Assembly (NCBI GenBank): GCA_964544635.1
Contig: CAZJCK010000002.1
Coordinates: 29,388 to 93,387 of the forward strand
Origin: an uncultured Ignavibacteriales bacterium
Lineage (GTDB): Bacteria > Zixibacteria > MSB-5A5 > GN15 > FEB-12
Direction of reading: 5' to 3'
Length of the DNA stretch: 64,000 nt
Numbering within the stretch: position 1 is the first letter of the stretch; each line of letters begins with the position of its first letter. The notes under the pieces are model-generated. The model was not told where the DNA came from. It did no database searches and saw nothing but the letters and a program-made list of their open reading frames with translations. Position numbers and translations under genes: made by a program. Below are positions 1-64,000 of this stretch, piece after piece.

Positions 1-46
1 TCTTGTAGGTGACTCCGTCGATTTCGAGAATAGGACGTCTTGCCAT
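1..46 (-). CDS. 5' end of a CDS leaving the window (MARRPILEIDGVTYK...); possibly Hcp/TssD-like tube protein
   Basis: ATG at 46 is preceded by AAGGAG (rc of 54-59). The gene lies directly 3' of tssC. Only 15 codons are visible, so the product is guessed from position and the L-x-I-x-G-x-x-Y type start. Confidence 0.35.
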   Translation of the reverse strand, partial: MARRPILEIDGVTYK

Positions 47-105
47 AACTCAGCTCCTTATTTAATGGTATTCGGTTGCTGTATAGGTTTCAGACCGCGG
101 GTCTG

Positions 106-1533
106 TTACTTGTCCTTTACGTTCGTCTGCTGGTCGTCACCCCAGGCCATGAACTCGATATTGAACGTCTTGGCCGGGTACTTCGGGTTGAGCGACACCT
201 GGACATCGACTTCCTGTCGCTTACGCATCTCTTCATCGGCGAACACCTTGAACTCGTAGTCCTCGAGGATGTTGCCGGGACCGGTGATCGCCTTGAGGAA
301 CTTGTCGATATCGCGGCGCAGCGTATCGATAAACTTCTGGTCGATCACCGTGAAGGTCTGCTTGTTCAGGTAATTGCGCAGGGTCTTGTAGACATAGTCG
401 TAGGTGCGACGGATGGAGTAGTTGTTGAACGTCTCCTTGGTGTAGAGCGTCGACGACCCCATCGACACCGCCGTGCCCTCGAAGCTGACCATCGGGTTTA
501 CACCCTTTTCGTTGATCTTGCTGGCGTCCGGCTGATTGGCGCGGAACCGCAGGTACTTGGCTTCGGCGATCTTGCCGTTCTTGAAACCGGCCATCGGCTG
601 CTGCATGCCCACGGTGGTGTCACCCTGGTACATCTTGCCGGCGATGGCGGCTGACGGCGGGATCCAGACATCGTCATCTTCAAACTCGTTCGCCTCCCGC
701 GCTTGTATGTAGTTGGCGAAAATCGAGGCGTACTGCTTGTAGTCGTCGATGCCCGACAGGTTTTCGTAGTTGGGATCATCGAGCATGTCCATGATCTCTT
801 CCACCGATTCGAAGTTCGGCAGGTCGGTCATGACGTGGACCTTGTTCGGCATACCGATCTGTCGGGCGAAGCTGTCGACCGCCTCGATCGATCCGCAGTA
901 GCCGGGAACCACCATCATGGCGTAGCAGTTCTTGATGCCCCACTCACGGAACTCGTCGGCCACGGCCTTGGCCAGCTGCTCGAACTTGTCCTTGTCGTCG
1001 GGATCGGCCAGCTCTTCGCCCGATACATTGGCGAACCAGGCATTGACCTTCTCATCCGGCTCCTGCTGCGCGTTGGCGAAGAACTTGTCGATGGCGCGGT
1101 AGGTCGTTTCCAGCTCGCGGCTGGCCTGGTGCACCTTCTTCATGTTTTTTTGCAGGGCCTGCTCCATCTGGGTCGCCGTGGCGTTGGCGTTGGAGCGGAT
1201 TTCATTGATGTCGTCGCTGGCGCCAAGCTGGTTCACCCAGGTCTGGAGGCGCTGCGCGAGGAGTTGACGCTGCGGTGCGAACTGCTTCTTGCCGAGGAAT
1301 TCCTTGCGCTGGAAGTCCTTCTTCGGGTCGAGCCACTCGACACCGCGCACCAGGTCGCCGTCGGACGTCTTGAACGACGGCAGCAGACCGGCGAGCTGCT
1401 TGAATTCGCCGAAGTTATCAGATAGTATTCCCGACAGTTCGTCGTCGGATATCTTTTCAACCTCTACTGTTGGCTTGGCCTCTTTGGCTTCAGCCGACTC
1501 AGGCTGCATTTGTCTTTCGTCTTCACCCATCAT
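106..1533 (-). CDS. tssC: T6SS contractile sheath large subunit TssC (VipB family)
   Basis: 475 aa, with ATG at 1533 and an AAGGAAGG SD. It is adjacent to a TssB-sized partner and to ClpV. Size and the C-terminal sheath-like region (GVNPMVSFEGTAVSMGSSTLY...YDYVYKTLRNYL) fit TssC. Confidence 0.82.
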   Translation of the reverse strand: MMGEDERQMQPESAEAKEAKPTVEVEKISDDELSGILSDNFGEFKQLAGLLPSFKTSDGDLVRGVEWLDPKKDFQRKEFLGKKQFAPQRQLLAQRLQTWVNQLGASDDINEIRSNANATATQMEQALQKNMKKVHQASRELETTYRAIDKFFANAQQEPDEKVNAWFANVSGEELADPDDKDKFEQLAKAVADEFREWGIKNCYAMMVVPGYCGSIEAVDSFARQIGMPNKVHVMTDLPNFESVEEIMDMLDDPNYENLSGIDDYKQYASIFANYIQAREANEFEDDDVWIPPSAAIAGKMYQGDTTVGMQQPMAGFKNGKIAEAKYLRFRANQPDASKINEKGVNPMVSFEGTAVSMGSSTLYTKETFNNYSIRRTYDYVYKTLRNYLNKQTFTVIDQKFIDTLRRDIDKFLKAITGPGNILEDYEFKVFADEEMRKRQEVDVQVSLNPKYPAKTFNIEFMAWGDDQQTNVKDK

Positions 1534-1547
1534 ATCTCAAACCTTCC

Positions 1548-1988
1548 TTACTCGCCCAACAGGTCAACGTAGTACTGCATTACCTTGAGCAACGCCTGCT
1601 TCTTGTCCGGGTCGGCGAGGACCTTCTTGAGGGCGTTGTTCTTCTTGAGTTGCGAATCGAGGTCGGCCAGGATCTCCTTGCCGTAGTACATCCGTCGCAA
1701 CTCGTCATTCTTCTCGATCAGCTCCTTGGACGAAAAGTCTTTCATGGCGCGGATCTGGAAGTCGGCGTTTACCGGCTCGCCGTTTTCGGATTCCAGGTCG
1801 ACGTTGAATGACGGCTGAAACTTGTCGAATACTTCCTTGAGGTTATTGCAGCGTACCGGGGTAGCGTCCGCATCCTCGTCGTCGTTCAGTTTGGCGGCAT
1901 ACAGGAGCTTATTGGACGGCAGCAGTTCGACGGGAACTGATTCGTCCTTTTTGACTCGCTCTGTAGCACCGAGTATGAATTTAGCCAT
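1548..1988 (-). CDS. tssB: T6SS contractile sheath small subunit TssB (VipA family)
   Basis: 146 aa with a GGAGGA SD. The layout fits TssB: a short N-terminal strand region, an acidic middle part, and a DF-containing segment (IRAMKDFSSKELIEKNDELRRM) followed by a helical tail. It lies immediately 5' of tssC. Confidence 0.8.
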   Translation of the reverse strand: MAKFILGATERVKKDESVPVELLPSNKLLYAAKLNDDEDADATPVRCNNLKEVFDKFQPSFNVDLESENGEPVNADFQIRAMKDFSSKELIEKNDELRRMYYGKEILADLDSQLKKNNALKKVLADPDKKQALLKVMQYYVDLLGE

Positions 1989-2033
1989 ACGTTCCTCCGT
2001 GCTCTATTGTTCACACCTACATTGTTAGCTATC

Positions 2034-3128
2034 TCATGATTCGACGCGCGTAAACACGTACTCGTCATCTTTCACGTCGACCCGCAGCACATCACCCTGC
2101 TTGATCGTGCCGGTGATGATCTCCACCGACAGCCGGTTGATGATGTCGCGCTCGATAATGCGCTGCAATGGCCGCGCGCCCAGTTCGAAGGTGTAGCCCT
2201 CGCGGGCCAGCTTGAGCCGGGCGTCATCGGACAGGGTCGCCTCGATGTTCTGGTCTTCAAGCAGGCCGGCCAGGCTGCGGAACTCATGTCCGACAATCGT
2301 CTCGACCTGCTTACCTGTAAACGCGTGATAAATGATAATATCGTTTAACCGATTGAGAAATTCGGGGCGGAATTTTGAGAAAAGGAAATTGCGGATCGCC
2401 TCCATGTCGACCTCTTTCCCCTCGCGGTCGGCCTCGAGGATCATCTCGGCGGCATAGTTGGAGGTCAGGACCACGATGGTGTTGGAGAAGTCGACCGTGC
2501 GGCTCTGGCTGTCGGTCAGACGGCCGTCGTCGAGCAGCTGCAGTAACAGGTTGAAGACATCGGGGTGGGCTTTTTCAACTTCGTCGAACAGGACAATCGA
2601 GAACGGTTTCTTGCGTACCGCCTCGGTCAGCACGCCGCCCTCTTCGTAACCGATATAACCGGGCGGAGCCCCGATCAGCTTGGCGACCGAGTGTTTTTCC
2701 ATGTACTCCGACATGTCCATGCGGACCATGGCATTCTTGTCGTCGAACAGGAACTCCGCGAGCAACTTGGGCAGGTAGGTCTTACCGGTGCCGGTGGGGC
2801 CGAGAAACAGAAACGATCCGACCGGCCGGTTGGCCGGCTTGAGGCCGGCGCGCGACTTGCGGATGGCGTCGGCCACCGCCTTGATGGCGTTCTCCTGCCC
2901 GACAATACGCCGCGACAAGTACTCTTCCATTTTGAGCAGGCGATCTTTCTCGGCCGTCATCATGCGCGTGACCGGAATACCGGTGCGTCGCGCCACCACC
3001 GAGGCGATATCCGACCCGTCGATCCGGTGATCGAGATTGTCGACCGCTGTTTTGAGGCGGCCAAGCAGCTCCTGCTTGTCTTCAAGTTTCTTCTTGAGGA
3101 TTTCGCTGTTTGCTTTGGCTTGCGGCAT
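2034..3128 (-). CDS. tssH: ClpV/TssH (Clp/Hsp100 AAA+ ATPase), C-terminal half: end of middle coiled coil, second AAA+ module, C-terminal small domain
   Basis: Walker A is GPTGTGKTYL and Walker B is IVLFDEVEKAH. The Clp signature region VVARRTGIPVTRM...RIVGQENAIKAVADAIRKSRAGL and the ClpB_D2-small-like tail (RPEFLNRLNDIIIYHAF) are present. The ATG at 3128 shares its A with the TGA of the upstream half (TGATG). Confidence 0.85.
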   Translation of the reverse strand: MPQAKANSEILKKKLEDKQELLGRLKTAVDNLDHRIDGSDIASVVARRTGIPVTRMMTAEKDRLLKMEEYLSRRIVGQENAIKAVADAIRKSRAGLKPANRPVGSFLFLGPTGTGKTYLPKLLAEFLFDDKNAMVRMDMSEYMEKHSVAKLIGAPPGYIGYEEGGVLTEAVRKKPFSIVLFDEVEKAHPDVFNLLLQLLDDGRLTDSQSRTVDFSNTIVVLTSNYAAEMILEADREGKEVDMEAIRNFLFSKFRPEFLNRLNDIIIYHAFTGKQVETIVGHEFRSLAGLLEDQNIEATLSDDARLKLAREGYTFELGARPLQRIIERDIINRLSVEIITGTIKQGDVLRVDVKDDEYVFTRVES

Positions 3129-4567
3129 CAGACCAACTCCTCTTTCACATCGAGGCGATGTCCCCAGAAGGTGAACAGCCGATCGACCTCGCGGGCGAAG
3201 TCGTCGACCGCCTTCTCGGCCGCCTCCAGCTGACTGTCATCGACCGCCGCCTTCGCAAGCAGCGCCTCGACATCGGCGACCTGTTTCTCGAGCTGCGGGA
3301 TCTTGTCTTTAGCGAATTCTTCTTTCACGGCGTATTCCGAGCCGGCTTCATCGATCACGTCGAGGGCGATGTCCGGCAGGTTGCGTTCACTGAGATAGCG
3401 TTTTGAGTATTTCACGGCTGCTTCGATCGCTTCGGGATCGTACTCGATCTTGTGGTGCTCCTGGTACTTCGGCATGACACCGGAGATAATCCGGACCGCT
3501 TCGTCGTGTGACGGTTCGTCGACGACCACTTTCTCGAAGCGCCGGACCAGCGCTTTATCTTTCTCTATGTACTTCGTGTATTCCTCTTCGGTGGTGGCGC
3601 CGATGACGCGGAGCTGGCCGCGGGCCAGCGCCGGCTTGATCAGGTTGGCGGCATCCATCCCGCCCGAGCCGGAGCCGGCTCCCATGAGGGTGTGGATTTC
3701 ATCTACAAAGAGTATGGTACGCCCGGCGGTCTTGACCACTTCGCTGATGAGCGACTTGAAGCGCTCTTCGAACTCACCCTTGTACTTGGCGCCTGCCACC
3801 ATGGCGCCCATGTCGACTTCCATCACCTTGGCGTCATACAACGCCTTCGGCACCTTCTTGTCCACCACCGCCTGGGCGAAGCCTTCGACAATGGCCGACT
3901 TGCCGACCCCGGCGCCACCGACCAGCACCGGCGAATTCTTGCGTCGCCGCAACAGAATCTGTATGACCTGCTGCACCTCGTCGTCGCGTCCGATCATCGG
4001 ATCGTACTTGCCGGAGGCGGCCAGGTTGGTCATATCGGAGCAGTAGCGAAGTGAGCCGGACGATTTCTTTGCCGGCTCGCCAGACGCGCCGCCGCCGGCC
4101 GGTTTGGGACCGGCAGCAATCTCCTCGACCATCTGGCTTTCGGCCAGGGCCTTGAGAATATCGTCCTTGACGATATCGAGCTTCTCGCGGACATATGCGG
4201 CCAGGCTCGACTTGGGATCGATGATCGCCAGCAGGATATGCTCCGGCTCGACCAGCGGATCGGAAAGGTTCGACTTCTCGATATTGGCCTGCTCCAGCGC
4301 GGCCTGTACGCTCGGGCCGATCGAGAGGTTGTCACGGGCACTTGACCGGCTCGACTGATCTTTGAGATGGGTCTCGATGACCGACTCACAGAAGGCCGGG
4401 CTCTTGCCCAGTTGGTTGAGGATCGACTCGACCTCGGTCCCGACCTGGCGTACCAGGGCAAGGAACAGGTGTTCGATCGTTATTTCCGGATGTTTGAAAG
4501 CGGCTGCGACTTCCTTCGCATTCTTTATAGCAGCCCGAGAATCGGCCGAATAATTGGCTATATCCAT
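3128..4567 (-). CDS. tssH: ClpV/TssH N-terminal half: Clp_N domain, first AAA+ module, start of middle coiled coil
   Basis: Clp_N-like repeat (HPEITIEHLFLAL...EPEHILLAII), Walker A GGAGVGKSAIVEG and Walker B ILFVDEIHTL. The likely start is the ATG at 4567 (MDIANYS..., AAGGG SD). The track start at 4633 is a GTG. Confidence 0.8.
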   Translation of the reverse strand: MDIANYSADSRAAIKNAKEVAAAFKHPEITIEHLFLALVRQVGTEVESILNQLGKSPAFCESVIETHLKDQSSRSSARDNLSIGPSVQAALEQANIEKSNLSDPLVEPEHILLAIIDPKSSLAAYVREKLDIVKDDILKALAESQMVEEIAAGPKPAGGGASGEPAKKSSGSLRYCSDMTNLAASGKYDPMIGRDDEVQQVIQILLRRRKNSPVLVGGAGVGKSAIVEGFAQAVVDKKVPKALYDAKVMEVDMGAMVAGAKYKGEFEERFKSLISEVVKTAGRTILFVDEIHTLMGAGSGSGGMDAANLIKPALARGQLRVIGATTEEEYTKYIEKDKALVRRFEKVVVDEPSHDEAVRIISGVMPKYQEHHKIEYDPEAIEAAVKYSKRYLSERNLPDIALDVIDEAGSEYAVKEEFAKDKIPQLEKQVADVEALLAKAAVDDSQLEAAEKAVDDFAREVDRLFTFWGHRLDVKEELV

Positions 4568-4657
4568 GCCTGCCCTTATGTGAATTTCGTGGTTGCCGTT
4601 GTCAAGGTAACGATGCGCCGCTGCCCGCAGCACACACGCAAGGTGTACGGTTGCAAA

Positions 4658-4686
4658 ATAGTACGGGCTGTGACGGTGTAAGTCAA
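4658..4686 (-). promoter_or_regulatory. Candidate sigma70-type promoter upstream of clpV (TTGACT-17 nt-TACTAT on minus strand)
   Basis: The rc of 4681-4686 is TTGACT and the rc of 4658-4663 is TACTAT, with a 17-nt spacer. It lies in the 73-nt gap between the cargo island and clpV. Confidence 0.4.
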
Positions 4687-4706
4687 GCCTGAACTACCAT
4701 AACAGA

Positions 4707-5663
4707 TCACCCTTCCAGCTCAAGAATGTCGGAAAATGTCGCCCCTCGCACCTGATACGCGCGATCCGCCCCCGGTGCTGGAGCATAGTCAATATATAAG
4801 CTCTGGATCAAAGTTATCGATGATTCACCCGCATCGTGTACTGCCTCGACCGGAAAAAGTTTGCTCTGGGCCGGATCGAGATGCACCAATTCGGGGATGG
4901 TCGAGGTGTCGGCGGGGCGCACCACCGGAACAAACCGCCATTCCAGCGGCAATGCGGTCACACCAGGTTCCTCCGGTTCGACCGAGGCAATCTGAATCCC
5001 GGCCTGACCGGTCTCATCCTGCGGCAGGCGGCGTGGATCGCGGAGCACCAGCGGCTCGCTGCCCACGTTTTTGAGCACCAGCGAAAACCGGTTCGACGCT
5101 GCCTCGCTCTGGTCCAGCAGTGTCACTGACAGTGCTGCCGTCGGCTGCTCTTCAAGTTCGGCCGCAAAACCGAACAGGCCATCCACCAGTGCCGACGCCT
5201 GCGCCATCAACTCGCCGTCAATCGGTGAAAATTTCCGAGTAAGACTATCCTCTTCCCCTTCGATCGTCACCGTAATAACAGCATGCCCGGGGGTGACACC
5301 CTTCAGTTCGCGCAGATCGGCAAAGCCGACCTGTTCGAACAGTGCCACCAGCGAGTCGCACTGCTCGCCCTTCAGCTGCGACCGGAACAGTCCGATCGGC
5401 CGGCCTGGTTCGTCGGACGGCGGTCTCAGTACTTCCCAGCTTGCCGTGTTACCGGCGCAATCGACGTGTAGTTCAAGATAGTGCTTGGGAGTATCCGGGC
5501 CGTAAGCCGGACCGGATGATGACACCATCCGGATAGCGTTAACTTGTCCAATCCCTGCAAGATTCATATCTGGCGTACCTTTGCATGATGTTTCCCCGGC
5601 CCCGACCAGTGCGACCACAACCAGTCCCGCCGCGAGATGTCGCACCCCGGCAATTCTTGACAT
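4707..5663 (-). CDS. Signal-peptide protein of unknown family; candidate periplasmic immunity protein for the adjacent metalloprotease, or a T6SS-associated envelope protein
   Basis: ATG at 5663 with an AAAGGA SD. The N-terminus MSRIAGVRHLAAGLVVVALVGAGETSC is a hydrophobic signal sequence. I recognised no catalytic motif. It lies immediately 3' of the HExxH gene. Confidence 0.55.
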   Translation of the reverse strand: MSRIAGVRHLAAGLVVVALVGAGETSCKGTPDMNLAGIGQVNAIRMVSSSGPAYGPDTPKHYLELHVDCAGNTASWEVLRPPSDEPGRPIGLFRSQLKGEQCDSLVALFEQVGFADLRELKGVTPGHAVITVTIEGEEDSLTRKFSPIDGELMAQASALVDGLFGFAAELEEQPTAALSVTLLDQSEAASNRFSLVLKNVGSEPLVLRDPRRLPQDETGQAGIQIASVEPEEPGVTALPLEWRFVPVVRPADTSTIPELVHLDPAQSKLFPVEAVHDAGESSITLIQSLYIDYAPAPGADRAYQVRGATFSDILELEG

Positions 5664-5688
5664 ATGCCCATATCCTTTCTTTCCCGGT

Positions 5689-6960
5689 TCATGCACCGCC
5701 TCCCGGTGGCTGGCGGCGCGATCGCGCTCGGTAGCGGTAATCTAAACCGGTCTGGTCTTTTACCATTTGCGCAAGATGACGGCAGATCGTGCGGAAGTGG
5801 CGCCACTTCACATGGGTCAGGTTTTGCCCCATGATCGAGTCGGCATCAATACCGTTCACCGCCCCATCACCATTAAGACTGGCATCGATGGCCGCCCCGG
5901 CGTACTCATCGGGGTTGCCGAGATGATGCCCGAACTCATGGGCAGCCACGGCCAGTCGGGGTTCGGCCAAAAACCAGAGCGAATCGTTGGAACGAATGTT
6001 ACCTGGCGCAACGATGAGCGTGCCGGCCGAAAGGGCGTTTTTCTTTTCGAAACTGACATCGAATTCCGTCTGGTAGCGGCAGCACCAGTCGGCGCCCGAC
6101 TGACAGCCCCGTCGCTTGATATCGAACTTGTTGTTCCAAGTGGTGATGATGTTGTCACGCCATTGGGTAATGCGGCGGCGGTTGGGGGGGCTGTCGATAT
6201 TCCAGTCGGCAAACCGTTCCGGCCAGGTGCCGCCATACTGACAGGTGTAATTGTTTCCCTGCTTGTAGAAGCCGACACAAAAGTTGTTGCCGTCATGCAG
6301 GACGAATCTGCGCGGCAGGTTAACCCAGGCGTTGCCGTTCCAGTACTTGTTGCGTCCTCGAACCTGTTTCATCCACCAGTATGGCCCGCCCTGGACATTG
6401 AAGGCGGCAACAGCACCGGCGTTGCCCTGCGGCGCGCTGGCACCGAGATTGACTACCGACGCTCCCCATCCCTTGAGGTATTTGATATTGCTGCTGATCT
6501 TTACCGTCCGATCGTTGGTCGCGACATCGAAGTGCGAGCGGCTCTCATCGAAATGTGCCGACGCCAGGTCGGGCATCCGGCGCAACTGGAGCAGGTTCGA
6601 TGAGGCAGCAGCCTCGGCTACCAGGTCGGTATGTACTTTGAAGCGAATGTTGCCGTCGAGCTTGTCATCGGCCGCCCCGCGGGCATTCCAGATCGTATAG
6701 AGTCGTCCGCCGATGACGGCTGCCGGAATTTCGTCGAACTTGGTCTCGCTGCCGTCATCAGAAACAAAACAGACATCAATGCGAGCCGGTGTGATGGGCG
6801 GATGGCCACTGATGACGACCTCGATGGCGACCGCTTCACCGCAGCGCACGGTCGGCCGCAGCCACTGCGCCCGGCGCACCCGATAGTTGGCACGGCGGAA
6901 CAGCCACCGCACCCCGGTCGCGACTTTTCCTATTGTCCTCGCACCAGCACCGTTGCTCAT
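5689..6960 (-). CDS. Zinc metalloprotease-like protein (metzincin/snapalysin-type motif HEFGHHLGNPDEY); candidate T6SS effector
   Basis: 423 aa. AAHEFGHHLGNPDEY matches HExxHxxGxxD, and a possible Met-turn (ADSIMGQN) follows about 25 residues later. The central region is rich in Trp, Asn and Cys, and the N-terminus resembles a beta-sandwich. Its start overlaps the stop of the upstream gene (ATGA at 6957-6960). Confidence 0.65.
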   Translation of the reverse strand: MSNGAGARTIGKVATGVRWLFRRANYRVRRAQWLRPTVRCGEAVAIEVVISGHPPITPARIDVCFVSDDGSETKFDEIPAAVIGGRLYTIWNARGAADDKLDGNIRFKVHTDLVAEAAASSNLLQLRRMPDLASAHFDESRSHFDVATNDRTVKISSNIKYLKGWGASVVNLGASAPQGNAGAVAAFNVQGGPYWWMKQVRGRNKYWNGNAWVNLPRRFVLHDGNNFCVGFYKQGNNYTCQYGGTWPERFADWNIDSPPNRRRITQWRDNIITTWNNKFDIKRRGCQSGADWCCRYQTEFDVSFEKKNALSAGTLIVAPGNIRSNDSLWFLAEPRLAVAAHEFGHHLGNPDEYAGAAIDASLNGDGAVNGIDADSIMGQNLTHVKWRHFRTICRHLAQMVKDQTGLDYRYRARSRRQPPGGGA

Positions 6961-7865
6961 CCATTCTCCTCCGGATCAATAATGAACCGTCCGGCATTAG
7001 GAAAGTCGACCTCCATCTTCCCTGGCGGCAGTTCTTTCAGTCGCGCCCACCCTTCACTATCGGTCTTGCCGTCTTTTGTATTGCGGTCACCAAACCGTAT
7101 GGTAAAGTCCTGATCCGCCAGCGGCAATCCATCTTCATCCACAAACTGAAAGGCAGCATCATCACTGAAGGCGAGCAGGCCCGATGCCTGGTCATCGCGA
7201 CCATATTCCTTGTTGCCCGCTACGACCGTGAAGAAATATTTGGGCGGCTGGTAGCTGCCGCCGCGCGGCTCGAGATCGTCGTCGTCGGGGATGTCCTCGG
7301 TATTGTCGAAGTACTCAAACGCCCACTGCAGTTCCATGCGATTGTCCTTCACCATACCGTCCAGCGACAACACCTTGTCATGGGCGCCGCCGGCGTCATG
7401 TTCATACACCCGCACTTCCACGGTTTCACCGCTGTCGAGGCCGCGGATATCGGCGGTCATGATCACGATCTCGTCGCGCTTCACCTCTTCTTTGTCCCAC
7501 TTCAGGTTGCCTGCACTCACCATCGGTCGGACCGGAATCGGCAGCGACTCGCCGTCGAGCGAATTCTTGCTCAACTCCGCCTGCAGAATCACCTGGTCGC
7601 CCGGTTCGATATCCTCGGGAATGAGAAACGAACCGGAGAACTGGTTATTTTTGACGGTTCCCTTCACGCTACCCAGCTTGCTGCCGTTGAGCGATTTGCC
7701 GGTCACCTTGATCGGCGCACCGATGCCGACGCCCACCGTGCGTACCTGCCAGGGAGTCGATTGCCCGGCGTACGCAATCTGCGGCAACCAGCGGACGGCA
7801 ACAAGTTTCGCCTCCAGTTCGACCTTGTGTTTGCTGTTGACCCCTTTGGAGAAGCTGAGTTTCAC
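6957..7865 (-). CDS. Repeat-domain protein of unknown family sharing its C-terminal module with the PAAR protein; candidate adaptor or co-effector
   Basis: 302 aa, GTG start with a GAAGG SD. It has three W...G...V...YE-type beta-rich segments. Its C-terminus (PPKYFFTVVAG...SGLL...FVDEDGLPLADQ...GKTDSEGWARLKELPPGKMEVDFPNAG) parallels the PAAR protein tail. Confidence 0.6.
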   Translation of the reverse strand: MKLSFSKGVNSKHKVELEAKLVAVRWLPQIAYAGQSTPWQVRTVGVGIGAPIKVTGKSLNGSKLGSVKGTVKNNQFSGSFLIPEDIEPGDQVILQAELSKNSLDGESLPIPVRPMVSAGNLKWDKEEVKRDEIVIMTADIRGLDSGETVEVRVYEHDAGGAHDKVLSLDGMVKDNRMELQWAFEYFDNTEDIPDDDDLEPRGGSYQPPKYFFTVVAGNKEYGRDDQASGLLAFSDDAAFQFVDEDGLPLADQDFTIRFGDRNTKDGKTDSEGWARLKELPPGKMEVDFPNAGRFIIDPEENG

Positions 7866-7879
7866 GTTACCTTCACTCG

Positions 7880-8290
7880 TTATTCTGTCTTCAGTGATCC
7901 GGCGATACGCAGCATGTCGAGACCGAACGTCTTGAGTGTCTGCTTGTCGAAATCGCCGACAAAGTCGTATCCCCGGTCGTTGTGCAGCACCCAGATATGC
8001 TTACGAAAGACCGGTTCCTCGCCGAAACTCAGTTTGGCGATAAACTCTCGCGCCGGCAGGCCGTTGTCGAGCGTGACATTCTCGTTCTTGAGCACTTCCA
8101 TCTGGCCGAATGATTCCTGCAGCATCGACACGCGAGCATCGGCGAACTCATCGAGACCGTCGACGACCGGCTCGCGGTCCAGAGTGAGGGTGACCAGCGG
8201 CGCCTGGTCGTTTTCGACCGGTCCAATCATCATGTATGCAGTCTGGTTGCGCCAGCCATCGGGAAGCTCCAGGTCAAATGAATCCAGCAT
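7880..8290 (-). CDS. DUF1795/DcrB-like small cytoplasmic protein (Eag-type effector chaperone, or immunity protein)
   Basis: ATG at 8290 with an AAGGA SD; the track start at 8296 is a TTG. The sequence MLDSFDLELPDGWRNQTAYMMIG...LTLDRE...LDEFADARVSMLQESF fits the F-x-L-x-LP-x-GW-x-D/N-x-T pattern of DUF1795 as I recall it. No signal peptide. Confidence 0.5.
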   Translation of the reverse strand: MLDSFDLELPDGWRNQTAYMMIGPVENDQAPLVTLTLDREPVVDGLDEFADARVSMLQESFGQMEVLKNENVTLDNGLPAREFIAKLSFGEEPVFRKHIWVLHNDRGYDFVGDFDKQTLKTFGLDMLRIAGSLKTE

Positions 8291-8300
8291 ATGCAAGTCC

Positions 8301-16261: not shown

Positions 16262-16405
16262 GACGGCTGAATGTACAATTACTGAACGAACTTGAACCGC
16301 TGCATAAACGCCATACGCCACCACTCCGATACAGCGTATATGGCGTCCGGAGTCTATCGTTCAGCCCTTCCGGACCAAACTTTGAGGTCGCAGGAATAAG
16401 AGAAT

Positions 16406-17818
16406 ATGAAACTTGGTCTTGGCTTAACTCAAAAGACATCGCTCTCACTTCACCTGGCGCCGCAGCTTATTCAATCGTTGAAGATGCTGCAGATGCCGGT
16501 GCTGAAGCTGGAGCAGACGATACGTCAGGAACTGGCCACCAATCCCCTGCTCGAAGAGATTGAAGATCTCGAAGCCGAACAGACCGAAGAGGTCGAGGCC
16601 GAACCGGAAATCGAGGATCCTGCCGATCCGACCGCTGAAGAACCGGTCGACTGGGAAGAATACCTGTACGACGATGAAGAGGGCTACAAGGTACGGGAGC
16701 AGCGGGAGTCGCCCGAAGACCGCTTCGAGTCGATGGGGGCATCAAGCAAAACGCTCTACGATCACCTCTCCGAACAACTGACCTTGTTGAAATTGTCCGA
16801 CGACGATCAGGCGATTGGTGAGTACATCATCGGCAATATCGCTCCCAACGGTTACCTGTCGATCAGCGTGCCGGAGATGGCGGCGGAACTCGACATCGAT
16901 GAAGAGAGAATTGCCGAAATCCTCGATATGATTCAGCGTTTCGATCCGCCCGGGGTGGGCGCCCGCGACTTAAGGGAGTCGCTGCAAATCCAGCTTAAAG
17001 ACCGGGGCGAAGAAGACTCACTGGCCTACCGTATTGTCAGCGAGTACATCAACGAACTCGACCGCAAGTCGATCCTCCAGGTCGCCAAGGCGATGAATGT
17101 CCCGGCCGAAAAGGCCCAGGCCGCCCTTGGTGTGATCAAGACACTCAATCCGACGCCGGCCCAGGGACGGTTCGATGCTGCCGCGATGACCGTCGTGCCG
17201 GACCTGATTGTTGAACGCTACGGTGACGAGTTTGTCGTCTTCCACAACGACCGCCATGTCCCCAAGCTGCGCATCAACTCCAGTTACCGAAGTTTGATGA
17301 AGAAGCGGGACGAAGGCTCAAAAGATACACGCAAATATGTGAAGGAAAAACTGGATCAGGCTCGCTGGCTGCTGAACTCCATCAACCAGCGCCGTTCAAC
17401 CATGATCCGGGTGATGGAGGCGATCATCGAACGGCAGCGGCCGTTCTTTGAAAACGGTCCGGCCTTTCTCAAGCCGCTTATCATGGAAGACATTGCCCAG
17501 GCGGTCGACATGAACGTGGCCACCATAAGCCGGGTATCCAACAGCAAATATGTTCAAACGCCGCTTGGCGTCTACGAAATCAAGTACTTCTTCAATTCCG
17601 GCATCCCCAGGCAGGGGGGCGGCGATATCTCCAAGCGCACCGTGAAGCAGCGGATCGAGGAGATTATCAACGCCGAGGACACCGAAAAGCCGCTCTCGGA
17701 CCAGGAGATCTACCGCCGCCTGAACGCCGAGGGGATCAAGATGGCCCGCCGGACAGTCACCAAATACCGCGAAGAACTGCGAATACCGTCGGCCCGCCTG
17801 CGCAAGCGGGTGAACTGA
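16406..17818 (+). CDS. rpoN: RNA polymerase sigma-54 factor RpoN
   Basis: N-terminal Q/L-rich region I, an acidic region II, and a C-terminal HTH with RpoN box (ARRTVTKYRE). Confidence 0.92.
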   Translation: MKLGLGLTQKTSLSLHLAPQLIQSLKMLQMPVLKLEQTIRQELATNPLLEEIEDLEAEQTEEVEAEPEIEDPADPTAEEPVDWEEYLYDDEEGYKVREQRESPEDRFESMGASSKTLYDHLSEQLTLLKLSDDDQAIGEYIIGNIAPNGYLSISVPEMAAELDIDEERIAEILDMIQRFDPPGVGARDLRESLQIQLKDRGEEDSLAYRIVSEYINELDRKSILQVAKAMNVPAEKAQAALGVIKTLNPTPAQGRFDAAAMTVVPDLIVERYGDEFVVFHNDRHVPKLRINSSYRSLMKKRDEGSKDTRKYVKEKLDQARWLLNSINQRRSTMIRVMEAIIERQRPFFENGPAFLKPLIMEDIAQAVDMNVATISRVSNSKYVQTPLGVYEIKYFFNSGIPRQGGGDISKRTVKQRIEEIINAEDTEKPLSDQEIYRRLNAEGIKMARRTVTKYREELRIPSARLRKRVN

Positions 17819-18010
17819 CGGCGATACCGCAATTCTTGATGCCGCCTAAGTTACTGTCACCTCTCCGACAGTTTGCGGTGACAAGGCAGACAAGTCCCAT
17901 CAGAGTTGTGTTGCCAAGCGTATAGTGTTTACGTACATTGAAGTGACAACAAAGATTGACTCGATGTGAGCAGAACCCTTCCGAATTTCTCGCCGTGAAA
18001 GGGGAAGATC

Positions 18011-18373
18011 ATGGTGCAAAAGACGATAACAGCCCGTCATTTTGATCTCACGCCGGAGATGCGTGAAAAGGCCGAACAGGAAATCGAGGGCCTGACGAGG
18101 TACTTCGAAAACATCATCTCGGCCGACCTGGTGCTCGATACGGAACGTCACCGCAAGGTCGCCGAACTCAAGGTGAAAGTGTACAACCAGGTGATGGCCG
18201 GCACGGGCGATACCGACGACATGTACAATTCGATCAATGTCGCGGTCGACAAAGTCAAGGGGCAGCTCAAGAAGTATAAAGGGAAGCTCAAGGACCGACG
18301 TCCGGACCAGATCAACGAACAGGTTTCGCAGGCGACGGCGCCGAGCACCGATGACGAGGGTGTGGATCTGTAA
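18011..18373 (+). CDS. hpf: Ribosome hibernation promoting factor (HPF/RaiA, sigma-54 modulation protein family), short form
   Basis: ITARHFDLTPEMREKAEQEIEGLTRYF...AELKVKV pattern, positioned after rpoN. Confidence 0.88.
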   Translation: MVQKTITARHFDLTPEMREKAEQEIEGLTRYFENIISADLVLDTERHRKVAELKVKVYNQVMAGTGDTDDMYNSINVAVDKVKGQLKKYKGKLKDRRPDQINEQVSQATAPSTDDEGVDL

Positions 18374-18400
18374 GTCTGTATTTCGGTCGAAAAGTCTTGA

Positions 18401-18428
18401 AGCCCGCCTTACTCAGGCGGGTTTTTTA
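18401..18428 (+). terminator. Rho-independent terminator after hpf
   Basis: AGCCCGCCT-tactc-AGGCGGGTT hairpin followed by a T run. Confidence 0.8.
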
Positions 18429-18600
18429 TTTCAGAAACTCTGCTACCGAATGCATACGCAGGCACCATCGTTTCAGCCGTCGACCGAGGTCGGCGCTTCG
18501 CTGTAAACGATTAGGCATCAATCGATTAGCGCGACGGCGGCGGCGCTTTTCCGATCCGGCACAGCGGTTGCAGTTACATCGCCCGGAGGAATGATGTAAC

Positions 18601-19068
18601 ATGCAACAGTTTCTAAGTGCCATATTCGCCGACGGTCATGCGGCCGGGTTCGTCGCTTCGTTCGCCGGCATTCTCTTCTTCGCGGCGATCGCCTATCGTG
18701 AAGTTCGCGACGGTTATATGCACGGTATGCTTTACTACTTCGTCGCGATCTTCTTTGCCGCCGCCCACTTTGCCATGATCCTGATCGCCAAAACGCCGTT
18801 TGCATCCTCGGCCTTCCAGCCGCCGAGCGACCTGTTTGGCTGGCTCAACATCGCTGTCGGACCGGCTCTGATCGCCCTGTTCATCGGGCTGGGATCGTTT
18901 CGCATGGCGATTGCCCAGTATCGCTATGGTCTGCTTCGTCTGTTCTTTGGTCTGACCCTGCTGTGCTACCTGTACATGATCGGTCCGGACTGGCCGCTCG
19001 ATATCAAGGCGTTCATCTGCGTTGCCTATGTCATCGCCTGGTTCGAAGTCGAGACCGCGGCGGCATAG
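18601..19068 (+). CDS. Integral membrane protein, unknown function
   Basis: 155 aa with 4-5 hydrophobic helices. ATG start. Confidence 0.55.
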   Translation: MQQFLSAIFADGHAAGFVASFAGILFFAAIAYREVRDGYMHGMLYYFVAIFFAAAHFAMILIAKTPFASSAFQPPSDLFGWLNIAVGPALIALFIGLGSFRMAIAQYRYGLLRLFFGLTLLCYLYMIGPDWPLDIKAFICVAYVIAWFEVETAAA

Positions 19069-19069
19069 C

Positions 19070-19996
19070 TCAGACCAGAAAGAGGATTGCCACCCCGCCG
19101 ACTGTCACGATGGTGCCGAGGATGGCACGCATCGACAGTTTTTCTTTGTCCATCATCAAGACTAACGGCAGTATCATCACCGGCGTGGTGCCGTTGAGCG
19201 TTGCCGCCACCCCGGCGGAGATGAGCGAGACCGCCACCAGCGACATCCAGACACCGAGGAACGGTCCGGCGACGGCGCCGCCGAACGAGTAGCCCATGGC
19301 GCGGCGGTTCTTCATAGCCAAGAGCGCCGGCAGCGCCTGGCCGTGCATCGCCGCCAATGCCCAGATTACAAGCGTGGCCGCAATCATACGGACATAGCTG
19401 GCGTGCATCGGTTCGATGGTGGCGCCAAGGTCAAGCATGGCATGCTTCGCCAGCACCAAACCGACCGCCTGTCCGGTCGCCGCCCCCAGACCGTACATGA
19501 CACCCTTGAGCAGCGAGCCGGCATCGGGATGCCCGGTCGGCAGGCTGGTGACCGCCGACGGAAAGCGGCGCTCCGCAACCACCCAGCTGACTCCGCTGAG
19601 AGTGACGACAATGCCGATCAGCTCCAGCCAGCCCAACGCTTCGTCAAGAAAGAACCAGGCGAAGATGGTGGCGATAATTGGGGCGGTGGCGTACATCAGG
19701 GTAGTCAGGCGAGGCCCGATCATTACCAGCGCCTTGAAACCGCAACCGTCCCCGAAGACCAGCCCGATAATCCCCGAAACCGCCAGCCAGGCGACATGCT
19801 CCCAGGTCATGACCGGTGAAGTCAGCGAGCCGAGATACAGCGGCAGCACAAGCGTGTAGATCGCCACCGCCATGATAAGACGGATCTTGTTGACTCGATA
19901 AGAACCGATCTCCCGGCCGGCACGGGCAAAGAAGATTGACGTGAAGGCCCACATGACGGCGGTACCCAGACCGGTTATTTCTCCGAGATACGGCAT
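19070..19996 (-). CDS. DMT superfamily (EamA-like) transporter
   Basis: About ten hydrophobic helices in two EamA-like halves. I chose the ATG at 19996 (MPYLGEITG...); the track start at 20026 is a TTG. Confidence 0.75.
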   Translation of the reverse strand: MPYLGEITGLGTAVMWAFTSIFFARAGREIGSYRVNKIRLIMAVAIYTLVLPLYLGSLTSPVMTWEHVAWLAVSGIIGLVFGDGCGFKALVMIGPRLTTLMYATAPIIATIFAWFFLDEALGWLELIGIVVTLSGVSWVVAERRFPSAVTSLPTGHPDAGSLLKGVMYGLGAATGQAVGLVLAKHAMLDLGATIEPMHASYVRMIAATLVIWALAAMHGQALPALLAMKNRRAMGYSFGGAVAGPFLGVWMSLVAVSLISAGVAATLNGTTPVMILPLVLMMDKEKLSMRAILGTIVTVGGVAILFLV

Positions 19997-20197
19997 TGGG
20001 CGAATATAGGGGGTGGGGCTGGTCAATCAAAGCGCCGCAGCGACCGTTCACATACTGAATACGAATGCACACGACAGCATAACTCTGCATCCTGCGCAAA
20101 CTGCTTCTTGTCGTGTAGCCTGCTGCAAGACAACATCTTAAGCCGACCCGAAGGTTTTGCGACGGTCGGCATACCATTTGAGCTATCAGCAGGCAGT

Positions 20198-22462
20198 ATG
20201 AGGTTACTATCTGTAAGCAGCTTTGTCCTTCTGATACTGCTGGTGTCGCTGCCGGTGCCGGCCGCGACCATTACCGGCACGGTCACCGAAACCGGCGGTG
20301 AACCGATCGTCGGCGCCAGTGTGGTTATCATGTCGTCGGGGAAGATGGTTGGGGGGACGGTCACCGCCGGCGACGGATCATTTCGCGTGAAAGTCGCCGC
20401 GTCGGTACAACTGCGCGTCAGCGCCCTTGGCTTTGCCACTGACACCGTGACCCTGACACCGAGCACGCCATCCCCCCTGATCATCCGACTGACCGGGAAG
20501 AGCATTGATGTCGGTCGCATCGATGTTCGTCCGCAGGAAGACATTGCCATACTGATGACGGGTATCGACAAGACAACACTCGACCAGCGCGCCCGCACCG
20601 GCCTGGTACCGACCAATCCGGTGGCGGCAATCAAGGGTCCGCGGACGGTGCGCCAGGGATCGCAGCATTCATCAAAGATCCGCGTAAACGGCACCAACCC
20701 GGAGTACCGTCTCAACCGCCTGTCGATCGGGCATGATCCGACTCACTATGGCGTGTTTTCCCTGCTGACCAGTTCAGTGATCGATCGCGCGCAGCTGCAT
20801 GGTCTTGGCGGCGATGCCTCGCAGTCCTCGCCGGCCGAATTACACCTGCGCACCATTCGGCCGTTCAGTCGTAACCATTTTGGCGAGGTGAGCATGTCGC
20901 TGACCGACCTGTCCGGCATGACCGCAGTGGCCGGCAAAAATTATTATGTCCTCGGCAGCATGCGCAAGTCGGTATTGGATAAACTGGTGCGCTACCTCGA
21001 CCTGAGCGCCGATCGAATTACGCTGCCGCCAACCAATTTCCAGGATATCTTTGTCTCGGCCGGCTACCGCTTGTCGCCGACCAGTCGGATCATGATTGAT
21101 CACTACGACAGCCGCGATCATTTGAGCTACAGCTATCAATCGAGCGACGCACGTCGCGACGACCGTGCCGCCGGCCAGTCAACCGTGAGAAAGTTCTGGG
21201 GGGTAACATTCGAACAGGTACTGCCCGATATGCTCCTGCGCGGCTCGCTGTCGCGGCGGACCTCCAGCGAAGAGTACCGTGTGGCGGCATCGGACGGTTC
21301 CAAGGATGGCCTCCATGTCGACCTGTCGATGACCGATGCAATCTGGGAAGCATCGATTGATGCTACCCGTTACAATGGTCGGTCGACGGTCGAAACCGGC
21401 TTAGAGATTGAAAAGACCGGACATAGCGCTCTTCGCCTCGAACACCAGTACTGGAACCTGCAGCCGCCCGATGCGGTGTCGGACAACCCATATCTCTATC
21501 AGAAAGAGCTTAACCGGCACCACGATCGGATTGACGGTACGAGAGAGCCGGTGCACGCCGCCGGCTACATCAGTTTCGATCATTCGTGGCGACGTTTCAG
21601 CCTGACATCGGGGCTTCGACTTGAACACTTCAACGATCTTGCCTCCGGCGCACAGTATCTCGTCAGGCAACAGGTCGAGGTGGAACCGATAGACGGTCAT
21701 ACGCTGAGGGCGCAATTCGGCACCTATGCCGAGCATCCGTTCACAACCATCCTCGAACCGAACCAGGTGATGGTGCACCGCTGGTCGAAGCAACTGCAAC
21801 CGGTACGGACGACGGCTCTGTCGCTGGGCTGGAGCCATCGCTGGGTAACCGCGACAGTTTCGGCCAAGAAGATCGAACAGCTGCCGACGCTGGTACCGGA
21901 TTTTGTACGCGGCCCCTTCGACCGGCAGTTTATCACGGTGCAGTCGGACGAGTCGGCGAGCTTCTACGGCTTCGATGTCGCCGTCGATCGCAAAGCGGTG
22001 CTTCCCGATCTCGATTTGTACGCCTTCTATGGCTACACCTACGGGCACGCGACCATCCCCGATGCAACCGGCGGCTATCTGTCGGTACCGCACGATTTGA
22101 CCTCACCGCACCGTATGCTGATCGAGACGACCTGGCACCCGGGCGAGCTGATCTCGGCCGGCGCCGAACTGGCGGTACGGTCGGGGTACGCCTACACGCC
22201 ACACTACACGCCGGAAGATTTCCGCAACACCAACCGCTACACGCCGGAATATTACCGCGACAAAATGACATCCGAGCACCGCAATCGCTTTCCGACGGCG
22301 ATGAGCCTGAACCTGCATCTCTCTTTTAACCTGGGCCGGGCCGACGCCTTCCTGAACCTGGCAAACGTGACCAATCACGCCAACCCGATCATCAACACGA
22401 TCGACGGTTACGTGTACGATGCCGGTATCCTCCCGACAATCGGTCTCAACTATCGCTTCTGA
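20198..22462 (+). CDS. TonB-dependent-receptor-type outer membrane protein with N-terminal carboxypeptidase-regulatory domain
   Basis: Signal peptide MRLLSVSSFVLLILLVSLPVPAAT from the ATG at 20198. CarbopepD_reg is indicated by ITGTVTETGGEPIVGASVVI...TAGDGSFRV. The protein is long and beta-rich and ends in ...IGLNYRF (aromatic C-terminus). Confidence 0.7.
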   Translation: MRLLSVSSFVLLILLVSLPVPAATITGTVTETGGEPIVGASVVIMSSGKMVGGTVTAGDGSFRVKVAASVQLRVSALGFATDTVTLTPSTPSPLIIRLTGKSIDVGRIDVRPQEDIAILMTGIDKTTLDQRARTGLVPTNPVAAIKGPRTVRQGSQHSSKIRVNGTNPEYRLNRLSIGHDPTHYGVFSLLTSSVIDRAQLHGLGGDASQSSPAELHLRTIRPFSRNHFGEVSMSLTDLSGMTAVAGKNYYVLGSMRKSVLDKLVRYLDLSADRITLPPTNFQDIFVSAGYRLSPTSRIMIDHYDSRDHLSYSYQSSDARRDDRAAGQSTVRKFWGVTFEQVLPDMLLRGSLSRRTSSEEYRVAASDGSKDGLHVDLSMTDAIWEASIDATRYNGRSTVETGLEIEKTGHSALRLEHQYWNLQPPDAVSDNPYLYQKELNRHHDRIDGTREPVHAAGYISFDHSWRRFSLTSGLRLEHFNDLASGAQYLVRQQVEVEPIDGHTLRAQFGTYAEHPFTTILEPNQVMVHRWSKQLQPVRTTALSLGWSHRWVTATVSAKKIEQLPTLVPDFVRGPFDRQFITVQSDESASFYGFDVAVDRKAVLPDLDLYAFYGYTYGHATIPDATGGYLSVPHDLTSPHRMLIETTWHPGELISAGAELAVRSGYAYTPHYTPEDFRNTNRYTPEYYRDKMTSEHRNRFPTAMSLNLHLSFNLGRADAFLNLANVTNHANPIINTIDGYVYDAGILPTIGLNYRF

Positions 22463-22487
22463 TCTCGTTCACTTCACTTGACATCGA

Positions 22488-23084
22488 TTGGCGGCTCCGC
22501 CATTCATACCATATGAACGCCTGCTCTTCATCGGATACCGGCTGATGCCGTCCGGCTCCAGAGGCACGTCATACGAACTGCCGACGCCCGGAAACGGTGT
22601 CAGCGGGCTGCAACTCTTCCGCTTTCTCGGCAGCCTGTTACCGGTATGGTATCGCCTGCTGTTGCTGCTGTCCGGTCTGCTCATACTGGTGCCGTTTGCG
22701 TTTTTTGACGAAGCGCAGTGGACGGTCGGGGTGTTTCTGGGCTTTTCCGCCCCGCTCGTATTCGCCGTGATTATCTCGCCGATTCTCAGGGTTCGCTATG
22801 GCGCCGATGTCGTCCGTCGACTCACCGTCACCAGCGACGAACTCCTCATTGAAACTCTCGCCGAAGATCACCGTCTCGCTCTGGAGAGGATTTCACGGAT
22901 CGAAGTAGCAACGTCGATCGCCGACACTGTCCGTCGCTGGCGCATTGAAGGCGCCGGCAGCGTACTGGCACTGCGGATATGGGTGCCGGCGTCGGCAGCG
23001 TCGGTTAAGCATGAGTATGCGGTGCTGACAGCCGAACTCTCCAAACGTCTTGCCGACCGTTTCCACCAAAAAGAAACGGCGTAG
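22488..23084 (+). CDS. Hypothetical membrane protein (two TM helices plus a soluble C-terminal domain)
   Basis: The ORF starts with TTG at 22488; the first ATG is at 22545. Hydrophobic segments are LLPVWYRLLLLLSGLLILVPFAF and VGVFLGFSAPLVFAVIISPI. Confidence 0.45.
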   Translation: MAAPPFIPYERLLFIGYRLMPSGSRGTSYELPTPGNGVSGLQLFRFLGSLLPVWYRLLLLLSGLLILVPFAFFDEAQWTVGVFLGFSAPLVFAVIISPILRVRYGADVVRRLTVTSDELLIETLAEDHRLALERISRIEVATSIADTVRRWRIEGAGSVLALRIWVPASAASVKHEYAVLTAELSKRLADRFHQKETA

Positions 23085-23104
23085 CAGGCGGGACCTGCTA
23101 CGCC
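23078..23104 (-). terminator. Hairpin terminator for gyrA (minus strand), overlapping the 3' end of the convergent CDS
   Basis: GGCGTAGCAGG-5 nt-CCTGCTACGCC forms an 11-bp stem. On the minus strand it is followed by GTTTCTTTTT. Confidence 0.6.
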
Positions 23105-23128
23105 GCAATTATTGTCTACGATGCGGCG

Positions 23129-25561
23129 CTACGCTTCGTCTTCGTTGACGACACGGGCGACATCGGTCACCTTGTCGTCCTTGCGCAGGTTGATCAGCCG
23201 CACGCCCTGCGTATTGCGGCCGATCGACTTGATATCCTTGACCGCCTGGCGGTTGGCAATACCCTTCTTGGTGATGATGATCAGTTCGTCCTGATCCAGC
23301 ACCTCCAGAAGCGCCACCACCTCGCCGTTGCGGGTCGACGCCTTGATATTGATGATACCCTTGCCGCCTCGGTTGGTGACTCGGTAATCCTCGATATCGG
23401 TACGCTTGCCGTAACCGTTTTCGGTAATGGTCAGGAGCGTGGCGTCGCGCTTGAAGGTGACCATGCTCACGACATAGTCCTCTTTGGCCAGGTTGATACC
23501 CTTGACGCCGTAGGCGGTACGACCCATCGGCCGGACCTTCTCCTCGTTGAAGCGAATCGCCATCCCCTTGCGGGTGCCGAGGACGATATCGTAGGTACCG
23601 TCGGTGATCTCCGCTTCGATCAGTTCGTCACCGTCGGGGATGTTCATGGCGTTGACACCGGCCTTACGCGGGTTGCTGAAAGCGTCGAGCGACGTTTTCT
23701 TGATCATACCCTGGCGGCTGGCCATGACAACGAATTCATCTTCGACAAACTCGCGAACACGAATGAAGCCGGCCAGGCGTTCGTCTTTGTCGATGCCACA
23801 GAGGTTGACGATCGGTTTGCCCTTGGCCAGACGTCCGCCGGTCGGAATCTCGTGCACCTTCACCCAGTAACAGCGTCCGGTATTGGTGAAGAACATGATG
23901 TAGTCGTGGGTTGAGGCGATGAAGAGGTGTTCGGCGAAATCGTCTTCCTTGGTCTCGATTCCCTTCACTCCCATGCCACCGCGCTGCTGCCGCCGGTAAG
24001 CCGATACCGAGAGGCGCTTCACATAGCCGAGGTGCGATATGGTGATGACCATTTCCTCTTCGGCGATCAGGTCTTCGAGCGAAAGTTCTTCGGCCGAATC
24101 CTGGATCACGGTGCGGCGTTCATCGCCATACTTCTTGACCAGCTCGTTGGTTTCATCTTTGATTATCTGCATTCGGAGTTGCTTGCTGCCGAGGATCGAT
24201 TTGAACCGTTCGATCTGCTGGAGCAGATCGCGATACTCAGCCTCGATTTTCTCGCGTTCCAGGCCGGTCAGGCGCTGCAGGCGCATCTCGAGGATGGCGG
24301 TCGCCTGGCGCTCCGAAAGCTTGAATCGCTTCATCAAGTTTTCCCGGGCGGTCGGCGTGTCCTTCGACTTCTTGATCGTCTCGATGACGGCATCGATATT
24401 ATCCAGCGCAATCTTGTATCCTTCAAGAATGTGAGCACGCTCTTCGGCCTTGCGCAGATCGTATTCGGTACGCTTGACGATGACGTGATGGCGATGATCG
24501 ATGAACGCCTGGATCATCTCTTTCAGCGACATCGGCTTCGGAATACCATGATCAAGACCAAGCATGATCACCGAGAATGTCACCTGCAGGGTAGTGTGCT
24601 TGTAGAGCTGGTTGAGGATAACCTCATTCGGGGCGTCGCGCTTCAGTTCGATCACAATGCGCATACCGTCCCGATCCGATTCGTCGCGCAGATCGGTGAT
24701 GCCCTCAATCTTCTTGTCGCGCACCAGGTCGGCAATCTTTTCGAGCAGGTTCGATTTGTTTACCTGGTAGGGAATTTCGGTAACGACCAGGGCTTCCTTG
24801 CCACTCTTCATTACCTCGTTCACCACCTTGGCGCGCACGAGGATGCTGCCGCGGCCGGTTTCGAACGCCTGGCGGATGCCGTCACGACCGTTGATGATAC
24901 CGCCGGTCGGGAAGTCGGGGCCGGGAACGATTTCAATGAGGTCGGCGTTGGACAACTCCGGATCGTCGATGACCGCGGTGACAGCCTTGCCGATCTCAGT
25001 CAGGTTGTGCGGCGGAATGCTGGTTGCCATACCGACGGCGATACCGGTCGTACCGTTGCACAACAGGTTGGGGAACTTGCCGGGCAGGACAGTCGGTTCG
25101 CGCAGGGTACCGTCGTAGTTCGGCATGAACCGGACGGTTTCCTTTTCGAGATCGGCCAGCATCTCCATCGCCAGCGGCGTAAGGCGGGCTTCAGTATAAC
25201 GCATCGCCGCGGCGCCATCACCGTCGACCGAACCAAAGTTACCCTGGCCGTCAACCAGCGGGTAGCGCATGTTGAATTCCTGGGCCATACGCACGAGGGT
25301 GGGGTAAACCACCTGCTCGCCGTGGGGATGATAATTACCGGACGTATCACCGCAGATCTTGGCGCACTTGCGGTGCGCCCGACCAGGGCTGAGATTGAGG
25401 TCGTTCATCGCCACCAGGATGCGCCGGTTGGACGGCTTCAAACCGTCTCGGAAATCCGGCAGCGCCCGGTTGGTGATGACCGACATGGAGTAATCGAGGT
25501 ATGAGGCTTTCATCTCCTCTTCGAGGAAAATCGGCTCAATGCGTTGTCGCTCAATGGCCAT
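23129..25561 (-). CDS. gyrA: DNA gyrase subunit A
   Basis: YLDYSMSVITNRALPDFRDGLKPSNRRIL...GNYHPHGEQVVYPTLVRMAQEF...AAMRYTEARL. The C-terminal region is consistent with a beta-pinwheel domain. 810 aa. Confidence 0.95.
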   Translation of the reverse strand: MAIERQRIEPIFLEEEMKASYLDYSMSVITNRALPDFRDGLKPSNRRILVAMNDLNLSPGRAHRKCAKICGDTSGNYHPHGEQVVYPTLVRMAQEFNMRYPLVDGQGNFGSVDGDGAAAMRYTEARLTPLAMEMLADLEKETVRFMPNYDGTLREPTVLPGKFPNLLCNGTTGIAVGMATSIPPHNLTEIGKAVTAVIDDPELSNADLIEIVPGPDFPTGGIINGRDGIRQAFETGRGSILVRAKVVNEVMKSGKEALVVTEIPYQVNKSNLLEKIADLVRDKKIEGITDLRDESDRDGMRIVIELKRDAPNEVILNQLYKHTTLQVTFSVIMLGLDHGIPKPMSLKEMIQAFIDHRHHVIVKRTEYDLRKAEERAHILEGYKIALDNIDAVIETIKKSKDTPTARENLMKRFKLSERQATAILEMRLQRLTGLEREKIEAEYRDLLQQIERFKSILGSKQLRMQIIKDETNELVKKYGDERRTVIQDSAEELSLEDLIAEEEMVITISHLGYVKRLSVSAYRRQQRGGMGVKGIETKEDDFAEHLFIASTHDYIMFFTNTGRCYWVKVHEIPTGGRLAKGKPIVNLCGIDKDERLAGFIRVREFVEDEFVVMASRQGMIKKTSLDAFSNPRKAGVNAMNIPDGDELIEAEITDGTYDIVLGTRKGMAIRFNEEKVRPMGRTAYGVKGINLAKEDYVVSMVTFKRDATLLTITENGYGKRTDIEDYRVTNRGGKGIINIKASTRNGEVVALLEVLDQDELIIITKKGIANRQAVKDIKSIGRNTQGVRLINLRKDDKVTDVARVVNEDEA

Positions 25562-25757
25562 ATCTGAATTCTGCTCCCTATCTCCTGGGGGTCCTGAAAT
25601 CTCGCTGTTTACAAGCCTTTATACCCTCTTATAGTACCATGTGTGCAGTACGATAGCAAACAAAAAAACAGCCGAAATGGGCCTATATTCTGTTACCGGA
25701 CAACAGCTTACAGAGCCGTTGCGGCGATAATGACCAGACCGGCCGAAAGTCTTTTTG

Positions 25758-25785
25758 TTGCCGGACATATTTCGAATTGTATAAT
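25758..25785 (+). promoter_or_regulatory. Candidate promoter (TTGCCG-16 nt-TATAAT) overlapping the first ATG of the downstream secreted-protein gene
   Basis: TATAAT at 25780-25785 and TTGCCG at 25758-25763. In-frame ATGs lie at 25784 and 25793. Confidence 0.3.
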
Positions 25786-26317
25786 GGGCACCATGCTGAA
25801 CCGACCTCTCGCAATCATTCTGACCGCCGTGCTGCTCATTGCCGGCCTCGCCTCGACCACTGCGGCAGACGACCCGTTTACGCTCGATAATTTGCTGGGT
25901 AGCTGGGATGCTGTCGGTTGGGTGATCTTTCCGATGGTCGGCGCCAAAATGGACATCGACGGCAATCTGTCGGTCGCTCATGATTCGACCGGCCGAAACT
26001 ATGTCACGGTGCTGAGTGCCGAGAAGTTCATGGTGTCGTATTCCGCGAACGGTCTGGTGGTCCCCGACACCGACTCCGATTCCCTGACCTGGACAGTCCG
26101 CGACAGTTTCAAGCGGACGGTGCAGTATCGCGGGTTGGTGACGGATGCCGGGATCTCCGGCAGTATGGAGTATGGGAAACGGACCTACAGCTTCAGTCTG
26201 GCCGAAACGTCGATCGACACCATGCACGTCGTTCTTCACCGGCGGCACACCGAAACGGCGGAAACGGAACAGATCGGTGAGCTCGTCCTGACACCATCAG
26301 TTGCCGGCGCCAAGTGA
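25784..26317 (+). CDS. Secreted protein of unknown function
   Basis: Signal peptide M(GTM)LNRPLAIILTAVLLIAGLASTTAADD. The opposite-strand ORF 25619-26248 has an implausible composition. The start could instead be 25793. Confidence 0.55.
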   Translation: MGTMLNRPLAIILTAVLLIAGLASTTAADDPFTLDNLLGSWDAVGWVIFPMVGAKMDIDGNLSVAHDSTGRNYVTVLSAEKFMVSYSANGLVVPDTDSDSLTWTVRDSFKRTVQYRGLVTDAGISGSMEYGKRTYSFSLAETSIDTMHVVLHRRHTETAETEQIGELVLTPSVAGAK

Positions 26318-26914
26318 CGCCGCTTCGGTCGCGGTATCCCCAACGTAATACCAGTGCCATGATTCCCACCAGAGCGACTCGGGTGAAGCCTCCGGATAGC
26401 TCTCGCGAAAACCATACCGTGGGGCGTTCTTCTTCAGCCAGTCATATGCCGGGGTGAAGGCGAAGGCGGCCTCGGACGGCACGAGATCGAATGCCCGGCC
26501 GGTATGATGTTCCGAATAGCCGGGCGGCGCGACATGCTTGACAATGCGCTCGAACGGCTCTCCCTTCTTCAGCCGTCGCGAGATAATGCGACGCTGGAAA
26601 TCGGGGGAGCGATAGCCGGAATCGATCAGCAGATCAATGCTGTCCTTTTTGGCATCCTGTGCCATAGTCACGAAGGCGTCGCGCGCCTCCTTCAGCAGGT
26701 ATATGCGATACTCCTCGAAAGTAAACCGATCCGGCACCCGTGACAATTCGACCGGGTCGGCCCAGCTGGTCGAGTCGATCCAGCGCGCGCACCAGAACTC
26801 CGGAATGGCGTAGGTGCTGTCGTTGATCGCGAGCGAGTCGTTGCACGCCGGTTCGTCGGCCGCAACACCAGCCGCAACCAACAAGAGTACTGCGAGTTTC
26901 AGGACCTGGCGCAA
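26297..26914 (-). CDS. D-alanyl-D-alanine carboxypeptidase, VanY/peptidase M15B family
   Basis: Signal peptide, then SGYRSPDFQ...PPGYSEHHTGRAFDL (H-x6-D zinc site pattern of M15). TTG start at 26914. Confidence 0.75.
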   Translation of the reverse strand: MRQVLKLAVLLLVAAGVAADEPACNDSLAINDSTYAIPEFWCARWIDSTSWADPVELSRVPDRFTFEEYRIYLLKEARDAFVTMAQDAKKDSIDLLIDSGYRSPDFQRRIISRRLKKGEPFERIVKHVAPPGYSEHHTGRAFDLVPSEAAFAFTPAYDWLKKNAPRYGFRESYPEASPESLWWESWHWYYVGDTATEAASLGAGN

Positions 26915-26929
26915 GAGCGTGTCCGTTAT

Positions 26930-27406
26930 CTAACCGGTGTAACGGAGATTGGAGTTGGAGGAGGTCAGGATCGGCTCGTCGCTGGCATACCTGGCGGCCT
27001 CGACCTTGCCAATGAACAGCGAGTGATTACCGGTCGTGATCGCCTGTTCCAGGGTGCAGTCGAGGTAGCCGACCGCACCGGGGATGAGAGGCGATTTGGT
27101 TGCCGGGGCATCCTTGACATCGTATCCCTCCAGCTTCTCGTAGCCGGACTCGGCAGGACCGTAGTACGTCTTGACCACTGCTTCCTGCCCTTTGGCGATA
27201 AGATTGACCGCGAACGCCTTGTGCTTCTTGATCAGCGGCGCCGACTGGTGCTTGTTATGCACGGCCAGGGCGATCATGGGCGGTTCACTGGAAATCTGGG
27301 TCAGCCAGCTGGCGGTAAAGGCGTTGCCGGTCTCTCCCTGGCCCATCGTGACGACATAGACGCCATATTCAAGCTGTTTCAGTACTTTGGCGATATCTTC
27401 GGACAT
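26930..27406 (-). CDS. Flavin reductase-like FMN-binding protein
   Basis: YGVYVVT...GNAFTASWLTQISSEPPMIALAV...FAVNLI... pattern of the Flavin_Reduct domain. Confidence 0.7.
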   Translation of the reverse strand: MSEDIAKVLKQLEYGVYVVTMGQGETGNAFTASWLTQISSEPPMIALAVHNKHQSAPLIKKHKAFAVNLIAKGQEAVVKTYYGPAESGYEKLEGYDVKDAPATKSPLIPGAVGYLDCTLEQAITTGNHSLFIGKVEAARYASDEPILTSSNSNLRYTG

Positions 27407-27526
27407 ACATCAAATCCTTTCCGGTTGCTCCGTCTACCTGTTAACCAACTGGCTGTAGCATACATAACTGTCCGTCCCGGCGCAATGTTCAGTTCATGAA
27501 TGTAACGGCTTCCGAGAACGGATCTA

Positions 27527-27555
27527 CAAAAAAACGGCCGCCCGATGGGCGACCG
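27527..27555 (-). terminator. Rho-independent terminator after ferritin gene
   Basis: Minus strand CGGTCGCCC-atc-GGGCGGCCG followed by TTTTTTT. Confidence 0.8.
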
Positions 27556-27580
27556 CTTTGCATTCGCTTTTCAAGCGCTA

Positions 27581-28078
27581 CTACTTATTCTCGATCATGT
27601 GCCAGAGACGGTTCTCCAGCATGAAGAGCTGGCCCTTGGTTTCGGCCATGCTGACCATCTGCAACAGCTCGGTGGCCGAGGAGACCTCTTCAACCTGCTC
27701 GTCGACTTTCCAGCGGATGAAGTTCTCCGTAGCCAGATCGTTCTCGTCGCGGGCCAGGCGATTGATTTCGTGCACCTGTTTGGTCACCATCTTTTCGTGC
27801 TCGACGAATTGCTCGCAAATCTCCTTGAGCGACTTGTGGTCGATCTTGGGAGCGTCGATCGCCGTCAGCTTGACCTGGGCACCCTGGTCCAACAGGTAGT
27901 CGGCCAGCTTGGTGGCGTGCTCAATTTCCTCATCGGCCTGACGGAAGAAGTACTTGGCGAAAATCTTGAAGCCCATGTCTTCGCAGCTGTAGGCCATGGC
28001 GCGATAGGTCCAACTCGACCAGAATTCGTTCTTGATCTGTTCGTTGATGCGGTCAGCAACCTTTTGCGGAATCTGCAT
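27581..28078 (-). CDS. ftn: Non-heme bacterial ferritin
   Basis: 165 aa. Ferroxidase-centre pattern EFWSSWTYRAMA...EEIEHATKLADYL...FVEHEKMVT. GGAGG-type SD. Confidence 0.88.
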   Translation of the reverse strand: MQIPQKVADRINEQIKNEFWSSWTYRAMAYSCEDMGFKIFAKYFFRQADEEIEHATKLADYLLDQGAQVKLTAIDAPKIDHKSLKEICEQFVEHEKMVTKQVHEINRLARDENDLATENFIRWKVDEQVEEVSSATELLQMVSMAETKGQLFMLENRLWHMIENK

Positions 28079-28096
28079 TGTTATCTCCTCATTCTC

Positions 28097-28125
28097 AGCA
28101 TACGTTTAGATTGATACCAATCCAA
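28097..28125 (-). promoter_or_regulatory. Candidate ferritin promoter (TTGGAT-17 nt-TATGCT) with overlapping 14-bp near-palindrome GATTGGTATCAATC
   Basis: The rc of 28120-28125 is TTGGAT and the rc of 28097-28102 is TATGCT. The palindrome at 28109-28122 spans the -35 element and the spacer. Confidence 0.35.
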
Positions 28126-28285
28126 ACTTGACTGCTACTTGTTAAGTTCCCTGAATGTCGCCATTTAGCGGCCAAACGCAAGCACTTCCGGCGACTTTTC
28201 GCAACAGATGAAAGCCCCTTTCAATTGCCGGTCGGCCAGCGCGGCCGATTGAAATGCACTTTCGGTTACGGATTGTTCTAAATAG

Positions 28286-28314
28286 AAAAAAGCGCCCGCA
28301 ATCACGGGCGCTTT
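28286..28314 (-). terminator. Rho-independent terminator after pepF
   Basis: Minus strand AAGCGCCCG-tgatt-GCGGGCGCTT followed by a T run. Confidence 0.8.
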
Positions 28315-28336
28315 GGTATGATATCGTTGGCGACGT

Positions 28337-30211
28337 TTAGCCTTCGTTCAGCAGTTGTTCCATCTGATCAACCAGTTCGGCAAACAGCGCAATGGTGCGG
28401 TCGATCGGTTCCGGTGTGGTCATGTCGACGCCGGCATCCTTGAGAATGTCGACCGGGTACTTGGAGCGACCGGTCGAGAGAAACTGCATGTAGGTATCGA
28501 GCGCGCCCGGTTCTTCGTCGAGGATCTTCTGCGACAGCATCTGTGCGGCGGCATAGCAGGTAGCATACTGGTAGACATAGAACTGACGGTAGAAGTGGCC
28601 GATACGCATGCCGCCCATATCGTTGAGCGAATCGATGACCAGTTCCGGACCCCAGTATTTCTGGTAGATGTCGCGATAGGTCTTGCGGAAATAATCGGCC
28701 GAGAAGGACTCACCCGCCTCGACCCGTGCGTGAATCGCCATCTCGAATTCGCTGAACATCACCTGCGTGTAGAAGGTACCGATGATCTGCTCGATGTAGT
28801 AGTTCAGCAGGGCGATCTTCTCCTCACGCGATTCGACATTTTGCAGCATGTATTTCATCAGCACCGCTTCGTTGCAGGTCGACGCTACCTCGGCCACAAA
28901 CAGGGAATGACCACTGTTGCGATACGGTTCGTTGCGATTGGTGTAGTAGCTGTGCATGGCGTGGCCCATCTCATGCGCCAGCGTGAAAATGTCGCCAAGC
29001 TGCTGGTTGTAGTTGAGAAGCACATAGGGATGTATCGAATAGGTTCCCCATTGATACGCACCCGAGCCCTTGCCTTCACTTTCAAAAACGTCGATCCAGC
29101 CGGAGGTCAGGCCCTTTTCGAAGTCGCTCAGGTAGCGATTACCCATCGGCTCGAGACCCTCGAGCACCATCTCCCTGGCTTCATCATATTCGTACTCACG
29201 CTTCATCTCGGGGAGCACCGGCACCCACATGTCGTAGGTGTAAAGGGTGTCGACACCGAGCAGCCGTTTGCGGATCGACGCCCACTTGTGCAGCGGCGCG
29301 AGGTTGGCATTGACGGCATCGATGAGGTTGTGGAAGACGTCGGTCGGGATGTTATCGTTGCTCAGGCCCATGTCGAGGCAGCTCTCATAGCCGCGCGCCT
29401 GCATGTAGAAGTAATCCTTCTTGACCGACCCGCCCAGCGTGGCAGCCAGCGCATTGATGTAATTCTGGTAGGCCTTGTTGTACGCCTGGTTGGCGTCGCG
29501 GCGAACCCGGCGGTCGCTTGATTCGAGGAATGCCGCGTAGCGCTGCTTGGACAGCGCCACCAGGTTGGAATCTTCATCGTAGATCTCACCGTATGAGATG
29601 TCGGCGTCGTTGATCATGTTGAAGACGTGTGACGGCGTCGATGCCACCGGGCCGGCCTGGGCCAGCAGTTCCTCCTGCTCCGCCGACAGGATGTGCTCCT
29701 TCTGGCGGATCAGATTCTCGAGGTAGAAGCGGTACTGATCCATCTCCGGATTCTTCGCCAGCATCGAGCGAAGTTCATCGTTGTCGATAGCCAGGATTTC
29801 CGGCTCGATGTAGGCCGTCGCCTGTGAGTACTTGGAATAGAGGCTGGCGATCTTGCCCGCCTGCTCCTGGTTGGCACTGATCCGGTTGTCTTCGTCGAGC
29901 TTCAGGTAAGCGTACACATACAGGTTGTCGCCGATCAGCTCGACCGAGTCCTTCACCTGCAGGCACTCCAGCAGCATATCGGGATCGTCGAGCGTGCCCT
30001 GGTATTTGGCGAATAATTCAATGCCGTTCTTGAAACGCTCAAAGTCGGCCTCCCAGGCTGCCTGGTCGGCAAAAATGTCGGTCAAATCCCACTTGTACTC
30101 ATCGGGGATGTCAGAACGCTGGCGCAGAGCACCGTCGTCGGCAACTGCCAACGCTGCCAGTGACATGGCCAGACCGAGCACAAGAATCAGTGGACGATTG
30201 AGGCGGGACAT
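28337..30211 (-). CDS. pepF: Oligoendopeptidase F (peptidase M3B) with N-terminal signal peptide
   Basis: HEMGHAMH zinc motif in an M3B-sized protein. ATG at 30211 (MSRLNRPLILVLGLAMSLAALAVADDG) with a GGAGAG SD. Confidence 0.85.
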   Translation of the reverse strand: MSRLNRPLILVLGLAMSLAALAVADDGALRQRSDIPDEYKWDLTDIFADQAAWEADFERFKNGIELFAKYQGTLDDPDMLLECLQVKDSVELIGDNLYVYAYLKLDEDNRISANQEQAGKIASLYSKYSQATAYIEPEILAIDNDELRSMLAKNPEMDQYRFYLENLIRQKEHILSAEQEELLAQAGPVASTPSHVFNMINDADISYGEIYDEDSNLVALSKQRYAAFLESSDRRVRRDANQAYNKAYQNYINALAATLGGSVKKDYFYMQARGYESCLDMGLSNDNIPTDVFHNLIDAVNANLAPLHKWASIRKRLLGVDTLYTYDMWVPVLPEMKREYEYDEAREMVLEGLEPMGNRYLSDFEKGLTSGWIDVFESEGKGSGAYQWGTYSIHPYVLLNYNQQLGDIFTLAHEMGHAMHSYYTNRNEPYRNSGHSLFVAEVASTCNEAVLMKYMLQNVESREEKIALLNYYIEQIIGTFYTQVMFSEFEMAIHARVEAGESFSADYFRKTYRDIYQKYWGPELVIDSLNDMGGMRIGHFYRQFYVYQYATCYAAAQMLSQKILDEEPGALDTYMQFLSTGRSKYPVDILKDAGVDMTTPEPIDRTIALFAELVDQMEQLLNEG

Positions 30212-30320
30212 AATCTCTCCTTCTACTTGCTTTTTCACCCGTGCGGGCGAACATTCGTGGCTGTACAGATAGACGTGAATATACACAATTAGTTATAAAA
30301 GATGGAGTACTCAGTTTCTC

Positions 30321-30743
30321 ATGCCTGATAAAATGTTTCGCCATGAGGCCCCGGTCCGCCTGCACCTGACCGATGCCGCCGGGGTCCTGTTTTTTGGCAG
30401 TTATTTCACCCTGGCTCACGATGCCTATGAATCGTTCATGGAATCAATCGATTGCCGCTTTGAAGAGATCTTTACACAAAGCGACTTCCTCATCCTGATC
30501 GTCCACGCCGAGGGGGACTACAAGGCCCCGCTGTATACCGGCGATCAGCTGGTGATCGACCTGACGTGCGGACGCCTGGGCGGCCGGTCGTACAGTTTGG
30601 ATTACGAGATCAAGCGGGACGGTCAGGTGGTGGCAAGGATGAACACCGTGCATGTCTGTGTGGATAAAGAGTCGAAGAAATCACGGTCGCTTCCGGATAA
30701 GCTGCGCACGCAGCTGGCGGCGATCAGCCCGACCTGCGACTAA
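30321..30743 (+). CDS. Hotdog-fold acyl-CoA thioesterase (4HBT family); candidate 1,4-dihydroxy-2-naphthoyl-CoA hydrolase
   Basis: 140 aa. VRLHLTDAAGVLFFGSYFTLAHDAYESF has the catalytic-Asp pattern of 4HBT. It is convergent with and abuts menE. Confidence 0.6.
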   Translation: MPDKMFRHEAPVRLHLTDAAGVLFFGSYFTLAHDAYESFMESIDCRFEEIFTQSDFLILIVHAEGDYKAPLYTGDQLVIDLTCGRLGGRSYSLDYEIKRDGQVVARMNTVHVCVDKESKKSRSLPDKLRTQLAAISPTCD

Positions 30744-32158
30744 CCAAGACGCTCGCGAACCAGCCGGGTGGCTTCGGCGCGTGACGGTTTGATGCCGCGA
30801 TCAGCCAGTTCGTCCGGCCAGGAAATCAACTGACGCGGGATGGCGTAGCGCGGCAGCACTTGAGCAAGCTGGGCCAGCACGACCGGTTCGTCTTTCGGCG
30901 AGTCGAGCCAGCGAATCATGGCGACCGGCAGCCGGCCAAACTCTTCATCCGGCACCCCGACCACCATGGCATCGTCGATACCGTCCAGACGGACCAGGGC
31001 ACTCTCGATCAGTTCCGGCTGAATGTTTTCTCCACCGGACTGAAAGCGACTGTCGACGCGGCCAATGATTGTCAGGCGATCGCCCTCGTCGAGTCGACCG
31101 ATATCACCGGTGGCATACCATTCCATCGGGTCGAGCGGCGACGGCTGCCCGCCCTCGAGCATCCCCCAGAAACGTGTCTCTCCCCGCACCTCGACCTCCC
31201 CTTCGTCGGTAATGCGCATGTGGCGATACGGCAGCAGGCGGCCGGAGGTAGTGCAATCGTCGCCCGGAGGCGTGGTGCAGACCTGCGACGACATTTCGGT
31301 CAGGCCGTAGCTGGTGTGAATCGGCAGGTCGGCATCGTGCGCCCGCTTTATCAAGTCGGGTGGCACGGCGGCGCCGCCGATCAGAATTGCCTTTGCCTGT
31401 TTTGCCATGCGACGGGTCGTCGACTCATCATCGAGCAACCGGCGCAACTGTGTCGGCACCAGCGACAGGTGAGTGACGCCTTCGGGAACGGCCGACATCG
31501 ATGGATTTTCCGGAAGTACCACCGCAGCACCGGCAAGGGCGCAGCGAAAGACGATACTGAGGCCGCCGACATGGTACAGCGGCAGCGACACCAGCCAGGC
31601 ATCCCCCTCGCCTACTTCGATGTTTTCGTTCGATCCGAGTGCCGAGTAGAAGTGATTGCCGATCGAATGGATGATGGCTTTCGGTTTGCCGGCAGTGCCG
31701 GATGTCAGGATAACCGTCGCCGGCTTCTCAAACGGCAGGAGTGTGGGTGACTGCGACGACACTGAAAGACGTTCGAGCGGCGGCAGCACGGTAGTGCGGA
31801 TGCCCTCGGCCTTTGGTACGCTGTTGTCTTCAGTCAGCCGCAGCACCGAACTGCATCCCATTTCGTGCAGGCTGGCCAGCGCCGCCGGTTCAGGCAGGCG
31901 CGAATTGACCAGGCAGGCCATGGCCCCGAGCCGCAGGATCGACCAGAAGCCGATGATGAATTCCGGGCGATTGGCCGACACGATACCGATGCGATCGTCG
32001 GGGGTCAGTTTCTGCGTGAGCAGGAAGTCGGCGGCGGCGATGATCTTCCGGTCATACTCCTCAAAGGTGTACTCGATACCGGGCGCTCGAAGCGCAATGG
32101 TGTCGCCAAACTGCCGGGCCATGCGATTGAGATCGAGAACAGTATCAAGCACGGTCAA
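30740..32158 (-). CDS. menE: o-Succinylbenzoate-CoA ligase MenE (AMP-binding family)
   Basis: LTSGTAGKPKA, YGLTE and the GD..R...G-type AMP-binding motifs, in men operon context. The track start at 32158 is a TTG; an alternative ATG is at 32122. Confidence 0.8.
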   Translation of the reverse strand: MTVLDTVLDLNRMARQFGDTIALRAPGIEYTFEEYDRKIIAAADFLLTQKLTPDDRIGIVSANRPEFIIGFWSILRLGAMACLVNSRLPEPAALASLHEMGCSSVLRLTEDNSVPKAEGIRTTVLPPLERLSVSSQSPTLLPFEKPATVILTSGTAGKPKAIIHSIGNHFYSALGSNENIEVGEGDAWLVSLPLYHVGGLSIVFRCALAGAAVVLPENPSMSAVPEGVTHLSLVPTQLRRLLDDESTTRRMAKQAKAILIGGAAVPPDLIKRAHDADLPIHTSYGLTEMSSQVCTTPPGDDCTTSGRLLPYRHMRITDEGEVEVRGETRFWGMLEGGQPSPLDPMEWYATGDIGRLDEGDRLTIIGRVDSRFQSGGENIQPELIESALVRLDGIDDAMVVGVPDEEFGRLPVAMIRWLDSPKDEPVVLAQLAQVLPRYAIPRQLISWPDELADRGIKPSRAEATRLVRERLG

Positions 32159-33227
32159 TCTCCGTCAGTTTGCTCCGATCGACGTTGCCCGTCGTTATCG
32201 GCAATTGTTTGAGATCGATACTGCCGTTATCGATTGCAACCGGCGCGTCGAGCAGATCGTCCATCAGCCATGCGGCCGAGTCGAACCCGGCGGCAACATC
32301 GCGGTCGTTCACACTCGCTGCCAGCCAGATATGTGGCAACAGCCCAACGCCGCTGCAGAAGGCAGCACTGATGGTGGCAGCAATCGATAGCTGGCCGGCA
32401 ATGTCGCAAAGTCGACAGGCTTTAGAGAAGCCCAGTATTGTCGGCTTTACGACAATGGCCGCGGTACCGCCCCCGAAAAACGCCAGTTCATCGGGGCGAA
32501 GGTCCGACAGTGTTTCGTCCAGGGCAACCGGCAACAGCGGCACCAGATCGGGGTAGACGCCGAACAGCTTGCGAATGCTCTCGATTGGTTCTTCAATATA
32601 TTCGATGTCATATGCAACAACGGCGCGGGCGAACTGTTCGTACGAATCCGGTGTCATCGAACGGTTGGCATCCAGACGCAGCGCTATCGAATCGCCGGCG
32701 AGTTTCCGAACTTCCCCGACTATACGAATATCGTCGCGCACATCACGCCGGCCTACCTTAAGCTTGAGGGTGGCGTAACCCTCGGCCACCAGCCGTTCGG
32801 TACGCTCATAAATCTGCTCCTCGCTGCCGATCAACAGGCCGTTGACTGATACTGTCGGTCTGTGATCGGGGCGCAGCAGCGCCGGCGGCGAGGTGCCTGC
32901 ATCGAGCGCCCGCAGCTGTTGCAGCGAACTCTCGATGGCGAAAGCTACCGACGGCGGCGCCAGGTCCGGCACATCAGCATGGATGTCGTGGCCTGGCAGT
33001 TGCGGCAGGACGGCCCGGGCGGCGCCGGTTGCCTGCGCCAGTGACTCATAACTGAAACCGGGCAGCGGGCAGATGTCGCCGAAAACCGTCAGCCTGTCGT
33101 CGCAGCTTATCTCCAAAAGCAAGCCGTCTCGATGGGTCAGCGTTTGTCCCTTCAATTGCAGTTGGCGCAGCAGCGGCAGACGATACGAATAGACGGCAGC
33201 CGATTGAACCTTCCTGTTTGTATTCAC
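32145..33227 (-). CDS. menC: o-Succinylbenzoate synthase MenC (enolase superfamily)
   Basis: QSAAVYSYRLPL...GDICPLPGFSYE...LKLKVGR...LRLDAN...IEEP. The GTG at 33227 overlaps the menA stop (GTGA). The longer track ORF overlaps menA. Confidence 0.8.
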   Translation of the reverse strand: MNTNRKVQSAAVYSYRLPLLRQLQLKGQTLTHRDGLLLEISCDDRLTVFGDICPLPGFSYESLAQATGAARAVLPQLPGHDIHADVPDLAPPSVAFAIESSLQQLRALDAGTSPPALLRPDHRPTVSVNGLLIGSEEQIYERTERLVAEGYATLKLKVGRRDVRDDIRIVGEVRKLAGDSIALRLDANRSMTPDSYEQFARAVVAYDIEYIEEPIESIRKLFGVYPDLVPLLPVALDETLSDLRPDELAFFGGGTAAIVVKPTILGFSKACRLCDIAGQLSIAATISAAFCSGVGLLPHIWLAASVNDRDVAAGFDSAAWLMDDLLDAPVAIDNGSIDLKQLPITTGNVDRSKLTEIDRA

Positions 33228-34129
33228 AACAGCCACCCCACCGAAAAGAAGAGAGAGTACATGACAAGCAGCCGCCCGGTGGCAGCAAGCACATCGTTGA
33301 GGACACGGCCGGACTGGGTGAAGACCGTGCGAATCGGCGCGATGGCGGATATCGCTGTCAGCAGCGCCAGCAGCACCCACCAGCGAGGCGGCGTAAGCGT
33401 GAGAGCCACTGCCACCGGGAGTATGATACCGGCCGAGATGCTTATGGTATATTCCCATTTTGCGAAGGTCGCTCCAAAGCGTACGGCCAGGGTACGTTTG
33501 CCGCTCTTGCGATCGCCGACAATGTCGCGCAGGTTGTTGACCGTCAAGATACCAACCGAGAACAAACCGGGCGCCAGGCCGACGACAGCGGCAACCCACG
33601 AAAACTCAAGCGCCTGAACATAATGCGTGCCGGCGACTGCGACCGGGCCGAAGAAGAACAGAACGAAGATTTCACCGAGCCCGTTGTACCCAAGCGGGTA
33701 AGGGCCGCCGGTGTAGAGCACGCCGAACAAAATAGATGACAGGCCGATGATAACGATCGGCCAGCCGCCGCGCCCGACCAAATAGATACCGGCGACGAAG
33801 GCGAGGCCGAAAGCAATGATGGTAGCACGTTTCATCGCCTCAGGCGTCACCCAGCCGGCCTGGGTAGCGCGGGTCGGACCAAGACGTTCCCCGGCGTCGG
33901 CGCCGGCACGATAGTCGAAGTAATCGTTGGCATAGTTGGTGGCGACTTGAATCATGATGGCGCCGACCAGCGCTGCCAGCGCCGCCAACAGGTGAAAGCC
34001 GTCATCTCCCAGCGCGAGGGCGGTGCCCATGACAACCGGTCCGACTGCCGCGCCGAGTGTTTTCGGTCGTGCCGCCAGCAGCCACGCGGTCATGCCGGTG
34101 GGATGTTCTACTGCAGCCTTACTGCTCAT
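33224..34129 (-). CDS. menA: 1,4-dihydroxy-2-naphthoate polyprenyltransferase MenA (UbiA family)
   Basis: ATG at 34129 (MSSKAAVEHP...WLLAARPKTL). NDYFDYRAGAD Asp-rich motif and multiple TM helices. The track N-terminal extension overlaps menB. Confidence 0.85.
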   Translation of the reverse strand: MSSKAAVEHPTGMTAWLLAARPKTLGAAVGPVVMGTALALGDDGFHLLAALAALVGAIMIQVATNYANDYFDYRAGADAGERLGPTRATQAGWVTPEAMKRATIIAFGLAFVAGIYLVGRGGWPIVIIGLSSILFGVLYTGGPYPLGYNGLGEIFVLFFFGPVAVAGTHYVQALEFSWVAAVVGLAPGLFSVGILTVNNLRDIVGDRKSGKRTLAVRFGATFAKWEYTISISAGIILPVAVALTLTPPRWWVLLALLTAISAIAPIRTVFTQSGRVLNDVLAATGRLLVMYSLFFSVGWLL

Positions 34130-34149
34130 GATAGTATCATACTTCGTAC

Positions 34150-34971
34150 TTACGGCCGGCGCGGGAACTTCGAGAAGTCGGGTTTGCGTTTTTCGATAAA
34201 GGCGTTGCGACCCTCCTGGCCCTCTTCGGTCATGTAGTAGAGCATGGTAGCGTTGCCCGCCAGCTCCTGCAACCCGGCCTGGCCGTCGCAGTCGGCATTG
34301 AATGCCGACTTGAGGCAGCGAATCGCGATCGGTGAGTTGCCGAGGATCTCCTTGCAGCACTGCACCGTTTCTTCTTCCAGCTTGTCGTATGGTACGACGG
34401 TATTGACCAGTCCCATCTCGAGCGCCTGCCGGGCGTTGTACTGGCGGCACAGGTACCAGATCTCGCGCGCCTTCTTCTGCCCGATGATACGGGCCATATA
34501 ACTGGCGCCGTAGCCGCCGTCGAACGACCCGACCTTCGGCCCGGTCTGGCCGAAGATGGCGTTGTCGGCGGCGATCGTCAGGTCGCACATGACGTGCAGC
34601 ACGTGGCCGCCGCCGATGGCGTATCCCGCCACCATGGCGATGATCGGCTTGGGGCAGGTTCGCATCTGGCGCTGGAAATCGAGGACATTGAGACGGTTGA
34701 CACCCTTGTCGTCGCGATACCCCGCTTCGCCGCGAATCTTCTGGTCGCCACCGGAACAAAACGCCTTCTCCCCTTCGCCGGTGAGAATGATCACACCAAT
34801 CGTTTCATCCTCTCGGGCATCGGCAAGGGCATCGGACATTTCGAACACCGTCTGCGGTCGGAAGGCGTTGCGCACCTCGGGACGGTTAATGGTGATCTTC
34901 GCGATCCCCTCGAACTTGTGGTACCGGATGTCTTCATACTGTCCGGCTGCCTGCCAGGCAATGCTGCTCAT
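34150..34971 (-). CDS. menB: 1,4-dihydroxy-2-naphthoyl-CoA synthase MenB (crotonase family)
   Basis: [28 protein letters not shown]...FCSGGDQK...[11 protein letters not shown]...GSFDGGYG. 273 aa. Confidence 0.93.
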
Positions 34972-34986
34972 AGCGTATCTCCATCG

Positions 34987-35787
34987 TTACGTAACTGTTT
35001 TCATCATTGTATCGATCGCCGCAGCGACACGATCGGGCTGTTCGGCATGGACATTATGACCGGCGCCGGAAACTACTTCGACCCTGGCCTGCGGCATTCG
35101 AACCGCCATGGTGTCGGCTATGGTTCGAAACTTACGGTCTTGCGCGCCGACAAGCAACAGTGTCGGGATGTCGATATCGATCAACCGGTCCCACAGCGGC
35201 GGCATGACGCCAGTACCGAGATGCTCGAGCGACATCGCCAGGCCGTGCGGATCGTTGTCGCGCCGTCGGGCAATGACCCGGGATCGTTCCTCTGCCGACA
35301 GGTCGGCAAAGACAGGCTGTGCGTACCAGCGGTCGAGAAACCGTCGCATATCGCCATTCTCGAGCAGGCGGCGCCATTCCAGATCCGAGGCTACTCGAAT
35401 TGCCCGTTCCGTTTCCGTCGCCAAACCGGGCCCGGCCGACTCCAGCACGGCACACCGAAAGCGATGCGGATTCTGCGTGAGCAGGTACAACGCCAATCGT
35501 CCGCCCATGGAATAGCCGTACAGGCCGCAGCGCTCAATACCGTTGGCATTGAGCACTTCCAATGTTTTCTGCGCCGTGGCGGGAAAACTGTAGTCGTCGG
35601 GATTCGCTGATCGCGACTGACCGTGGCCCGGCAGGTCGACAGCGATACAACGATAACGGCCCGCCAGAATCCGGGCAACTCCACCCGCTTCAACATACTC
35701 CGTACTGCTGCCCATGAAACCGTGCAGGAGGAGCACTGGCGCTCCCTCGCCGGCCTGCTGATGATACAGTGTCAGCCCTTCGGTCAT
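34987..35787 (-). CDS. menH: SHCHC synthase MenH (alpha/beta hydrolase)
   Basis: LLLHGFMGS and the GYSMGGRLAL nucleophile elbow. ATGA overlap with the menD stop. Confidence 0.8.
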   Translation of the reverse strand: MTEGLTLYHQQAGEGAPVLLLHGFMGSSTEYVEAGGVARILAGRYRCIAVDLPGHGQSRSANPDDYSFPATAQKTLEVLNANGIERCGLYGYSMGGRLALYLLTQNPHRFRCAVLESAGPGLATETERAIRVASDLEWRRLLENGDMRRFLDRWYAQPVFADLSAEERSRVIARRRDNDPHGLAMSLEHLGTGVMPPLWDRLIDIDIPTLLLVGAQDRKFRTIADTMAVRMPQARVEVVSGAGHNVHAEQPDRVAAAIDTMMKTVT

Positions 35788-37535
35788 AACGTGAGCATGG
35801 CGCGCTGCACGGCATCGGTGATTTGGCGAATGACTCGCACCGTATCGTCGCGACTGGTGCCAACTTCGATGATGACCGAGCGGTCGCCCCGCTGACCCTT
35901 GCGGTACAGTTCGACAAACTCGTCGGCTGTACCGGGTCGGGCATAAGCGATGTTGAACTGCTTTGCGACCGCTTCGAAGTTCATTCCGTGCGGCGTGGCA
36001 AAGTACGGCTCGAACACGTCAGTGCACTCAGCCACCGGCAGCATCGAGAAGATGCCGCCACCGTCATTGTTGAGTATGACCATGACAACCGGCGCCGGTG
36101 AGCGTCGCACCAGGTCAAGAGAATTCAGGTCGTGCAGGCAGGCGAGGTCACCGATGAGGAGGGTGGTGACTCGTTTCAGACCGTTGGCGAAGCCGACCGC
36201 CGACGCAATCGTACCGTCGATCCCGCTGGCGCCGCGGTTCGATGCAACCGGCACCGCAGGTCCGTCGACGGCCGCAAACATGTCCATCTCACGAACCGGC
36301 AGGCTCGAGGCCAGCCACAGCGCGCCATCACCCACAATATGGCGGCTGATCAAACGCGCTACCTGCGGTTCAATGAGTGTACGGTCGGACTTCAGCACCT
36401 TGTCGATCTCGTTGTCAATTGTCAGCACCGAGACATCGGCAAACTGCACCCGGTCCGGCAGACCGTCGGGCGGCTCGGGTATGATCCGTCGCAGGTTGTC
36501 GCAGAAATTGGCGATGTCGGTCTGAAACCGGGTGGTCACCTGGTGGTTGGGATCATACTCGCGGCAGTACGGTGTCACCTGCAGGCAGGTATCGGGGGGA
36601 TGATGTTCGAGCCATTGCAGGAGTCGCTTTGACGTCACATTACCGCCCACATGCAGCACCGCTTCGGGAGCAGCAAGACGCGGATTGGCGGCGAGCGCCA
36701 GGTCATAGTATGGCGCGGTGACGTCGTCGCCGCCACCAAGGCGCAGGTGACTGCGAATATCGGGTAAGAGCGGCCAGCCGAGCCGAGCCGCCAGTTTCTT
36801 TACGGGGGTTGCGTCACCGGCTGTCATGCGGCCGGCGATGATGACGCCATGCTCGACCATCGGCAGGAAATCGGCCAGCTCGTCGATCGTCCCCGGCGAC
36901 AGTTGCGGCCGGTTGATCGGCAGTTGCTTGTACGGTATGTCTTCTTCGAGCCAGTCCCGCAGGGGCGCGCCGTACAACGCAAAGTCGACGTCGTCACCCA
37001 GCGGCGCGAGCGGCTCGCGAAAGGGGCAGTTGAGATGGACCGGGCCGGCTACAGACTTATGCACCATTTCATCGATTCGCGACAGCAGCCAGGATGGCGA
37101 CAGATCTTCCGACGGGCAGGGCAGGTCGCTGTCGGCAACAACATGCGAACCATAGAGCCCGGCCTGGTCGATCGTTTGATTGGCGCCGCGATGGCGCAGT
37201 TCCGGGGGGCGGTCGGCGGTCAGAATGATCAACGGCACCTCATCCTGGTATGCTTCGATCACCGCCGGATAGTAGTGCGCCCCGGCGGTGCCGGATGTGC
37301 ATATCAGCGCCACGGCGCTTCGTTTCCCTCGCGCCAGTCCAAGCGCATAGAATGCAGCGCCGCGTTCGTCGAAATGCATCAAGGCACGAGCTTTTTCGTG
37401 GCGGGCGACGGCGATTGTCAGGGGCGTACTTCGCGAACCGGGTGAAATGACAAAATCGACGATACCGAGGCGCGCCAGTTCCTCGATCATGAGGTTGGCC
37501 CAGAGCGCATTGAGTGACGGTGCGGTTGTTTTCAT
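35784..37535 (-). CDS. menD: SEPHCHC synthase MenD (ThDP-dependent)
   Basis: ATG at 37535 (MKTTAPSLNALWANLMIEEL...SPGSRSTPL) overlaps the menF stop (ATGA). The ThDP-binding region is GDLACLHDLNSL...NNDGGGIF. Confidence 0.88.
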   Translation of the reverse strand: MKTTAPSLNALWANLMIEELARLGIVDFVISPGSRSTPLTIAVARHEKARALMHFDERGAAFYALGLARGKRSAVALICTSGTAGAHYYPAVIEAYQDEVPLIILTADRPPELRHRGANQTIDQAGLYGSHVVADSDLPCPSEDLSPSWLLSRIDEMVHKSVAGPVHLNCPFREPLAPLGDDVDFALYGAPLRDWLEEDIPYKQLPINRPQLSPGTIDELADFLPMVEHGVIIAGRMTAGDATPVKKLAARLGWPLLPDIRSHLRLGGGDDVTAPYYDLALAANPRLAAPEAVLHVGGNVTSKRLLQWLEHHPPDTCLQVTPYCREYDPNHQVTTRFQTDIANFCDNLRRIIPEPPDGLPDRVQFADVSVLTIDNEIDKVLKSDRTLIEPQVARLISRHIVGDGALWLASSLPVREMDMFAAVDGPAVPVASNRGASGIDGTIASAVGFANGLKRVTTLLIGDLACLHDLNSLDLVRRSPAPVVMVILNNDGGGIFSMLPVAECTDVFEPYFATPHGMNFEAVAKQFNIAYARPGTADEFVELYRKGQRGDRSVIIEVGTSRDDTVRVIRQITDAVQRAMLTL

Positions 37536-38905
37536 ACTCCGAGGATCGACAGGATGGTGTTGAGTTTGGCGTCGATCTCTTCCCATTCGTCGGCAGCCGT
37601 GGAACCGTCGACAATCCCCGCGCCGGCATACAACTCCACGCGGTCGCCGATAACACGGGCCGAACGTATACCGACGGCGAACCGGGAGGCGCGGCCGTTG
37701 ATCCACCCCACCGGGCCGGCATACCAGCCGCGTTCGAACGGTTCGAGATTGGCAATCCGGGTGCGGGCGGCTTCTCTGGGTTGACCGCACACGGCCGGCG
37801 TCGGGTGCAGCGAGCGCAACAGGTCGGCATCGGTCACTGTTTCCTGCAGTTCACCCGACAACCGTGTAACCAGGTGCTGAACCCGCCGGAGCCTGAGCAG
37901 TTCGCGGTCACCGCGCACGGTGACGCTGGCGCAGAGGGAATGCAGGCTGTCACTGATGAATGTCGTCACTGCCGCCTGCTCGCGACGGTCCTTGTCGCTG
38001 GCGAGGAGTTCGCGGCCGAGCGCAGCATCGTTGGCGTCGCCGTCGCCACGGCGCCGGGTGCCGGCGATTGCTTCGGTGGTCACCTGCCGGCCGTCGCGCG
38101 CAAACAACTGCTCGGGCGTGGCGCCGAGAAACGCCTGCTCGCGACCGGGCTGGAAGTAGAACAGGTAACACGAATCCGACTGCTTGGCCAGCCGCGACAA
38201 CACCGCCGGCGGGTCGACCAGACCATTGAACGTCAACAACGACTGCCTTGCCAGCGCGATCTTACCGATCTCGCCACGTTCGATGGAAGCCAGCGCCTGT
38301 TCAATTACCCGACGCCACTCTACCGGCTCCGGGCTGTCGATACGTCGGATAACCGACGGCAGCCGCGACGGTGAGGCCGGGAGGTCGTCGACCAACCGCT
38401 CAATCTCGGCAACAATTGCCTCGCGACGGTTGTCGTCAAGTTCCGGGATGATGTTGCAAACCAGTTCGAACCGGTCGCCCTCGCGGTGCAATTCGAGGCG
38501 CGGCAGCATGAATGCCACGGCGCTGAAGTGTGACCATTCCGGTTCGCGATTCCAGCGATTGAACTGCAGACCGCCGAAGTAGCGGCTGCCGGCTGAATGC
38601 AGCGTCCGGCGACTCACCTGCTCGAGCAACTGGTCCAGGTCGAATGACGCCGTGGCCGTGAGTGTTTCGGCGCTGCCGATGCCGGCGGTTTCGGTTTCGC
38701 CGGTGCGGTCCCGCCAGTAGATACGTCGCGAGGTCGCCTGCGCCGCCAGCCAGGCGATGGCATCGCTCGCCGGCAGGGGTACGGTCAGCCGTCTGATGGT
38801 CGCGGGGTCGGCATCGGTTTGCTGGACACTCCGGTACACCTGGTCGATCAACGCCGCCCGGGCGTCGGCCATTACTGTCACTGCATTGTTATCAGACTGT
38901 GCCAT
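37532..38905 (-). CDS. menF: Isochorismate synthase MenF
   Basis: Chorismate-binding C-terminal motifs (LHPTPAVCGQPRE...ERGWYAGPVGW...AGAGIV). Confidence 0.85.
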   Translation of the reverse strand: MAQSDNNAVTVMADARAALIDQVYRSVQQTDADPATIRRLTVPLPASDAIAWLAAQATSRRIYWRDRTGETETAGIGSAETLTATASFDLDQLLEQVSRRTLHSAGSRYFGGLQFNRWNREPEWSHFSAVAFMLPRLELHREGDRFELVCNIIPELDDNRREAIVAEIERLVDDLPASPSRLPSVIRRIDSPEPVEWRRVIEQALASIERGEIGKIALARQSLLTFNGLVDPPAVLSRLAKQSDSCYLFYFQPGREQAFLGATPEQLFARDGRQVTTEAIAGTRRRGDGDANDAALGRELLASDKDRREQAAVTTFISDSLHSLCASVTVRGDRELLRLRRVQHLVTRLSGELQETVTDADLLRSLHPTPAVCGQPREAARTRIANLEPFERGWYAGPVGWINGRASRFAVGIRSARVIGDRVELYAGAGIVDGSTAADEWEEIDAKLNTILSILGV

Positions 38906-38917
38906 GCTGTCGTGCTG

Positions 38918-39703
38918 TCAATCCTCTTTGCGATCGCCGCTGTACAGGGTGGCGATACCGAAGGTAAGCGGATAGGCGCGGGTATCCTGGAACCCGGCGT
39001 TGCGCATCAGGTGCAGGAACTCTTCGCCATACGGAAACGTCTCAACCGTCTTGTTGAGGTACTGATAAGCATAGCTGTCACCCGAGACGGCGCCGCCCAG
39101 GCGCGGCAGGACATGCCGGAAGTACCACAGGTAGATGCGACGAATCAACCGGTTGGACGGTAACGAAAACTCCAGGATCAGCGCCCGTCCACCCGGTTTC
39201 AACAGGCGATACATCTCGCTCAGTCCGGTCGGTACACTGACCAGGTTGCGGATACCGAAGGCAATGCTGACGGCGTCGAAAGTACGATCATGAAACGGCG
39301 TCAGGGTTGCGTCGGCGCGTACCAGGCGCAAGCGGTCGTCCACTCCTTGCTCGGCAATCTTCTGGCGACCGATTTCGAGCATCTTGCCGGCCATGTCGAT
39401 ACCCAGTCCATGGGCCACCCGGCCCGACTTGCGGTCCATGGTCAGGAGAACGTCGGCGGTGCCGGTCGCCAGGTCGAGCACGGTCAGGTTGTCGCGCTCG
39501 GGCAAATGTCTGGCCAGACGGTTGCGCCAGGCAATGTCGAAGCCGAGCGACAGGGTGCGGTTCAGCAGATCGTACCGGTGCGAGATCCGGTCGAACATCT
39601 GCCAGACCTGCTGGCGGGAAGGTTCGTCGGACCGGTTGGTCCGGGCCGGCTGAGGTGTCAAATCAATATCCTGCATCGTGTTCAGCGGGCCGGTCGGTTT
39701 CAT
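38918..39703 (-). CDS. menG: Demethylmenaquinone methyltransferase (UbiE/MenG)
   Basis: FDRISHRYDLLNRTLSLGFDIAWR...VLDLATGTADV...LKPGGRALILEFS. ATG at 39703 (alternative 39676). Confidence 0.85.
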   Translation of the reverse strand: MKPTGPLNTMQDIDLTPQPARTNRSDEPSRQQVWQMFDRISHRYDLLNRTLSLGFDIAWRNRLARHLPERDNLTVLDLATGTADVLLTMDRKSGRVAHGLGIDMAGKMLEIGRQKIAEQGVDDRLRLVRADATLTPFHDRTFDAVSIAFGIRNLVSVPTGLSEMYRLLKPGGRALILEFSLPSNRLIRRIYLWYFRHVLPRLGGAVSGDSYAYQYLNKTVETFPYGEEFLHLMRNAGFQDTRAYPLTFGIATLYSGDRKED

Positions 39704-39849
39704 GATGAGTCCGGCCCCGGCCCTCAAATATACGCGGCAATACTGGTTTAACAAGAGGATCAATTGGATGTGCCAGTCAAATCGTTGCCTGCCGGCGTGG
39801 CATTGCATACCTTGAAGCAGTTACCGACGAACAATACGAGGATCTCCAC

Positions 39850-40800
39850 ATGAATTATCGCAGGGTTGGCAGCAGCGGCCTGAAAATTTCAGAAATTTCA
39901 CTCGGCGCCTGGCTGACATACGGCGGCTCGGTCGACGACAAGCGGACGGCCGGTATCGTCAAGGCGGCTGTCGATGCCGGGATCAACTTCATTGACCTGG
40001 CCGACATCTACACCAAGGGGGAGGCGGAAAAGACTGTCGGCAAAGCAATTACCGGCATGACCCGGTCCGACCTGGTCATTTCCAGCAAACTATTCTGGCC
40101 GATGAGCGACAATGTGAACGATCGCGGTCTGTCGCGTAAGCACATTATGGAGTCGATCGACAAGAGCCTCCAGCGCCTCGGAACCGATTATCTCGACCTG
40201 TATTTCTGCCATCGCTTCGATGAGGCGACGCCGGTCGAGGAGACAGTGCGGGCGATGGACGACCTGGTGCGGCAGGGGAAAATCCTGTACTGGGGGACGT
40301 CGGTGTGGAGCGCCGCCCAGATCGAGCGGGCCGTCGGCATTGCCGACCGTTGCAACTGCTACCGCCCGGTGGTCGAGCAGCCGCGCTACAACATGATCCA
40401 CCGCGACATCGAACCGGAAGTCATGCCGACGTGCGAGCGATATGGCATGGGCCTGGTGGTATGGTCGCCGCTGGCGCAGGGACTGCTGACGGGGAAGTAC
40501 AACGACGGCATCCCCAAAGACAGTCGCGGCGGCAACACCAGCTGGCTGGAGCATGATTTGAACGAACAAAACCTGGCGCCAGTTAAACAACTGGCCAATG
40601 TGGCGAACGATTTGGGCATTACCATCGCGCAACTGGCTCTCGCCTGGGTATTGAGGCGACGCGAGGTCAGTTGCGCCATTATCGGCGCGACCTCGCCGGA
40701 CCAGGTGACGGAAAACGTGAAGGCCTCTGAAGTACGCCTCGAACCGTCCGCGATCGAACGGATCGAGCAGATCCTGGGGAATGACCCGACCGCCAACTGA
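39850..40800 (+). CDS. Aldo/keto reductase (Kv-beta-like subgroup)
   Basis: MNYRRVGSSGLKISEISLGAW...IDLADIYTKGEAE...DLYFCHRFD... Confidence 0.85.
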   Translation: MNYRRVGSSGLKISEISLGAWLTYGGSVDDKRTAGIVKAAVDAGINFIDLADIYTKGEAEKTVGKAITGMTRSDLVISSKLFWPMSDNVNDRGLSRKHIMESIDKSLQRLGTDYLDLYFCHRFDEATPVEETVRAMDDLVRQGKILYWGTSVWSAAQIERAVGIADRCNCYRPVVEQPRYNMIHRDIEPEVMPTCERYGMGLVVWSPLAQGLLTGKYNDGIPKDSRGGNTSWLEHDLNEQNLAPVKQLANVANDLGITIAQLALAWVLRRREVSCAIIGATSPDQVTENVKASEVRLEPSAIERIEQILGNDPTAN

Positions 40801-40826
40801 GAGATAACACAGCCGCAGGAGCTTAC

Positions 40827-41330
40827 ATGTTCAGGTCAATTGCAGAGTTTGAGCAGTACTGGATCAAGGAGCGTGATGTCACCATGGCGCTGATGGCGGC
40901 ATTGACCGACGAAAGCCTCGCCACCGAGGTGGCGCCGGGGCACCGAACGCTTGGTCGTCTGGCCTGGCATCTCGCTAAAACTGTTCCGGAAATCATGAAC
41001 GAGACCGGCCTGACCCTCAAGTCGGTCGATCCGAAGGCAGAGGCGCCGATGTCGGCCGATGCCATCCTTGAAGCATACGCCAAAGTGAGCGAGGAACTGC
41101 TTGCCCGACTTGACAGCGAATGGACCGATGACGACCTCCTGGTCGAGGACAACATGTTCGGGGAGATGTGGCAGCGTGGTTTCTCCCTCTATGCCCTCAT
41201 CCTGCACCAGGTGCACCATCGCGGCCAGATGACGGTACTGATGCGCCAGGCCGGATTGGTGGTGCCGGACGTATACGGTCCGGCCAAGGAGGGCTGGGAG
41301 AAGTTCGGCATGAAACCGCCGGAGCTGTGA
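40827..41330 (+). CDS. DinB-family protein
   Basis: Four-helix DinB pattern with a His triad context (LAWHLA...HQVHHRGQMTVLMRQAG). Confidence 0.75.
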   Translation: MFRSIAEFEQYWIKERDVTMALMAALTDESLATEVAPGHRTLGRLAWHLAKTVPEIMNETGLTLKSVDPKAEAPMSADAILEAYAKVSEELLARLDSEWTDDDLLVEDNMFGEMWQRGFSLYALILHQVHHRGQMTVLMRQAGLVVPDVYGPAKEGWEKFGMKPPEL

Positions 41331-41344
41331 TGACTGTCAGGATA

Positions 41345-41371
41345 AGAAAACGGCCCCAACTTTTGGGGCCG
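41345..41371 (-). terminator. Hairpin terminator at the end of the signalling operon (also 3' of dinB)
   Basis: CGGCCCCAA-ctt-TTGGGGCCG. On the minus strand it is followed by TTTTCTTATCC. Confidence 0.65.
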
Positions 41372-41399
41372 CCGGCATATTCGCAATTCTACACGATCG

Positions 41400-41918
41400 T
41401 TAGACGAATGTCTTGACGATCTCCTTGTGCAAGCCCTGTAACTCGCCGTAGGCGTGATTGATCTGCGCGATCTTCTGCTGCAAATTGCGCATCAGCTTTT
41501 GGCGCTCGATGCCGTTGCGCAGGATGATCAGGAGATCGTCGTTGTCCCAGGGTTTTTCGATATACTGGTACAGCCCCACCTCATTGATCGCCTTGATGGC
41601 ATTTTCCTTGTCGGCATAACCGGTCAAAATGATGCGCGGGATCTCAGGTTTGATATCGCGCACTTTGCCGAGGAACGTGATACCGTCCATTTCCGGCATG
41701 AGGTAGTCTGACACAACCACCGACACGTAGTTGTCTTCAACAAACGCCAGGGCTTCTTTAGCCGACTTGAAGGTTTCCACGGCATAGTCGGTTTCGAGGT
41801 TCAGAAAGGAACTGAGCGAGGTAAGCACCATCTCCTCGTCGTCGACCAGTATGATCGTTTCCTTGTCAGCCTCGGGCTGGGGCGCCTGGCTTTTCTGTTT
41901 ATCGCCGTCGTCGGCCAT
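41400..41918 (-). CDS. Stand-alone response regulator (REC domain plus short coiled-coil tail)
   Basis: ILVDDEEMVL...VVVSDYLMPEMDG...RIILTGYADKENAIKAINEVGLYQYIEKPWDNDDL. Confidence 0.88.
   Translation of the reverse strand: MADDGDKQKSQAPQPEADKETIILVDDEEMVLTSLSSFLNLETDYAVETFKSAKEALAFVEDNYVSVVVSDYLMPEMDGITFLGKVRDIKPEIPRIILTGYADKENAIKAINEVGLYQYIEKPWDNDDLLIILRNGIERQKLMRNLQQKIAQINHAYGELQGLHKEIVKTFV
41584..41618. repeat. 35-nt exact direct repeat, copy A (inside the REC-only gene)
   Basis: ttgatcgccttgatggcattttccttgtcggcata is identical to 42838-42872. A further shared 20-mer ttttcgatatactggtacag lies just upstream in both copies. Confidence 0.9.
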
Positions 41919-41921
41919 TCC

Positions 41922-43157
41922 CTACTCCTCGTTTGTCTGTATAGCCATGCCCAGTATGGTCATGTCGTCTTTATACGCACCGTTTTCGGCATAATCGTTC
42001 GCGGCCCGGGTTAGCAGTGTCACGATTTCACGGACCGATTTACCGGAGCACTGCTGCAGCAGATCGACCAGGCCGTCATCGATGAACAGTCGACCATCAG
42101 CATTGGTCGCCTCGGTCAAACCGTCGGTATACAATAACATGCATTCGCCCGGATGCAAGTCGATAGTGTGTTCATCACCCGAGCGGAACTGGTTATCATC
42201 CACCACGCCCAAAAGCAACCCCTCGGCGGGGATGCGGGCAGCGCTGTCGTCTTTCCGGATTAGATACGGATGCGGCAGCCCGCCGTTCGATATTCTTGCC
42301 TGCCGGGCGTCGGTATCGACAACCGCCACCACCCCGGCAATAAATATATCGCTGGGCAGGCCGGTGTAGAGGACCTTGTTCATGCCCCGTAGAATTTCGG
42401 CCGGCCCGGCTGTGCTGCCGGCGAAGGCGCTGAAGGCGAACTTGAGCAGGGCAGTCGACAGCGATGCCTGCACACCGTGGCCGGTGGCGTCGGCGACCAG
42501 CACCCCGAACCGTCCGTCGGCCAGCTTGATGACATCATAGAAATCACCACCCACATCCATGGCCGGCTGGTAGGTAGCGACCAGGTCGAGGTTGGGGATA
42601 TCGGCATCTCCGCCGGGCAACAAGCGCTGCTGCAGCTCTCTGGCCATTGTCAGTTCGCGGCGCAGCTCGTGACCGTCCCGAACCAGCCGTTCCCGATCGG
42701 CCAGCACCCGATCGAGCTCTTTGATCTTCTGGTTGAGCGAGGTGCGCAGGCCGCTGTCGGACAGGGCGTTGCGGATGACCAGCTTGAGGTGGTCGTTGTC
42801 CCATGGCTTTTCGATATACTGGTACAGGCCGACCTGGTTGATCGCCTTGATGGCATTTTCCTTGTCGGCATAGCCCGTCAGGATAATCCGCGGCACCTCG
42901 GGATACAACTCGCGAGCCTTGGTCAAAAACTCGAGGCCGTCCATTTCCGGCATGAGAAAATCGGACACGATGACATCGACCGGCTGCGCCTGAAGATAGC
43001 CGAGGGCTTCGGCCGGAGACTGGTAGCTTACCGGCTGGTAATCGGTTTCGATCTCGAGCATCGATGACAGTGAGACGGTTACCATCTCCTCGTCATCGAC
43101 AATCATCACCCGTGGTGTGTGAGCGGCCAACGGTTGCGATTCCAGAGGTGCTGTCAT
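41922..43157 (-). CDS. Response regulator fused to PP2C-type (SpoIIE/RsbU-like) serine phosphatase
   Basis: REC domain (MIVDDEEMVT...VIVSDFLMPEMDG), then a coiled coil, then PP2C motifs (ARELQQRLLP...VGGDFYDV...VLVADATGHGVQASL...LLYTDGLTEA). ATG at 43157 has an AGGA SD; the track start is 43211. Confidence 0.85.
   Translation of the reverse strand: MTAPLESQPLAAHTPRVMIVDDEEMVTVSLSSMLEIETDYQPVSYQSPAEALGYLQAQPVDVIVSDFLMPEMDGLEFLTKARELYPEVPRIILTGYADKENAIKAINQVGLYQYIEKPWDNDHLKLVIRNALSDSGLRTSLNQKIKELDRVLADRERLVRDGHELRRELTMARELQQRLLPGGDADIPNLDLVATYQPAMDVGGDFYDVIKLADGRFGVLVADATGHGVQASLSTALLKFAFSAFAGSTAGPAEILRGMNKVLYTGLPSDIFIAGVVAVVDTDARQARISNGGLPHPYLIRKDDSAARIPAEGLLLGVVDDNQFRSGDEHTIDLHPGECMLLYTDGLTEATNADGRLFIDDGLVDLLQQCSGKSVREIVTLLTRAANDYAENGAYKDDMTILGMAIQTNEE
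42838..42872. repeat. 35-nt exact direct repeat, copy B (inside the REC-PP2C gene)
   Basis: See copy A. Both copies encode YADKENAIKAIN of paralogous REC domains. Confidence 0.9.
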
Positions 43158-43268
43158 AGTTGCGTTATCCTGACACTTTTCATACTGCCGATGGCTCGGC
43201 CCGAGTGACATTTCGCTATTAGAATCGTCGTTCGCGCCGTGCCAACATTACAACCCTGCTCCATATAG

Positions 43269-43703
43269 TCAGTTCCCACCGGCGCCGACCCGTCGCGCCA
43301 GGCCGCGCAATCGCCGGACTACCGTCTTGAGCACCGCCTCGGTGATCTGCACATGATCGGCCAGCAGGTCGATGAAGTCGTCACGGTCAATGCACAGGAG
43401 ACGGCTGTCTTCGGTGACGACGGCATCTACCACCCGCGGCTCGTCGTCGAACAACGCCCAGGTGCCGAACGCCTCGTGTTCCCGGGCCGTGGTAATCTCT
43501 TCATCCTGCTGGGTCAGCCGGACATTACCGTGAACGACCAGGTACAGGGCATCCGAGCGGTCTCCCTCGCGAAAAATCGTATCCCCCTTGTCAAAGCGAA
43601 CCTCCTCGGCGATCGCCGCCAGGTACTGGAGCTGTTCGGTCGGGACATCGGAGAAGACGTCGATCTTTTGCAGGATGATGACTTTTTCGACTATCGTGAG
43701 CAT
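43269..43703 (-). CDS. Cyclic-nucleotide-binding domain protein (stand-alone cNMP domain)
   Basis: ATG at 43703 (MLTIVEKVIILQKIDVFSDVP...GDTIFREGDRSDALYLVVHG...FGTWAL...R..DAVV). Confidence 0.8.
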   Translation of the reverse strand: MLTIVEKVIILQKIDVFSDVPTEQLQYLAAIAEEVRFDKGDTIFREGDRSDALYLVVHGNVRLTQQDEEITTAREHEAFGTWALFDDEPRVVDAVVTEDSRLLCIDRDDFIDLLADHVQITEAVLKTVVRRLRGLARRVGAGGN

Positions 43704-43776
43704 GCGGCTGTGTTTCTTCCTTATGATTAGACGTCCAACATAGACATTGTGGCGCGCACAATCAAGCGGCCCCGGC

Positions 43777-46521
43777 TCAACTGATAACGGCGCGCGCGGT
43801 TTCCCGCACGGTCGGGTGGGCATCATCGGCGGCCGCTTCAATGCGACGGCGCAGCCGGGGCGAGAGCGAAGACGACGATGCGTAGATGGCGCAGCTTTTC
43901 AACCACGGATCATTTCCATCGAGCAGGTAGGCGAGCGCCTCTTCGCGGCCGTCGAAGCGCTGGCCGAACAGCTCTTCCCCCTTGCGTATGAGCGTGGCCG
44001 ACGGCAGGTTATCGAGAATCGGCAACAGGTAGCGCTTGATGCCTGAGTGAATCAGGTTGTCGAGGAACTCAATGGCGTTGGCGCGCATCGCGCGTTCACT
44101 ACTGACAATGCCCTGCCAGGCGGAATAGATATCGTCGGGCGGGTAGCGCAACCCGAGCAGGCGAAAGATCCGTTCGAGATTGGCGGTCTGTTTCTCTTCG
44201 AGGGCGCGTTGCAGCAGGCTGTCGGCAGCCGAGACGGCGCCACCCTTGACCGCCAGTACATTGGCAATGGCGTAGTACATGCGGGTCTGTTCGACCAGGG
44301 CGGCATCGACCGACTCGGCCGGGAAGCGCAGCTCGGGGTGGCGGGCCCGCAGCTTGTTCAACGCTTTCATAACATAGAAGGTCAGTTCCGGCTCGACCGT
44401 CGAGAGAGCCTCGACCAGGCTGTCGACGGTCGCCTGGATCGGCAGCCCGACCATGGTCCGGGGGATATGGCGACGGATCTCCATTGCCAGATCGGGGCGC
44501 TGCAGATCGTCGGCCAGCCGGAGCAGCACCGTGGGACCGTAAGCCGCGATGGCCCGGCCGGCATCGGGCCGGAACCTGCGGTCGCGCAACAGCTCGATCA
44601 GGCGCGGCAGCAGCAGCAGGTCTTTCAGTTCAGCGATACCGGCGATGGTCGCACGCACCGCCCGCGCGGAATCACTGTCGAGCATCCGTTCCAAGTACGC
44701 TGCAAATTCCGGATGCGAAAAACTCCCCAGCGAGCGCAGGAATATAACCAGAGTCGGGTCGCGGTCGTCGAGTTGATCGGCTACCCGCTGCGCCAGGGCC
44801 GGGGTGACGGCTTCACGTTCGCTGTCGCTTCCATGCCGTCCGACACAGGCAATGGCGGTGGCAGCCAGCTGTGGATTATCGGCGGCAAGATACGAGGCGA
44901 TCAGTTGTGAACGCCGCCCGGCATCGTTAAGCAGGTAGCGCATCGCCTCGATGCGTACCTCCGGGTCGGCGTCGGCAAGCAGCCGCTCGGCCTCGCCGGT
45001 TACGGCCGGGTCGCGATCGACATGCAACAACGACAATACACGCCGCCGCACCTCTGGTGAATCATGCTCCAGCAACGGCGGCAGGTGGGCCAGCACGCCG
45101 GCATCGTTGACCGACTCGAGCATCGTCAGGGCATAGACGACCTCACGTTCATTGCGGCTCTGCAGCGAAGCGAGCAGGCTCTTGATGGTTGATGACTCCC
45201 CAATGGCGTGTCTGATTTCACTCAAGTCGATCTCCCGGCGCTGCAGCGCCGTGCGGAAGGCGTTTACATACTCAATACGGATTTTCAGGCAGAACACGAT
45301 CCAGAGTGCGATGACACCGATGACGACCAGGGCAATCTGCGGCACCGAGAAGTCGAGCACCACCGTGAGCAGCAAGAGGAGTACGCCGGCCAGACCACGG
45401 AACCAGCGATCGACGAACATGTCGATGAACACCTTGGTGCGTTCCTTGACATCCAGAGGTACCGGCAGGTACAGCAGTTCACGACCGGTCTTGTCGAGCG
45501 AGTACTCGAAGGCGGCATCGGTGCCCCGAAGCAGCACCGCGGCGATGATGCCGGGGAAGACGAACAGCCCGACCGAGCCTAAGAGTAGTCCGACCGGCAT
45601 AAACAGGATCACGCCGCCAACGCCCACCCATCGTAAGAGGCGTTGTACCAGGAGCAGTTGCAGCAGCAACGACACCAGGCTGAGACGGCCGTAGAACTGG
45701 CCGAGGAACGACGCCAGTTCACGTTCCTGCGTGAAGGTCGCGACCGAGATCGTCTTGAACTGGTAGTCGACCAGCGTTCCCGCCATCATGGCGGCGGCGA
45801 TGATACCGACGATGAGGCGGAGGTGACGATGGCGCGCCACTGTGCGGAGGCTGTCCCGAAAGCCGGCTGCGTGGGGCCGCACGGTCGAGCGGCGGCGCGG
45901 GCGGGCGCGGCGCTCGTCCAGGCGCCGCCAGATGAGGAAACTCAGACAGGTACAGACCAGCAGGAAACCGCCGCAGAAATACAACAGATCGGGGGTGGCT
46001 ATGCCACCCTCGGATACCAGAAACGCGGTCACCTCCCCGCCGACAAAGGAACCGATGATGGCGCTCGAGCCGAGCAGTACAAAAATGCGCTTGGCCTGGG
46101 TGGCATCGTACACGGCGTTGGCCATCAGCCAGAATTGCGATACCGTCAGTATGCCGTAGATGCTGACCCAGATATAAAAGACATAGAACACCCAGCCGTG
46201 CTGGAGATTCAGCAGCAGCCGCAGTACGACGATGCACCCGACGAGCAGCAGGGTGGTAATGTTGATGAGCCGGGACAGTCGAAAGCGACGGCTGGCGCGG
46301 GCGTACAGGCCGGTCAGCGGCGCGACAATCACGGCTATGAGTATGAAGACGAACGGTAACTGCTCGGCGCCGAGTTCGACCAGAAAGAGTGAGTCGCGCG
46401 CCGGTTTCAGAAAGTAGTATGTCACCATCACCAGGAAGTAATACAGTGACATGAGGACGGTGATAGCGACCTCCCCCGGGCGAACATCGATAATGGACGA
46501 CAGCCGCGGTTTCGACAGCAT
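43777..46521 (-). CDS. TLC/AAA-family (ATP:ADP antiporter-like, MFS-fold) transporter fused to a long C-terminal HEAT-repeat domain
   Basis: The N-terminus EVAITVLMSLYYFLVMVTYYFLKPARDSLFL matches the TLC N-terminal signature, and about 11-12 TM helices follow. The C-terminal roughly 450 aa contain repeated D-x-(D/S)-P-E-V-R HEAT-like units (HDSPEVRRRVLSLL, DADPEVRIEAMRYL, DAHPTVRETA). Confidence 0.7.
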   Translation of the reverse strand: MLSKPRLSSIIDVRPGEVAITVLMSLYYFLVMVTYYFLKPARDSLFLVELGAEQLPFVFILIAVIVAPLTGLYARASRRFRLSRLINITTLLLVGCIVVLRLLLNLQHGWVFYVFYIWVSIYGILTVSQFWLMANAVYDATQAKRIFVLLGSSAIIGSFVGGEVTAFLVSEGGIATPDLLYFCGGFLLVCTCLSFLIWRRLDERRARPRRRSTVRPHAAGFRDSLRTVARHRHLRLIVGIIAAAMMAGTLVDYQFKTISVATFTQERELASFLGQFYGRLSLVSLLLQLLLVQRLLRWVGVGGVILFMPVGLLLGSVGLFVFPGIIAAVLLRGTDAAFEYSLDKTGRELLYLPVPLDVKERTKVFIDMFVDRWFRGLAGVLLLLLTVVLDFSVPQIALVVIGVIALWIVFCLKIRIEYVNAFRTALQRREIDLSEIRHAIGESSTIKSLLASLQSRNEREVVYALTMLESVNDAGVLAHLPPLLEHDSPEVRRRVLSLLHVDRDPAVTGEAERLLADADPEVRIEAMRYLLNDAGRRSQLIASYLAADNPQLAATAIACVGRHGSDSEREAVTPALAQRVADQLDDRDPTLVIFLRSLGSFSHPEFAAYLERMLDSDSARAVRATIAGIAELKDLLLLPRLIELLRDRRFRPDAGRAIAAYGPTVLLRLADDLQRPDLAMEIRRHIPRTMVGLPIQATVDSLVEALSTVEPELTFYVMKALNKLRARHPELRFPAESVDAALVEQTRMYYAIANVLAVKGGAVSAADSLLQRALEEKQTANLERIFRLLGLRYPPDDIYSAWQGIVSSERAMRANAIEFLDNLIHSGIKRYLLPILDNLPSATLIRKGEELFGQRFDGREEALAYLLDGNDPWLKSCAIYASSSSLSPRLRRRIEAAADDAHPTVRETARAVIS

Positions 46522-46522
46522 C

Positions 46523-48712
46523 TCAGGTCCGTTTCACGCGGTGCTCAAGGTCGTGCGGAAATCTGAGGATGAACGTGTTGCGCGAAGCCGAGGTGTCGAT
46601 CGCTATGACACCCTCGTGGCGCTGCAGGATCTGGTAGGCGATGGCAAGATCGAGGGCCATACTCATGCGCCCGCGCTCGGCGACGAATCCCGGGTCGAAC
46701 ATGTGCGACTGCTCGGCTTCCGAAAGCGTCGGGCCGTTATCGGCTACTGAAACCGCGATCGACTCGCCCTGTCGCTCGAGCCTGATATCGATGCGACCAC
46801 CATCTGCCGGTACAACCGCGAGCGCCCGCCTGACAATGTACATGATCGCCTGATTCAGCGGCCCGGGGTAGCAGACGACCGGTCCCGGATGATCGCTCGA
46901 TATGCCGACGGCAACGCCTTTTCTGTCGATGTCGTACCGCAGCATCGCGATCACATCCTCAATCGCGGCACCGAGGTCGACCGGTTTGAGTTCGGCTTCA
47001 TCAAGCCGCGCGAAACTGCGCAGGCGGCGGACGATCTCGGCGATACGCGTCAGGCTGCTCTGTACCACCGAACTGCTCTGGTCGATGATATTGAGCAGTC
47101 GGGGAATGTCGTCCCCCGACCCGCTGCTCTCGAACGACTTGTTGAGTCTCTCGACAGCGCGGGAGAGATTCTGGTTGGACGATCGCAGCGCTCCCACCGG
47201 CGTGTTGAATTCGTGCGATACGCCGGCCACCAGCTGCCCCAGCGCCGCCATTTTCTCCGACTGGACCAGTTGCGCCTGGGTCTTGTGCAGCTGACGATTG
47301 GTTGCTTCGAGCGCATGCATCGCCTGCTCCAGCTTACGCGCTTCCTCGAGTTCCCTGCGCTGGTGGGCGAGATCCTTCTCCAGCATTTCGCGGCGGGATA
47401 CTTCTTCCATGCTGCGGCGCTGCTGTTCGAGGTTTTCCTGCGACAGGCGCCTCACTTCATCCAATCGGCGCGACAGGTGCAGGTTGGTGGTCGCGAAGTT
47501 GCGGGCCAGGTGGATGGACATCGTCAGCATGAGGACCCCGAATCCGTACATGTAGAGAAACCGGACGTACTCCCCGAATATACTGAATACCCGCAGATAG
47601 CCGAACATCGATATACTGCTGGTGATAATGAGCACGGCGAAGCCGACGCCTATCAAACGGGCGCCGGGCCGGCCGCGATACGCCGCCAGGGCAATCACAC
47701 GAATCGTCTCAATGAACCCGAGGACCACGAACAGATCAAAGCTGTGGCGCCACAGCCACGACGGCCAGGTCAGCGCCGCCACCGCCAAAAGCGCGCCGAT
47801 CGGTATGAGCAGTTTGAAGACAATGCCGAGCCGTCCGAGGTACAGCCGGTGTACGAAGTGGACGACGGCGAAAGTCACACCGAGGAGAGCAAGTTGCGCC
47901 AGCTTGAGTCGCACGATAAACTCTGACAGGCTCTCGGCGTGGTCGACACTCGGCGGCAGATAGGCGGCCGCGGCCAGGAAAAAGGCGACGATAGCGAAGT
48001 CGCGGTTTTCAGTCAGCGGTCGGTAGAACAACCACAGCAGCAGGTGAATGACCATGAGCGCCAGGGCAAGCGCGGTGTAGTGGGCCTGGTGGCGGACTAC
48101 CTGGATCTCATGGCGGTGAAGCCAGTCGCCGGCATGTTCACTGTGCGCTATCGATACATAGAAGCCCTGCGACTGGCCTTCGGGCGCCAGCTGCAAAACG
48201 TCATGTCCGGAGTAGCGCACCGCCAGCAGATGACTGCCGGCCGCGGTAAACACGATGCGCTCCGGATCAGTACCGTCGGTAAAGGTGGATACTTCGTCCT
48301 GCACCGAGTGACCGACGGTACCGGCGCGTACCAGCAGGCGCCCGTCAAGGTACAGTTCGGCGGCGCCCAGAATCGTCAGCCGAAAGTCGATCGGTTCTCC
48401 CGCCAGTTCCGGCGGGACCTGCAGGCGCAGGCGGTACCAGCCGAACCCCTCCCACCCGGACGGCTGCTCACCGGCGTCGGTCAGCGTGATGGCCGTCGAC
48501 CAGTGACTGTCGTCATACTCGGGCCGGGCAAAGTGGGCGCTGTCGAAGGGCGAGAAGCGATACGGCGTGAACAGGCCGGCAACCTCCCCCTGCATCAGGC
48601 TGTCGGCCGGCAGGCGATACTCCTGGGCGGCTCCGGAAACCGCCATCATAACGAAGAGTATGACGGCACCCAGTACCCACGATGCAGTGCGTCCGTCAGG
48701 CTTACGCACCAT
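46523..48712 (-). CDS. Sensor histidine kinase with 7TMR-DISM-type extracytoplasmic domain and 7-TM module
   Basis: ATG at 48712 (MVRKPDGRTASWVLGAVILFVMMAV). The periplasmic domain contains W...GFGWYRLRLQVP...LYLDGRLL. Seven hydrophobic helices and a coiled coil follow, then the H-box VAGVSHEFNTPVGAL and an HATPase domain (DNGPTL...DPGF). Confidence 0.8.
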   Translation of the reverse strand: MVRKPDGRTASWVLGAVILFVMMAVSGAAQEYRLPADSLMQGEVAGLFTPYRFSPFDSAHFARPEYDDSHWSTAITLTDAGEQPSGWEGFGWYRLRLQVPPELAGEPIDFRLTILGAAELYLDGRLLVRAGTVGHSVQDEVSTFTDGTDPERIVFTAAGSHLLAVRYSGHDVLQLAPEGQSQGFYVSIAHSEHAGDWLHRHEIQVVRHQAHYTALALALMVIHLLLWLFYRPLTENRDFAIVAFFLAAAAYLPPSVDHAESLSEFIVRLKLAQLALLGVTFAVVHFVHRLYLGRLGIVFKLLIPIGALLAVAALTWPSWLWRHSFDLFVVLGFIETIRVIALAAYRGRPGARLIGVGFAVLIITSSISMFGYLRVFSIFGEYVRFLYMYGFGVLMLTMSIHLARNFATTNLHLSRRLDEVRRLSQENLEQQRRSMEEVSRREMLEKDLAHQRRELEEARKLEQAMHALEATNRQLHKTQAQLVQSEKMAALGQLVAGVSHEFNTPVGALRSSNQNLSRAVERLNKSFESSGSGDDIPRLLNIIDQSSSVVQSSLTRIAEIVRRLRSFARLDEAELKPVDLGAAIEDVIAMLRYDIDRKGVAVGISSDHPGPVVCYPGPLNQAIMYIVRRALAVVPADGGRIDIRLERQGESIAVSVADNGPTLSEAEQSHMFDPGFVAERGRMSMALDLAIAYQILQRHEGVIAIDTSASRNTFILRFPHDLEHRVKRT

Positions 48713-51700
48713 CGGGCTCCGTAGATGTTCGTCCAAGGGTCTTGTCCTGGCTGATCGGTAACAGCAGGCGGAAAGTTGTGCCCTTGCCCACCTCGCTGTC
48801 CACCTCGATGCGACCGTGGTGGTCCCGGATGATCTGGTAGCAGATCGACAGCCCGAGACCGGTGCCGATACCCACGCCCTTGGTAGTGAAGCCGGGATCG
48901 AACACCTTGTCGAGGTGCTCCGGCTTGATGCCGCTGCCGGTGTCGGAGAACTCGATTGACAGATAGCCGTCGCGGACCCGGGTCCGTATGGTGAGGATCC
49001 CCTTCCCACCCATCGCCTGGCGAGCGTTATTGAGAATATTGAGAAACACCTGGTTCAGTTTGCCGGGGTAGCAGGCGATCTGGGGAATGTCGCCAAAGTC
49101 GCGTACGATCTCGATACCGTGCTTGATCTCGTGGTAGATCAGGGTCAGGGTATCTTCAATGCCTTCATGAATGTCGCAGGTCTTAAGTTCCGCTTCGTCG
49201 AGGCGCGCGAAACTGCGCAGCCGCCGCACGATGGTAGTTACGCGGCCGGTACCGTTCTTGATCACCGCATTGGCGTCGTCGATCACCTTGAGCAAACGCT
49301 GCGACTGGGTGTTGTCCTGGAGCAGCTCCGGGGCGGACTCTTCGAGGATGGCGCGCAGCTTCTCGATACTTCGCATGAGCGTATTGTGCATCGAGCCGAC
49401 AGCGCCGATCGGGGTGTTGATCTCATGGGCGATGCCGGCCACCAGCAGACCGAGCGACGCCATCTTCTCGGACTGCACCAGCTGCGACTGGGCGTCGCGC
49501 AGCTCACGGTTGGCGCGCTCCAGGCTCGATACCATGGCATGCATGTCGGTGACATCGTGGGCCACGCCGATACCGGCCACGATTTTGCCGGACTCATCGC
49601 GCAACGGGGAGGCGCTGGTATGATGCCAGCGCACCGAACCATCCTTGTGCCTCACCCGGTACTCGATCTCGCCGCTGTCGCCATGCGCCAGCACCTGCTC
49701 CATGAACTCCCGGCAGCGCGGCAGGTCCTCGTCGATGACAAAGCGGTCGATCCCCCGTCCCAGCACATCGCCGACCTCATGCCCGAGGATCTGCTTCCAG
49801 TTCGGCGAGACATACGTAAACACGCCCGACGGATTGACCGAGTAGATGATCTCGCGGGCATTCTCGACCAGGCTGCGGAACCGCTGTTCGCTCTCGCGCA
49901 GCGCTTCCTGCGACTGGCGGCGCTCTATGTACACGCCGATCATCTCGGCGGCGGTGCGCAACACCCGGCGGTCTTCATCGTCGATGCGACGGTCGCCGGT
50001 GCAGTCGTCAAGCCCGACGAAGCCCCACCAGTCACCGCCGACCCGGATGGGTATGATCAGGATGGCGACGATGTCCTGCGGCTCGAGCAGCGTCCGCTCC
50101 GATTTCGGAAAGTCTTCCGTACGGCCGAAGATTTCATTTCCGGAGGCGAGTTGCTGCTGCCAGCGCGGTAAGTGTTCGGCGTAGCAGATGTGCTGCAGTT
50201 CGGGGTTATCGATCTCGGCGGTTGCATCTTTGCCAACCACTTCGTAGCGCTGGCGGCAACACATTCTGTCCTGATCATCGATGAAGTTCTCGAACAGGTA
50301 GGTGCGATCGACCTGCGCCGTCACGCGTATGATCGAGAGCAGGCTGTTGATCGCCTCGTCCATGTACGGCGTTTCCAGCAGCACGCGGGAGCACTCGGCC
50401 AGCGCTTCTTCGTAGCGCAGGCGACGTTCCACGCGCTGCTCCGCTTCCTTGCGCTCCGAAATATCACGGCCGATACCGGAGATGTAGGCGACCTCGTCGT
50501 TGTCTCCCTTGATCGTGAATAGCGAAACCTCGACCGCTTTGCGATCTCCACGAGCCGTCGTAATGTCGATCTCGCCACGGAAACGCCCTCGCGACAGCAA
50601 CGATGCTTCGGCGCGGTCATAAAAGTCGGGGCCCACCAGTTCCTTGATGGACATGCAGTGCAGGTCGTCGAGCGTGTAACCGGAGGTCTGCTGCATGGCC
50701 GGGTTGCTTTCGATCAGCCGCCCCTCCGGCGAAAAAATGGTGATACCGTCGTGAGCATTCTCGTAGATGCGACGGTACAACCGGAGCTTCTCTTCGGCCT
50801 CACGCTGATCGGTGATATCGATACCGGTGGCGACTATATAATTGACCACACCGTCATCGTCAGTCAGCACCGTATTGGACCACGCGATCAAGCGACGCTC
50901 ACCGTCGCGTGTCAGCCAGTAGTTCTCGCCGTACAGCGGATAGTCGCCGCCGAACAGTCGATCGAGCAGGCTGTTGACCCGCCCCTTCTCCTCGTCCAGC
51001 AGGAAGAGGTCATCGAACGGCTTGTTGATTACTTCGCGGTGATCATAACCGGTCAGGCGTTCGCAAGTGCGATTGAAGCGGACGATATGGCCTTGTCGAT
51101 CGAGCACTACCACCAGGGCGCCGATGGTGTCGAGCACGGCCGACACGAAATTGCGCTCCCGGCGCAGGGCCTGCTCCGCCTCCTTGCGTTCATCGATGTC
51201 GTAGACGACACCGATGGAGACGGCCTCACCCGACAACTCACCGCGCACCAGTGTGAGGACCGCCCAGAAAACCGATCCGTCGGCGCGCCGCAGCTGCACG
51301 TCCATGTCCTTACAGTAGCCGAGTTCGATAAGTGAGTCCATAACGCGGGCTCGATCCTCGGGGTTGACGTAAAACTGCGGCGTCTTGCGGCCGATCAGCT
51401 CGTCGGCAGGCAGGCGCATCAGCCGCGAAAGCGAGTCGTTGGCATAAAGTATCTCGCCGTCGGAGGCACGGGCGATAATCGAGGCGATCGGCACCGCCTG
51501 GACAAGCATACGCAGCAGTTCGTCGGATCGCTGGGCGCGAGTGGTGTCGGTGAATATCCAGAGTCGGCCCATTACCCGGTCGTTCTTTTCCCGGACGACG
51601 AATGAGAGCACACTCAAGAATCGTTCTTCCGGCTGCAGCAGCTTGAGACGTCGGGGCAAAACCTCCAGGTCGGTCAGGTAGTCGTGGGGATCGTCGGGAT

Positions 51701-52712
51701 CGTTGCGCAGGGATTCGAGCTGCCTGAGGAAGGCGGCGGCATCTTCAAATTGCGTCGCAAGATCGGTCACAATCTTCTCGAAGGTCCGGTTTTGCAGTCG
51801 GACCGGTGTCATACCGAAGAACTCGCTGGCGGCGCGGTTGAACACGCTGATACGGTCGTCGGGATCAACCATGATGATGGCCGACTGGGTGGTATCCAAA
51901 ATGGCCTGCACAATACTGAAGGAACGCTGCAGCTCCTCGTTGCGGCGGCTCAGTTCGGCCTCCATGCGCAGCCGACGGGTAACATCGCGGGCAATGCCGT
52001 ATTCGGCCACCGGCCGATTGCCGTCATAGATTATATGTGTCGAGACTTCGAACTGGCGGGTTTCCCCCGACCTGGCGACCAGCGGCAGGATCTGTGAACG
52101 GACGGTGCCGGTGGACAGGCTGATTGCCCCCTGGAACTTCTGTTGCATCTCATCACGTCGCTCCGGAGGAATCAGGTCGAACGCCGAACGGCCGATCAGC
52201 TCATCCGGCTTATAGCCGAGCAGATCCTCTACCGCCGGCGATACCATGGTGAAGCGGCCGTCGGTATCCACGATGTAGACCATATCCAGCACATTTTCCA
52301 TAGTGAGTCGAAGGTCACGTTCCGACTCCTGCAGCCGGCGCAGCAGCTGCACTCGCTCAAGCGACTGCGTCACGGCCAGCTCCAGGTTTTGTGGGCTGAC
52401 CGGCTTGGACAGGAATTGATCGGCCCCCGCCGCGATTGCCGACCGCGCGGTATCAATGCTGGCATGCGATGACTGCAAAATCACTGCCGGCGCCGAGGGG
52501 TGCTTCTTGATGTCATGGAGCAACTCCAGGCCGGAGCGATCGGGAAGGGTCAGGTCAGAGATGACGACATCGAATTCGGCACGGTCGAGTGCGGCCATCG
52601 CCTCTTTGGATGATCCGGCTTCGACCACCTCGTACCCCTGCGATCGCATCCGACCGACCAGCTCGCGGCGTTGTTGCGCCTCTTCGGCTATGTACAGAAT
52701 TCTCGTCGCCAT
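48702..52712 (-). CDS. Hybrid sensor kinase: N-terminal REC, multiple PAS/PAC domains, GAF-like domain, HisKA and HATPase
   Basis: ATG at 52712 with a GAGGAG SD (the track start at 52718 is a GTG). REC domain (ILYIAEE...VVISDLTLPDRSG). There are many PAS-like repeats (e.g. ...FRSLVENAREIIYSVNP...). H-box VAGIAHEINTPIGAV. HATPase (DTGSGI...DPGFTTKGVGIGTGLGL). Confidence 0.85.
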   Translation of the reverse strand: MATRILYIAEEAQQRRELVGRMRSQGYEVVEAGSSKEAMAALDRAEFDVVISDLTLPDRSGLELLHDIKKHPSAPAVILQSSHASIDTARSAIAAGADQFLSKPVSPQNLELAVTQSLERVQLLRRLQESERDLRLTMENVLDMVYIVDTDGRFTMVSPAVEDLLGYKPDELIGRSAFDLIPPERRDEMQQKFQGAISLSTGTVRSQILPLVARSGETRQFEVSTHIIYDGNRPVAEYGIARDVTRRLRMEAELSRRNEELQRSFSIVQAILDTTQSAIIMVDPDDRISVFNRAASEFFGMTPVRLQNRTFEKIVTDLATQFEDAAAFLRQLESLRNDPDDPHDYLTDLEVLPRRLKLLQPEERFLSVLSFVVREKNDRVMGRLWIFTDTTRAQRSDELLRMLVQAVPIASIIARASDGEILYANDSLSRLMRLPADELIGRKTPQFYVNPEDRARVMDSLIELGYCKDMDVQLRRADGSVFWAVLTLVRGELSGEAVSIGVVYDIDERKEAEQALRRERNFVSAVLDTIGALVVVLDRQGHIVRFNRTCERLTGYDHREVINKPFDDLFLLDEEKGRVNSLLDRLFGGDYPLYGENYWLTRDGERRLIAWSNTVLTDDDGVVNYIVATGIDITDQREAEEKLRLYRRIYENAHDGITIFSPEGRLIESNPAMQQTSGYTLDDLHCMSIKELVGPDFYDRAEASLLSRGRFRGEIDITTARGDRKAVEVSLFTIKGDNDEVAYISGIGRDISERKEAEQRVERRLRYEEALAECSRVLLETPYMDEAINSLLSIIRVTAQVDRTYLFENFIDDQDRMCCRQRYEVVGKDATAEIDNPELQHICYAEHLPRWQQQLASGNEIFGRTEDFPKSERTLLEPQDIVAILIIPIRVGGDWWGFVGLDDCTGDRRIDDEDRRVLRTAAEMIGVYIERRQSQEALRESEQRFRSLVENAREIIYSVNPSGVFTYVSPNWKQILGHEVGDVLGRGIDRFVIDEDLPRCREFMEQVLAHGDSGEIEYRVRHKDGSVRWHHTSASPLRDESGKIVAGIGVAHDVTDMHAMVSSLERANRELRDAQSQLVQSEKMASLGLLVAGIAHEINTPIGAVGSMHNTLMRSIEKLRAILEESAPELLQDNTQSQRLLKVIDDANAVIKNGTGRVTTIVRRLRSFARLDEAELKTCDIHEGIEDTLTLIYHEIKHGIEIVRDFGDIPQIACYPGKLNQVFLNILNNARQAMGGKGILTIRTRVRDGYLSIEFSDTGSGIKPEHLDKVFDPGFTTKGVGIGTGLGLSICYQIIRDHHGRIEVDSEVGKGTTFRLLLPISQDKTLGRTSTEPDGA

Positions 52713-52901
52713 CTGCACTCCTCAATACCCTTCGTTCCGTATACGCCCAGAAGTCCGGAAAGATAACAGCTTTCACCACCCGACACAATCAACCAGCCGG
52801 AAATGATCTTTACTTTCCACGACGTCAAGTGTACGTTCGGCGACACACCCGGCCACTGGGCCAGGTCGTTTCAAGAACCTTTTAGCGATGGAATAGCCGC
52901 C

Positions 52902-54320
52902 ATGCGAATCATATTCTCAATGTACCGGACATCGATTCTCATTCTACTCATGGCGTCAGCCCTGGCGATTTCGACCGCCCCGCGCATCAACGCCGAATCG
53001 CTGGTGAATTTCAGCGAGACGCTCCAGGAGATAACAACCCGCGTGTCGCCGGCGGTGGTCCAGATTATTGTAGCCGGCTATACGCCCGGCACACCCGGCA
53101 GCGCCGGCCTGCTGGAACTGAATCAGTCGTCCGGATCGGGAGTGATAGTCGACCCCGACGGCTACATCGTCACCAACGCCCATGTCGTCGCCGGCGCCCG
53201 GCGTATCCAGGTCCTGCTGGCGGCATCGCACACCGCCGGCAACGATTTCAGCTCAATCCTCAAGCCGCGCGGCGATCGGCTTGGCGCCCAGGTGGTCGGT
53301 ATCGACCGCGAAACCGACCTGGCGGTGCTGAAGGTTCAGCAGGAGGGGCTGCCCTATCTCGAACTGGGTGACTCCGACAAGTTACGGCAGGGCCAGTTGG
53401 TGCTGGCATTCGGCTCGCCCCGCGGCCTGGAAAACAGTGTCACCATCGGCGTGGTATCGTCGGTGGCACGGCAGCTGGTTGCCGATGACCCGATGATCTA
53501 CATCCAGACCGACGCCTCGATCAACCCGGGCAACTCCGGCGGACCGCTGGTCAATGTCGACGGCGAGGTGGTCGGTATCAATACTTTCATCGTCTCGGAA
53601 TCGGGTGGCAACGAAGGGCTAGGCTTCGCCGCGCCGTCGAATATCGTCCGCAACATATACGAGCAGTTTCGCAATACCGGATATGTTCGCAGGGGCGTGA
53701 TAGGTGTGAATGCCCAGACGATCACCCCCGACATCGCCCAGGGACTCGGCCTCAACCGCGATTGGGGTGTTGTCCTTGGCGACGTTTATCCCAATTCACC
53801 GGCCGAGCAAGCCGGCCTGCAGGTGGGCGATATTATCCTGTCGGTCGATGGCAAGACAATGGAAAACGGCCGCCAGTTTGATGTCAATCTGTACCGGCGC
53901 ACCATCGGGGAGCGCGTGAGGCTGGAGGTTCAGCGGGACGGTGCGCCGATAAACGTCGAGGTCATGGTCATCGAGCGCGTTGAAGAAGCCGACCGATTCT
54001 CGCGCATGGTCTCGCCGGAAGACAACCTGGTCGACAAGCTGGGCATCCTGGCGCTCGAACTGGATGACAATATCCGCTCCATGTTGCCCGAATTACGCCG
54101 TGATGACGGTGTTGTCGTTGCCGCCCGCAGCAACGTGGCGGCGGCATTCCGAACTGGCGGCTTCCTGCCGGGGGATGTCATCTACGCGGTCAACCGGCAG
54201 GCCGTCGGTGACCTGACCCAATTGCGCGAGGCCCTGAGCGGCCACCGTACCGGACAAGTCCTGGTCGTGCAAATCGAACGGCTGGGCCGGTTGATGTACC
54301 TGCCGGTGCTGGTGCAGTAG
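52902..54320 (+). CDS. htrA: HtrA/DegP-family periplasmic serine protease with two PDZ domains
   Basis: Signal peptide from the ATG at 52902. Catalytic motifs TNAHVV, D(L)AVLKV and GNSGGPLVN. Two PDZ-like segments. Confidence 0.88.
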   Translation: MRIIFSMYRTSILILLMASALAISTAPRINAESLVNFSETLQEITTRVSPAVVQIIVAGYTPGTPGSAGLLELNQSSGSGVIVDPDGYIVTNAHVVAGARRIQVLLAASHTAGNDFSSILKPRGDRLGAQVVGIDRETDLAVLKVQQEGLPYLELGDSDKLRQGQLVLAFGSPRGLENSVTIGVVSSVARQLVADDPMIYIQTDASINPGNSGGPLVNVDGEVVGINTFIVSESGGNEGLGFAAPSNIVRNIYEQFRNTGYVRRGVIGVNAQTITPDIAQGLGLNRDWGVVLGDVYPNSPAEQAGLQVGDIILSVDGKTMENGRQFDVNLYRRTIGERVRLEVQRDGAPINVEVMVIERVEEADRFSRMVSPEDNLVDKLGILALELDDNIRSMLPELRRDDGVVVAARSNVAAAFRTGGFLPGDVIYAVNRQAVGDLTQLREALSGHRTGQVLVVQIERLGRLMYLPVLVQ

Positions 54321-54431
54321 TTGACAAGATGAACTTCGTTCGTCCCCGGTTGTTGGCTACAATACATGAGAGTTTCAACACCACCGCCCGCACAGCTGGC
54401 TCCCGGCGTGCCGCCGCCCCCGTCACCAGTC

Positions 54432-54767
54432 ATGGTGTGGGATGGCGAGTGCGATTTCTGCCGGCGCTGGATCGAGCGCTGGCAGCGCTGGACCGGCGGA
54501 AAAATAGAATTCGAAACGTATCAGCAGGTCGGCAGTCGCTACGCCCCGCTGGGTCCGGATGAGTACCGCCAGGCTGTCTTCCTGATCGAATCGGACGGAA
54601 AAATAACGCGGGCGGCCGAGGCGGTCTTTCGCTCGCTCTGGATGGCCGGCAGCTTCCAGTGGCCATACAACCTGTACCGCAGTATGCCGTGGTTCGAGCG
54701 CGCCTCGGAGTTGGTCTATCGCTGGGTTGCCCGCAACCGCGACCGCCTGGTACGCTGGGGCTTTTGA
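54432..54767 (+). CDS. Thiol-disulfide oxidoreductase DCC family protein (DUF393)
   Basis: MVWDGECDFCRRWIERW matches the DCC motif. I chose the ATG at 54432 over the Pro-rich extension from 54366. Confidence 0.7.
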   Translation: MVWDGECDFCRRWIERWQRWTGGKIEFETYQQVGSRYAPLGPDEYRQAVFLIESDGKITRAAEAVFRSLWMAGSFQWPYNLYRSMPWFERASELVYRWVARNRDRLVRWGF

Positions 54768-55775
54768 TCAGCGCTCCTCAAGCAAGGCATCATCGATAAT
54801 AATAACGGCCGCGCCGGTGAAATTGCCCGCGCGCAGATCGTCCAGCGCCTCGTTGGCCTTCTCCAGCGGATAGGGCGTTATTTCGGTCTCTACCGGCACC
54901 TCCGGGGCGAGCTCGAGGAATTCCTCGCCGTCGGTTCGTGTCAGGTTCGCAACTGAGCGAATTACCCGTTCTTCCCAGAGGATTTCGTATGGAAATGATG
55001 GTATGTCACTCATGTGGATGCCGGCACACACGACTGTCGAACCTTTGTCGACCGCCTTCAGGGCGGCCGGCACCAGTTCGCCGACCGGTGCAAAGATAAT
55101 CGCTCCGTCCAGCTTTTCGGGTGGCTGCACTTTGGAGCTGCCGGCCCAGACAGCGCCCAGTTTCCTGGCAAACGCTTGCGCCTCGGTATCGCCCTCGCGG
55201 GTAAAGGCGTAAACCTCCTGTCCCTGGTGTCGTGCCACCTGGATGATAATATGGGCGGCCGCGCCGAAACCGTACAGTCCCAGGCGAGGCGAGTCGCCTG
55301 CCATCCGCAGCGACCGGTAGCCAATCAGCCCGGCGCACAACAGCGGAGCCGCCTGCAAGTCGGGGTAGCCGTTTGGGATGTCGAAGCAAAAGTCGGCGTT
55401 GGCCAGGCAATAATCGGCGAAGCCACCGTCAATCTGGTACCCGGTATACCGGGCATGATCGCACAGATTTTCGCGACCCGACCGGCAGAATTTACATTCA
55501 CCGCAGGAGCCACCGAGCCAGGGGAGGCCGACCCGGTCGCCATTGGAGAATCGTTCCGCGCCGGCGCCGACAGCGTCGACCCGGCCAACCACCTGGTGAC
55601 CCGGAATGATCGGCAGTTTCGGCTCCTTGAGATCACCGTCGACGACATGCAGATCGGTCCGGCAAAGACCACAGGCGGCAACTTTGATCCGTACCTGGCC
55701 GCTTTTCGGATCGGGTATCTCGACTTCCCGAAAGGCAAGCCTCTCCCCCGGTTTATCCAATAACATCGCTCTCAC
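54768..55775 (-). CDS. Zinc-dependent alcohol dehydrogenase (MDR family)
   Basis: GLCRTDLHVVDG...PGHQVVGRV and the structural-zinc Cys cluster CGECKFCRSGRENLC. Confidence 0.88.
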   Translation of the reverse strand: MRAMLLDKPGERLAFREVEIPDPKSGQVRIKVAACGLCRTDLHVVDGDLKEPKLPIIPGHQVVGRVDAVGAGAERFSNGDRVGLPWLGGSCGECKFCRSGRENLCDHARYTGYQIDGGFADYCLANADFCFDIPNGYPDLQAAPLLCAGLIGYRSLRMAGDSPRLGLYGFGAAAHIIIQVARHQGQEVYAFTREGDTEAQAFARKLGAVWAGSSKVQPPEKLDGAIIFAPVGELVPAALKAVDKGSTVVCAGIHMSDIPSFPYEILWEERVIRSVANLTRTDGEEFLELAPEVPVETEITPYPLEKANEALDDLRAGNFTGAAVIIIDDALLEER

Positions 55776-55977
55776 AGCAGCACCTCACTTTGTCCCGCAA
55801 TGTAACAAGAACTCGACAAGCTACCAAGGGGAGGCGGCATGTTCTGTAGTTAAACAATTAGACCTCTGATAACGAATTAGGACTTGATTCGTATCAATTC
55901 CGACTCCCGAAGATTAAGGCTGTGTCGACAATGGCAATAACGAAAATTTCACTGCCAATGCCACCAAAGGGGATGAC

Positions 55978-58101
55978 ATGCAACTGAACCTCAAGCTCGG
56001 CCACAAGCTTATGGCCCTGGTTGCCATCGTACTGATCGTCTCAGTCGCCGGTGTCGCCACGGTCAGCGTGCTGCAGTCGGACAAACACCTCACCGATCTG
56101 GCCAAGACCGACCTTGAACATCTCGCCCGAATGTCCAAAAAGATCTGCGAAATGAACGCCACCGAACGGTTGGAAAAGGTCAAGTCCGATCTCGGCGCAA
56201 CCCTCGAGATCTTCCATGATCGCGGCGGCGATGCCGTTGTCATCGAGGACGGTAAGATGATCATGGACGCCGACGGTGACCGCTGGGAGCTCAACGACGA
56301 CACCACGCTGGTGGACCGTATCACCAGCCTGACCGGCGCCTACTGCACGATCTTCCAGAAAGATGGTACCAGCGCCCGGCGGATCGCCACCAGTGTGGTG
56401 AAGGAAGACGGCAAACGGGCTGTCGGAACCTATATATCCGACGCCGTCTATCAGCGGGTGTTCCTTGAAGGAAAGGACTTCTTCGGCCGAGCCTGGGTGG
56501 TCAATGCCTGGTATGTCACGGCATATGTCCCGATCCGCGATATCCACGGTGAGGTTGTCGGCTCATACTTTGTCGGTGTACCGGAACGGTCGAACAATCT
56601 GCGCAATGCGCTTCTGTCCCAGACAGTCGGTGAGACCGGCTACGCCTACACCATCAACTCCAAGGGCATACTGCAGATTCACCCGGCCAGTGAAGGCGCC
56701 GATATAAGCAACTACGACTTCATCAAAGAAATGATCACCAAGGGCCCGAAGCTGGGCGAAGATGACGTCGGCTGGATCGTCTATCCGTGGAAGAACCCGG
56801 GCGATCCACATGAGCGCGAAAAAATCACGGCCTATATGTACCTTGAGGAATGGGACTGGGTGATTGCCGTAGGCAGCTATCTGGAGGAGTTCACGGCGCC
56901 CGTTGCGTCGGTCCGCAACAACATACTGATAATCGGTGTCATCTGCCTCTTGATCGGCCTCGCGCTGGCCTGGGGATTGAGCCGCAAAATCACCGGTCCG
57001 ATCCAGCAGATTGTCACCGCCGCCAAACGCATCTCGGGCGGCGATGTCAATACAACAGTGAATATAAAGTCCCGCGACGAAATTGGCGAACTGGCGACGA
57101 CCTTTAATGAAATGACGGCGTACCTGAAGGAAGCCGCCGGCGCCGCCGAGTCGATCGCCCGCAATGACCTGACTGTCCGCATAACGCCACGCTCCGAGAG
57201 CGATACCTTTGGTCAAGCCTTCAAGACAATGATCGACAACCTGTCGCATGTCGTCATGTCGCTCTCGGACAACGCCCGCGACCTGGCCTCGGCAGCGGCC
57301 GAAGTAGCGTCTTCCTCGGAGCAGATGTCGCGCGGCGCCAGCCAGCAATCATCACAGGTAGAGCAGGTCTCGACCGCCATGCACGAAATGTCGTCGACCA
57401 TCACCGAATCCTCGCAGAATGCCGGGCAGGCAACCGACGCCAGCCAGAATGCTTCGCAGTATGCCGGTGAAGGCGGCCAGATTGTCGAGCAGACGATCCA
57501 GGGGATGCAGCGCATCGCCGAGGTCGTCCGTGAATCATCTGAAAGCATCGGCGAGCTGTCGAAGTCGGCCGAGAAGATTGGCGAGATCATCGTGGTCATC
57601 GACGATATCGCCGACCAGACCAACCTGCTGGCGCTCAACGCCGCCATCGAAGCCGCCCGCGCCGGTGAGCAGGGCCGCGGCTTTGCCGTCGTTGCCGACG
57701 AAGTCCGCAAACTGGCCGAACGCACGGCTCGCGCCACCGGAGAAATTACCAGCATGATCACGGCGGTGCAGGAAAAAACCAACTCGTCGGTCAGCTCCAT
57801 GCAGCGCGGCATCGATGAGGTTGACGGCGGACGCAAGCTGGCTGACTCCGCCGGCGCCAGCCTGAATCAGATTGTCACCGTATCGGAGCAACTGCTCGAC
57901 ATGATGCGGCAGATCGCCTCGGCTACCGAGGAACAGTCGGTCACCGCCGAACAGATTGGCAAGTCGATCACCGAGATTGCCAATGTGACGCAGGAATCGG
58001 CTGCCGGCGCCCAGCAGGCTGCCCAGGCCGCCGAAGGACTGAATCGCCAGGCCGAATCCCTCAAGGAGATCGTCTCCCAGTTCCGCCTGAGCAACGCCTG
58101 A
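55978..58101 (+). CDS. Methyl-accepting chemotaxis protein with Cache-type periplasmic sensor, HAMP and MA domains
   Basis: Two TM helices flank a roughly 290-aa domain with Cache-like motifs ([33 protein letters not shown]). HAMP is indicated by [13 protein letters not shown]. The conserved signalling hairpin is [40 protein letters not shown]. Confidence 0.9.
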
Positions 58102-58127
58102 CAACAGCCTCATCTTTCTAATCTCGC

Positions 58128-58161
58128 GAGCCGGAGAACCGACGTTCTTCGGCTCTTTTTT
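58128..58161 (+). terminator. Rho-independent terminator after the MCP gene
   Basis: GAGCCGGAGAAC-cgac-GTTCTTCGGCTC followed by TTTTTT. Confidence 0.8.
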
Positions 58162-58165
58162 GTCC

Positions 58166-58193
58166 TTGACCTAATAGTATTACTTTGTATTAT
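58166..58193 (+). promoter_or_regulatory. Candidate sigma70 promoter (TTGACC-16 nt-TATTAT) with embedded palindrome TAATAGTATTA and a GTATTA direct repeat at 10-bp phase
   Basis: TTGACC at 58166-58171 and TATTAT at 58188-58193. The palindrome is at 58172-58182, and GTATTA occurs at 58177-58182 and 58187-58192. Confidence 0.45.
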
Positions 58194-58223
58194 GACTACC
58201 GAAATGACAGGAGAACACATGAT

Positions 58224-58484
58224 ATGAAAAAGAAGTCTGAGATAGTCACGTTCAAGGCCGACGCCAGCCTTATGGAGGCGCTGCAGGGTGTGGAGAATCG
58301 CTCCAGTTTCATCCGGGCGGCAGTGCTGGCGGCGCTCGACTCGACCTGCCCGCTGTGCAAAGGGTCGGGAATCCTCACACCGAATCAGCGCAAACACTGG
58401 AACGAGTTCAGCCATACCCACTCCATCCGCGAGTGTACCGACTGCAACGAGTTCCATTTGGTGTGTAATGATGACGAAGCTTGA
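58224..58484 (+). CDS. Small ribbon-helix-helix (CopG/NikR-like) protein with C-terminal Cys/His-rich zinc-ribbon-like tail; candidate metal-responsive regulator of the znu-like operon
   Basis: ATG at 58224 with a GGAGAA SD. MKKKSEIVTFKADASLMEALQGVENRSSFIRAAVLAAL fits a beta-strand plus two helices. The tail is CPLCKGSG...HWNEFSHTHSIRECTDCNEFHLVC. The 3' end overlaps the znuA start. Confidence 0.6.
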   Translation: MKKKSEIVTFKADASLMEALQGVENRSSFIRAAVLAALDSTCPLCKGSGILTPNQRKHWNEFSHTHSIRECTDCNEFHLVCNDDEA

Positions 58485-59376
58485 GCCACGTATGCGCCTC
58501 GCTGTCGGAGTCGTGTTCATACTCTGCCTGTGCTCGATTGTGACGGTCCAAGGCGCGGAGGTCAGGGTGACGGTGCCGATTGCGCCGTACGGCTGGATGC
58601 TTGGCGAACTGACCGGCGATACGGCGGCGGTCTCGGTGCTGATCCCGCCCGGCCAGTCGCCGCACACCTTTGATCCGACCCCACGGCAGATCGTACGGCT
58701 CGGGCAATCCGACCTTTATTTCTGGATCGGCCTGCCGTTTGAAGAAAAGTTGCGGCCGATGCTCGAGGAGCAGTTTTCAAACCTTCGCATAGTCGATCTG
58801 CGGCAGGGGATCACGCTGAATCAGGCCGCGGCCCACCATGATGATGATGGCGCCAGTCGCGACGTCCACGCCGAGTCGATCGATCCCCATATCTGGATGT
58901 CGCCGCAACGGTTGCGCCGGCAGGCAGCGACCGCGTGCCAGGCCCTCGTCGACGCCTCTCCTGCCGACAGCATGCGGTTTCATGACAACCGTCGACGTGT
59001 ACAGGCGCAACTCGATTCGCTGGATGCGTTCATACGGCAGCAACTGAGCAATCTACCGCACCGCACATTCTTCATACATCATCCGGCTCTCGGCTACCTG
59101 GCGGCCGATTATAATCTGACGCAGCGGTCTATTGAGTTTGAAGGTAAGGCGCCCACCGCCGGCATGCTGGCGGAACAGTTGCAGGGACTGACCGGCGATT
59201 CGACCAACACCCTGTTCATGGATCGCCAGAATGCGGGTCGCCAGATCCGGGACATGATGGAATCGCTGGGTATTCGAGTGGCTGCCATTGATCCGCTGGC
59301 CGGTAATTATATCGACAACATGCGTCGCATTACGGTCGAACTGCGGCGAGCGCTCTCGGCGGGGGAGGCAGAGTAG
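58468..59376 (+). CDS. znuA: Metal ABC transporter substrate-binding protein (ZnuA/TroA cluster A-I family)
   Basis: Signal peptide from the ATG at 58468. SPHTFDPTPRQ, DPHIWMSP and a short His/Asp loop (AAHHDDDGASRDVHAE). Confidence 0.8.
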   Translation: MMTKLEPRMRLAVGVVFILCLCSIVTVQGAEVRVTVPIAPYGWMLGELTGDTAAVSVLIPPGQSPHTFDPTPRQIVRLGQSDLYFWIGLPFEEKLRPMLEEQFSNLRIVDLRQGITLNQAAAHHDDDGASRDVHAESIDPHIWMSPQRLRRQAATACQALVDASPADSMRFHDNRRRVQAQLDSLDAFIRQQLSNLPHRTFFIHHPALGYLAADYNLTQRSIEFEGKAPTAGMLAEQLQGLTGDSTNTLFMDRQNAGRQIRDMMESLGIRVAAIDPLAGNYIDNMRRITVELRRALSAGEAE

Positions 59377-59381
59377 CAGCT

Positions 59382-60155
59382 ATGGCCGACCAGAAGACTT
59401 CAGGTCAGTCCGACGCCATGGTACTGCTGGACCGGGTATCGTTTTCGTACAACGACGAACCGGTGCTGACCGATGTGTCGTTGCGGGTGCAGCCACAGGA
59501 GTTCATCTGGATTGTCGGCCCCAACGGCGGTGGCAAGACTACCATGATGAAGCTGATCCTCGGACTGATAAGACCGCAGGCCGGTGAGATCCAGGTAATG
59601 GGCCGCGCGCCGTCGGAGGTACGTGCCGACATCGGCTACATGCCGCAATCAGTCGAACTTGACAGCCAGTTTCCCATCACCGTACTCGACATGGTGCTGC
59701 TTGGCCGCCTGCGTCCCGGTTTTCTGCCCCGCCTCTACCGGACAATCGATCGCGAGGCGGCGATGCAGGCGCTTGAGACGGTCGGCCTCGCCAACCGTGC
59801 CCGCGATCCGCTGCGGGAATTGTCCGGCGGCCAGCACCGTCGCATCCTCATCGCCCGTGCCCTCGCCTCGCAACCGAAACTGCTGCTGCTCGATGAACCA
59901 ACCGCCAACCTGGATGTGGAGGCGGAGCGAGAGTTGCATGATGTCATGCAGAAACTGACCGAAAATGTCACCGTCATTATGGTATCGCACGATCCCGCGT
60001 TCGCGTCGGATTTCGTCGAGCAGGTGGTGTGTGTCAACCGCACGGTCGGCATCCACCCGACCAGCACACTGAAGGAAGGCTCCCTCGATGAATTGTGGGG
60101 GGGCGGTCGCCGGATTATCCGCCACGACCAGCATATGCCGGACGGAGAAGGTTGA
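59382..60155 (+). CDS. znuC: Metal ABC transporter ATP-binding protein (ZnuC-like)
   Basis: GPNGGGKTT, LSGGQHRRILIARAL, LLLDEPTANLD. Confidence 0.85.
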   Translation: MADQKTSGQSDAMVLLDRVSFSYNDEPVLTDVSLRVQPQEFIWIVGPNGGGKTTMMKLILGLIRPQAGEIQVMGRAPSEVRADIGYMPQSVELDSQFPITVLDMVLLGRLRPGFLPRLYRTIDREAAMQALETVGLANRARDPLRELSGGQHRRILIARALASQPKLLLLDEPTANLDVEAERELHDVMQKLTENVTVIMVSHDPAFASDFVEQVVCVNRTVGIHPTSTLKEGSLDELWGGGRRIIRHDQHMPDGEG

Positions 60156-60991
60156 TGGAGTTTTTCGACGCCCTGTTCGAGCATGCCTTCCTGCAGCGAG
60201 CGGTATTGGCCGGGCTGTTGACCTCGATCGCCTGCGGCGTAATCGGAACGTGGGTAGTCTCGCGTCGGATCAGCTACCTGGCCGGGGGAGTCTCGCACTC
60301 GCTGCTGGGTGGTATCGGGGTGGCGCACTACCTGGCGGTTGCAGCCGGCCTGGCCTTCATACGGCCGATGTACGGCGCTATCGTCTTTGCCGTCGCGGCG
60401 GCAGTATTGATCGGCTTCGTTTCGCTGCGCATGCACCAGCGCGAAGATACGTTGATCAGCGCCTTGTGGGCGGTCGGTATGGCGATCGGCGTCATCTTTA
60501 TGTACCAGACCCCCGGTTACGCTCAGGACCTGATGACTTACCTGTTCGGCAACATCCTGCTGGTATCGTCGAGCGACCTGCAGTTAATCGCCATTCTCGA
60601 CGCTTTCATACTCCTCGCCGGTGTGCTCTATTTCAATAAGTTCCTGGCAGTCTGCTTCGACCAGCCGTTCGCCCGTTCGCGCGGCGTACACGTTGAGTTC
60701 TACTATATCTTCCTGCTGGTGCTGGTTGGACTGACGGTCGTGCTGCTGGTCGAGGTGGTGGGCATCATCATGGTGATCGCACTGATAACACTCCCGGCCG
60801 CAATCGCCGGCATGTTTGCCATGCGGCTGGGCCAGATGATGCTCTGGGCAAGCATCCTGGCTATGCTGTTTACGTTCGTCGGCCTGTTCGTCAGCTACAC
60901 CCCAAATCTACCGGCCGGCGCCACTATAATACTGGTCACCGGCGTCGGCTACCTGCTGGCGATGATCATCCGCTCCCTGCGGCCGCAATAA
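60155..60991 (+). CDS. znuB: Metal ABC transporter permease (ZnuB-like, ABC-3 family)
   Basis: The ATG at 60155 overlaps the znuC stop (TGATG). MEFFDALFEHAFLQRAVLAGLL and about 8 TM helices. Confidence 0.85.
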   Translation: MEFFDALFEHAFLQRAVLAGLLTSIACGVIGTWVVSRRISYLAGGVSHSLLGGIGVAHYLAVAAGLAFIRPMYGAIVFAVAAAVLIGFVSLRMHQREDTLISALWAVGMAIGVIFMYQTPGYAQDLMTYLFGNILLVSSSDLQLIAILDAFILLAGVLYFNKFLAVCFDQPFARSRGVHVEFYYIFLLVLVGLTVVLLVEVVGIIMVIALITLPAAIAGMFAMRLGQMMLWASILAMLFTFVGLFVSYTPNLPAGATIILVTGVGYLLAMIIRSLRPQ

Positions 60992-60994
60992 GAA

Positions 60995-61019
60995 AAGGCC
61001 GGTCGAATCAACCGGCCTT
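60995..61019. terminator. Hairpin between convergent znuB and the redoxin gene (bidirectional terminator candidate)
   Basis: AAGGCCGGT-cgaatca-ACCGGCCTT, flanked by A/T-rich sequence on both sides. Confidence 0.6.
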
Positions 61020-61046
61020 ATAATTATATTCCAGGACTCTCCGGCA

Positions 61047-61838
61047 TCATTCCCAGGCGAGCTTCTGAATTTCTTCCACCACCTGCGCCGGTTCGGCGCG
61101 CTTGCGGTAGTCGGGATCGATATACGCCCATGTAATCGTGCTGTCGGTATCAATGACATACGTCACCGCCAGCGGCAACTGGGTCGCGTAGGCCTCGGTA
61201 TTGTAAGCGCCAAGACGACCCTTGAATCGGTCGCCAAGTTCTCCAGGAAGCTCGTAGGCTACACCGTACTGCTTTGCAACCTCGTTGCCGACGTCACTGA
61301 GTACGATGTACCCAAGTTCATTCTGCTCCTGGGTCGACAGGGCGCTGTCGGGCAGTTCGGGTGAGATGGCGACGAGGCTGGCATTGGCTTCGTCAAAATA
61401 CGGAAGTACATGCTCCATCGCTTTCAGTTGCATGTTGCAGTAAGGGCACCAGCCGCCACGATACCACATGACCACCACCGGACCGTCGGCCAAAAGATCG
61501 GCCAGCGCGACCGAGTCGCCGTTGGCTTCCGGCAGTACGAACATGGGCGCAGTCTGCCCCGCTGTCAGGGCGGTCTGCATGACTTCAGAGGCAGCGACAT
61601 CGCGCACTCCCTGCTCGAACAAGTCGATCGTCTCCTGTGAGGCCGATTCCGTGAACTGCTGCTTGCGTTCATCGAGCGCTTTCTGCAGCGACGGTATGGA
61701 GTCGGCTGCCATCTGGTCGGTCATCGGTTCGGAATCGGTTTTCTGCGCGGTCTGTTGATCTCCGGTGCAGCCGATGACGGCAATCACCAGGAACAGGGCA
61801 ACGGCGGCTGTCAGAATGCGAAAACGGGTTACTTCCAT
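61047..61838 (-). CDS. Thioredoxin-fold redoxin (AhpC/TSA-like) lipoprotein
   Basis: Lipobox LVIAVIGC. Redox motif YRGGWCPYCNMQL. Confidence 0.75.
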   Translation of the reverse strand: MEVTRFRILTAAVALFLVIAVIGCTGDQQTAQKTDSEPMTDQMAADSIPSLQKALDERKQQFTESASQETIDLFEQGVRDVAASEVMQTALTAGQTAPMFVLPEANGDSVALADLLADGPVVVMWYRGGWCPYCNMQLKAMEHVLPYFDEANASLVAISPELPDSALSTQEQNELGYIVLSDVGNEVAKQYGVAYELPGELGDRFKGRLGAYNTEAYATQLPLAVTYVIDTDSTITWAYIDPDYRKRAEPAQVVEEIQKLAWE

Positions 61839-61853
61839 GACGTATTCTTCCCT

Positions 61854-62855
61854 CTATCGAATGAATGTGAGTAATTCGCGGTGAAATCGGTCGGTCGCTT
61901 CAAAATGCGGGATGTGACCGACATTGTCCATCTCAATCAGGGTGGCATCGTGAATCGCTTCGGCGGTTCGTTTGCCGAGCTGCGGGTACTGCCCGAGGGT
62001 CGCCAGCACGTCGTCGGGCACCTGGCCGCGCCCCAGCGTGGTCCGATCCTGCTGACCAATGACCAGCAACACCGGCATGCGCAAGTGCTCGAACTCGTAG
62101 CAAACCGGCTGGGTATAGACCATTTCGAAAGTCAGCGCCGAGGCCATCGCCAATCTCGGATACTCCCCGGACAGCGTCCAGCGGTAGTGCACCATGACAT
62201 ATTCGTCGTAGGCGTCCATCCATTCCACATAGTATGTCTTGTGATAGGCCCGCAGCCCCGCCTGGGTATAATTGAGGATATTCTGATATGCCTGTTCGAT
62301 GGGTGTATACGGTACTTTCAAACGGTAATCTTCAAGCCCGATCGGATTTTCCAGTACCAGTTTTTGCGTTCGTTCGGGATACATCAGGGCAAAGCGGGTC
62401 GCCAGCATGCCGCCCATGGAGTGACCGACCACCACGACACCGTCGACAGCAAGCGAATCCAGCAGCATGGCGGTGTTCTGCGCCAGCCGATGGAAGCTGT
62501 AGTGGAGCGGTGGCTTGCTCGATTTACCGAAACCGATCTGGTCGGGTACGATGACGCGAAAGCCGTTGTCGGCCAGAAACCGAATAGTCTCGGCCCAGTA
62601 GGCGCCGAAGAAGTTTTTGCCGTGCATCAGGAGCACGGTCAGGCCGATCGGTTGGTTGTTCGGGGCCACGTCCATGTAGGCCATACGGACATCATGTCCC
62701 TCGATAGTGAAGTGCAGGTAATCGACCGGGTAGGGGTAGTCGTAGTTTTCCATGGCGATGCCCAGCGGCTCGACATGATTGCGGGTATCCGCGACAGCAG
62801 TACAGACGGCTGCCATTAATAGTACAGTAGTGATGGCTCGAACAATTCGCATCAA
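61854..62855 (-). CDS. Secreted alpha/beta hydrolase
   Basis: Signal peptide. LLMHGKNF and the GHSMGGMLA nucleophile elbow. Confidence 0.8.
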   Translation of the reverse strand: MMRIVRAITTVLLMAAVCTAVADTRNHVEPLGIAMENYDYPYPVDYLHFTIEGHDVRMAYMDVAPNNQPIGLTVLLMHGKNFFGAYWAETIRFLADNGFRVIVPDQIGFGKSSKPPLHYSFHRLAQNTAMLLDSLAVDGVVVVGHSMGGMLATRFALMYPERTQKLVLENPIGLEDYRLKVPYTPIEQAYQNILNYTQAGLRAYHKTYYVEWMDAYDEYVMVHYRWTLSGEYPRLAMASALTFEMVYTQPVCYEFEHLRMPVLLVIGQQDRTTLGRGQVPDDVLATLGQYPQLGKRTAEAIHDATLIEMDNVGHIPHFEATDRFHRELLTFIR

Positions 62856-62956
62856 TCTCCCTCTGATTCAATGTGGCAAGCGCAGCTTGGAGTACTGTTG
62901 AAATGTCGAAGCGACTGGATTGGTTCCGGATTGGTAAGGAACAACGGAGAATGACG

Positions 62957-63148
62957 TCAGCGGCGCGCCCCCAGCAGCCGGGCAGGCAACATGAACACGG
63001 CGCGCAGGAACTCCAGCAGACCGTCGACGGCAAATCCCAAAACCCGGAACGGCAGCGACAGCAGCCAGATGAACGGATACAGCAGCAGCGCCGCCAGCGC
63101 AATCGGCCAGCAGAGCACAAAAAGTATGAGCCAGAGAACGAAGGTCAT
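62957..63148 (-). CDS. Small two-TM membrane protein (63 aa)
   Basis: MTFVLWLILFVLCWPIALAALLLYPFIWLL... with an AGGA SD about 8 nt upstream. Short, so uncertain. Confidence 0.4.
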   Translation of the reverse strand: MTFVLWLILFVLCWPIALAALLLYPFIWLLSLPFRVLGFAVDGLLEFLRAVFMLPARLLGARR

Positions 63149-63392
63149 GTTAGCATCCTGTTTTGATCTTCAACTTGTCTACGCAGCAGGGCCGGCCGTA
63201 GTTCCGCGAAACGTCATTTTTCTGTCATGATGGTCAATTTCCTGTATTTTAGAGGCTGTCTACGTGTCTTAATACCAGAAGGACGTGAGAAACATCGATC
63301 GCAAAGGACAGCGATCACAATGGTACTTACCATACCGCTAAAGAGAACGTAAATCGTCAATTTTCAACATTTTAAGCTTAGTGGAGGATCTC

Positions 63393-64000
63393 ATGCGTAA
63401 ACTCCTATTTTTAGTCGCCGCCTGTGCGTTCATGGTGAGCGGTTCAACTGTTTTTGCCCAGGATTGTGTCGAAGTCGACATTGAACTGCCGGCGACCGTT
63501 GTTGCCGAACCGGGCGCTTTTGCGGAAGGCTTTTTTGAAATCGTCAATTGTGGCGATGAAGCCGCCCTGGTCGACCTGGATGTCGAGTTCGACATCAATG
63601 GTAATTCCTTTTCCGTCGGTGGCATCAAGGTACCGCTGGGTGCCGGTGAAGTCGTTTCCCGCGACCTGCGCATCCCGGTTCCGCCGGTGGCCGCCGGTTT
63701 TACGGTTGGTATCTGCCTGACGGCGACGGTTGGCGACGCTTCCTCGTCGGATTGCGCCACCACATCGATTGAATCGTCGGGCGGTCCGGCTCCGACAGGT
63801 GACCGGGGCCTGACTATCGTCATGGCTGCCGCCGAAGAGTGTGGCGAAATCGATTTCGAACTGACCGACACCGTTTACACCACCCCGGGCGATTTCTTCG
63901 CCGAAGGGTATGCCGAACTGATCAATTGCGGCGACGAAGCTACGACTTACAACCTCAGTGTCGAAGTCTCCGTGCTACCGGGTGTCTCGCTGGGTAATGT
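63393..64000 (+). CDS. Secreted protein with tandem CARDB-like repeats (5' part; runs off the window)
   Basis: Not in the ORF track because there is no stop in the window. ATG at 63393 follows a GGAGGA SD. My translation is MRKLLFLVAACAFMVSGSTVFAQDCVEVDIELPATVVAEPGAFAEGFFEIVNCGDEAALVDLDVEF... A second unit follows: ECGEIDFELTDTVYTTPGDFFAEGYAELINCGDEATTYNLSVEV... Confidence 0.6.
   Translation, partial: MRKLLFLVAACAFMVSGSTVFAQDCVEVDIELPATVVAEPGAFAEGFFEIVNCGDEAALVDLDVEFDINGNSFSVGGIKVPLGAGEVVSRDLRIPVPPVAAGFTVGICLTATVGDASSSDCATTSIESSGGPAPTGDRGLTIVMAAAEECGEIDFELTDTVYTTPGDFFAEGYAELINCGDEATTYNLSVEVSVLPGVSLGN

Follow-up and report, generated by a model that had tools for sequence, protein, structure and literature searches.

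In bacteria the control of zinc uptake is attributed to Zur; the other regulator type known for this task is AdcR/ZitR, of the MarR family. The locus examined here raises the question of what controls a znuACB-like operon whose first gene encodes a protein of only 86 aa, proposed in an earlier note on this DNA to be an unconventional zinc sensor made of a ribbon-helix-helix (RHH) segment and a Cys/His-rich tail. The operon lies in the window (the whole stretch of DNA analysed, 64,000 nucleotides) and is composed as follows.

58128-58155, plus strand: intrinsic terminator of the upstream chemoreceptor gene (stem of 12 pairs, 7 of them GC, then TTTTTTGT)
58166-58193, plus strand: sigma-70-type promoter (TTGACC at 58166-58171, 16-nt spacer, TATTAT at 58188-58193; 10 of 12 consensus matches)
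58224-58484, plus strand: regulator gene, from the ATG at 58224 to the stop at 58484, 86 aa by translation
58468-59376, plus strand: gene for a ZnuA-like periplasmic metal-binding protein (PF01297, 186 bits) with a signal peptide and a short His/Asp loop
59382-60155, plus strand: gene for a ZnuC-like ABC ATPase (PF00005, 108 bits)
60095-60991, plus strand: open reading frame of a ZnuB-like ABC-3 permease (PF00950, 232 bits)
60995-61019, strand not assigned: bidirectional terminator-like hairpin closing the operon (11-pair stem on the minus strand)

The gene order is thus the 86-aa regulator followed by znuA-znuC-znuB, with a promoter at the front and terminators bounding the unit, and the open reading frame, the downstream Pfam matches, the promoter and the terminators all agree with the proposal that the 86-aa protein is encoded by the first gene of a znuABC-like operon. 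The promoter TTGACC-16-TATTAT was found where it had been placed; it is the sole promoter-like match within 57800-61400 and lies directly 3′ of the terminator at 58128-58155, which ends the upstream transcription unit and so isolates the promoter of the znu operon as its own. The sequence GGAGA is present at 58210-58214, 5′ of the 86-aa reading frame. For the ZnuC-like ATPase the best NCBIfam model was AztA (171 bits, below its cut-off). The true start of znuB is probably the ATG at 60155, overlapping the znuC stop. The 17-nt overlap attributed to the regulator gene and znuA depends on the start codon chosen: it exists if znuA starts at the ATG at 58468, but there is none if the ATG at 58492 is used. 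The closing hairpin also contains 5-pair stems on both strands, with a T-rich tail after each stem. The gene directly upstream of the operon (55978-58101, plus strand) encodes a methyl-accepting chemotaxis protein of 707 aa, which combines a Cache_3-Cache_2 sensor with HAMP and MCP signalling domains.

No Pfam or NCBIfam model reached its cut-off for the 86-aa protein, including PF01402 (CopG/RHH_1; 11.8 bits, against a gathering cut-off of 20.5). Two parts could nonetheless be delimited in it.

58236-58340, plus strand: RHH DNA-binding domain (residues ~5-39), delimited by an AF2 model, fold matches and conservation
58341-58469, plus strand: Cys/His zinc-ribbon-like domain (residues ~40-82), delimited by conservation, local profile similarity and the model

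The RHH-like segment EIVTFKADASLMEALQGVENRSSFIRAAVLAAL noticed previously is indeed part of the translation. The AF2 model of the whole protein, built on 87 homologues, had a pLDDT of 86; when it was structurally aligned with 48,161 PDB representatives, at least the top 30 chains were all RHH proteins, among them the PutA RHH domain, CopA(SO), omega, AmrZ, NikR and Arc (Z 4.1-4.6, rmsd ~2 Å, over residues 3-43). The NikR chains were 2bj1 (Z 4.3, rmsd 1.8, 39 residues aligned) and 1q5v (Z 4.1). The Z values are only modest because the RHH domain is tiny; the list of matches is nonetheless uniform. A Foldseek search of the whole model against the PDB gave nothing below E ~1. Residues F10, N25, S27, F29, I30 and R31 of this domain were observed to be invariant in all 121 homologues, while K11, D13 and R26 were each kept in 120. 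On the strength of the modelled fold, the protein is assigned to the RHH superfamily, outside the curated PF01402 model.

The tail had been credited with the motif CPLCKGSG, five Cys and five His. The CxxCxGxG motif and the five Cys (42, 45, 71, 74 and 81) are there, but the His residues number four (58, 64, 66 and 78). Residues C42, P43, C45, G47, G49, Q55, H58, H66, C71, C74 and C81 were invariant in the 121 homologues, with the ligand pattern CxxC...H...H...CxxC...C, and E76 was kept in 111 of them. When the C-terminal 48 residues were modelled alone (pLDDT 90.6), the tail appeared as a knuckle, a helix (53-62) and a beta-hairpin in which residues 66-70 pair with 77-81; H66 and C81 thus fall on two strands that pair with each other, next to the H58-bearing helix. 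A profile of the regulator family matched the knuckle and helix of anti-TRAP (3lcz; E 1.7e-4, over 26 residues only) and the zinc knuckle of DnaJ (1exk; E 3.6e-3). The Pfam model of the latter (DnaJ_CXXCXGXG, PF00684) scored 18.1 bits against a cut-off of 32.7, the protein having a single CxxCxGxG, and the anti-TRAP models PF15777 and NF058604 also stayed below their cut-offs (12.6 bits, for a cut-off of 32, and 10.8 bits, respectively). Foldseek comparison of the C-terminal domain alone with the PDB gave nothing below E ~1, anti-TRAP was absent from the results of the structure searches made with this domain, and these searches found no solved structure resembling it; the matches returned by VIA-align were winged-helix fragments with Z < 3 only, and were treated as noise. 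From the conserved pattern, C42, C45, C71 and C74 are inferred to form a Cys4 zinc knuckle, which by analogy with anti-TRAP and DnaJ may be purely structural. A second, His2Cys site formed by H58, H66 and C81 is possible; in the model it rests on strand pairing only, with no ligand distances.

A word-indexed search returned at least 218 proteins with ~60-90% identity to the regulator, none of them with a Pfam domain; the named ones carried CopG or RHH designations and came from Zixibacteria, Planctomycetes or Krumholzibacteria. When 1.84 billion representatives were searched exhaustively with HMMER, only 259 clusters matched, which marks the family as compact. The top match of the representative search (P0122, 3179 aa) was rejected as an unrelated repeat protein with C2H2-like motifs. 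None of the neighbours of the regulator in the protein atlas had a Pfam family, all being unnamed clusters or generic CopG ones, and no description of the family was found in the full-text literature searched; the CopG regulator of a Paracoccus zinc study has a context unrelated to the family described here. One relative (P0123, 185 aa) is a natural head-to-tail fusion of two whole copies of the regulator, which would form a single-chain dimer; such a tandem fusion is consistent with a dimeric unit.

When one genome per species was scanned, relatives were detected in 342 genomes. The best 80 of these belong to Zixibacteria, Planctomycetota, Ignavibacteria, Fibrobacterota, Spirochaetota, Hydrogenedentota, Eisenbacteria, Lentisphaerota, TA06 and GN15, and in ~65 of the 80 corresponding loci, spread over about ten phyla, znuA-znuC-znuB was observed directly downstream on the same strand. 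The consistent linkage of homologues to znu-type transporters, which the earlier note had named as a check on its proposal, is therefore borne out. One homologue, at locus L079, comes from a cultured bacterium, Lentisphaerota strain zth2. A distant sub-family of ~145 aa (loci L114-L193) shares the RHH domain, CPLCxGxG and CxxCG, and has a second Cys cluster (GGPxYCxxC...CxxCG). Its members are without C81, do not conserve H66 and never adjoin znuACB, which indicates that the link to znu belongs to the Cys5His2 form. This sub-family is common in soil and freshwater metagenomes, and 10 of its 26 long loci contain a divergently transcribed gene for an SBP_bac_5 protein of 940 aa.

Alignment of the regions upstream of the regulator genes uncovered a conserved site with the consensus G-GTAWTAC-NNN-GTAWTA-A/T, which in the window takes this form.

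58177-58193, strand not assigned: operator GTATTACTTTGTATTAT, i.e. GTATTAC-TTT-GTATTAT, lying over the promoter spacer and the -10 box

The pattern GTAWTACNNNGTAWTA occurred exactly in 54 of 81 upstream regions and with no more than one mismatch in 70 (about 0.05 in shuffles); in the 64-kb window it has a single match, without mismatch. Each GTAWTAC unit is 7 bp long and self-complementary, as would fit an RHH dimer with two-fold symmetry, and the centres of the two units are 10 bp apart, so that both lie on the same face of the DNA. The two GTATTA copies spaced by 10 bp to which attention had been drawn before (58177-58182 and 58187-58192) are thus real and belong to an operator conserved in 70 of 81 loci; a palindrome reported in the spacer (TAATAGTATTA, 58172-58182) also exists, but it is not conserved in the relatives. 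In these, column counts place the end of TTGAC(A) 5 nt before the operator and show that the second unit supplies the -10 box TAWTAW, with a spacing of 16 nt. Since the operator overlaps both the spacer and the -10 box, a protein bound to it would occlude the core promoter. In four near-identical spirochaete loci (L038:6001-7659, L054, L056 and L068) the regulator is followed by a GAF-HD protein and there is no znuACB; these loci have no GTAWTAC operator upstream, yet the DNA-reading strand of the regulator is unchanged in them.

Which protein would act at this site was addressed in the phylum to which the window belongs. The regulator gene is carried by 54 of 151 genomes, always as a single copy. 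The exact operator was observed in 50 of these 54, nearly always no more than a few hundred bases from the gene, and in 13 of the 97 genomes without the gene; a control with the reversed pattern matched 37 of the 151 genomes, indicating that the 13 matches are at chance level. In one genus lacking the gene (g19), operator matches fell inside an open reading frame or beside thymidylate synthase and are probably due to chance. Fur-family genes were present in 141 of the 151 genomes regardless of the regulator, so the operator is not a general Fur-family box. At locus L019 the regulator gene comes last and the operator lies 35 nt before znuA, while at L039 the regulator and znuACB are transcribed separately, with an operator before each; the site therefore stays with the znu promoter when the regulator sits elsewhere.

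The clearest sign that the RHH protein does the job of Zur came from a genome of the same taxonomic family as that of the window (G006; 100% complete), which has no regulator gene. Its znuACB operon is orthologous (identities of 53% for ZnuB, 52% for ZnuC and 31% for ZnuA) and is headed by a 132-aa Fur-family gene overlapping the znuA start (PF01475, 76 bits), preceded by TTGACA and, over the promoter, a Fur-type palindrome, ATGATAATGA-N4-TCATTATCAT (ATGATAATGAgaaaTCATTATCAT; gene and palindrome at L195:3290-3723). Both the RHH regulator and its operator are absent there; regulator and operator have thus been swapped together at one position. The earlier note had conceded that a canonical Zur box might explain the regulation; no Fur-type box was found in the promoter of the window, while G006, without the RHH gene, has both the box and a Fur-family gene. 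This clean displacement of Zur was observed in one genus only. A close orthologue of the Zur-like gene of G006 was found in just one other genome, and in G153 a Fur-family gene lies directly after znuB. Genomes with the regulator did not have fewer Fur-family genes than those without it (~2.0 versus 1.75, within the taxonomic family).

These results led to the following proposal. Two RHH dimers would sit on the two GTAWTAC units, on the same face of the DNA, and in doing so would block RNA polymerase and repress their own operon, regulator-znuA-znuC-znuB. In the tail, C42, C45, C71 and C74 would form the Cys4 knuckle, while H58, H66 and C81, possibly together with E76, would supply or complete a second site, an exchangeable one. 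With enough zinc present, the tail would carry metal and stabilise the DNA-binding assembly, probably through cooperativity between dimers; when zinc is scarce, the operon would be derepressed. A different protein would thus follow the same logic as Zur and NikR. No experiment underlies these steps: binding to DNA is deduced from comparisons of sequences and a predicted fold, and zinc binding, the identity of the sensing residues and the direction of the response are inferred likewise. That the protein is the repressor of the operon and acts at GTAWTAC-N3-GTAWTA is nevertheless regarded as very probable. That it senses zinc directly through its tail is considered likely, with less assurance, both zinc binding and the response to zinc being inferred. 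With similar assurance, we think it probable that these proteins constitute an undescribed family of small metalloregulators, made of an RHH domain and a Cys/His domain of ~45 residues, which represses znu by the zinc mechanism proposed. The fullest version, in which a zinc-ribbon-RHH protein has replaced Zur at znuACB in hundreds of species and zinc in a His2Cys site controls a dimer of dimers on tandem GTAWTAC units, is favoured only slightly.

Repression at this promoter could also be independent of metal: the protein might be an autorepressor that damps znuACB, with Cys and His residues that hold structural zinc only and a zinc response that comes from another factor or is absent at this operon. 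Many RHH proteins are simple autorepressors, and the CxxCxGxG knuckles of DnaJ and anti-TRAP, the two proteins to which the profile search found similarity, are structural. Another factor might also be at hand, the own genome of the window having three Fur-family genes. One of these lies beside feoB; a second, beside dps and a CzcA-type pump, scores best as PerR-like, and so does the third. There are no zinc genes near any of the three, but one of them might still act as a Zur. A metal-independent protein would, however, leave unaccounted for the invariance of H58, H66 and C81, which are outside the Cys4 pattern, the tie between the family and the zinc importer in about ten phyla, and the occupation by the regulator of the position that Zur holds in the orthologous operon of G006. 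The ~145-aa sub-family, in which the znu link, C81 and the conservation of H66 are all missing, points the same way, and this explanation is considered unlikely.

If the tail does sense a signal, zinc is not the only candidate. Thiols and His residues might respond to Mn, Fe, Ni, Co or Cd, or to oxidation of a zinc-thiolate centre, since centres of this kind can be redox switches (as in Hsp33 and RsrA), and ZnuA/TroA-type proteins include carriers of Mn and Fe. The binding protein of the window does not settle the matter by its family scores, as the NCBIfam models AztC, MntC and ZnuA all remained below their cut-offs. Its best solved relative, however, was the ZnuA of Synechocystis (1PQ4; E 5e-42), followed by YcdH, the ZnuA proteins of E. 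coli and Salmonella, and AdcA, all of them zinc proteins; the best of these relatives are specific for zinc, and the ZnuA of the window retains the three His ligand positions. Another contig of the same genome (C11:8051-10130) carries a second ABC-3 metal transporter, whose two permease genes are adjacent; no GTAWTAC operator accompanies it, and its regulator is presumably a different one. The existence of this separate system without the operator, together with the presence of a Fur-family protein as the displaced regulator at the head of the orthologous operon of G006, argues against a signal other than zinc, which is thought quite improbable, though the reading in which the tail senses zinc remains an inference.

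A last possibility, that the operator is bound by some other protein such as a Fur-family paralogue and that the 86-aa protein is a co-expressed zinc chaperone or buffer, would suit the near-palindromic nature of the 17-bp site, which in this resembles Fur-family boxes, and a DnaJ-like motif that recalls the zinc fingers of chaperones, but it is very hard to sustain given an N-terminal half with the RHH fold and conserved strand and N-R-S phosphate-anchor residues, an operator that occurs essentially only in gene-bearing genomes and beside the gene while Fur-family genes are in 141 of 151, and an actual Fur-type box in G006 that looks quite different.

With the 86-aa protein taken as the repressor of znuACB, the operator may serve to identify other genes under its control. 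A second operator-like site, GTAATACAATGTATTA, was found in the own genome of the window on contig C83:243-258 (locus L095:225-260), after TTGACT. The operon behind it encodes a TonB-dependent receptor with a CarboxypepD_reg domain and three secreted proteins, a His-containing one of 125 aa and two of 450 and 677 aa. In another genome (G108) a perfect operator (L111:1992-2008) precedes a TonB-dependent receptor of the same architecture, and at L028 a second operator precedes a small open reading frame and a porin-like protein. Judged from the sites alone, these three cases are plausible additional members of the regulon. The extra exact operators seen in five complete genomes, before PEPCK and in an intergenic stretch of the dsr region, were discarded; their number equals that of the reversed-pattern control, and they are probably due to chance. 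At six loci with both regulator and operator, znuACB is replaced by a conserved His/Cys-rich membrane protein of ~210 aa (L004:6287-6925, L037:6311-6964, L078:469-1167, L026:767-1564, L070 and L072). It has the invariant motifs HAPFT, HxxHV, PHxGHV and VWxPCC and His-rich ends; it had no Pfam match and its neighbours in the protein atlas were all unnamed. This protein is a candidate for a new family of metal permeases.

In a review of metal sensing in bacteria published in 2024 (PMC11672702), NikR is the only RHH metal sensor named, and the families given for uptake regulators are Fur, DtxR, NikR and Rrf2. If the reading favoured here is true, the present family would be a further family of uptake metalloregulators beside these four, with the smallest bacterial metal sensor known, and would account for the control of zinc import in Zixibacteria, Planctomycetota and other phyla that have been little studied, its carriers being hundreds of mostly uncultured bacteria. 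The pair formed by an 86-aa protein and a 17-bp site would also be a compact sensor and operator for biosensor design. The operator permits the prediction of regulons in metagenome-assembled genomes, and points to candidate new zinc-acquisition genes such as those for the His/Cys-rich membrane protein and the TonB-receptor operons.

The protein is not a member of NikR, Zur or AdcR, nor is it a Fur, MarR or ArsR protein. The likeness to NikR suggested in the earlier note holds for architecture and logic: both proteins have an N-terminal RHH domain and a C-terminal metal domain and are encoded beside an ABC importer of the metal sensed (by inference, in the case of the regulator). In NikR, which represses nikABCDE, the metal acts as a co-repressor. 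The likeness does not extend to the C-terminal domain or to the layout of the operator. NikR_C, with its ACT-like tetramerisation fold, gave no match to the regulator at E values up to 1, and is excluded because only ~45 residues follow the RHH domain, too few for it. The ligands of NikR are His3Cys in square-planar arrangement, those proposed here Cys5His2; the half-sites of NikR are ~16 bp apart, two helical turns, whereas here adjacent 7-mers have their centres 10 bp apart; and the partner transporter is nik in one case and znu in the other, for proteins of ~130-150 and 86 aa, respectively.

Zur, as seen in G006, has the same position in the operon and presumably the same task as the regulator, but it differs from it in fold (a winged helix and a dimerisation domain, compared with an RHH domain and a zinc ribbon) and in operator sequence, and PF01475, the model of the Fur family, gave no match to the 86-aa protein. 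Anti-TRAP (RtpA), a 53-aa Cys4 zinc protein, and the zinc-finger domain of DnaJ, in which repeated CxxCxGxG motifs make two zinc centres, share with the tail a CxxCxGxG knuckle followed by a short helix; neither is a transcription factor. The tail differs from both in having one CxxCxGxG, a plain CxxC and a fifth Cys, and in being fused to a DNA-binding domain. In its presumed mode of operator recognition the regulator would resemble Arc, Mnt, MetJ, omega and CopG-type proteins, whose short sub-sites, repeated or self-complementary, are spaced by about one turn of the helix and overlap the promoter; omega binds 7-bp heptads. To our knowledge none of these proteins has a Cys/His metal domain, and all but MetJ, which senses S-adenosylmethionine, sense no ligand. 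Set beside these systems, the regulator represents a new protein family doing a known kind of regulation.
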